A stretch of DNA of 63,386 nt, counting the filler, from Collodictyon triciliatum (lineage: Eukaryota): assembly GCA_043381765.1 (NCBI GenBank). It is 29 parts of 29 records of this genome, joined end to end, with 100 filler letters (N's around TTAATTAATTAA, not from the genome) between each part and the next. Parts side by side here need not be neighbours in the genome. Positions count along the whole stretch, not along the records: positions 61,303 to 63,386 come from JBHJMP010009553.1; 28 more parts are not named here. One strand, given 5' to 3'. Every line of letters starts with the position of its first letter. Positions within the stretch are counted from its first letter, which is position 1. This document shows positions 1-63,386 of this stretch, piece by piece. Under the pieces are notes generated by a model. That model worked only from the letters and a program-made list of their open reading frames with translations, was not told the origin of the DNA and did not search any database. A program made the translations under genes and the position numbers.

Positions 1-13600: not shown

Positions 13601-15382
13601 AGCCATACGAGGTACCCCAAGTAGGAAAGAATGAAGTCCCGAACAAAACACGTTGTGGGTTGCATATAATTGTTTAGGATTATATACATTTTATCTAGTT
13701 TATTATAATTTAATTATTTAATTGAAATATACGTATACATGCTAAATAATATATGAAAATATTTTATATTCCATAATTGTCTAATTATTCGGAGAATAGT
13801 TTCAATAAACGGCGTTTTTGCTGGTTGGTGTAATGAATTAGGTGACACTTCGCGATTTCAGAATATAGAAGTCTTTCGACTGAACATCATGCCACAGCCA
13901 TCCACGCGCTTGAAAGAAGACATCGCTTTGTGGGCAACAGTGAATCAAATGTGTGTGATTTAATACTAGGGTAAGGGAGGTCGTCAATACCTATGTGCTT
14001 CATCGTCCTTTTTTTTCTAGCAGATAACAAGAATGATTCACATTAAGAGGCTCCAAGGAGGATAGGCGCCCTTAGAAAGTTGTACAAAGTTCCATTACCT
14101 CGATGACACATTTCTTCCGAAAAAATAATCATGTTTACCAAAAAAACAAGTCCCTATCAGAGTGAATCCCGCCTTTGATATATGTCCAGGGAGAATGTGT
14201 CGCTGTCAAGTTACTCATAAATATCTAGTATATTATATTCGTATCTCCTGGATACAGAAATATACGCACTACATCCCAAGAGAAAATCCTTTCAGGGTAG
14301 TGGTACTTGGTAGTTTCTTCTTCATGGAATCGTCTTTTATAGTAATTCTCCTGAATCAGGGCATCTAATGAGATGTTTTTTTATTTCTTCCTTGGGCCGC
14401 ATAATCGCATACACCCCGATGTCACTTTTAGATCATTTTAAACTCTGGGTTGTGTTACAAATTTTTGCTCTAACATGTGGATACGCCGATGGTGCTGGTG
14501 CATTGGGAATCATGGTTGCCAAACATACAATTGTAAGTTTTTTTCTTTGACAGAGCTCATCTCTGCAACTTATCTTTGTAAAATTGGTGTTATATGCGCG
14601 TGGCCTTCGTTGAATCTTGTGTTAAATAATTCAAGCGAGGCATAGCAAAGTGCATTTGAGACTGATTCAGAACCATTCTATGGCTATTGGAAAAAGTTCA
14701 AAGACGCGCTAACGCTATTGATTTCCTAACTACCAGATAATTGTGAGGTGAAGCAGAAATGGATTTGATGGCACCAATTATTGAAGCAACAACATCGATG
14801 CGACGCCTCCTATCCATTCTTCTTATATAATGGGGGCTCACATACATTCTTTTCTCTTTGATATTCTTTCTTCCTTTGAGGGCACTCGCATGCTGGTCGA
14901 GATTCTTTAATCAAAAGGGTGGCGAAAACAACAGCAAAAGCATTCTCCGTTCCAAAGTTTCATCAAGTGTAATTTCCAGAAATATCAAAATTAATTGAAT
15001 ATTACATTTTTGAATTGGCATGGATTCACCCGACCACTGCCAACACTTGCGAGCAACCAACCAGAGACTTTCCATAAATCCCCACCACTGGGAAAAGCCC
15101 AGGCAATACGTTTATGATGCGGGAATTAAGGTAACTCTAGGATTGAAAGAAAAACGAACTCCAAGGCACAGAAAAGAAAAGAAAAGAAAAGAAAAGAAAA
15201 GAAAAGAAAAGAAAAGAAAAGAAAAGAAAAGAAAAGAAAAGAAAAGAAAAGAAAAGAAAAGAAAAGNNNNNNNNNNNNNNNNNNNNNNNNNNNNNNNNNN
15301 NNNNNNNNNNTTAATTAATTAANNNNNNNNNNNNNNNNNNNNNNNNNNNNNNNNNNNNNNNNNNNNCAAAAACAAAAAAACA

Positions 15383-15413
<31 letters not shown>

Positions 15414-15517
15414 CAAAACAAAACAAAACAAAACAAAACAAAACAAAACAAAAAACAAAACAAAAAACAAAACAAAAAACAAAACAAAAACAAAAAACAA
15501 AACAAAAAACCTGTCAG

Positions 15518-17204
15518 TCGGCCCCGAAGCCTGCCGCACCAGCAACAACACCAGCACCTGCCGCAGTGTCGGCCACTCCATCCACCCCGGTCGTGTCCAC
15601 ACAGACAGCGGCACCCGTTGCCCAGTCTACTCCTGCAAGACCGCAGCCGACTGAGTAGGCCCATTTCTTGTACCATCATGATGATAATCAAAATCAATAT
15701 CATCACCATTATCTTTATCAATAATTTCTCCAAGATAAGAGGGTTTGCGTTTCACCATCACCACCATCATCAAAAACCTAATTCCTCTATCAAAGCCTCT
15801 ACAGCCAAGCTGCCTCTCAGTTTGTTGACCGAAGTGGGGTGGAAGAAACTGTTGTCCGCATCATGGAGCTTGGTTACGAGCGCGATCAGGTAAACCAATT
15901 TTTTCTATTCTATTTTAGCCAATCAAATATACTGCTATCAACACGGGGGAAATTAAAAATAATATGGAAGCCTGAGATCAAAACAAAGTTCTTGTAAAAA
16001 AAAACTGTCTCGTTTGTTCGTAAATTCAAGGTACTGCAAGCACTCCGCCTTAGCTATAACAATCCCGACCGCGCAGTGGAATATCTGATGACTGTATGTC
16101 ACAACCATCACAACCATCACAACCATCACAACCATCACAACCATCACAACCATCACAACCACCACAATTGCAATCACAATGGCGAATACAGGGAATGCCT
16201 GAAGCCCAAGATCTACCAGCAAATCCGGTCCAGACACGCCCTGCCCGTCCTGCTGCTCCAACAGCAACACCCGTATCCACACCTGCTGCCACTGGTGCAC
16301 CAATCCTACCTTTTGGCAACACACAAATCCCTGCCAACCCACCCACAGGGACTGCAGTTGCTCCCGGAACCGGCAACCTAGAGTTTCTGCGTAATCACCC
16401 GGTGTTCAATCAAATCCGAACAGCTGTGCAGCAGAATCCCCAGGTTGCCCGATCGTGTCTTAATTAAGATCCTCACTATCGTCCCCCGATTGCTTTACAT
16501 TATACGCACCGATGTTAACATATGGTCATACGATCGGCTTTGGTATTCTTCTACACTCCTTTAAAGGTTATTATCGATGTATTTGTGTGCGCAGATGATT
16601 GACCCGATTCAACCTCGCCTAGATACTGCCAAACATTCTCCAAATGATTGCGACGCAGAATCCTGGATTGTTCCAGCAAATCAGCCAGAACCAACAGGAG
16701 TTTATGGATATGCTCGAGGAAACGGGTACAGGAGGCCAATATGACCCACTTGCGGCTTTGGAGGATAGCCTGCAGCTGACCCAGCAGGACAAGGAGGCTA
16801 TTGACCGGGTACCGCCTTTATCTCTTTTCCTGCTTTTCTTCCAACATTAGCACTAATTATTCATTATCCATATGTTTCCTGCCAACATCTCCACTATCCT
16901 GCACAAAATTGAAAGGAAGAATAAAAAAAAAATTATCCATATGTTTCCTCACGCAATCTTGGTTGTGTAGTTGGAGGGACTCGGTTTCGATCGTGCGCAA
17001 GTTATTCAAGTGTACATCGCTTGCGACAAGGTAATCGGACAGTTTTTTCGCATCGCTTTTCCTCTAATACATATTTTGATATATTCAGATGCCTTCTTTC
17101 CTCTTTCTACTTCAGTAATAACCAGGATCTTGACTTAATTGATTGTATTTCTATAGAACGAACAAGCAGCTGCAAACATTCTCTTTGAAAGTGATGATAA
17201 CTAA
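15518..17204 (+). CDS. RAD23: UV excision repair / ubiquitin receptor RAD23 (UBA1, XPC-binding, UBA2; UBL exon outside contig)
   Basis: IMELGYERDQ|VLQALRLSYNNPDRAVEYLMT, LEFLRNHPVFNQIRTAVQQNPQ, QLTQQDKEAIDR|LEGLGFDRAQVIQVYIACDK|NEQAAANILFESDDN*. Confidence 0.95.
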
Positions 17205-17411
17205 ACTGACCTTCAAATATATTTCACTTCGACTCGCTGTATATGCATATGAAGTTACAAACATTCCATCTACTAGCCCCACACACAATGCCCAAATCAA
17301 CAAACAAACAAACAAACAAACAAACAAACAAACAAACAAACAAACAAACAAACAAACAAACAAACAAACAAACAAACAAACAAACAAACAAGAAGGCCAT
17401 CCTTTCTTTAC

Positions 17412-17457
<46 letters not shown>

Positions 17458-17864
17458 NNNNNNNNNNNNNNNNNNNNNNNNNNNNNNNNNNNNNNNNNNN
17501 NTTAATTAATTAANNNNNNNNNNNNNNNNNNNNNNNNNNNNNNNNNNNNNNNNNNNNAAATAGAAAGGAAAAAAAAAATTAAAAAAAAAATAAGTGTCAG
17601 ATTCCTCATGTCGCATTGTAATCTTCAAAAAAAAAAAAAAAAGCAAAAGCAAAAGCACCACTCCGTTGCAGAATTAGATACTACTATGCAATGAAACTTT
17701 ATCCTCTTTTCTTAATAAAATGATATAGTAAAATCAGTTAGAATATGTGGCTTATTTGTGAGGGATGATTTAACGCATTCAGCCAGTGTTGATTTCTGTA
17801 TGGTTTTATTTCATGTTTATTTTGTTTCGTCTTTTTTAGAGTAGGCGGTGGTTTGGAGTCGCAC

Positions 17865-18059
17865 TTATTTAGCTCCCTTGTTCAGCTTTTCGGTGATTTC
17901 TTTGCGCTTCTCGTAGATACGTTTCTCATCCATTTCCTTCACGCGAAGAAGGTATCTGTAAAGGGTGACATTAATAGCTGACCGATTAATGATGAAGAAA
18001 GCGAATGCGACGATCATAACAAAGAATATAAATAACACAAAAAACTCAGATACCTCCAC

Positions 18060-18147
<88 letters not shown>

Positions 18148-18740
18148 AATACCCCCAAAAAAAAAAAAAAAAAAACTGAGAAGGGTTTAACGAAAACTGA
18201 ACGACGTCAAACATAGACCTCAAAATGAAAATATAAAATTGAGGAGAGGAACATTAGAAGAACGCGACCCTTACTCTTCGAACTGGCAGCGCTCATAAGA
18301 ATGTCTCTCATCCTCACACTTCCAGGGATAGTAGTTTGTCTTCTTACGGCACTCGTTCAGGGGGATCAGGAGGTGGACGCAGTGATCGCGAAAGGCAACG
18401 GGGATTTGGTGCGCATCCATGGTTTCCATAGAGACAGGGAGGTCTTAAGAGATTTATGGTAAGTTTTGTTGCAGCTCACTCTCATCGAGACTCAAGAGGC
18501 AAAAGAAATGGAAGCAGAAAAGAAACAGAAAATAGAAAAGGCAAAGGCAAAGGCAAAGGCAAAGGCAAAGGCAAAGGCAAAGGCAAAGGCAAAGGCAATC
18601 AAAAATAGTTATTCGAAACCTCGGTTTTCCTTTGGAGGAAGGACTTCTCCTTCAGCCAATGGGCGGTACTTGTCGGGGCGGTAGGTAGAAGTCATTATTT
18701 CGCTAGTACTGTTTGAAGGACAATGGTCAGGGTTCCCCAT
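17865..18740 (-). CDS. NDUFB7: Mitochondrial complex I subunit B18 (NDUFB7), 3 exons
   Basis: MGNPDHC...; ETMDAHQIPVAFRDHCVHLLIPLNECRKKTNYYPWKCEDERHSYERCQFEEYLLRVKEM (twin CX9C). Confidence 0.9.
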
Positions 18741-20009
18741 GGATTGCGTCAGTCATTTTGTTATAGTTGTAAGGAGTAATAGAAAGAAGGCTTTATCCCA
18801 GGCGCAGGGACAGGGCTTTGATCAAAAGCAACGAGGGGGAGAGGACGAAAAAATAGAAAAGGGAAAAAGCCCGGCGTCCTTAGCCTTTCGTCTGGAGGCA
18901 AATGTGTTAGCGTATGTACTTCAGGGAGAATATTCGATCAGAGTATCAATGTTTGGGATGTTGTGCCACCAGCTTTTGGAGGAAATCTCTGGCGAAAGTC
19001 TGCGTCCCGTCTCGAAAGGCCAGACAGCGCTTGTGTATGTAAAAATTGATTTCCGTTTGATCAAATGGTCGAGATGCTTGGTGTTCTGATCAAATCAGTG
19101 ATGATAACATACTAAAGTGGAATGAAAGGTCGAAAGCCAGCCACCGAGAGGGAGGAATCAGATCCAACAGCAAGGGCACCGCAGAATCGGGGCTTGGTGA
19201 GATAAGGTCCGCTATGATGGGGATGTGAGGCCCATGTAACATCCTAGTTATTATGAAGTATATAATACACCGTTCTTCGCTTTAAATACTTTTTCTTTCG
19301 GCTGAAGAACCAAAGGCGGTAAATTACACAGATTCTCCGCAATTCTCGATGGCCGTGGCGTACTCTAAGCTGTTTCGATATAAAATCATCAGTCCGAATC
19401 CCTACAGACTGGAGAAGATGAGTCGTTGGGCCGAAACTATAGGCATTATTTTTTTTTTCCTTTATTCGATTCAAAGTGTAGCGAGGTTATGCCATACAAA
19501 GGGGCGGGATGGGAGCGCATGGGAGAGAGCAAACGCGGGTAGGGGAAGACACTACCGTGGAGAGGGTAGCACTGGAAAGAAGTCAGTGATAGCGAGTTGG
19601 TCAGGTGGGCGTCCCAACTGGTTGATTGGTTGCGTGGGTAGCANNNNNNNNNNNNNNNNNNNNNNNNNNNNNNNNNNNNNNNNNNNNTTAATTAATTAAN
19701 NNNNNNNNNNNNNNNNNNNNNNNNNNNNNNNNNNNNNNNNNNNAATAAAACAAAAATAAAACAAAAATAAAACAAAAATAAAACAAAAATAAAACAAAAA
19801 TAAAACAAAAATAAAACAAAAATAAAACAAAAATAAAACAAATATAAAACAAATATAAAACAAATATAAAACAAATATAAAACAAATATAAAACAAATAT
19901 AAAACAAAAATAAAACAAATACAAAATAACAACAAAAAACAAAAAAAAAGTGAAGGTCCCAGTAAGACTCTGTCCAATGAACCAGAAGAGCGGAGGAGAA
20001 AGGAAATTA

Positions 20010-21690
20010 GAAACCTCAGAGTTTTCCAGGTCGTCCATTGGCAAGAAATCAGCGTCGCTCTTCTCGTCTCTGCCGATCAAAAAGCAGGTTCAATACACTT
20101 TTTGAAGCACACTTAATGCCGACTTTATTACCGACACCCAAGCATATTCTCTCCTGTTTTATATCCTGGTTGGTTGAGACTCGAGAGATGGCCGCATCTC
20201 CGTGGAGGGAAACCTTCTTCAGCTTTTGCCCATCTGCTTCTTTCATAATCACGGCTTCGATCATTTGGAAATCGTGCTGTTTGTTTGGATCTGTGGTAAC
20301 GGCAACAGACAAACGAACCCAAATGCGGCATAACGACGCACCGTATATCAAGTATGGGATTTGGTGTCCTTTTATAGTATGGGTTCGCAGCTACTTCGCC
20401 CTCGTCTGTGTGCTTGCGGCGTCGAGTCGGGCTTGGTGGTTTCTGTGTGGTTGGTGGTCAGCATCATCTTTCTTTTCTTTTCTTTCAGATTTCAGAAGGG
20501 AGAGAATGCAGACTGAATACGCGCATGTGAGTCTTATTGGCTGGATGTGATTGAAAATCTGGATATACCTCATCTGTTCGGAGTACTGCGAAAGAATGGC
20601 GGGAATTGGCTCCTGCACAAAAGTCATTCTTTAGCAAAAGCAAAAGCAAAAGCAAAAGCAAAAGAACGAAAAGAATTTGCCTTCATTCATCATAAGCATC
20701 TTTCTATTTTGCAAATGTTGCAAAATCTCACCAGCTCGACAATAATCTCCTCTCTTCTGGATGATAATTTACGGACAAACGCCGCAAGTTCAGCAAGCTT
20801 CATCTTGTCAGCACGGGCGTCTGCGCTGTTTGGATCACTTGCAGATTTTACTCTTTGGGTGAGAACTTTCATCTAAACAGGAAGCATAAAATGTTAATTG
20901 ATTACAAATAATAAATAAAAATAAATAATAGTAATTCAATTATCAATAATACCAAATATCACAATATATACTAAAGGAAATAGCAATAATATAATCTTGG
21001 AAGTATATAACACAAAATGAAATCACCTCTTCGGCACGTTTTTTGAGGGTCTCCTGTATCTGTGCCTTTTCCCTGTTGAGCAATACGTACTTTGCATTCA
21101 ACTCATCCGATTTCTCTGTCAGTTGTGATAGTTGTGCTTGCAAGAATTTCAAGTATTTATCCGCACCCTTAATTCGTGGATTGGGTTGTGTTGCGTTAGC
21201 GACAAAGAAGATTCTTGACAGATCAAACAAAGTCAAGCCACTGCATGCAGCGTCTTTCAAACCGTGTCTTTTTATTTGTATTTTAGTGCTGTTGATAAAA
21301 CAAAATATCATACGTCATCAGCCTGAGCGGGCTCCTGTAGCTTCCTTTGCTTCTCTTTCTCGATCGCATCCAGTTCTTCAATTCTTCTTCTGGACTCATC
21401 TTCGGTTGTCTATTGATAAAAAAAAGAAGGATAACTGTCTAATCATTTGATTTAATTTCCAATTAGAAAACAAATGGAAGCAAACGTCATTTTGTGCTTT
21501 GGTTACAAACAAATCAAAGGTTTTGTACATACCTTCCCCGAAGCAATTCTGGTCTCCAGGTCGTCGAGATATTTGACAAGATTTTGTGGCAGCAAGGCTT
21601 CTGTGTCACGTTTCAAGCCTCGCAATATTGTGCTCATGTGGTATTCGTGGTCATAAATGGTACTTCCAGACACAGCCCGAGTTGATATTA
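20010..21690 (-). CDS. Hypothetical multi-exon coiled-coil protein, partial
   Basis: Several exon-like open segments with heptad character (YLKFLQAQLSQLTEKSDELNAKYVLLNREKAQIQETLKKRAEE). No family recognised; boundaries approximate. Confidence 0.4.
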
Positions 21691-21736
21691 GGGACTAGTG
21701 GTAATAATTACATCGTCACTTATAAAAAATATGTTT

Positions 21737-21833
<97 letters not shown>

Positions 21834-22045
21834 NNNNNNNNNNNNNNNNNNNNNNNNNNNNNNNNNNNNNNNNNNNNTTAATTAATTAANNNNNNNNNNN
21901 NNNNNNNNNNNNNNNNNNNNNNNNNNNNNNNNNTTTGTTTGTTTTTTTGTTTGTTTTTTTGTTTGTTTTTTGTTTGTTTTTTGTTTGTTTTTTTGTTTGT
22001 TTTTTGTTGTTGTTGGTTGTTTGTTTTCTTTGCTTTTAAGCCTAC

Positions 22046-23686
22046 CAGGTGTTTGTGTGCCCTAGGGACATGCTTCTCCAAAAGATTATTGTATATAGAC
22101 AAGTACACAAAGACCCCAGGCATACCAGTAAGGCACATTCCTCTGAAATTATAAATGGACTGAGGGTTTAAAAGCTTGGTCAATAGCCAGAAAGCCTCCT
22201 AAATTAACAAACAGGATGGATTTCACATGTTAAAAAAATATAGTCTATCATAAAAAAAAACCATCTACAGCTAAGTAATAGGAAAGATAATATGTGGATA
22301 CATGATTAGAATCGTAAGGAATGATTGAAAATCTTTTGACAAACAAATTAATTCATTGACGCAGGTTATCAATCAGAATAATCATATTTTAATCATGTAG
22401 GTGGCTTAGATAGGTTTTTTTGTAAAGAAGCTTTCTTAGATGAACTCACCTCCTCAGTCATATAAATTAGGAATAATCCAGAGATGAATCCCATCCCCTG
22501 GCAATACCCCACCTCCTGGTCGTAATTTGCATATGCACGTAGGACTCTGAAGAGTGCCCTGGGAGCATTACGGAGTAAAAGTAAGTGGATGGTTTATAAT
22601 TTCATATTTGCCATCGAATGATTTAAAATGGTCCCAATAATGTGATACATAGATAGATAGATAGACATACTGCTCTCCTTGCTTAATTATTAAATTTGAT
22701 GGAAAAGTCCTTCGTATGTCTCTATCTATTTCCTCATCCACAGTTGATTTCTCGCCGGCCAACTCCTTCATTAAAACATTCATAGTGGTTGTTTTTTAGA
22801 TTGAAGATACTCGAAAGGGGAACAGCATTCATTGCAGTCTATCGATTCAGTTTGGGGTTTTATGCACTTGATGTTCAAAATATAAGAGGCATCAGAATTA
22901 GTGTTGACAATCGAAGTTTCCAGATGGCTAGGGATATGGGCGTATCCCTTCAAATAAAAACGCTCACTTTAAACTTCATGGGGTCCTCTGCGAGCATATG
23001 TCCCAAGCGAAGGATTTTTTGCCAAGCCTTCGCTCTCACTCGATCAGGCAAACCTTTTCGAAGTCTTTCTAATACCTACAATAGCATTTTGCGCTCTTAA
23101 TTCTTCAGGATGAAGTTAAGAGACCATGAGGGACAGAATAGCATATCAAAGTGATTCTTCTTTCCGTCCAAAAAAGAAAAGAATAACAAGATTAGGTGTA
23201 TTCATAAGTGGCCATTGGTGTTGGGGAAGTGTTTGATAGGATATATACGAGTAGCGATAGATAGTCAAATATATGAAGAAGGACCTTTTTTGGCTTCTTT
23301 TCAACAAAGCTGTCCCAGTCATCAAACATTTTAATCCATTTCATTTCTCGTCTAGCTTCTGTTTCCATCTCTTTCTTCTTTCTTCGTTTATCTTGGCTCG
23401 TAGTGCTGGGTGATTCCTTTCTATGATAGAGTTAAGTAAAAAAAAGTGCTTGAGACCAGTAAGCTTGTGGGTTATATGGTGATTGGCTCGCGCAAAAGGA
23501 AGTTGTGGAAGAGAAAACACAGAAGGAAGGACGGGAACGTGGGAGTCACAAAAAGATATGAACTCACTCCTCCTCCGCAAATCCGTAACGATCGTAACGA
23601 ATTCCAGAGTTACTTTGGGAGTCTAAGGCTGCATCAGCGCTCGAAGATCCGTTTCCTGTGCTTGGGGAACCGCTCGCGTGCGACAT
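22046..23686 (-). CDS. TBC-domain Rab GAP (USP6NL/TBC1D10/EVI5-like), 5' part
   Basis: ATG 23686; YDRYGF, RLRKGLPDRVRAKAW, EIDRDIRRTFP, VGYCQGMGFI, EAFWLL motifs across exons. Confidence 0.9.
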
Positions 23687-24121
23687 GAAGGAAACTGTGT
23701 CTGTCGGTGTCAATCACTAAGATAAATACACATAGAATGATCGGACGAATATTCCAGTCGCATAAATAAGCCTCGACGCGGGGCTGGAAGAAAGGAAAGA
23801 GAAATATTTATTCTGCCCAGCGCAAGGGTGGCTTTGGCGTGAGCTAAAAGGCACTCAATTCTAAAGAGCACATATCCTTAACTCATAAAGGATTAATGGA
23901 GCTAAAGTAGAAATTTTTCTGTATTTTTTTGTTTTTTGTTTTTTGTTTTTTGTTTTTTGTTTTTTGTTTTTTGTTTTTTGTTTTTTGTTTTTTGTTTTTT
24001 GTTTTTTGTTTTTTGTTTTTTNNNNNNNNNNNNNNNNNNNNNNNNNNNNNNNNNNNNNNNNNNNNTTAATTAATTAANNNNNNNNNNNNNNNNNNNNNNN
24101 NNNNNNNNNNNNNNNNNNNNN

Positions 24122-26177
24122 ACGAAAGAGTAGACACTGAGCTTCATGAAATGCTGGAGACAAAGGGAGTTGTCAATTTGTTCGACCTTGTGATGAGTCG
24201 CTGGGAAAAGAAATACGGTTTTGTGATACATCTAAAGTGGTTCTTTTAATATGATTTTATTGATTTATATGCAATTTTAGGAAAATATATTGTCCGTCTG
24301 TCCATCAGTGTTATTTATGTGTCGCGCATCGGTCTTGATGAAAACGAGCTGGACAAATACATGGAGCATCGACTTAACCAAACTCATATGCAAATCAACC
24401 ATGCAACCTGGTATATCGATTCCTGTCATATAATTCATATTTATCACTTTTGATAAATCGTATTTTTTATTTTAGGACATCTTTTCTTTTTGTCTTGCTG
24501 GATTCGCTCTTTGTGAGGAACGGGAGGTGATATGGTATTCATATGTTTCGATGGTCGTAATTGCTAATCACGATATCTTTATTAGATACGCGTTCTCTCA
24601 CCAGCTGCTGACACAATCCATCAAAGAGCGATACTTTAAGGATGAAGCATACACAAAAAGGGAAGCACGTGAATATGGATTGTGGCTGCTGGGTGAATAT
24701 GGCTCTGACACTGAAGACAAGAGTGTTGTTGCCGAAATATGCCACAATCTGAGGATTTCGAGCAAATATGACAGACTGGTGGACTTTATGAAGAATGAAA
24801 AGGTTAGATTGTGGATTTTATTATTATTTTTGTGGCATGTGTTGTAATGTGGTTTTTAGGTTGTTGTGAGCATGCTGGATGGCAACTATCGCTTCGAGTT
24901 TTATGAATGCTGGAGAGAGCTGAATAAGAACGGATATGACCACAAAGTCGTCTATCGTGAGTTGGCCAAGGTGATAAAACTTAATTACATATGTCAATAT
25001 TGAATTTATTTTAATGGGTATGCACAACAGCAACTGAATCCTGCTGGCTCTGCGCTGGTTGATTACTTTCGACAAACACAAGAGAATGCCTTTTTGATTC
25101 CGATTCTTGAGCACCGCATTTCTGTTGAGACGGATGAAGGTTTGATCATTTGATTTGAGTTTTTGTGACAGTGTTGCTGACTTTGGTTTATCTATATTAG
25201 GTTCAAATAGCAAAAATCTGAATTATCTGGGTATTGTTTATCGTCAACTTGGAAAGTATGATTTATTTAATTATGTATATTTACATTTATCATTTAATTG
25301 GCTTATTATTTAATAGGAATGACAAAGCCCTAGAGTACTACCACAATTCATTGGAAATTCAACTGAAAGTGTTCGGAGAGATACACCCAGACGTTGCCAC
25401 TTCATATAATAATATTGGGATAGTTTACTATAACCTTGGAAAGTATGTTCTATTTGATTATATATTAATGTGTATCCTTTCGTTAACTTATTATTTAATA
25501 GAAATGATAAAGCCCTTGAATACTATCACAAATCAGTGGAGATTAAGCTGAAGGTGTTTGGAGAAGTACACCCTGATGTTGCCGCCTCATATAACAATAT
25601 TGGGATAGTTTACAGTGACCTTGGAAAGTATGTTCTATTTGATTATATATTAATGTGTATCCTTTCGTTAACTCATTATCTAACAGGAATGACAAAGCTC
25701 TGGAATACTACCACAAATCATTGGATATTCGACTGAAAGTATTTGGAGAAGTCCACCCTGAAGTCGCTGGGTCATATATGGGAATTGGAAACGTTTACGG
25801 TGACCTCGGAAAGTATCTTTTATTTGACTACGTATTTATGCTTATCCTTTCATTAATATATTATTTAATAGGCATGATAAAGCTCTGGAGTACTACCACA
25901 AATCATTGGAAATCCGACTGAAAGTGTTTGGAGAAGTGCACCCTGATGTCGCCGCTTTATATAATAATATTGGAATGGATTACGATGACCTTGGAAAGTA
26001 TCTTTTATTTTATTATTGTATATTTATATTCATTAATGTATTATTTAATAGACATGACGAAGCTCTGGAATTCTTTCACAAGTCATTGGAAATCCGACTG
26101 AAAGTGTTTGGAGAAGTCCACCCTGGTGTTGCCACTTCATATAATAATATTGGAGGCGTTTACAATAACCTTGGAAA
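24122..26177 (+). CDS. NPHP3/TTC41-like (STAND-associated helical region + kinesin-light-chain-type TPRs) protein, partial; five 126-nt TPR exons at 25317, 25502, 25687, 25872, 26052
   Basis: IYVSRIGLDENEL and YAFSHQLLTQSIKERY segments, then 42-aa repeats DKALEYYHKSLEIRLKVFGEVHPDVATSYNNIG.VY.DLGK, each on its own exon. Confidence 0.85.
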
Positions 26178-26311
26178 GTATCTTTTGTTATTGTATATTT
26201 ATGTTTATCATNNNNNNNNNNNNNNNNNNNNNNNNNNNNNNNNNNNNNNNNNNNNTTAATTAATTAANNNNNNNNNNNNNNNNNNNNNNNNNNNNNNNNN
26301 NNNNNNNNNNN

Positions 26312-27434
26312 AGAGGCACTTGTCGAGATATTGGAGGACTATCTCGAAGAGGTCTCTGGCATCATCATAGCGACAGGTGGAACCGTGGTCGACTTTATCG
26401 GCGATGCGGTTGTGGTTAGTAAATTTTATGTGACATTTATTCTAGTCTTTCAATCGAATAAAGGGAAAATATTGAAACTTATTTTATATGGAAAATGAAT
26501 CATAGACAGCTTCGAATGCATTTTTATTTTTATTTTTATGAATAGGCTATATGGAACGCGCCAACCGATGTGCCTGACCACGCCTTATGTGCCTGCATTT
26601 GTGCCGTTCGATACACTGTGAGTAAAGCATCCATGCTGGCTAAATATTCATCAATATTACACATAATAATACTCTAAATTCTACACCAAAATAAAAATAA
26701 AGCGCGTCTTGGGAGAGCTCAACAATAAGTGGCTTTCAAAAAGACTGATTAAAGAGCCTCTCAATGTCCGTATCGGAATACATACGGGTCCGGTCTATGC
26801 TGGTAACATCGGGTCTTCAAAGAGAATGAAATATGACTCTATCGGAGATAGCATGAACTTGGCGTCAAGGTGCAGAAATATTCTTCATGTCATATGAGCT
26901 GCTATCATATTTATGTGAAATGATGTTTGTGAGCTATTCCGTGATTGATGTCTTGCGCTTAGGCTCGAAGGATTGAACAAGCGATACAAGACAAATATCA
27001 TCATAAGCGAGGAGACACGCAGCTCCATCCAGCCGCGCATGATATCAAGACCGCTGGAATATGTGGTGGTCAAAGGAAAGTGAGTTCACGACGAAACGAA
27101 CACATGAAATCGAGCAATTATAGAAGTCTCTATTAGTCAGTACATTTTTAATGCTAAACAATATCGCTATAGAACAAGCCGCACACAAATTCATGAGCTG
27201 CTTGCCGACACTCAAGAAAGTGGGGAGCAAGAAATCAGCAAATCAAACTCCAAGCAAAACGCGTCCATGCCGTTCCAGCACTTCACTCAAATGACAAGCG
27301 CCCAGAAAAATGACGCGATAAGCCATTTGAGCGACTACTGCGATACTAATCCAGTTGATAGACCGATGAAAGTACTGCTGGGGATTGTGAGTGCTCCGAA
27401 CTATGACGGTGTAACTGTTTTGGACGAAAAGTAG
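26312..27434 (+). CDS. Class III adenylate/guanylate cyclase catalytic domain and C-terminus (bacterial-like WNAP type), multi-exon
   Basis: GGTVVDFIGDAVV|AIWNAP, VRIGIHTGPVYAGNIGS, KYDSIGDSMNLASR|LEGLNK, VVVKGK, ...VLDEK*. Confidence 0.92.
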
Positions 27435-28901
27435 GAGGCTTGATATCAAGCAAAACAGATATCAGAATCTCAAATGATATCTTCAAAATCATTACATCCA
27501 TATGGACACCATTCTCGCTCAAGCAAGCTGAAATAAAATCAATAAGTCCGAATCAAAAATGATAGTATAAATCAAAAGTGGTTTCTTCTTTTTTTTATAA
27601 ACTGGGGGTGTTAAATCAAAGTTTCCAGTTTGTATTTGACTTTTACTTCAAGAAGGTTGAACTATACGAGGGAAGGTCAAGGGAACATGGTGGAAAGCAA
27701 ACGTAAGTATGAAAAACTTATTAGTAAAGGCGATTCCTAGAAAGGAATCAGTGACAGCGAGTTTGTTGTGCGAGAATGGCAACAGGTTGGTTGAATGTGA
27801 AGGTATAAGGGACTGTGATGTGATGACGGATATCTTACGACGCTTTCCCAAATCTCCCTTGTCCCATGAACCACACGCGCACCTTTTCATAGCTCTCTGT
27901 CGGAATTATTGAGTAGTAGGGTGCAGTGTTTCGGGAATAAGCTGAAATATTCGGGCTTGCTTTCAGCTTTTGGCTATCGGTAGGCCTATCATGTCTGTGG
28001 TTTACGGTCCATCCACTCATTTTCCCCAGTTTTTAAGGATTCAGGCTGATAAATCTACATCTAAAAAGCTTGGAATGAGACATTTTTATTTCATTCCAAC
28101 AGTTTATTGAGAGAAAACAAAGCCGAGGAACCCGCCTTCGCCTCTAGGACAAGAAATGAGCTGTGGACGAGAATGTGGAAAACTCTGGATTGTGTGGCTG
28201 GAGTTTTTATGTTTTGTGTCTTGGGTGAAAAGAAAAGAAAAAGAAAGAGAAAAAGGAAAAGAGAGAAAGTGTTCTCACACGCAGACTATTCTACCATAAG
28301 TGGTTCAAATCCAACGCGATTTCTGGGTGCATTAAGGACTGAAAGAAGAGCGGATAAAGTTGTCGGGTCGATGAAAGTACGCACATGGCAGCTACTTCTC
28401 ANNNNNNNNNNNNNNNNNNNNNNNNNNNNNNNNNNNNNNNNNNNNTTAATTAATTAANNNNNNNNNNNNNNNNNNNNNNNNNNNNNNNNNNNNNNNNNNN
28501 NAACCCCAATAAAAAACCCCAATAAAAAACCCCAATAAAAAACCCCAATAAAAAACCCCAATAAAAAACCCCAATAAAAAACCCCAATAAAAAACCCCAA
28601 TAAAAACCCATAAAGCTAATAAAGCTAATAAAGCTAATAAAGCTAATAATAATAATCATGTATCCCGACAAACATACCAGTAATAAAAACAATAATTTGT
28701 TGTACCAATATATCTACAACTACTTTTATTCCCACTAGAAAAGAAATAATAATTTACTATGTTCTCCGTTTCGCTTCAAAATAGTTCATCTTTTCTTTTA
28801 TCAAAGACCAAACAATTTTGAATTATTCACACATTCGGTTTTGAATTGATTTTTCTCTAACTTTATATATCACATATTTTCCCCTTACTACTTCACAGCC
28901 C

Positions 28902-30287
28902 GTGATTTATTATTTTGATACAATCCAACAGATATCGGATGTTTGTGAGGCGGCAGATATGGAATTAAAATCCACCTTTCTCAAGTCTAGCCATCAGCAT
29001 CGCATTATTCTGGATATGGTACTCGCCGAGGTAGGACTATACACCTATTTGCGTACTGGGATGAATACGAATTTTTTTTTCACACACCCTATCGTTGAGT
29101 TTTACATAGCATGCATGACAATATCTTATCTATGCCGATGTAAATCATTTGATTCTCACCCACTTAATTCTAATCAGCTGAATGGATTGAGACAAGAAAA
29201 TCTGAAGCAGATTTCCCTCCAGGAAGCACAGGCCCGCATAATCATCAAATCGACAAACTGGAGAACCGCTAAAACCACACAACAAAAGTACAAACAATTG
29301 TTGGCTTCGAGTATCAACTTGCCTAAGAGCGGGTATGTCCGCAGAATTCACCTACAAAAAATTAAATCCATCTCCTTGCTTCCTGATACATCGGAAGGTA
29401 TACTGGAAGCGGACTTCAAAGTGCTGTCCATGGGTTATCCGTTTCTTGAATGGCCCAAACGATTCGATCAGCAGCCTAAAATCATACTCACTTCGGGCCT
29501 AAAATCGGAAGGCAAGATCGAGCTGAAATTCCCTTGGGGACTATCGTATCATCACAACACTGGGGAGCTTTACCTGTCAGAGAATGACGGAGGAGGTGTT
29601 CGAGTGTTTGACCAAAATCTTTGTCCGATTCGTTTCATAACCGACCAAGACAACAAGACCCTCAAAAGAATTATTGGGGCTTGGGGCAACGCTATTTCCC
29701 CAGATGGCTCCCGCATTGTCGTTATAGAGTACAACCGCCAATCAGGTCGGCTTCTGGGCATCGACGGGAAATTCATCTCAGCCATAGAGGAAATGACACC
29801 TGATGGAAAGCTTAGCAACCCTTTCAATGTGGCTTTTGACTCAGCTGGTTTCTTTTACCTAACAGACAGTAACAATAACCGAGTTGTCAAGTACTCACCC
29901 TCCGGGCAATATGTAAGTTCATTCTGGTGTAAAGTGGGGCCCTACCCATTACGTCGCCCGTGTGGCATTACGGTAACTGATGACGATATCATTCTCGTTT
30001 CTCCGTATGGAGGAGGGATTCTATACAGTTTTGATACCGAAGGGAACGTGCTTCGCATATATGATAATGTCATCGAAAAATGTACACTAGCCAACTACTT
30101 GAATCGTGGCGCGGATGGAGGATTCATTTACAGCGACTTTGGAAACGGGAAAGTGACGTGTTACTCGAGGGATTTCCAAGTTGTTGGCGAGATACTTCTT
30201 TCTCATCCTGTGGGTGTGGCGCTAGGTACTGAGGGCAGATTATACATCGCCCAGGGATACAATAGCAAAGCTATATCGCTTTACTAA
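28902..30287 (+). CDS. NHL-repeat beta-propeller protein with upstream coiled coil (TRIM-NHL-like); probable in-frame intron 29031-29177
   Basis: LKFPWGLS, LSNPFNVAFDSAGFFYLTDSNNNRVVKYSPSG, LRRPCGITV, LSHPVGVA repeats. Confidence 0.85.
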   Translation: MIYYFDTIQQISDVCEAADMELKSTFLKSSHQHRIILDMVLAEVGLYTYLRTGMNTNFFFTHPIVEFYIACMTISYLCRCKSFDSHPLNSNQLNGLRQENLKQISLQEAQARIIIKSTNWRTAKTTQQKYKQLLASSINLPKSGYVRRIHLQKIKSISLLPDTSEGILEADFKVLSMGYPFLEWPKRFDQQPKIILTSGLKSEGKIELKFPWGLSYHHNTGELYLSENDGGGVRVFDQNLCPIRFITDQDNKTLKRIIGAWGNAISPDGSRIVVIEYNRQSGRLLGIDGKFISAIEEMTPDGKLSNPFNVAFDSAGFFYLTDSNNNRVVKYSPSGQYVSSFWCKVGPYPLRRPCGITVTDDDIILVSPYGGGILYSFDTEGNVLRIYDNVIEKCTLANYLNRGADGGFIYSDFGNGKVTCYSRDFQVVGEILLSHPVGVALGTEGRLYIAQGYNSKAISLY

Positions 30288-30847
30288 ATAAAGCTCTTAA
30301 GCGAATACTCTATCTATCCGTCTAGCGTCTATTCATTTATGCGTTTATCCATCTATTCATCTTATGAAGTGTGAAGACAAACATGTTTATTACGTTGAAC
30401 TCAAAATAATTGAAACTACTATGCTATTCACAATAAACAATGTCATTAGCCAAACAACGTAATTATAATCGAAGAGAGAAAAAAAATATACATGAAAGAG
30501 GACTAAACAACTGAATTTTTTTTTTGCTCTTATGTTCAGAAGATCGAAAAAAAAGAACTACACGCGGCACATGTATTTTTCTTTAGGGNNNNNNNNNNNN
30601 NNNNNNNNNNNNNNNNNNNNNNNNNNNNNNNNTTAATTAATTAANNNNNNNNNNNNNNNNNNNNNNNNNNNNNNNNNNNNNNNNNNNNGCTTTTTCGGAC
30701 ATATATTTTTTAAACTTTGTTTACCTTCATAGTAAGTGAAAGGAAGAATGTCTTTTCCAGTCGGAATGAAGTTGAAACCATATTTCACTTTTCTTCAACA
30801 CTCTTGACTAAACAGCCCTGGTTGATAAACCCTCACCTCTTTTGCAG

Positions 30848-32776
30848 GAACAACCACAATCCTAAGTTTAACACAACTGTCCGCACAACCTATCACTTCG
30901 AGAAGGTTCTTATCTCGTTTCTCTTTTCTGTTTCTGATTTCTGTTTTTTTTCTTCTTCTGATTTCTGTTTTTGTTTCTATTTCTATTTCTATTTCTGTTT
31001 TCTGTTTTTGTTTCTTTATTCTTTATTTTTTAAGAAATTGACTTCTGAGTTGCCTTCATCCGCTTCATTCCATGTTCAAGTTGCCAAAGCTGAAGATCGC
31101 ATGCCACACTTACACTTCTCTCTTTTAAAAGCCGAACGCCCTCCGCATTGGCGTGTACGACCATGACGACTCAGATGAGAAGCTCAAGCACCAAGACTTC
31201 ATCGGCGAAGCTGTATGCTGTATATCACACAATTTTTATGTTTTTTTTAAATGTTTCCACCCAAATAGTATGTTAATATTCAACTCCATTATGCCCATGA
31301 AATTACAGTTTATCACTCTGGGCGAGCTGCTCTCTGCAAAAGGACAGACCCTTGAGCGCGAATTGAAGTATATTCTACTTTCTACCCAAATTTCCTATAA
31401 TTTATATCACGTTGCATGTTTATCTCTGGTTACAGTATGCTTCATTTCACATGATTGATTTACAAATAAAATCTTAGGAACCACGCTCGCGGGCAGACAA
31501 CATATGGCCATGTCACCGTAGCTGCTGAGGAGGCTCACGAGTCAAATGTCACCCTTGAGTATGAATTAATGAATATATTCAGTCTCCCTTTCAATTTTTG
31601 TAATCTGCTTTTGTTTGCTCGATTTTCATATCACCAGTCTTTCTCTATTCTATACTTCGGTTTATCGATCGAATCTAACTTCACCTCATCACAGACTCAC
31701 ATTCCATGGCGAGCATCTTGACAAGAAGGACATGTTTGGAAAAAGTGGTATGGTGTTTGATTTCAACAAATGAAGTCTTATGTATATCATAAAAAGGGTG
31801 ATTCACCTGTTTAATGTATAAACATATTTATTCGCGTTGGATATCAACGCGCGAATGAAGCTTTCGGTGTACAATTTTGATTTACTTTCCTCTTTATTCG
31901 ACTCAAAGAGGACTTTCTATACCTAATCATGACAAACAGACCCCTACCTTATCTTCTCTCGCAAACTTCCCGACGGAAACTACCAGATTGTCCACAAGAC
32001 CGAGTTTATTAGCAACACGCTCGATCCGTAAGCTGTCTTCTTAATTGCACCAATTTATTTACTTAATTTTTTTTACATCAAGTTCCTATGTCTGCAAGTT
32101 ACATGGTTATATTCTTTATGAACATTCAAAGGATACTTAAACCTTAGAACCACTTAATGATTTAGCTGGTTTATAGGAAGTGGGCTACATTCGAAATCAC
32201 TGTCCAAAGCCTATGCAACGCTGATTATCATAAGCTTGTCAGGGTAAACCTTTGCAGCTCCAAATAGCCTAGTCTTTTTTTTTTTTTTTAAAAAAAAACT
32301 ATGAAATGTCCCTTAGAAAGCAGTGTTGATAGACCAACGGATAGCTTATTCACTTCACCGAATATTTATTCAATCGACATTTCTCTCTCTTCCATTCTTT
32401 ATACCCTAATGATAACTGTTTCCTGACTTCGTACCCAATCTGCCTTCTTTTCTTTTTCTTTTTTGAAAAGGTTCAATGCTTTGATTATGATGCTGTAGGA
32501 GAGCATGACCATATTGGAGAGTTTGAGGTTTGCAAGAAAACCCATTTAATGTTCAGATTCAGAGCTACACTTTTCTTATTTTTCGGATGCTACAACATAA
32601 TCACATCAGTAACTTTGACATGTCATTCTCTCTCTCTTTCTTCTATTTCCTCCTACTTTACATTTATCTGTGTTTGTCTTTTCTTTTGATGTGAACTACA
32701 GGTCCCAGCCGGCGAATTCACAAAGCCGGGGTCGTTCGAACTTATCAACCCGAAGAAGAGAGGAAAGTCTGGATAC
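30848..32776 (+). CDS. Copine (tandem C2 domains), internal exons
   Basis: NNHNPKF...YHFEK, GVYDHD...HQDFIGE, TLGELLS, HLDKKDMFGKS|DPYL, VHKTEFISNTLDP, QSLCNAD, CFDYDAVGEHDHIG, FELINPKK. Confidence 0.92.
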
Positions 32777-32876
32777 NNNNNNNNNNNNNNNNNNNNNNNN
32801 NNNNNNNNNNNNNNNNNNNNTTAATTAATTAANNNNNNNNNNNNNNNNNNNNNNNNNNNNNNNNNNNNNNNNNNNN

Positions 32877-32934
<58 letters not shown>

Positions 32935-33022
32935 AATATACAAACCCAGATATTCAACAAATATTGCATTCAAATTGATGGAAAATTATACATCAGAGGC
33001 AACAGCAGAGTTGAATTCATAC

Positions 33023-34701
33023 ATCACCATAGCGCAGCATAGGTATCGTAATAATCGGAAGCGTGCCTTATCAGCAAACAGCGAGTCCCATACCCTGATT
33101 GTGTCAGGTAATTGAAACTCCTGGGCAAGAAGGAGGGTGAACCAACGAACAGCATAAAACTGAGGGCTGAGTCCCATTCCATTCTGTTGAAAAAAAATTG
33201 TTAAATTGGTTGTATCTTCCTTTTGGTGAATAACCACAGAAATCTGGTATGTTCTCTATGTCTGAATAAGAGATGTATTAATAATGACTCGATATTTTCA
33301 ATAGAATATATTTTAGTTCTACCAAATAGTCCCATATCTCTGGATCCTGTTTTTTTAACAATCTTTCAAAAGAGTCCACACGAGACATGATTCCGCCAGA
33401 AGAATCATCGACTTCTTTCATAAAGTTGTCCCTAAGCTAAAATTTTGGTACTTGGACATTAGTGAAGTTTTTTTATTTCTTATTTTTTTTATAAAAAAAA
33501 AATATAAAGTCTGCGCTCAAGTAGCATAAATAGTTGTCGTGTCAAATTGCAAAATTTAGAATAGGTCTTGCTTTACTATCAAAGAAGTAATTGCAACTGC
33601 ATACCTCGTGCATTCTAATTGCAAAGAAACAAGAAAAAAAAGACATATGGATTTTTCAATTCAATTCTGCGTAATGTAACACACCTCGCTCATTAAATTA
33701 CTGAAACAATAAAATGCGTCAGCTTCAATATCCTCGATCTCAGCTTCAGGACTTCCTCTCGACATAACGTAGAAAATGGGTGCCAGAATTTGATTCATCC
33801 CTTTGCGCCACAATGATAGAGCAAACCCCGTGAATTAACAACAGTGATATTCTTCGTGAAGGATGAATGGTAACATATACTGGATACATGCACATAGCCA
33901 TAGATATCCAAAAAAATTATTTCTTTTCTGTTTTGATTGGATCAGTGGTTTTACCTTGGACATATTTGATTCCAGAATTCAATCGAGCATAAATGAAAAG
34001 AATTCTCTTAATTCCGACAAGAGCATCATATATGCCGTCCTCATCATCGCTGGGCGTTTCACTTTTGTTGGAATGGGCATCATATTTTACAGTAAATTAA
34101 TGCGCAAACAAATAATCAAGTAAATAATCTATTTTATCATAACATTGAAAAGGACCACCAATCTACTCTGCCGCAATATCTTACCCCAAATTCAAATTTT
34201 AATTTTGATAGGATCGATTTACGATATTTGATGATACCTAAACTGGCCCCTTGAACCCAGGAGCTGGTTGAAAAAGTGGAGCTGTGGTAAAGTTCGCCGC
34301 ACGTCTGTCATTGCAGAGGAATTAGAGCGGGAATGTACATGAGTGAGTGAATGTTTGCTAAGTATCAACTTTTGGGAGAAAAATTACCCAAACAAAATAA
34401 ATAATTGAAGTAAACCTTTATCAATCTCATACAAAATTTCTCTGTCTGCAAAGAATCTTCCCCATATGCCGCGAGTATCAGTGGCAAGAGGCTTACGAAG
34501 TTGTTTTTAAAGAAAAAGGGAAATCGCGATAATTAGAAGAATATTTCAAAGGATGAGTAATATTTGCTCCATTTTGAATCGAATTTAGAAGAAAATAATC
34601 ATATATGCTCCCTCAATCTAGATGGTAACATAAGATTGGTGGATATTGAAATTATTTACGTGGTCCTCTTCATTAATTCTATGAACTGGGAGATTGGACC
34701 C
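33023..34701 (-). CDS. TBC-domain Rab GAP, TBC1D13-like, internal exons
   Basis: EIDK|DVRRTLPQLHFF, RILFIYARLNSGIKYVQG|MNQILAPIFYV, EADAFYCFSNLMSE|LRDNF, PQFYAVRWFTLLLAQEFQLPDTIRVWDSLFAD. Confidence 0.9.
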
Positions 34702-34860
34702 TAAATCAATTGTATTCTAGATGCAGTTGAACAAAGGAAATTCAAAAATAAGACTAAGATATATCTTTTATTGTTGACAGACTGTCCTTTCTACCGTATT
34801 TATCCAATTTTTTTTTGTTTTTTTTGTTTTGTTTGTTATTTTTGTTTTCATGTTTTTTTT

Positions 34861-34964
<104 letters not shown>

Positions 34965-37048
34965 NNNNNNNNNNNNNNNNNNNNNNNNNNNNNNNNNNNN
35001 NNNNNNNNTTAATTAATTAANNNNNNNNNNNNNNNNNNNNNNNNNNNNNNNNNNNNNNNNNNNNAAGAAAAAGAAAAAGAAAAAGAAAAAGAAAAAGAAA
35101 AAGAAAAAGAAAAAGAAAAAGAAAAAGAAAAAGAAAAAGAAAAAGAAAAAGAAAAAGAAAAAGAAAAAGAAAGAGAAAAAGAAAGAGAAAAAGAAAGAGA
35201 AAAAGAGAGAAAAGATTTTTGGCAAATATCTCCGAGGAACAATGTCCCCAAGTGACAGCCACACTTTTCTCGAAAGGTTGCTCCAGCCACCCACTAATTT
35301 TAGGGGCGAATGCACCAAAGCGCCCGAACGGTGGCGCCGTGCGTATACATATATATAAAAGGAAACAAAAGGGACTAAGCCCAAAGCCTTCAAAGGGAGT
35401 AGGATGTGTTTGCTGGGGCAGTGCAGATTTTTTACAATAACAGAGTATCAGCGGAACACAAACCCCAAGCCCGTCAAATCAGCAAGTTGGACACATAGCC
35501 AATCAGCATTTTTTACTGGGACATGAAAGCTTTAGTGAGTTAATTTTCATATAAAAACACAATCACAGTTCTAATGATGGGCAAAACTTTTTCTTTTTTT
35601 CTAAAAAAACAACAACAGGAAATGATTGAAAGTCGCCCAAAGTTACACTGTGAACAACCGTATCGAAGCATAATGGTGTATTCTATTGCGAATACATGGG
35701 CTCACGAACAATAGCATGGACATGCCTGTTACTTCTTTTGAAAGATTCAAAGCTTAAAAATTGCACGAGATAAATATGCGTTTTCCTAGAAAATAAGAGT
35801 TTTCGAAAATGCGATAAAATAAACGAGTTCAAGAGTGCGTGAGAGAACTGCCCTTTACAGACGATGAAATGATTAAAAAAAAAATAATTAATTGATGGCA
35901 ACCATACCGACATTGGCTCCTGTAATTCTACTGCGTGTTTTCAATAATGTGACATAGATGGGTAACTGAAAAAGCGAGATAATAGTCCATTCTCTGGACT
36001 ATGACCTAGGTTTGACTGTAGCATCAGGCGATGGAGTCTCTATTTATCTCTTCAAACATCTCATAGATTCTGATGAGTGCAGCTACACTAGGGACGCTCC
36101 AAATCACTTACCCCATCATATTTCGAGTGTTTTTTCATGGAACAAGCGTATTGGTGTTTTCTTCAAATGGTTTTTGAAGATCTCAGACTTTTTGTATGGG
36201 CACATTACTGCTGCCTGACATCAGATTGCATATCAACATACCGGTACCTCAGGGAAGCTCTCTGTCAATCTTTATCTAGCATATAAGCGTCGAATAGCAG
36301 ATAAAATATGAGTAAACCGTATCTTCTGTTTATATAAAATTAAATCCTCGAAGTTAACTGCGCGAACAACTTCTTTTTCCATTTTTTTTTTTTTTTATTA
36401 ATGTTACTGTTGTTTTGATTGTTACTATTGTCAAGCGCTGGGTCTGCGCACGGAGCATGGAGTCATTTCCTCCCTCACGAGAGCTCTTCCTTCTGAGAAA
36501 CCCTAGAGCCACTGAAAGCTCTCAACTAGGGTCTCCCACCTGTTTCTGATGAGACCCTCTACGAGTCTACAACAGACAGGACGAAAGGGTTTCCGCCAAA
36601 CCAACACCCAAACGCCGCTGCCGAGATTGCGTGTTTTCAATGCAGGCGCCATTCCGCCCTCGAAGAGCACTTTCTTTGCGTACATATGAGTCAACAACCC
36701 CGAAGCCAGAACGGGCGACCGTTGAAGGCTGCAGGTCTCAGTCCAACACAACAGAAGCCTTCAAAAGCATTCGCCGCACAAACGAAAAGGAGAAGAGAGA
36801 AACGAGGGAAAGATGAAAGGAAAACGGAGGCGTGAGCAGGCTGCAAAGAAAGATCTTGACAGACTCTGGCATATCTATATCTCCTTTATATTTTCTTCTA
36901 TGATATCTTTTCTTCATTCATGGGTTTCTCTCAAGCTAAACTGAGTCTCTTTGGAAGGATCGCGTAGGATTATGCTGCTTGGTCTGCTTTCTCGGGCGAA
37001 CAGCTCCCAAATGAAGGCGTAATAACTGAGGATCGCTGCCAGACTCAC

Positions 37049-37151
<103 letters not shown>

Positions 37152-37744
37152 TNNNNNNNNNNNNNNNNNNNNNNNNNNNNNNNNNNNNNNNNNNNNTTAA
37201 TTAATTAANNNNNNNNNNNNNNNNNNNNNNNNNNNNNNNNNNNNNNNNNNNNAAAGAATCAAAAGAATCAAAAGAATCAAAAGAATCAAAAGAATCAAAA
37301 GAATCAAAAGAATCAAAAGAATCAAAAGAATCAAAAGAATCAAAAGAATCAAAAGAATCAAAAGAATGAAAATAATGATCCAATAATTATTAATTCAGTG
37401 ACTTTATATGGTTTCTTCATCTTTATTACGAATAAAAGGGACCCACTTGAGAAAAATTCTCACTGATAATATTTATTCCCATTGAGTATACATCAAAGCT
37501 TAAAATATGAATTTTTTCGGTTGGATAATAGTTCTTATCATTCCCAAATAGAATCGACATAATTACCGTGTTTATGGTAATCTAAAGATAAGAACCTAAT
37601 ATTTATCCATGTCTTCAAATTAAAAATTAAAAATTGTCTTTAAATAGAAACCTGATCCGGGGGTGACTCTCGGGATTCGATGATAGCCTTTTAATTGAAA
37701 AATGAATATACGATCAATCATTTGATTATATGATAAATTAGCAT

Positions 37745-38570
37745 ACCATGGCTACATTGCGCACTTGACAATTGTCTTTGATCCCGTTAGATGAGAACTC
37801 GTAAAGAGATGAGCTAAGGTTTATAGGCCATGTGCATCCGAACAAAATATCAGGAAATTGGGGTGTATAGTGACCCACTGGTGCAACTGCACAACCACCT
37901 TTTCCTTTCTCAAAAAGCCCCTGGTTTGTATTACATTTTTTTATAATTATCTACTGCATTAACACTTAGAATATGAATTTTCAAACCCAGTGGTATTCGA
38001 ACGGGATATTGCAATCATACGGACAGGAAGAATTTCCCCAACCAGATTGGATGTAAACTGAATTATCAGGTTTGTTTTCACATTTGTACAAATCCTAGTC
38101 ATTATGAAAGAAGAGTCATTGTTGAATAGAATGAAGGAAAAAATAATGAGGAGTTGGTATTTATCTGTAAATGATTCATTTTTTAATCAATATTGCCTCG
38201 ACTCACTAAAAATTTTAAAAGTAAATCTATTTAAAACTTTAAATCAACGAACATTAACAGATATTCCAGCAGGGGACCAATAACCGACAGGGGCTGCTAC
38301 ACATGACCATATTGGAAAGAACACACCAGGTGAACTTTTGCAATAATAACTATGTAATTTTATTAAATTAATATACTGCATAGCAAATAATATGAAAGTA
38401 TAATATCAAAAAATAAAAATTCAAGAAAATTTAAAATTTATAATGTATGAAATATTTAAAAATAGTGGGTCATGTAAATATGAAAACAAGAGGACAATCA
38501 AATAAGAGGACCCCCAAGCAGTACAAGTTTGACATATACCCGAAGTTTGGTATTTTGGAAAATCTGTAAT
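37745..38570 (-). CDS. Hypothetical Cys-containing extracellular protein, several small exons
   Basis: Similar exons GCAVAPVGHYTP and SCVAAPVGYWSP, plus GICQTCTAW. Boundaries approximate. Confidence 0.35.
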
Positions 38571-39178
38571 TGATATTAGATGAACTGTGTTGTCAAAATC
38601 AATAAGATATACCGACTAGTCACAAAGAGAGATGTATTAATTCATAACTATATATTTTTTCCTACCAAAATCTCGTTCTTTGTTAAATTCCTTTGATTTG
38701 TTACTGTAAATAACTGTCAATTGTTTCCTAGAATCTGCTATCATGAAAAATAAATAAATACATATTTTTAAATATCGTAAATAAAATACTCACTCTTATC
38801 TAATTGTTTCAGATTATTCAAAAACAAAGAGAATCCATCTCCGAAGGAAGACTCTGATGCAAAGCTATATTTGCTGTCTGCAGATATGTAGTAATCGCAT
38901 TTTCTGGTTTCATTCCATAAATGGTCACATTGTGCAGGAAAACGAGTTTCGAATAAACTGGCGTTCTACAGAATATCAATTTTCAGTGGCTGTATTTTTC
39001 AATTTTTTTTTAAAAAAAATGAAGATCCTTCAACATACCATTTGTTCGATTAGGTGGGGCTCAAAAGAGAATCTGGCATTGTAGAGTCCTTTTTTCTTCC
39101 AGATGAAGAAGCATGTAGAAATTTCAGACAGGGTGTCCTAACAATAAGTATAGGGTAGTCAAATAATTATGTGTTGCC

Positions 39179-39250
<72 letters not shown>

Positions 39251-39556
39251 AAAAAAAAAAAGAAAAAGAAAAAAAAAAAGAAAAAGAAAAAGAAAAAGAA
39301 AAAGAAAAAGAAAAAGAAAAAGAAAAAGAAAAAGAAAAAGNNNNNNNNNNNNNNNNNNNNNNNNNNNNNNNNNNNNNNNNNNNNTTAATTAATTAANNNN
39401 NNNNNNNNNNNNNNNNNNNNNNNNNNNNNNNNNNNNNNNNTCTCTTTCTTTCTCTCTTTCTTTCTCTCTTTCTTTCTCTCTTTCTTTCTCTCTTTCTTTC
39501 TCTCTTTCTCTCTTTCTTTCTCTCTTTCTTTCGCACACACACACACACACACAAAG

Positions 39557-40492
39557 GCTATACTTTTGGCCCGCATCAAAGAGCTGGAGGAAAGAGTTTA
39601 TGCCACCCATATGAAATATCAAACCCTCTCGAATGTGGTAAAAACTTTGTCTGAACAGGAATTTCTTCAAGAGCTGAGGTCCTTTTCATATTCCACTAAT
39701 CACTATACACAAATTCTATTCGTATGTGTACATTATTTATTTGATTGGCTGCATTAAGTGATAGTAATACCACTGTAAAAATCAGCCTCTCAATGCACCA
39801 ACTGGGTTCCACCGAAGAACAAGTAGTCTATGCTGAGCAAAGATATTCTAATGCCGTCAAACAGCGAAATGTACTCGATTCAGAATACCAGGAGATGAAA
39901 GCAGGTGATTTCCAAATATAATTATCTCTTACCATAACTTTACGTTTGTCTTTTCCTTGCACTGTATACGCCTGAACTGCTATGTATTACAGATTATCAG
40001 CAAAAGTATGAAAATCTATCACGAAAAATATTCATGTATGAGAACGAAAACCTTGCGATTAACAAGACCATGGAAACATTGTTGGCTACAGACTCAATCA
40101 TGTACTACCAAGTCATACCATATTTTTTTTATTTGCAAGTATCATGTGTAGACAATCCATTTCTAATCATGTGGTGAAATAAACTTCTTGTAAGGGCCAT
40201 TCATCTCAGCCTACAACTAACTAAATCATCGAACAGGCCAAAGCGAGAGGCTAATGTTGTTGGTCAGCATGGAAATACTGGAAATAGTGGGCGGCGAGGT
40301 TTCTTCAGATTTCGACGAAGCAAAAAGAGTCAACACGAAAAAGGGCACGAGCACGGACACGGACATGCTCATGAAGATACTGCGAGCGTCCACGATGGCT
40401 CCGTTCACTTCTCTGAATATCCTGTCTGTGCTTCAGACACTCAATCTGAGACCAACTTCGGGAAAAGATACTCTGTCGTAGACAAGAAGTAG
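39557..40492 (+). CDS. Hypothetical coiled-coil protein 3' end
   Basis: Exons LARIKELEERV..., YAEQRYSNAVKQRNVLDSEYQEMKA, DYQQKYENLSRKI..., last exon ...HEKGHEHGHGHAHED...VDKK*. Confidence 0.4.
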
Positions 40493-41628
40493 AAAGTTTG
40501 TCCTCAAATAGAAAGGCAAATAAAACCACGCTACGCGTTTCTCAATCAAAATCAAAATCAAAAAATTGGTGCCAAAAATTGGTGCTTCTCTATTTCCGCC
40601 CTCTTTCCTATGGGAAAAGACGCGTGTAACCAATGAAAAGAGTGAATATATACTGAATCAAACAATGTCGAAAGTAAATATTCGAAAAAAGCCTGCTAAA
40701 ATCTAATGGCATTTTGGAATTGCCAACCCTCCACTTTCTGATATGCAGATGAGCTCTATAAATGTTCTCGGCGATTGCTGCAGCGTATGATGTCCATCCA
40801 GCGGCAGTATATATTTATGTTGTAATATATATACGGAAACTTGCACACAGGAGCATAACGCACAACGAAAGCATCTGATTATATATAATATCCAGATCTG
40901 AACATTCTCATCCGTACCTAATGAAGCGTTTTGAAGCATTTCCGTTACGATTAGCGTTACTGTGGTGCGTGTGGTGCATTTCCGTTACAAGTATGCCATA
41001 TGCCAATACGCCACCCATTCGAAGACCGGAGGGAATGAACAAGCCCCATGCACGAACCCAAGAAGTGTGCTGTGTGAATCGAGCAGCCAGTCCATCGAGT
41101 GGGATACTCAATACCAATACCAATACCAATACCAACACTATAGCCAAAGAACAGCACCAGTACTGATAATGAAAACAAGACCAAGAGGGGAGTAAAAGAA
41201 GGTATCGAGGCAGGAGGCGCGCAAATGACCTTGAGTTTTTTTTTCCTTATCACTTTTATTCGATTCAAGGGGAGTGGGTTTGTACTGGGGTGGCATTGGT
41301 ATTGAGATTTGGTTTGGTTCATTTCATCAGGAAAATTATGGCGATAACGTTTATAGGCCTTGCCTTGATTTTCATCCTTTGGGGTATGCCGGCGCTGGGA
41401 GGGAGTTGGGGCCTGTGAAAAACCTCTTCTTTCCTTCTTTCCTTCTTTCCTTCTTTCCTTCTTTCCTTCTTTCCTTCTTTCCTTCTTTCCTTCTTTCCTT
41501 CTTTCCTTCTTTCCTTCTTTCCTTCTTTNNNNNNNNNNNNNNNNNNNNNNNNNNNNNNNNNNNNNNNNNNNNTTAATTAATTAANNNNNNNNNNNNNNNN
41601 NNNNNNNNNNNNNNNNNNNNNNNNNNNN

Positions 41629-43716
41629 ATGTTTATCAGGACTCTATCAAAAAGAAGAAATCATAAAAGATTCAAATTCATGCTACACTTGTCCAAAAGG
41701 CACATTCAACCCAAACTCCGGCTCATATGGATACAAATCATGCATCGAATGTCCACAAGGTACCTGGAATGATAGAGATGGTCAAGCATCATGCACATCA
41801 TGTCCAGCGAGTACATTCAACGATAAAACTGGCTCGTTTAATCAATCATCATGCATTTCATGTCCAAACGGAAGCTACAGCACAGAGAGAAGCTCATCAT
41901 GCACACTATGTTTATCAGGACTCTATCAAAAAGAAGGAATCACAAAAGACTCAAATTCATGCTATACTTGTCTAAAAGGCACATTCAACCCAAACTCCGG
42001 CTCATATGGATACAAATCATGCATCGAATGTCCACAAGGTACCTGGAATGATAGAGATGGTCAAGCATCATGCACGTCATGTCCAGCTGGTACATACAAC
42101 CAAAAAACTGGCTCATTCAATCAATCATCATGCATTTCATGTCCAAACGGAAGCTACAGCACAGAGAGAAGCTCATCATGCACACTATGTTTATCAGGAC
42201 TCTATCAAAAAGAAGGTGTCATTAAAGACTCAAAATCATGCTATTCTTGTCCAAAAGGCACATTCAACTCAATATCCGGCTCATATGGAAATAAATCATG
42301 TATTGAATGTCCACAAGGGACTTGGAATGATAGAGATGGTCAAGCATCATGCACATCATGTCCAGCGAGTACATTCAACGATAAAACTGGCTCGTTTAAC
42401 CTATCATCATGCATATCATGTCCAAACGGAAGCTACAGCTCAGAAAGAAGTATATCATGCAGTTTATGCTTATCAGGATACTATCAAAAAGAAGGAATCA
42501 TAAAAGACTCAGAATCATGCCATGCTTGTCCAAAAGGCACATTCAACTCAATATCCGGCTCATATGGAGACAAGTCATGTATCGAATGTCCACAAGGCAC
42601 TTGGAATGATAGAAATGGTCAAGCATCATGCACATCATGCCCAGCTGGTACATTCAACGACAAAACTGGCTCATCCAATCAATCATCATGTATTTCATGT
42701 CTAAATGGAAGCTACAGCCCAGAAAGAAGCACATCATGCACATTATGCTCATCAGGGTTCTATCAAAAAGAAGGAATCACAAAAGACTCACAATCATGCT
42801 ATGCTTGTCCAAAAGGCACATTTAACTCAAACTCCGGCTCATATGGAAACAAATCATGTATTGAATGTCCACAAGGCACCTGGAATTATAAAGATGGTCA
42901 AGCATCATGTATATCATGTCCAGCTGGTACATTCAACAACAAAACTGGTTCAAATGATAAAACATATTGTATTTCATGTCCGAATGGAAGCTGCAGCTCA
43001 GTTGGGAGTTCATCATGTATTTTATGTTCACCGGGATTATATCAAAAAGAAGGAGTTATAAAAGACTCACAATCATGCTATGCTTGTCCAAAAGGCACAT
43101 TCAACTCAAACTCCGGCTCATATGGAAACTCATTATGCATTGAATGTCTACAAGGCACTTGGAATGATATAGAAGGTCAAGCATCATGCACATCATGTCC
43201 AGCTGGTACATTCAACAACAAAACTGGCTCGTATAATCAATCATCATGTATTCCGTGTCCAAATGGAAGCTACAGCTCCGAGAGAAGCGCATCATGTAGC
43301 TTATGCTTATCAGGATTCTACCAAAAAGAGGGAATCACAAAAGACTCACAATCATGCTATGCTTGTTCAAAAGGCACATTCAACTCAAACTCCGGCTCAT
43401 ATGGAGACAAGTCATGTATTGAATGTCCACAAGGCACCTGGAATGATAGAAATGGTCAAGCATCATGCACATCATGTCCAGCTGGTACATTCAGTAACAA
43501 AACTGGCTCATTTGATGGATTATCATGCATTACATGTCCAGATGGAAGCTACAGCTCCGAGAGAAGCACATCATGCAGCTTATGCTTATCAGGATTCTAT
43601 CAAAAAGAAGGAATCATCAAAGACTCACAATCATGCTATGCTTGTCCAAAAGGCACGTACAACTCAAACTCCGGCTCATATGGAAATAAATCATGTATTG
43701 AATGTCCACAAGGTAC
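41629..43716 (+). repeat. 279-bp tandem repeat array (coding)
   Basis: Matching landmarks 279 nt apart (41727/42006; 41629/41908). Confidence 0.95.
41630..43716 (+). CDS. Cys-rich CxxC-repeat surface protein (ephrin-receptor-like/GCC2-GCC3 type), internal; about 7.5 tandem 93-aa units
   Basis: Frame starting at 41630 is stop-free across the contig: SCYTCPKGTFNPNSGSYGYKSCIECPQGTWNDRDGQASCTSCPASTFNDKTGSFNQSSCISCPNGSYS. The ORF track missed it because it has no in-frame start codon. Confidence 0.9.
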
Positions 43717-43816
43717 NNNNNNNNNNNNNNNNNNNNNNNNNNNNNNNNNNNNNNNNNNNNTTAATTAATTAANNNNNNNNNNNNNNNNNNNNNNNNNNNN
43801 NNNNNNNNNNNNNNNN

Positions 43817-44350
43817 CTCAAAACCTGCGCGAAACAGCCAGCGAGATTCTTCAGCTGACCCTCAAGACGGCTGCAGCTGTTGGCCCAATCCAGGCGATAT
43901 TTGGGCCTCTGCAACAACTTCGTTCAGATGCAAAAACACTCTGGACAGTGACGCGAGGTCATTTGCTATGGACTATGTGGATAACGCGCATATACTCACG
44001 CAAAGCAAGACTCAACAACCAACCACCCATTCCTGATAACAGGATGAATGACATCATACAATTCTCTTTTCTCAATGGCTTTCTTCGCCACCTGCACGTT
44101 CTCTACTACTCCGACCCCTGTGAGGAGACATGTGGAAAGAGACTGAGAAAGAAATTAAACTTCGCCTTGTATCTCTCATGCAAGCACAAGACTCAGGCTA
44201 CAGGCCAAACCGCAGTATGCAATTGCTGATTACCGACTACTTCTCCGCCACCCGGCCGACAAGTAGAGTCCACGCAAACGATGACTAGCGAACCAAAGCC
44301 AACATCTCCACCATCCTGCATAAAATTGAAATTAAGAATAAAAAAAAAGC
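43817..44350 (+). mobile_element. Non-LTR retrotransposon ORF2 3' end, copy C, ending in an A-rich tail
   Basis: Aligns by eye with 3077-3590 with small indels, followed by aagaataaaaaaaaag. Confidence 0.8.
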
Positions 44351-46247
44351 TGAACGCCGTCATTAAAAATAAAACATAACCCTCCACCTTTAACATCCTC
44401 CTCTTTTCTTTGAATCGATTAAAGGGGAAAAAACATCCCCTTCTATTTGTGTATAGGCAACAAAACGTAACATCTCATTTTTTAAAAATGATATAATGAA
44501 AGTAACGGATTTTTTCGCTACATTAACCATCTTTTGTTTCCGGCTATTCACTATCAAGGCAATTACAAACCCGCTTGTTCAGATAACCATGTAGCAAGCT
44601 CCTTTTTTTTTTCTTTACTTTTTCACTTTTTCCCCGTCCACCACTCTCCCAATCATTTTTTATTTGCGTTCCCCACTTTATCATAATTTTCCAATCAAAA
44701 AATAATCTAAATCAACTGCGTTTTTTTTTTGCGATATGTGGAAAATTACCATGCCTATTTGAAAAAAAAAGGTGTTTATGTAGCAATCATTTTCACCTCA
44801 ATTCTATCGCCACGATACCACACCATTATCCAAGAACCAAAGCCAAAGACCAGCACAAGACAAAAAAGCTTATTTTATTTTAAAACAACACAAGCTGTAA
44901 CCTAGGCAAGTCTTTTACCTTTGTCGGAAAGCCAAAAGAGTTGATCGAGAGTGGGGTAGTCTATCAAACGCCGGCAAATAATAGCACAAATGAAAGACAC
45001 TAACAAGGGCAGACAATGAGCCCTTCAGCAAAACTTTCTATGATTGGCTTTATCCATGCATTTCATTATCCTGGGCTATACTTTTGCTTAACAACTAAGA
45101 TTGACACGATTTTGAAAACTCATTTATATATCCACATTATTATTAATCAAGCTATTCTGGTGCCGTGTGCCTATTTGTTCGGCCCATTGTTATTTGAACT
45201 ATTCGTTAGTCAAAGAGAGTGGGTATTATCCGAATCGAAGAACTTCATTGTTGCAGCGCATTATCGGTCAGGCGTCAATATAATCTAAGCTTTCTCTATC
45301 TCTATTTCTTTTTGTTTATATCTTCCATCATCGAAGCTTTAGCTGATTTGTTATTATATTACCATTAATAGTGTAAAGTGGAACATAATACCATCTCGCA
45401 CAGCTTATGACAGTTCCCATGGGTTGTGAAGATTGGGTCTTTGGTTGTTCTGCTGTAACATCACGCCCACTTCGATAGATATTCCATAGACGCAAACCTT
45501 GATTAAGTCCCTTAGATGTTACACCTTTGTTTTCAGGTTAATTGTTTTGATATTTTGCTTTTCGGCTCTGAACTCGGCGTTTTTCACAGAATTCGCATAT
45601 TATTGGCAAAATATATTTATACCTTCTAGTATTCCGCTCTCTGATGATTCATCGGATAGGATAACACCATGGAAATCGGCCCGAGTGTATAGGTTAAAAG
45701 CGAAAGCTTGAGACCAACACTCTCTGATGCACAAGAATCGAGTACATCACTCGACCAAGGCCCCTCGGCCACACCGATCCGCCAATCAAAGATAGCCCAG
45801 GAGCAGAACCTGTACGGAGCCGGCTGCTACGTCCGCCTTCGAGGTAAGCACAAACTGCCCCAGAACCACGAAGCCCGCAACCAAGCGAAGAAAGAACTCG
45901 CCCNNNNNNNNNNNNNNNNNNNNNNNNNNNNNNNNNNNNNNNNNNNNTTAATTAATTAANNNNNNNNNNNNNNNNNNNNNNNNNNNNNNNNNNNNNNNNN
46001 NNNTTGTTTGTTTGTTTGTTTGTTTGTTTGTTTGTTTGTTTGTTTGTTTGTTTGTTTGTTTGTTTGTTTGTTTGTTTGTTTGTTTGTTTGTTTGTTTTGT
46101 TTTGTTTGTTTTGTTTGTTTTGTTTGTTTTGTTTTATTTGTTCGTTTGTTTTGTTCGTTTGTTTTGTTCGTTTTTTTTTTAAAAAAAAAAAGGGAGTAGT
46201 TCATCATCACAAATTTCTCGATTAACTTCAATATCAAATGTACAAAT

Positions 46248-47425
46248 CATGCAAAACAGTCATCTGAACCACAAATGACAACATCCTTATCCATTTTTGC
46301 AATACAAATTGCATTTGATGGACCTTTTAACGAGCAATGTAAATGACTTGCATTCCATCATGAGATGGCAAAAATAAAACAAAATAAAGGTCATTAATCA
46401 ATCAAAATAAAAGATAATCATACCATCCAGTTTTGATATGAAACAACCGTTCCATACATTAGAAATTCTTGAGATAATACTCATTATCAGATTCGGAGGT
46501 GCAAAAAGAATCAGAAAGTATTTGATGAAAATAGAAATGAATTGAATACAATATAGTGGAATCGAAGCTAGCTGTTGCGAGGGCCCAATCAGCAGAAACA
46601 GATATTGAAGAAACTTGCATAGAGTGACAAAATGGTTGATCGATCGAATATAACGCATGAGAATTTGAGAGATCCCACGTTGCAACTGACCCATCATGAA
46701 ATCTATCGATTGGGCCGACATGATTATGGAATGAAAAGGAGGCATCAGGGATATGGAAAAATATATTAGAACTGAGTTTATATGGGAATGTGATACAAGT
46801 GAATTAATGAACCCTAGGACAAGAAGGCCCATGAATACTTTCATACAAGAAACATCTATGGTATATGAATTCAATAAATCTTAATTGGAGATATATTCAT
46901 TCATCAATAGCCCGAGTAACATTGAAAGTTTATCAAGTGACATAAAATGTAAAAATAAAGAAACTTAAACCTGTCATGATATTCCCCTGAATTTGATATT
47001 CGTTAAAACCGCCACGAAGAAACTCACGTTGCGTCCTTACTACTCTTGCATATCTACGTATAAAATAAAAGGATATGAGGAACAAATATTTACCATACGG
47101 GTGTATCCAGAAACGAAATATATCAACAATACCAATACGTATTAGAGTTGTTATGGGAACTAATTCTAATAAATGAATACATTTCTTTCATTTTCTTTGA
47201 TTTTGTTATGGGCTCTCCAATGAATTCTTGAACGCATGGTTCTCCAATATTAGCAAACTGATTTCGTACAAAGGAAGCCCATAAAGTATCTGAGTTTGCA
47301 ATCCTATTCCATAATCGGCAGACTGCAGAAGCTCTGCATAAATCTCCAGGCGAGTCTAGGTAACCTAGAACAATACTTATAATCTCCCAGGGAAGGATTC
47401 GTGTTGGACCATTCTGCCAGGCATC
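46248..47425 (-). CDS. F-box/WD40-repeat protein (FBXW-like), partial, multi-exon
   Basis: F-box LPWEIISIVLGYLDSPGDLCRASAVCRLWNRIANSDTLW; WD40 FHDGSVATWDL...LATASFDSTI and VVICGSDD. Confidence 0.85.
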
Positions 47426-47995
47426 TTAAAGTATATTTTTTTTTTCATTTAGTGTGTGTAAAATTGTACGGCTATTTGACATTACTTTGGCTATGCTGCG
47501 AATTAACTTTCTCAAATTATGCGGTAAGGTAAGATATCCCAGAGGTTGAAAAGAGGGTGATTTGCAAGGAGGATTGTGGACCTTCTCTCTTTGCACACGA
47601 GACAAACACTTTATGAGGTCGATTAGATGACCATTGTTCGGACTGGAAAACAGATGTCTGCGTACTGCTCCATCTTGATTGAGAGAAGGAGAAACGCAAA
47701 GCTGCATCGATAAAGTAGCCTCTCGATCGTGAAGATTGGATGCCAGCATTTAAAGTCGATCTGGATACACAGAAAATGACCAACTATTCAACTCATACAT
47801 GTAGCTCAATACACTTTATTCATAATTGCATGTCAGAGGTAATCAACTAATGTTAAGAAGCATTCAAGGATTATCCTAAAAATGGAAAACTTCGCTGATT
47901 GTGGGTATATGATTTTTTTTTTGATTTTCATAAAGCAAATATAATATATATCGGGGATGTTTCATGACAAGGACTAGGGTTATAAAAAGCTGGTA

Positions 47996-48091
<96 letters not shown>

Positions 48092-48249
48092 NNNNNNNNN
48101 NNNNNNNNNNNNNNNNNNNNNNNNNNNNNNNNNNNTTAATTAATTAANNNNNNNNNNNNNNNNNNNNNNNNNNNNNNNNNNNNNNNNNNNNAGAAAAGAA
48201 AGAAAAGAAAGAAAAGAAAGAAAAGAAAGAAAAGAAAGAAAAGAAAGAA

Positions 48250-48348
<99 letters not shown>

Positions 48349-48608
48349 GAGGGAACATAAAAGCGCAAGAGTGCGGTTAAATTCACAAGCTTCGTTTGTG
48401 AGAGAATTCATCGATTTCCATATGACAAAAGATAGTTGTCTATGCACACAACAACCTCAATGTGTTGATGCGCTTTATCTCGATAGTTATTTGTCTTCGA
48501 GAAGAGAGGACTTGACAGATTTCAAGACAAGAGAAACATTTTGAAAGATAAATAAAAGAGAAAAGAAAAGAAAAGGAGTCACGAGATAGGGATTAGCAAG
48601 AACCGTAC

Positions 48609-50129
48609 CGAATAAAACCAGGAATATCAGTCTGCCAAAGGAGAAACGGAAGGGTGTGATAATACCAAACGTAAAACTGGTAATGCAGGGAGCGTGCAAA
48701 AATGATTCCGATAAAGTTTGATGTGAAAAGCGAGTACACTATGACTTTTTTTTTTGGTGGCAGATTAAGATTTTAATGTTAGAACGAAAGGATCTATGCA
48801 AATGAGAACGTGGTAATGGAGTGAAACAAAATAATTATATGTATATTCTTAATACTTTGATTTTTAACTTTTGATAAAAGTAGGAATGGAGACACATCAT
48901 CTATCAAGGGTGGTGATTATATATACGTGTTAAAAATCATTACAATTCGGTGTCACTTGGCGAGACTTTGCAAGCTCAAATTCGACGTTTGCTCCGCTAA
49001 AATAACAAGTAACAAGTAACAAATATCAAATATAAAATATCAAATAACAAAAAGAAAAAAAGAAAAATGATCATATATTTCTTCTCGTATATTGGATGCA
49101 AAGCGTGTCATAAGTCATGTAATAATTTGTGGAGACATGCCATGATTTTAACAACTCCTGTGAAAGGCTTCAAATAAGCCAAATATACAAAATGTGAACA
49201 AGGAAGGAAAATAAAATGCTGAATTTAATGCTGTTACCACCACCACTTCTTGGATGCAAATGATACAAGAACAAAGACGTGAATGGCAATCAGCGATGCT
49301 GCAAATAATTTCCCTGTGAAGATATGCTCTGGCACAAACTTCCAGTTCACAGTCCACTTTGCAAAATGAAAAATAGCGCGTCACTCGTTTTTCTTCCGTG
49401 TTTTGTACAACGTGATTATTATTTTTTTCGAGCCTGCTTTGAATTGTTGGGAATTAAACAAGAAGAAATAATAAGAACCTGATACATAAAAACCCGACTC
49501 AAATCAAAGGAGCGAAGTATATAAGATGTTGGATTGACCATCAGAAATGGGAGTCCAAGAACAAGCTAAATGGTTGTAAATGTTTTAATTTTTTTTTTAG
49601 GTAATTATATGTCCTTCAATAATTAATATCTGTAGGTTATATTAATGCATCATATAACCAGCTTATTATTATTGTTATTCACTATTATACTTGAACCCCG
49701 GCGCAGACAGATAGATGATAGAAGGTTCTAACCACCCCTTGAGAGAATAGGAGCAGGAATAATAGTGCAGGAGCATAAAGAAGAATATTCATTTTGACCG
49801 AGACTGCCAGACTATGATTTTGATTGGAAAAAAAATCAGCTTATATTTTCCCTCATATTGACAAAAACAAAAAACAAAAACAAAATGAAAATAATCATAC
49901 TAATTAATTCTAATGATTATCATGTGCCTTTTCTTCTTTGTTAACAATATATATATCTGAGATTCAGTGGGTACCTATACCAGAGACAGCCCATTGTCCA
50001 TCGATTTTTGATAAACAACCAAACAGAGAGGTAAAAGAAAAGAACAGCGACGCAGTCGTTGAATAGCCGCAAAACAAATATTGAGTGGATTCGGCGCGAG
50101 GCACAGAGGAGCATCAAAGACCACGGTGG
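48609..50129 (-). CDS. ALG3: Dol-P-Man:Man5GlcNAc2-PP-Dol alpha-1,3-mannosyltransferase ALG3, internal exons
   Basis: [35 protein letters not shown]...[53 protein letters not shown]. Confidence 0.95.
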
Positions 50130-50627
50130 CTTTTTATCAATCCAAACATATGAGCCGTTGTTTTATTTTTAAAGAAAAATACAATACAATACAATACAAT
50201 ACAATACAATACAATACAATACAATACAATACAATACAATACAATACAATACAATACAATACAATACAATACAATACNNNNNNNNNNNNNNNNNNNNNNN
50301 NNNNNNNNNNNNNNNNNNNNNTTAATTAATTAANNNNNNNNNNNNNNNNNNNNNNNNNNNNNNNNNNNNNNNNNNNNTAAAAAACATAAAAAACATAAAA
50401 AACATAAAAAACATAAAAAAACATAAAAAAACATAAAAAACATAAAAAACATAAAAAAACATAAAAAACATAAAAAAACATAAAAAAACATAAAAAAAAC
50501 ATAAAAAAACATAAAAAACATTAAAAAACATTAAAAAAACATTAAAAAAACATAAAATAAAGAAAAAGAGAAAGAAAAGAACAAGTCTAACTCGAAAGCA
50601 TCCCAGCCCAGGACGACCTCCCAAGGA

Positions 50628-52358
50628 ATGAACGACAAGAACCAGGCCCCAAAGACATACGACCCACCATCTATGGCCTTCCCTCGAATCTCCCTGCTTT
50701 CTGGTCTTCAGCCACTCCCACAACTACCTTTCGGCACGAATACCCCCATCCCAGTGTCTCTGAACCTGGACCCCCTCCTGCTGCAGACAACATTTGCACA
50801 GCCCTTCCCTTCTACAACACAGCCACAGCCACAGCCACAGCCACAGCCACAGCCACAGCCACAGCCACAGCCATCTCGCCCACGCCGCAGCACACCGACA
50901 CACTCGCCACTGCTGACTCTCAAGTCTGCAGCCCCAAAGCGAGCGGCAGAATCGACCAGCGACGGCGCAGGGCATGCACAGGCTGCATCTGAGCCGCCGT
51001 CACAGAATCCTGCAATCCAGCGGGCTCTGTGCTCCGCATGTGGACGCCACGGCCATCGCTCGAATCAGAACATCTGCCCACTAAAGTCGTCAGGCAGCGT
51101 CCACTTTGTCGTGCATCATGGAGAGCAGGCTGACCCGCAGCCAGACCTCGTACCACTTCCACAATCGCAATCACAATCACAATCACAAATGCAGCCACAA
51201 ATCAAGGAAGCCCCTGGTAAGCACATCGTAGACGTGATCCAGAACATCCTCGATGCAGACGAGAAGGACATGGACGGCTATGATAGCCACGAGGAGGTCG
51301 ATACAGACCGCAACCACAACCACCAACACCACATACTTGATCACAGCCAGAATCACGAGACAGAGGCTGACCAGCCCAGCGTGCAGCGCCGCAAGGCTGC
51401 ATCGGCATCCAGTACGCCTTATCAAACCACCATCAACAAGGCGCTCAGTTGCTTCGTCCCAAAGAAGCGACGCACACAAATCCACGAGACACAGACCTTG
51501 CTGGAGACCATTGCCGAAAGCCTGAAGCGGCCGCATGTCGTGCGCTCCTCCTCCCTGATCCAGTCCATCCACAAAGACCTTGCGGCTGTGGTCCAGAAGA
51601 TCCAATTCGCCGAGGAGACCACGGCCTTGACTGCGAGCCCCATGGTCGATGGGTCACCCCTCTCTGTCTACATGCCCAGTCCCCAGCTGGTCCACCGGCC
51701 GCCCCACGACCTTGTCTCTCCACAGATATCCGCCCAATTGCACGGATCCAAGCCGGTGCCTCCATCGCAATCTCAACAACCACAATCACAATCACAGTCA
51801 CAGTCACAGTCACAATCGCCATTCATGACCACTGCCACACAAAGTGCAATGATTTCATCCCAGCAGCCGCCGCGACAGTCGCCTATGCTTCCTACCTTCC
51901 CATTTCTCGGCCTCGGCCTTTCCCATCCACCCCCATCTCAACTCTCGTCGGTCAACCAGGCATCTGTCGACTTGTCACCTTTGCACACCGGCCCCTTGGC
52001 CATTCCATCTCATCTTATCAATCATCAACATCAACATCAGCCCCAGCAACAGCTGACATCCCAAATTCTTCAGCAGACAGCAGCCTACTTGCAGATGCAA
52101 CTACTCTTTCAGAAACAACACCAACAACAGCAACCCGCTATGCAAAGTCCGAACCCATCTCCAAACATGGGCTCTATCGTAGGTCCCCAGCTCTCGTCAC
52201 ATCCACCCCTCCCGCAAGTTTCTCTCTTGTCCGCGTCCTTCCAAAATCCAACACCCCATGAGCAGTACCTATCCCAGCTGGCGAACTTGCAAATGCAAAT
52301 CAATCTTGGCACGAATCCCGTCTCCATGTTCCACCCAACAAACCCAACAAACCAGTAA
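50628..52358 (+). CDS. Intronless Q/P/S-rich low-complexity protein with one CCHC zinc knuckle
   Basis: 576-aa ORF; CSACGRHGHRSNQNICP; (QP)n and (QS)n tracts. Confidence 0.6.
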   Translation: MNDKNQAPKTYDPPSMAFPRISLLSGLQPLPQLPFGTNTPIPVSLNLDPLLLQTTFAQPFPSTTQPQPQPQPQPQPQPQPQPSRPRRSTPTHSPLLTLKSAAPKRAAESTSDGAGHAQAASEPPSQNPAIQRALCSACGRHGHRSNQNICPLKSSGSVHFVVHHGEQADPQPDLVPLPQSQSQSQSQMQPQIKEAPGKHIVDVIQNILDADEKDMDGYDSHEEVDTDRNHNHQHHILDHSQNHETEADQPSVQRRKAASASSTPYQTTINKALSCFVPKKRRTQIHETQTLLETIAESLKRPHVVRSSSLIQSIHKDLAAVVQKIQFAEETTALTASPMVDGSPLSVYMPSPQLVHRPPHDLVSPQISAQLHGSKPVPPSQSQQPQSQSQSQSQSQSPFMTTATQSAMISSQQPPRQSPMLPTFPFLGLGLSHPPPSQLSSVNQASVDLSPLHTGPLAIPSHLINHQHQHQPQQQLTSQILQQTAAYLQMQLLFQKQHQQQQPAMQSPNPSPNMGSIVGPQLSSHPPLPQVSLLSASFQNPTPHEQYLSQLANLQMQINLGTNPVSMFHPTNPTNQ

Positions 52359-52563
52359 CTCAGACATTATCTACCACAAATATATAGAAGAGAAACATAG
52401 CCATACATACAAAAAAATAAAAAATAAAATAATAGCAAAGCAAAACGAGATGGAACCCCCCCCNNNNNNNNNNNNNNNNNNNNNNNNNNNNNNNNNNNNN
52501 NNNNNNNTTAATTAATTAANNNNNNNNNNNNNNNNNNNNNNNNNNNNNNNNNNNNNNNNNNNN

Positions 52564-52870
52564 GGGTTGGATGTGCTGTGGGAGATATCGCACGACACAT
52601 TCCCACATCTCTCTTCGCTTGCGGTCAGAGTAGCGAAGAATGCGAGCGTGTTTCAGCAGGCTGTTCAGGAAGTTGTATTGCACGAGGCTTTCAAGCCTGG
52701 ATACGTTGATTTCTCGTTCGGGTGAATCATTAGAGCGATAGAATGCACACACACTCCATAAGGACCACAGCATATGTCCCCTTGTGACTGCCCAGAGTAT
52801 TCTAGAGTCGTGCGACATTTAGTATTGTGGGCCAGACAGGATGTCTGACGCGCTGAGTCGATTGGGAGCA
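52564..52870 (-). mobile_element. Diverged second non-LTR subfamily, ORF2 C-terminal fragment
   Basis: LWAVTRGHMLWSLW...FLNSLLKHARILRYSD.KR.EMW resembles copies A/C at protein level but is diverged in DNA. Confidence 0.7.
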
Positions 52871-52876
52871 TAATTC

Positions 52877-53175
52877 ATGATAACAGGCTGGATGACATCG
52901 TACAAATCTCTTTCTCAATAGCTTTCTTCGCCACCTGCACATTCGCTATTACTCAGACCCTGTGAGAAGGGACATGTGGAAAGAAGCTGAGAAAGATATT
53001 CAACCTCGCCTTGCCTCTCTCATGCAAGCGTAAGACCCAGGCTACAGGCCAAACCGCAGGATGCAATTCCTGATTACCGACTACTTCTCCGCCACCCGGC
53101 CAACAAGTAGCATCCATGCAAACGATGGCTAGCGAACCAAAGCCAACATCTACACCGTCCTGCACAAATTGAAAG
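52877..53175 (+). mobile_element. Non-LTR retrotransposon 3' end, copy D
   Basis: Matches about 3293-3590. Confidence 0.8.
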
Positions 53176-53189
53176 GAAGAAAGAATAAA

Positions 53190-53419
53190 TCCTTCTAAGT
53201 CTTATGATACCTGCCAAACAAGATATTTGTGGAGGCGGTGATGGCAGTTGATTGCCATGGAGGTGCAAGCTTTTCACACCAGTAAACAAAAAGATATCAT
53301 GAGGAACGGATGCTAACTTTTTGCCTCCTAATCTAAACTCTCGAAGCTTTTTGAAGAGGTGACGTCGTGTGTCTGGTTATTTTGCGGACCTCTTCTAAAG
53401 GCGCATACTGGTCGGCCAT
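53190..53419 (-). pseudogene. Frameshifted N-terminal fragment of a leucine-rich-repeat gene
   Basis: MADQYAPLEEV.../LREFRLGGKKLASVPHDIF/FTGVKSLHLHGNQLPSPPPQISCL fits the LxxLxLxxNxL consensus across two frameshifts. Confidence 0.55.
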
Positions 53420-54279
53420 CGAGACGAGAGTGGGGCGGGGGCGGTTTGGGTGAGTTCTAAGGACTGTGTGGACGAGTGGACTGGCTTGAGTGTTAGTGTG
53501 TTGTATAGCGTTGGTTTGTTTTGTGAATGTATTTACAAGTCTATAGGAGGATATTTGTTGCTCGAGTGAGATGTGCGCTTGCTCACACAGAGAACAGAAC
53601 GTGCATTGCGAATGAGAGACGCGTGATAAGGTACCGAGAAAGAAAGAGGACATGGCATCAGCGATTTCGACTGGAGGAAGATAGAATATCCACAAAGGCA
53701 GACGAATCTTTCGTCCGAATAAATATGCGGCCATCTCAATAGATAAGAGGATGGATTGGGCTGTGAGTCACTCGTGTGTGGTGTGTGGCTCGTGTGGTGG
53801 TTGGGAAGGCAGAACATTCATGAGTGCTCCGGCTGCGATATCTCCCGGTGGTGCGCGACATGTACCCCTGCTGGAAAAATTCGGAAAATTCAATGGCGCA
53901 GTATTAGACACGTAATGCACATCGAAATGTTTTCAATCTATATTTAACCTTGCTGTAAAGATGATATGGAATACCCAAAATTCATTTCTTTTAGCCTTTA
54001 ATGCTTTGGACATTGTTTTATGTCTTATTAACACACTTGTACTGATTCAATTGAATTCAGAATGAAATCCCCTGAGACCAGAACTGTAATGGTCAATCTC
54101 ATGCAAGGTCAAGCTTGTGTCGGGAGCAGAACCCTCAATCAATTATAAGTGACTGAAATACCACTATTAATGAGAGAGATACAGGAAGAATTCTTCAAAC
54201 ACAAAGACTTCCTTTGAATCGAATAAAGGAAAAGAAAAAAAAAAACACAGACTTTTTCATTTTCCTATACGACAAGCAA

Positions 54280-54648
54280 TTAAAAAACCTTACCTTCGCA
54301 AATTGCACGAATATGTGCAAACAACTGCGGGCTGTAATAGAAGCCCGAAAGTGCTACGAGAAAGACGTGACACTTATGGTGGACAACCCTGCCCTCGGAC
54401 TCAGGATCGCCTTCCCAAGAAAAGAAAACGCAGCTGTCTTCATTAAAGAGGGGCCTCTCCAGCTCCCCAATCACCAATACGCTCCCATGCCAGCAAAAAC
54501 TGTCACAAAGGTTGCGCGCCAGTCTAACATACTGCTGGGGGTCAGCTGGACTGACATTTTCGAAGCCTGCAGCGAATACTTCACCCCAATCAAAGTCAAC
54601 TGGACAAAGCCTGGAGGAATATGCATGAATGATGCACTCGTTACGTAT
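54280..54648 (+). mobile_element. Putative L1/Tx1-like ORF1 (RRM-like) fragment
   Basis: LRIAFPRKENAAVFIKEG...KVARQSNILLGVSWTDIFEACSEYF..V.W.KPGGICMNDALV resembles the LINE ORF1 RRM layout; intronless. Confidence 0.45.
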
Positions 54649-54748
54649 NNNNNNNNNNNNNNNNNNNNNNNNNNNNNNNNNNNNNNNNNNNNTTAATTAA
54701 TTAANNNNNNNNNNNNNNNNNNNNNNNNNNNNNNNNNNNNNNNNNNNN

Positions 54749-55881
54749 TCCTTCTTGAAAGCAAACAAACTTTGGGAAGAGTCCATCCAATTGCGCTTAC
54801 CGGACAGCGAAGGCCTTTGCCTGATTGCCTTCCGCACTGCAGAAAACGCCCGAAAGCTTCTGGAGGTGAAGCAGGTAAGTTTGAGCGATATTATAACCAG
54901 CTTCAGCAGAAGTAAACCAACAGAGACCTCGGTGATGCTCTACCAACTACCACTGGACGTGTGACCGCAACTCCTTCGTGAGGAGCTGAAGTCATTCAGA
55001 CCGACCCACGTGGAGATCAAAAAGGACAAAGGCTTCTTCACAGACACGGCCGTGGTGAAGCTTCTTTGTCACAAGAACCGGCTCCCTGCAAAGTTTACGG
55101 TCATGGGTAAAAAGTGTCCGAAGCGCATCCTCAAAGAGCGTCCGCCAGCTGCGAATAACGAACGACAAGTAAAAGCCCCGCCAAGAATACACCTGCCAAG
55201 CAGACAAGCAGCAACGGGACCAAGGAAGCCAAGGCCAGGCAACAACAGAGTCCGCAAGACTCACAGCAGATACGCGTGTACAGCGACAGCGACGATGACA
55301 TGGAAGGAAATCTCGGTTCCTCTTCAGAATCCTCGGACTCGATCCCTTCCACTGCCAACACCGGACAAGCCCGTACATCGCAAGACCCAAGAGCAGCGCA
55401 TCTCCAAACCCCGAAAGAAAATCCCCTTAAACTACCCATTCCGACTTACGTCAATATGGTTAACATACGAGGCATCAAGGCAGTCTTCGTTACATATCCG
55501 AAAGGATACTCCAAAGCGAAGGCAACACAAGAACCAGCGCCCACCAAAGATAGTCCGTTTCCCCTGCCCCAGCCCGTCGCACCAAGAACCAAGGAGCTAG
55601 AGCAAACAGCACAAGTCGAATCCAAGCTTGGAACTCCACACACCAAAAACAGTCCGAGCAAGCAGGAGCGAATGTTTCTAAAACCACAAACGCATATCCA
55701 TGCTCCGGTTAAGCAAAGTCCACTGCCAGCTACGCATGGTTCCGAAACCAGGGGACGGTCAAGCACCACTTCCGATAATACCAGACAAACAACGATGTAT
55801 CGCTTTTTGTCAGGGTCGCCCAGCAAGAAACGCAAGGAAAGTGACCCGTTGTCCCCTCAAAAGACTCATCCAGTGGAATGA
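54749..55881 (+). mobile_element. Putative decayed L1/Tx1-like ORF1 (RRM-like region plus disordered tail)
   Basis: CLIAFRTAENARKLL...VMLYQLPLDV*PQLLREELKSFRPTHVEIKKDKGFFTDTAVVKL...LPAKFTVMG; one in-frame TGA and an apparent frameshift. Confidence 0.55.
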
Positions 55882-56798
55882 AATAGGATGTAAGCCTTGT
55901 CTGAGATAGATGGTTGAAAGGACTCGTCAGAATCGGCTTGAGAAGTAACTGCCACGTGCGTACCTTCGTCGACCCGACAACTTTATCCGCTCTTCTGTCA
56001 GTCTCGAATACAACCAGAAATCACGTTGGAGCTGATTCACCTCGGGTAAAATAGTTTGCGTGTGAGAACGCTTTCTCTCCTTTCTATTTTCTCTTTCTCT
56101 TTTTCTTTTTCCATCTAAAGCACAAAACCTCCAACCACACAATCCGGGGTTTTCCACTGTCTTGTCCACAGCTCATTTCTTGTCCTAGAGGCGAAGGCGG
56201 TTTCCTCGGCTTTGTATTATTCTCAATAAACTGTTGAAAAGAAACCAAAAAAACTAGGGGTTAGATGATTATTGGGACAAAATCATCACTTAATAAAATG
56301 ATGCAGAGTATGGACTACATATTTACCCAGGTACTCCATCACTAATATTATATATCAACGAAAGAAAATGCTTCCAATATCGATTGAAAATGGTCAAGTC
56401 ATATAACGTGCAATCAATTATGTCATCATATGTCTCTCAAAGCTCTTACTAAAGATATTTTTGTATATAATATATCAATCTCTTAAAAAAGACTAATTCA
56501 TCTATTGAATAATTTGAAACATAAGTATAACATTATATTTAGCCATCATGTGAGATGCGTCTATTTTTATTCCATTTTTGCAGTTGCCATCATCTAGAAT
56601 GTTCCCAATTCAAATACTGGGTTCAATATTTTGCATATGTGCCTATGATTTCTTTCTAAACCTGTTTTTGTCTAATGGATCAAACATAAAGATATACAAT
56701 CCCTTCATTACATCAATAATTCACAGGATACACGATTCTTTCACTGGTGATGTAGCCCAGCCTACACTCACATCTGAGCTTGTACCGTGATGTTATCA

Positions 56799-56833
<35 letters not shown>

Positions 56834-56933
56834 NNNNNNNNNNNNNNNNNNNNNNNNNNNNNNNNNNNNNNNNNNNNTTAATTAATTAANNNNNNNNNNN
56901 NNNNNNNNNNNNNNNNNNNNNNNNNNNNNNNNN

Positions 56934-57103
56934 AGGCGCACCACGCAGCCGGCCGGGTAGAGTCCCTTCTCCTGCAGCCCCGCTGCTCGCTCCACCCGTC
57001 GCGTCTGGTAGTGCTCGTAGACCACATTCTCGTCAAGTTGAGGCACCTCGCTCTTGTGCGTTTCGCTTGCGCTCACCGCACCTGAGCTCGGCTTGGTTGC
57101 CAT
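56934..57103 (-). CDS. N-terminus of a hypothetical protein within the viral element
   Basis: GC-rich MATKPSSGAVSASETHKSEVPQLDENVVYEHYQTRRV..., open to the contig edge. Confidence 0.4.
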
Positions 57104-57224
57104 ACGTGTGGATTTTGTGCAAAACCAAAGGGCTAAACAATACAGCTCCATGAGTGTGGGAAATCAGTGCCACCAAGTATAAATATGTGAAACCCTTAGT
57201 ACAACAAAAAGCTAAAAAAAAAAA

Positions 57225-57232
57225 AAAATTGA
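57225..57232 (+). promoter_or_regulatory. AAAATTGA octamer about 34 nt upstream of the Cys-rich viral-type ORF
   Basis: Seen directly, but it ends a poly-A run, so it may be chance. Confidence 0.3.
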
Positions 57233-57265
57233 TTTGGTTTTATAATGTGCCGGGGCGATTTCAAA

Positions 57266-57932
57266 ATGAACAAGTATACGCTGCACGAAAGATTTATCCT
57301 CAGTCTTGAAAAAAAAATATGATATGGTACCATCTGACTTGAATAGTTGGTGGTACATTTGCGGAGAAGAGAGAGACACTGACGGCGACGGTGATGCCGT
57401 GATAACAACAACGTATTTCGATCTTGTTAGTAAAACTAATCCCGGGTTGATAGCATCACTTGACGCTTTGCCCAGAAGTAAAGAATGTGTGTGTTCTCAT
57501 GAAATTAAATACAATCATTGGATTAACGATGGCACCGAAGTCCTGGTCATAGGCAGCTGCTGCAAGAAACAGTTTTTACCAGACGGATGTGCCAGCGGCC
57601 GCAACTGTGACATATGCCATAACTCGCATAGAAATCGAGAAGTCAATAGGTGCAATGAATGTAGAAAAGGCCTCTGCGATAATTGCAGTTCTTTATGCGA
57701 CCCCAAATATTAATTGTGTTTAATGTGTCGAGGTGAGCCTTACTGCAAATATTGCACATTGGTAACACCCTGGATTGACGGCCACTGTGAAAATTGTCAT
57801 ATGAGAAAAATGATTCCTAACTGTACGTGGTGTGGCTTCTACCCACCAGACCAAGACCCTGCGCATTTCCCTTACTGCAAGGAGTGCTACATCTACGCGC
57901 ACCGCTATCAAATATACGGCTCGAAATTATAA
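57266..57932 (+). pseudogene. Cys-rich zinc-finger protein of the type seen in large DNA viruses/PLVs; frameshift in the A9 run near 57310 and TAA at 57711
   Basis: CVCSHEIKYNHWI...VLVIGSCCKKQF...SGRNCDICHNSHRNREVNRCNECRKGLCDNC; the frame continues past the TAA (LCLMCRGEPYCKYC...). Confidence 0.6.
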
Positions 57933-58051
57933 AAATAAACAGCTCGCCCACTGCACTCAACTCGCCGCATAATTCCTAGGCTGAGGTCATTAGATGGTTA
58001 TTGGGCTTAGATTCAAAAAGTCAATATCAATCGTGTTACGGGGCGGGCGCC

Positions 58052-58219
58052 TCATTTTAAAATTTCAAGACACACTATGTAACAAATACTTTTCACTCCT
58101 AAATTCGACAGTGCCCCGCAACACGAACTGCGTTTGAGATGGTCGACTGTATATTTCCACACCCGCTCTATCACGAGTACACAAGTCATAAGTAATGAGA
58201 TTATTGTAATCGGTTCCAT
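58052..58219 (-). CDS. Small single-TM protein with an SSCCG motif (55 aa, below the ORF-track cutoff)
   Basis: MEPITIISLLMTCVLVIERVWKYTVDHLKRSSCCG..., starting 16 nt after the capsid-like stop. Confidence 0.5.
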   Translation of the reverse strand: MEPITIISLLMTCVLVIERVWKYTVDHLKRSSCCGALSNLGVKSICYIVCLEILK

Positions 58220-58235
58220 TACTTATATAAATATT

Positions 58236-58945
58236 TTATTCCACGCGGAAAGTCTGCTGGTTGGATTGAATTTCAAGGACGGCGTCGTACAGCGATGCAA
58301 CAATAATATTGTATGGCCCGTCAGTATCACCAATAGCTGCATTAAAATTTAATCGCAATGACATTAAGCCGCTGCTGCTAGACTGAATGTCAGTTCCAAC
58401 TATTTCACTCTCAACTGCATCAAGGACTTTGCGGAGATTAAATCCGATCATAAATTCACTGGCAGGTCCATGACAGGTTTGTTGATAAAAACTAGTTGCA
58501 TTACCAGTAAAAGTTACAGCCGAAGCATCACCTGTGGTTGCTATAACCGAATGATTGGCGTTTACGCTGATTCTCCCAATAACTGATGGCCTTGCGGCTC
58601 CTGAAGCATTTGCGGCCCTAGCAGCTGATAAAATTACAGAATTTAATGTCGCACCATGGTCATTGGTAAAAATAGTATTAGTAACAGCTTGAGCTCTGGT
58701 TTGGTCTGGCTGTGCAGGTACAAAAATCTGAACTCCTGTCTCCAAATTCTGCCTAGAATTTAAATAGTTTCCAACAAAGTTTCCAGTACAAACCCAAATG
58801 GCCCGGTGTGTTCACTTCTAACTTGAGTAAGACCAAGCGTCTTTTGCAGTTCCAAGAATGCTTGCGGCGCATTTTCTTCACAGTCCATAGGCTGCAAGGG
58901 GTAATAGAATGAGCCGAGTTGAGCCCGCGCCTGATTTTCAATCAA
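58236..58945 (-). pseudogene. Double-jelly-roll major capsid protein C-terminal half, PLV-like; frameshift near 58790
   Basis: QLGSFYYPLQPM...AFLELQKTLG; FMIGFNLRKV...IVGTDI...MSLRLNF...VASLYDAVLEI...RVE* matches the PLV MCP C-terminal motif pattern as I recall it. Confidence 0.68.
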
Positions 58946-59018
58946 GCTTCCCGCGCCTGATTTTCAATCAAGCTTCCCGCGCCTGATTTTCAATCAAGCT
59001 TCCCGCGCCTGATTTTCA
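58924..59018 (+). repeat. 26-bp tandem repeat (cccgcgcctgattttcaatcaagctt) x3.6 at contig end
   Basis: Units start at 58924, 58950, 58976 and 59002. Confidence 0.95.
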
Positions 59019-60247
59019 NNNNNNNNNNNNNNNNNNNNNNNNNNNNNNNNNNNNNNNNNNNNTTAATTAATTAANNNNNNNNNNNNNNNNNNNNNNNNNN
59101 NNNNNNNNNNNNNNNNNNTCTATGTTTCTATGTTTCTATGTTTCTATGTTTCTATGTTTCTATGTTTCTATGTTTCTATGTTTCTATGTTTCTATGTTTC
59201 TATGTTTCTATGTTTCTATGTTTCTATGTTTCTTTGCTTCTTTGTTTCTTTGTTTCTTTGTTTCTTTGGAGCGAATAGATCATATGCGCAGCTTTGTGTC
59301 CACCAGCTTTACGCACTGACACACCGCAATTCCCACAAACCTTTGCCTTCCCAACTCATTTTCTGCCGCAAAGATGCCACAATTTAGAAGAAGAAATAAT
59401 GATAAAGAATCCAGCAGCAGCATATCGACAAATGAGAGAAGGGAAATCCAATCAGGACAGCAGCGTGTCAATCAGAGAAGGGATTGTGCTGTTTGGGTTG
59501 CGCTTCAGCAGCGGATTGGTGCTTGCATGTAAAAATTCAAAGAAAACGGATAGATTTGGTTCGGGATGGAGAGCGAACAAGAGTACCGAAATGGACAAGG
59601 TAGCTGGGAATGGGATTCGGGAACATCCCAAACGTCTTGATAATATTTGCGGAATTTATACATATCTCATATTTTTAGTTTATGTGAGGCAAAGATTCAT
59701 ATAGGAAAATTACGAATAAGACAGGTTATTATGTATGATATGACTCGTCCCGAGTATCGCGCGAAAGTGAAAAACAATGCCACCAACCCATAAATCAACC
59801 GCTGAGCAAACATCAACCACTATTTAATCAGAGTTGCCTCAGTCTTTACAAGTTTTCTGAATGGGTCTTGGATAATTGCGCCCACATGTCTCGCCGCACA
59901 GGTGGTTCTGTTGCCAAAGTAATTATCATGTTTTTTTTTTTACGCGTCATGAGGCTGTGAATTTGTTTCGAACCTCAGTTTTTTTTTTTCTTTGAGCATC
60001 ATGTAGTTAAACGGATCACTAGCGAGGCTTGATGAAGAAAAAAGGGGAAGGAAAGTCGATCAGTGTGTGGTTCTTCATATGTAAGAATTGGTTTTTTTTA
60101 TTTTATTTTTTTTAAAAAAAAAAGGATTGAGATGAAGACGCATGTAGAAAGGCCGAAGAATAATGATTAGGATATATGTTGAACCATATTCCTTTTTCAT
60201 TCAAACGGGTAGAAGAGAAGAAGAAAAAATATACAGAGCACAATCAC

Positions 60248-61082
60248 GTGGAGCGCATCTTTTCATCACTGTCCTCGCCAAGAGAATATATATCGAAGAG
60301 AAAAAGAGCGTAATGAAGAGAAATGCAGAAAGGGTCAATGCAGGAGTTAAAAAAGTATCTGTAGGGAGAGATAATAACCCAATTACGAATAAATTTCCCA
60401 TTTGCAACACACAGCCAGCATAGAGGATATCTCTCATCGACACAAGCTGATCAACTCGGAGAAATTGCACCAAAGTAATGCCTACAAACAATCTTCAAGA
60501 GGAAAAAAGAAGAGAAGAAAATAAAGAAAGAGTAGGATACCAATCGAGTGAGTCTAGAGATTATGCTCAATCGGAGACACTACCTTTTGTATTAAGGAAA
60601 AAGGCAACTGAAAGAGAAAGTGGTGACGGAAAAAGAACCGAATATTTTGATTTGAACCTAGGAAAATCCAAACGATACAGGCATGTGTTGGGGCACAGAA
60701 AGCTTCTGGCTGTTGTGGTAGGGGCTCTCCTTGCGATGCCTGGTGTCGTGGAGGGTGTCATCATCCTCAGCAGGGTGAATATCTAAATCGTCATCGTCGT
60801 CATCACTATGTGTGTGACGATGGTCACGGTCATCCGCGTGCAGCCGAGGCGAAACCAATTTGCGAGCACCAGATGCACAACCCCTTCCACGTTCGTCATC
60901 GGAGCGCGGGTTATCGCCTTGGTCTGCAGTTTTCTTGGAGAAGGCAGCGTCCCACGAGGCCGGGTCGCCTTGTGCATCTAAACCGCCAACGGCCGGCGAT
61001 GCGTCCAGTGCGGCGTTTGTGGACAGGTACGAGCCGAACTGCGGAATGGAGGAAGGTGGGCAGGGTTCATCGGTGGGAATAC
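60248..61082 (-). CDS. Hypothetical membrane protein, partial (acidic/His loop followed by hydrophobic helices)
   Basis: Exon-like segments ...HTHSDDDDDDLDIHP... and FVGITLVQFL...GNLFVIGLLS...SAFLFITLFFSSIYILL. Confidence 0.4.
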
Positions 61083-61090
61083 AGTAAAGC

Positions 61091-61123
<33 letters not shown>

Positions 61124-61137
61124 AAAGAGAGAGAGAG

Positions 61138-61202
<65 letters not shown>

Positions 61203-61302
61203 NNNNNNNNNNNNNNNNNNNNNNNNNNNNNNNNNNNNNNNNNNNNTTAATTAATTAANNNNNNNNNNNNNNNNNNNNNNNNNNNNNNNNNNNNNNNNNN
61301 NN

Positions 61303-61420
61303 TGGTAAACCTGGTCTGCTAGTATCCAAGGCCTCACCACTTTTTTCACAAAGATTGTGTAATGGTGAAGACTTTCAGGAAATACCAACAACCTGTTTTT
61401 TAGAGGAGGTGTATGCATTA
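61303..61420 (-). ncRNA. Candidate Fanzor omegaRNA scaffold (truncated by contig end)
   Basis: Lies directly 3' of the Fanzor ORF. Minus-strand hairpin 61370-61332: CUUCACCAUU/AGUGGUGAGG with inner CACAA/UUGUG. Confidence 0.5.
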
Positions 61421-63289
61421 TTGAAGAATTGAAAGAACTTTCTTGAGTATATTTTTAGTGCTGTTAAAGTCCCTTGTCAAGAATACACTTTGTTTGCTTT
61501 CTGAGTGATTGCATTCTTAACACATGAGACATCTATACAACTTTTTTGTATTACCTTTCGGTGTCATATATTCCAGTTCTTTTTCGCAGATACAGCACAT
61601 CTTGGAGGTTCTAAATACATCTACACTAACTGTTTCATAACGTTTGGATGGGATTTTTCGTAATCCCCTTCCGATTGTTGGCATAAAATGGTTCGTCTGA
61701 GATTTTCTACTACAGTCTCCATACGCCAGTACACCATCCTTGTCTACTACCTTCTCAATTTGGTCCATAAACAATGGTTCACTTCTTTTTGTATTAACAT
61801 ACTGTCCCTATATCATCTTTAGAAAAGTCACTTGTTCATAAAATCTGGATAGTTATATCTGTTATCTTGATTTCGTAGATACATATTTTCGAAATTTTTC
61901 ATAATCGACCATTCATGAATTATGTTTACTCAGTTCTGTCTCTAAATCGATTAAAGATGCTCTTGATGTCTCAAACTGGTGATTCTCTTCAAAAGTCATG
62001 TGACCAAAAGAAACAGCACTTTGTAAACCTGTTGCCACGCATACCCCTGAAGCATTATATTTTTCTTTTCTCTCGCGCAAAAGTATTTTGTGATTTTTAA
62101 GAGGTTTGTTATCATGTCTTGTTTTGTGTGCTGAATAACATAATTTCTTACCTGTCTCATCCACCATGTAAACCAAAATTAAAGTTGCGTGCATCCATTT
62201 AACTTTTTTTTTTTTTGTCGCTAATAAAGATAACTGCTCATCGGAAAGCTCATATATATAAACATATTCTTGGTTCTTTTGGTTTATTTGAATTTTGAAT
62301 TTGAAAAACCTTTCTTTTCAAACAATAATGACTCCGCCAAGCCGTCTGCTTGTATCGTGTATTTAAAATTGTAGTCCCTTTGACCAAAATCCTCTTCTTC
62401 ATTTCGTAGAACTTTTCCCATAGGTCTCTTTGCATCCTGATATACTCTTCATTAATGATGTTTTTCTAGTTGATACTAATAGACCTATCAAACATGCAGT
62501 ATCTAGAGTTATATGACATCGTATATTGTTAGTTCTTATAGAGATTGGTTGAAACTTTTTTGTTCCGATGTCTTCAAAAATGCGATTCATGTAAATCAGA
62601 CATGGAATGCACTTGTTTGGGTTGACTTTGGCATCATATTCGATACTATTTACAATGTCGCTGGGAATGATACGATTCAAATGTATTTTAGCCTTTTCTT
62701 TATTGTTCCGGTATGTCGAGTTTCTTGAAGATGACTTTTTTTTAACTTTCGTAACTCTGCCTTTTTAATAGCTTCCGTCATATTCTCATCTTTAGGAACT
62801 GTTTAATTTATAAAGTGCAGTGAACTCTTTACAAAATGCTCCTTGATGTTATTATGATGAGCTGTGAACATTTGCTTCGCCAAGTACGGTAATGCATGAG
62901 ACAGTCCAACCAACGGGGAGCGTTCTTGGGACAAAAGGAATAGAAAATCATTCAGATAAACAGTCATCACGTCATTACTCAAATCTGGTTTTTTAAACTT
63001 GCGGGTATATCTTGTGAAACTATTCCGACTGTCTTTAAAGCGTACAAAAAAAAACAAAAACAAAAACAAAAAACATTTGATTGATTGTTGGGAGTTGTGA
63101 TTTCAATATGTAACATGTTGCAAACAAATAAGTGTCGGTAACCAAATTATGATACAATAAAACCGAATCGTTGGTTTTGTAATAATCATCCGCATTCTTT
63201 ACAATCGACTTTAGAGATGTTTTCACATTTCGATATTCTGGTTTTACAGACTTTAGATTCTCAGGCTCAAGACGTTTTCTTTTCTTCAT
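61418..63289 (-). pseudogene. Fanzor1-type (eukaryotic TnpB/OMEGA) RNA-guided endonuclease, near full length, with multiple stops and frameshifts
   Basis: Collinear blocks: VKTSLKSI; HHNNIKEHF; FQPISIRTNNIRCHITLDT; LVYMVD; AYGDCS...PTIGRGLR...SVDVFRTSKMCCIC (RuvC-II region + Zn finger); YRCLMC*EC; LTRDFNSTKNI (RuvC-III). About 620 codons. Confidence 0.88.
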
Positions 63290-63343
63290 GTGGAAGTCTT
63301 TGTTTTTTGTTTTTGTTTTTTTTTATAGAAAACTACTGAGTCT

Positions 63344-63351
63344 TCAATTTT
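63344..63351 (-). promoter_or_regulatory. AAAATTGA octamer (Mimiviridae early-promoter consensus) about 55 nt upstream of the Fanzor ATG
   Basis: Plus strand tcaatttt at 63344-63351. The context is AT-rich, so a chance match is possible. Confidence 0.4.
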
Positions 63352-63386
63352 AATAAAACTTTAGTCAATCAGTCAATTTAAATAAA

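Follow-up and report, generated by a model that had tools for sequence, protein, structure and literature searches.

The 63,386-base stretch of DNA analyzed here (the window) ends in a contig with coding traces on its minus strand, and three questions arise from it: whether these traces belong to a Fanzor1 nuclease gene, whether such a gene could still produce a protein, and by what kind of element or genome it was carried. Fanzor1 proteins are eukaryotic and giant-virus descendants of TnpB, in which a RuvC nuclease cuts DNA under the guidance of an omegaRNA that derives from the 3' end of the element itself. The mode of action of Fanzors is reportedly covered by Saito et al. in 2023 and by Bao and Jurka in 2013. 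An earlier note on the same DNA had read the locus as a decayed Fanzor1-type nuclease gene of giant-virus style, the intact siblings of which would be a new member of a programmable-nuclease family.

Layout of the window and extent of the gene

The window consists of 29 separate contigs of 2,084-2,106 bases each, joined by 28 identical linkers (44 N, TTAATTAATTAA and 44 N in 28 of 28). Because these contigs are unlinked, the true genomic context of the Fanzor1 copy, which fills nearly the whole of the last contig (61303-63386), amounts to only 2,084 bases, and the DNA to the left of 61303 is not part of it. On this contig the gene is surrounded by 97 nt upstream and ~25 nt downstream, with no flanking gene. 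A similarity search and the family profile found no second Fanzor1 copy in the other 28 contigs. Other contigs of the window have ORFs of 480-727 codons in the standard genetic code. Rfam at its gathering threshold returned 0 matches over the whole window, and tblastn against phage records gave no match.

Comparison of the C-terminal 130 codons (with one stop written as X) to a collection of 5.8 billion proteins identified a single match at E ≤ 0.001 among 93 candidates, an intact public protein of 648 aa encoded on a 2.6-kb contig (P0001; 66% identity, E 2.7e-47). When P0001 was used as a tblastn query, the contig was matched at E 4e-145 in pieces spread over all three minus frames, and a frameshift-aware alignment running from the ATG at 63289 to ~61329 found 376 of 637 aligned codons (59%) to be identical. 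P0001 is the nearest intact relative found, with 55-59% identity to the window copy. The 5' start of the range given in the earlier note (61418-63289) was reproduced, whereas its 3' limit falls short, as the gene extends ~90 nt further, to ~61329. All of the motifs quoted there were recovered on the minus strand: LAYGDCS, MPTIGRGLRK, SVDVFRTSKMCCIC, CLMC followed by a stop, and FLTRDFNSTKNIL. The features of the contig are given below, where X5 denotes a sequencing run labelled with one organism and X2 a source of lake-metagenome contigs.

61329..63289, minus strand: Fanzor1 pseudogene, colinear with P0001 residues 1-648 (tblastn, frameshift-aware alignment and family HMM)
63272..63289, minus strand: start codon and basic, NLS-like N-terminus MKKRKR, read from the sequence
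63040..63079, no strand assigned: low-complexity (TTTTG)n-type run inside the ORF, an insertion relative to P0001
62803..62805, minus strand: in-frame stop TAA; a sense codon in 9 of 9 covering X5 contigs
62187..62195, minus strand: RuvC-I remnant, D-A-R where the relatives have invariant D-P(-G), out of frame with the sequence on either side
61913..61915, minus strand: in-frame stop TGA, spanned by an identical 83-nt lake-metagenome contig (X2 record 11)
61862..61864 and 61853..61855, minus strand: two in-frame TAA stops, spanned by identical contigs from two studies
61808..61810, minus strand: in-frame stop TAG, where P0001 has Trp; a sense codon in 7 of 7 X5 contigs
61616..61618, minus strand: Val codon (SVDVFRTSK) at the alternative RuvC-II Glu site, opposite E555 of P0001
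61586..61597, minus strand: first CxxC of the zinc finger (CCIC)
61520..61531, minus strand: second CxxC of the zinc finger (CLMC), with the stop of the next line directly after it
61517..61519, minus strand: in-frame TAA stop that interrupts the zinc finger region
61469..61474, minus strand: RuvC-III Arg-Asp (TRDFNS), kept (equivalents of R603 and D604)
61375..61377, minus strand: in-frame stop TGA in the C-terminal tail; a sense codon in 3 of 3 X5 contigs
61331..61372, minus strand: two-tier hairpin in the last codons, from the RNA fold of 61303-61530

An N-terminal start like MKKRKR is common to P0001 and the viral relatives described below. N-terminal NLSs have been reported in Fanzors (Jiang et al., PMC10530073), and the basic stretch seen here probably had the same function. 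The (TTTTG)n-type run adds FCFCFC codons and one frame change.

Assignment to Fanzor1

Sequence comparison with solved Fanzor1 proteins was carried out for both the broken copy and its sibling. The window read-through (61418-62764) matched PpFz1 at E 1.7e-7 and SpuFz1 at E 1.9e-5, and P0001 searched against all PDB sequences matched GtFz1 (2.1e-28), PpFz1 (2.7e-24) and SpuFz1 (3.7e-23), with only noise beyond them. These are the proteins of Spizellomyces punctatus (SpuFz1; 8gkh, 9ceu-9cez), Parasitella parasitica (PpFz1; 9cf0-9cf3) and Guillardia theta (GtFz1; 9cer-9cet). At E ≤ 0.001, an exhaustive HMMER search returned 3,147 representative clusters, 537 of them at ≤ 1e-30. A family profile of 42 full-length members (A1, 612 profile positions) matched SpuFz1 at 9.1e-104 (positions 7-600 of 612), PpFz1 at 8.2e-102 and GtFz1 at 5.6e-75; the only other matches at E ≤ 0.01 were two TranC chains, both at ~8e-4. 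Applied to six-frame translations of the window, the same profile matched one of the 29 contigs, namely 61303-63386, at E 1.2e-99.

The Fanzor1 fold, with its REC-type region, RuvC domain and zinc finger, was examined on the intact sibling P0001 rather than on the broken copy. The AlphaFold2 model of P0001 had a pLDDT of 85.5, and the top seven Foldseek matches to it were all Fanzor1 chains (TMq 0.61-0.74; for SpuFz, TMq 0.74 and TMt 0.79-0.80). In Pfam scans, PF07282 (Cas12f1-like_TNB) remained below the cut-off for the window piece (E 0.0055) as well as for P0001 (E 0.11), the five ORF pieces gave sub-threshold matches only, and PF26935, a precomputed annotation for P0001, was absent from the local scan. 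The assignment of the window copy as a Fanzor1 gene is supported by sequence, sibling, profile and fold, all of which match solved Fanzor1 proteins in agreement with the earlier call of a decayed Fanzor1-type gene. That call was to fall if the repaired protein showed no RuvC/TnpB-family profile or structural match, and the sequence, HMM and structure comparisons all led to Fanzor1.

The family resembles the solved Fanzor1 proteins in full-length sequence and fold homology and in size (~620-650 aa), and P0001 retains the DPG, the Glu with its six-residue spacing to the zinc finger, the CxxC...CxxC arrangement and the RuvC-III RD. It is set apart from them by an identity of only ~18-20%, and the window copy differs further in being a pseudogene without DPG and Glu.

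Fanzor2 and TnpB proteins have a compact TnpB-like architecture of ~400-500 aa, nearest to IS607-type TnpB. With mimivirus ApmFz2 (9b0l) and TnpB (8h1j, 8iaz) the family shares the RuvC core with its zinc finger as well as the superfamily's RNA-guided principle, whereas its long N-terminal REC-type region aligns with Fanzor1 only. Membership of Fanzor2 or TnpB was considered as a candidate and rejected: in the Foldseek search with the P0001 model ApmFz2 appeared at rank 27 (TMq 0.20) and TnpB reached TMq 0.19-0.22 (ranks 27-33 in all), and neither group matched the A1 profile at E ≤ 0.01.

Stops, frame changes and the catalytic site

Alignment of the window copy to P0001 revealed seven in-frame stops (four TAA, two TGA and one TAG), located within well-aligned conserved blocks, and about 11 frame changes, the latter counted in our own frameshift-aware alignment. 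Six of the stops lie within the range of the earlier note, which had counted at least five and had also described frameshifts, and both observations hold. The placement of some frame changes, in poorly conserved stretches, is approximate, and the number of true frameshifts is uncertain because several sit in A-runs, which are common sites of assembly error. The stops are real. Four of the seven lie within lake-metagenome contigs, from two studies, that match the window at 100% identity (X1 record 3, 61724-61874; X2 record 10, 61736-61905; X2 record 11, 61876-61958), and the TAG at 61808-61810 is carried by identical contigs in both X1 and X2. Run X3 gives the same picture as X2, and the source sample may be one of these lake-metagenome studies. 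Apart from the one microsatellite, the copy contains no intron-sized insertion relative to P0001. A variant genetic code offers no rescue, since all three stop codons occur and other contigs of the window have long ORFs in the standard code.

Fanzors have been defined by a DPG at RuvC-I together with an alternative Glu placed six residues N-terminal to the zinc finger (Yoon et al., PMC10711439). In alignment A1, D364, P365, E555, R603 and D604 (P0001 numbering) show no variation across all 42 relatives; searched as literal patterns, DPG is matched by 33 and E-x6-CxxC by 34 of the 42 sequences. P0001 itself is complete: DPG begins at residue 364, six residues separate E555 from CCNC, and the RuvC-III RD is present. 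In the window copy two of the three catalytic positions have been lost, as DPG has become DAR and the alternative Glu has become Val. Frame changes at ~62200 and ~62177 flank the RuvC-I remnant, and a stop sits between the second CxxC and the RuvC-III RD. Both substitutions bear out what had been noticed from the sequence beforehand, namely no recognizable RuvC-I DPG near 62190 and Val in place of the RuvC-II Glu. The DPG was lost through decay and is not missing in the lineage. Interrupted by seven stops and some 11 frame changes, and deprived of two of three catalytic positions, the window copy is unable to make the protein; it has no present nuclease function, TAM-dependent DNA cleavage is not expected of it, and it is a fossil of past transposition.

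Relatives, element ends and origin of the copy

In run X5, 309 related contigs fell on the stretch, with ≤17 covering any one position and an overall identity of 80-99% (≥99%, n = 16; 95-99%, n = 59; 90-95%, n = 137; <90%, n = 97), which indicates a multi-copy family. At three of the seven stops a sense codon is present in every covering X5 contig, and some of these contigs show small length differences near three frame changes, so less-damaged siblings exist. The related X5 cover extends to the 3' end of contig 61303-63386. Fragments identical to the window are also present in lake and freshwater metagenomes, and the sequencing runs matching the stretch number seven, each with a small share (0.05-0.09). 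None of the seven is catalogued as RNA; X5 may be an RNA run.

Relatives with a known context were found mainly by scanning IMG/VR with a 7-sequence alignment: 288 of the 369 candidates were relatives, many of them on GVMAG contigs, with ≤47% identity to P0001 over the full length. An ORF of at least 580 aa is present in 75 of the 80 kept loci, among which L002, on a 254-kb GVMAG contig, is the best viral match to the window copy (37% identity). When P0001 alone was the query, a scan of viral contigs yielded 0 relatives among 36 pattern matches. Of the 184 pattern matches in a metagenome scan, only L001 proved to be a relative, and a distant one. In a BFVD fold search the top match was from Hyperionvirus (5.7e-41), followed by Homavirus, Yasminevirus and Klosneuvirus, with TMq 0.78-0.81. 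The phrase "giant-virus style" is therefore justified as a resemblance, since the nearest context-known relatives lie in giant-virus MAGs; this likeness does not make the contig itself viral.

Most of the viral relatives are Fanzor-only units of ~2.0-2.4 kb with a conserved right end and, in some, an inverted left copy. Viral copies in different contexts share a sharp 3' boundary ~80 nt past the stop, at ...GGTGTAAA, and their 5' boundaries lie ~430 or ~40-60 nt upstream of the ATG. The last ~145 nt, straddling the stop codon, form a 3' module with covarying stems, in which 5 of 24 predicted pairs show compensatory changes (alignment A3; one pair is UA in 20, CG in 12 and AU in 10). A covariance model of this module (R1) was built from 43 viral relatives and, among relatives L001-L007, matched L001 (1.6e-6), L003 and L005 (0.004), L004 (0.0076) and L002 (0.038). 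The L001 protein is only ~22% identical to the main viral clade, yet its 3' module is matched by R1. R1 also located partial inverted copies of the module in L001, L044, L081 and L024, where they lie directly upstream of the gene and on the opposite strand. These upstream copies are terminal inverted repeats, and those of L001 are flanked by TA. The repeat unit of L002 (3631-6952) also encodes a divergent 346-aa transposase with DDE_3 (E 1.3e-13) and HTH_28.

Since the window contig ends ~25 nt past the ORF, no omegaRNA, right end, terminal inverted repeat (TIR), TSD or TAM is definable there. R1 found no match at the contig 3' end; with filters off, its best matches on the contig (E 0.2-0.6) fell in low-complexity stretches, none of them at the 3' end. 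The contig ends are not linked by TIRs, and low-complexity (AAAAC)n arms were all that such a search returned. No Tc1/mariner-IS630 transposase was found on the contig, the flanks of which are too short to hold one. The fold of 61303-61530 (228 nt, including the hairpin) is not distinctive (z -1.87; 8 of 200 shuffles as good). By eye, the hairpin at 61331-61372 is possibly the counterpart of stem 1 of the viral 3' module.

Comparable elements are described in a Chlamydomonas giant endogenous virus (bioRxiv 10.1101/2024.09.03.611062, PMC11398304), where Fanzor1 elements with an IS630-Tc1-mariner transposase are reported together with Fanzor-only forms bearing a right-end guide and with degraded, non-autonomous copies, and a related fragment is reported from the host chromosome. 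The similarity to the elements of that report is that the nearest context-known relatives of the window copy (L002-L081) lie in giant-virus MAGs, that L002 carries a DDE_3 transposase, and that the window copy fits the class of degraded or fragment copies. The difference is that contig 61303-63386 has no demonstrable transposase, TIR or TA duplication. A broader survey reports 3,655 unique Fanzors, with multiple copies per genome and Mariner/Tc1 among the associated elements (Jiang et al., PMC10530073).

Taken together, contig 61303-63386 very probably represents a single degenerate copy of a compact mobile element that carried Fanzor1. By analogy with the giant-virus relatives, its ancestor was probably carried by a terminal-inverted-repeat element resembling Tc1/mariner-IS630, and the location of the contig is likely to be cellular rather than viral. 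An intact member of the family would be expected to act as a nuclear RuvC nuclease that is guided by an omegaRNA and cleaves matching DNA. The omegaRNA would be transcribed across the 3' end of the ORF and the right end of the element, and cutting may retain or home the element, as in the role described for TnpB in keeping or homing its own (PMC10690162).

Three other readings of the contig were weighed against a degenerate element copy. It is highly improbable that the gene is really intact and that its lesions reflect assembly or sequencing error, unrecognized introns or a non-standard code. Several frame changes do sit in homopolymer A-runs, and eukaryotic Fanzor genes can have introns according to the Jiang et al. 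survey (PMC10530073), which lend this reading some weight, but all three stop codons occur within well-aligned conserved blocks, the only insertion approaching intron length is one microsatellite, four stops recur letter for letter in the metagenome contigs of two studies, and standard-code ORFs of 480-727 codons are present in other contigs of the window. Moreover, the two invariant catalytic positions are substituted whatever the reading frame. Somewhat less improbable, though still very unlikely, is that the protein is dead while the copy goes on serving as an RNA source or a non-autonomous element, with intact family members using its omegaRNA or ends in trans. Such a role would be in line with the Fanzor forms with right-end guide and the degraded non-autonomous copies reported in the giant endogenous virus (PMC11398304), and with the likeness by eye of the hairpin to viral stem 1; it is opposed by the absence of element ends from the contig, the lack of an R1 match at its 3' end, a fold z-score of only -1.87 and contig ends that no TIR connects.

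Origin from a giant-virus genome or from an endogenized giant virus, in place of a transposon copy in ordinary cellular DNA, deserves more consideration than either, and we regard it as a minority possibility. It draws on the 288 of 369 candidates, L002 included, that put the nearest context-known relatives in giant-virus MAGs, on the giant-virus proteins that head the BFVD matches (TMq 0.78-0.81), on the identical fragments in lake and freshwater metagenomes, and on giant endogenous viruses with Fanzor1 elements common to their hosts, as reported in PMC11398304. Against this, identity between the window copy and the best viral protein is no more than 37%, and the copy is heavily decayed, whereas 75 of 80 viral copies are intact; the 309 X5 contigs, graded from 80 to 99%, resemble an old cellular repeat family; the scan of viral contigs with P0001 alone gave 0 of 36; and no gene flanks the copy on its contig to settle the matter. 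A degenerate copy of a mobile element in cellular DNA remains our preferred reading.

The expectation that intact siblings would be a new programmable-nuclease family member is borne out in so far as intact P0001 exists, at only 55-59% identity. Its newness was overstated, because 3,147 clusters are matched at E ≤ 0.001 and because giant-virus and host Fanzor1 elements, degraded copies included, have already been described in the reports cited above (PMC11398304; PMC10530073). Published Fanzor surveys may already list the lineage of the window copy. The copy itself is dead, genuine yet unremarkable as a fossil of a well-known family: it records past Fanzor1-element activity in the source organism and adds one more diverged dead sequence to a family of thousands. 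It could conceivably be left over from a separate Fanzor1 lineage that passed between giant viruses and a freshwater eukaryote and that has intact active copies among the X5 siblings, although we hold this to be doubtful. As one sequenced organism has many copies of the family, and lake samples contain it too, intact natural copies might be recoverable there, and the practical value of the window copy is as a pointer to them, with little weight in itself.

A side observation concerns the viral Fanzor1 genes: very divergent members (~22% identity) have a nearly identical terminal module, which doubles as the right inverted repeat and as the 3' end of an RNA structure with covarying stems. In general outline this architecture has been published before; the present observation on the terminal module could help omegaRNA annotation in viral Fanzor1s.

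Ends and 3' module of viral Fanzor1 copies

The giant-virus Fanzor1 copies L008-L081, drawn from a scan of IMG/VR viral contigs, have in common a ~145-nt 3' module that lies across the stop codon (e.g., L036:6762-6906), contains covarying stems and ends abruptly at GGTGTAAA. As the module spans the stop codon and its stems covary, structured RNA codes for the C-terminal peptide ..ISSFTSS..EEKVRPS, which is conserved. The module is likely the omegaRNA scaffold. At L017:3758-3952, in a single viral copy, the loop of stem 1 carries a G+C-rich palindromic insertion of ~50 nt.

Terminal inverted repeats were located in L001, a distant Fanzor1 relative from a lake metagenome:

L001:1972-2003 and 4183-4215, terminal inverted repeats, ~30 nt, near-perfect, TA on flanks

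These repeats agree with the viral terminal module at nearly every position. Protein identity to the main viral clade is only ~22%; conservation is far stronger at the ends than in the nuclease.

Transposase association and copies sharing a contig

On a 254-kb giant-virus MAG contig, the Fanzor1 gene of L002 and a transposase gene lie within one repeat unit:

L002:3638-4678 (-), divergent transposase, 346 aa, DDE_3 and HTH_28

The 69-aa ORF between the two genes (4740-4949) had no Pfam match. Two further Fanzor1 copies, L036 and L049, share one 67-kb viral contig. In the cross-locus comparison L049 did not match L036 at high identity; the copies that it matched best are on other contigs (L011 at 92%, the next at 82-90%), which suggests that the two inserted independently and did not arise by recent duplication.

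Composition of the window and its other features

The window (1-63386) consists of 29 contigs, each 2,084-2,106 bases long, that were strung together artificially, longest first, with N44-TTAATTAATTAA-N44 linkers between them (e.g., 61203-61302); apparent neighbourhood across these linkers is without meaning. Two of its open reading frames encode repeats:

41629-43716 (+), cysteine-rich repeat ORF, open frame fills contig, 695 codons read
28845-30287 (+), NHL-repeat ORF, 480 codons, NHL repeats at E 8e-12

The former contains 13 Ephrin_rec_like repeats (E 8e-108), with further matches to NCD3G and to TNFR-type cysteine-rich sequence, and its product is a cysteine-rich repeat protein of eukaryote type.

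A (GA)n microsatellite at 61150-61202 reaches the end of the contig preceding that of the decayed Fanzor1 pseudogene, and the assembly probably broke there. Inverted low-complexity (AAAAC)n arms at 63043-63074 and 63296-63327 (32 nt, 88% complementary) enclose the pseudogene's first ~72 codons and probably reflect microsatellite growth.
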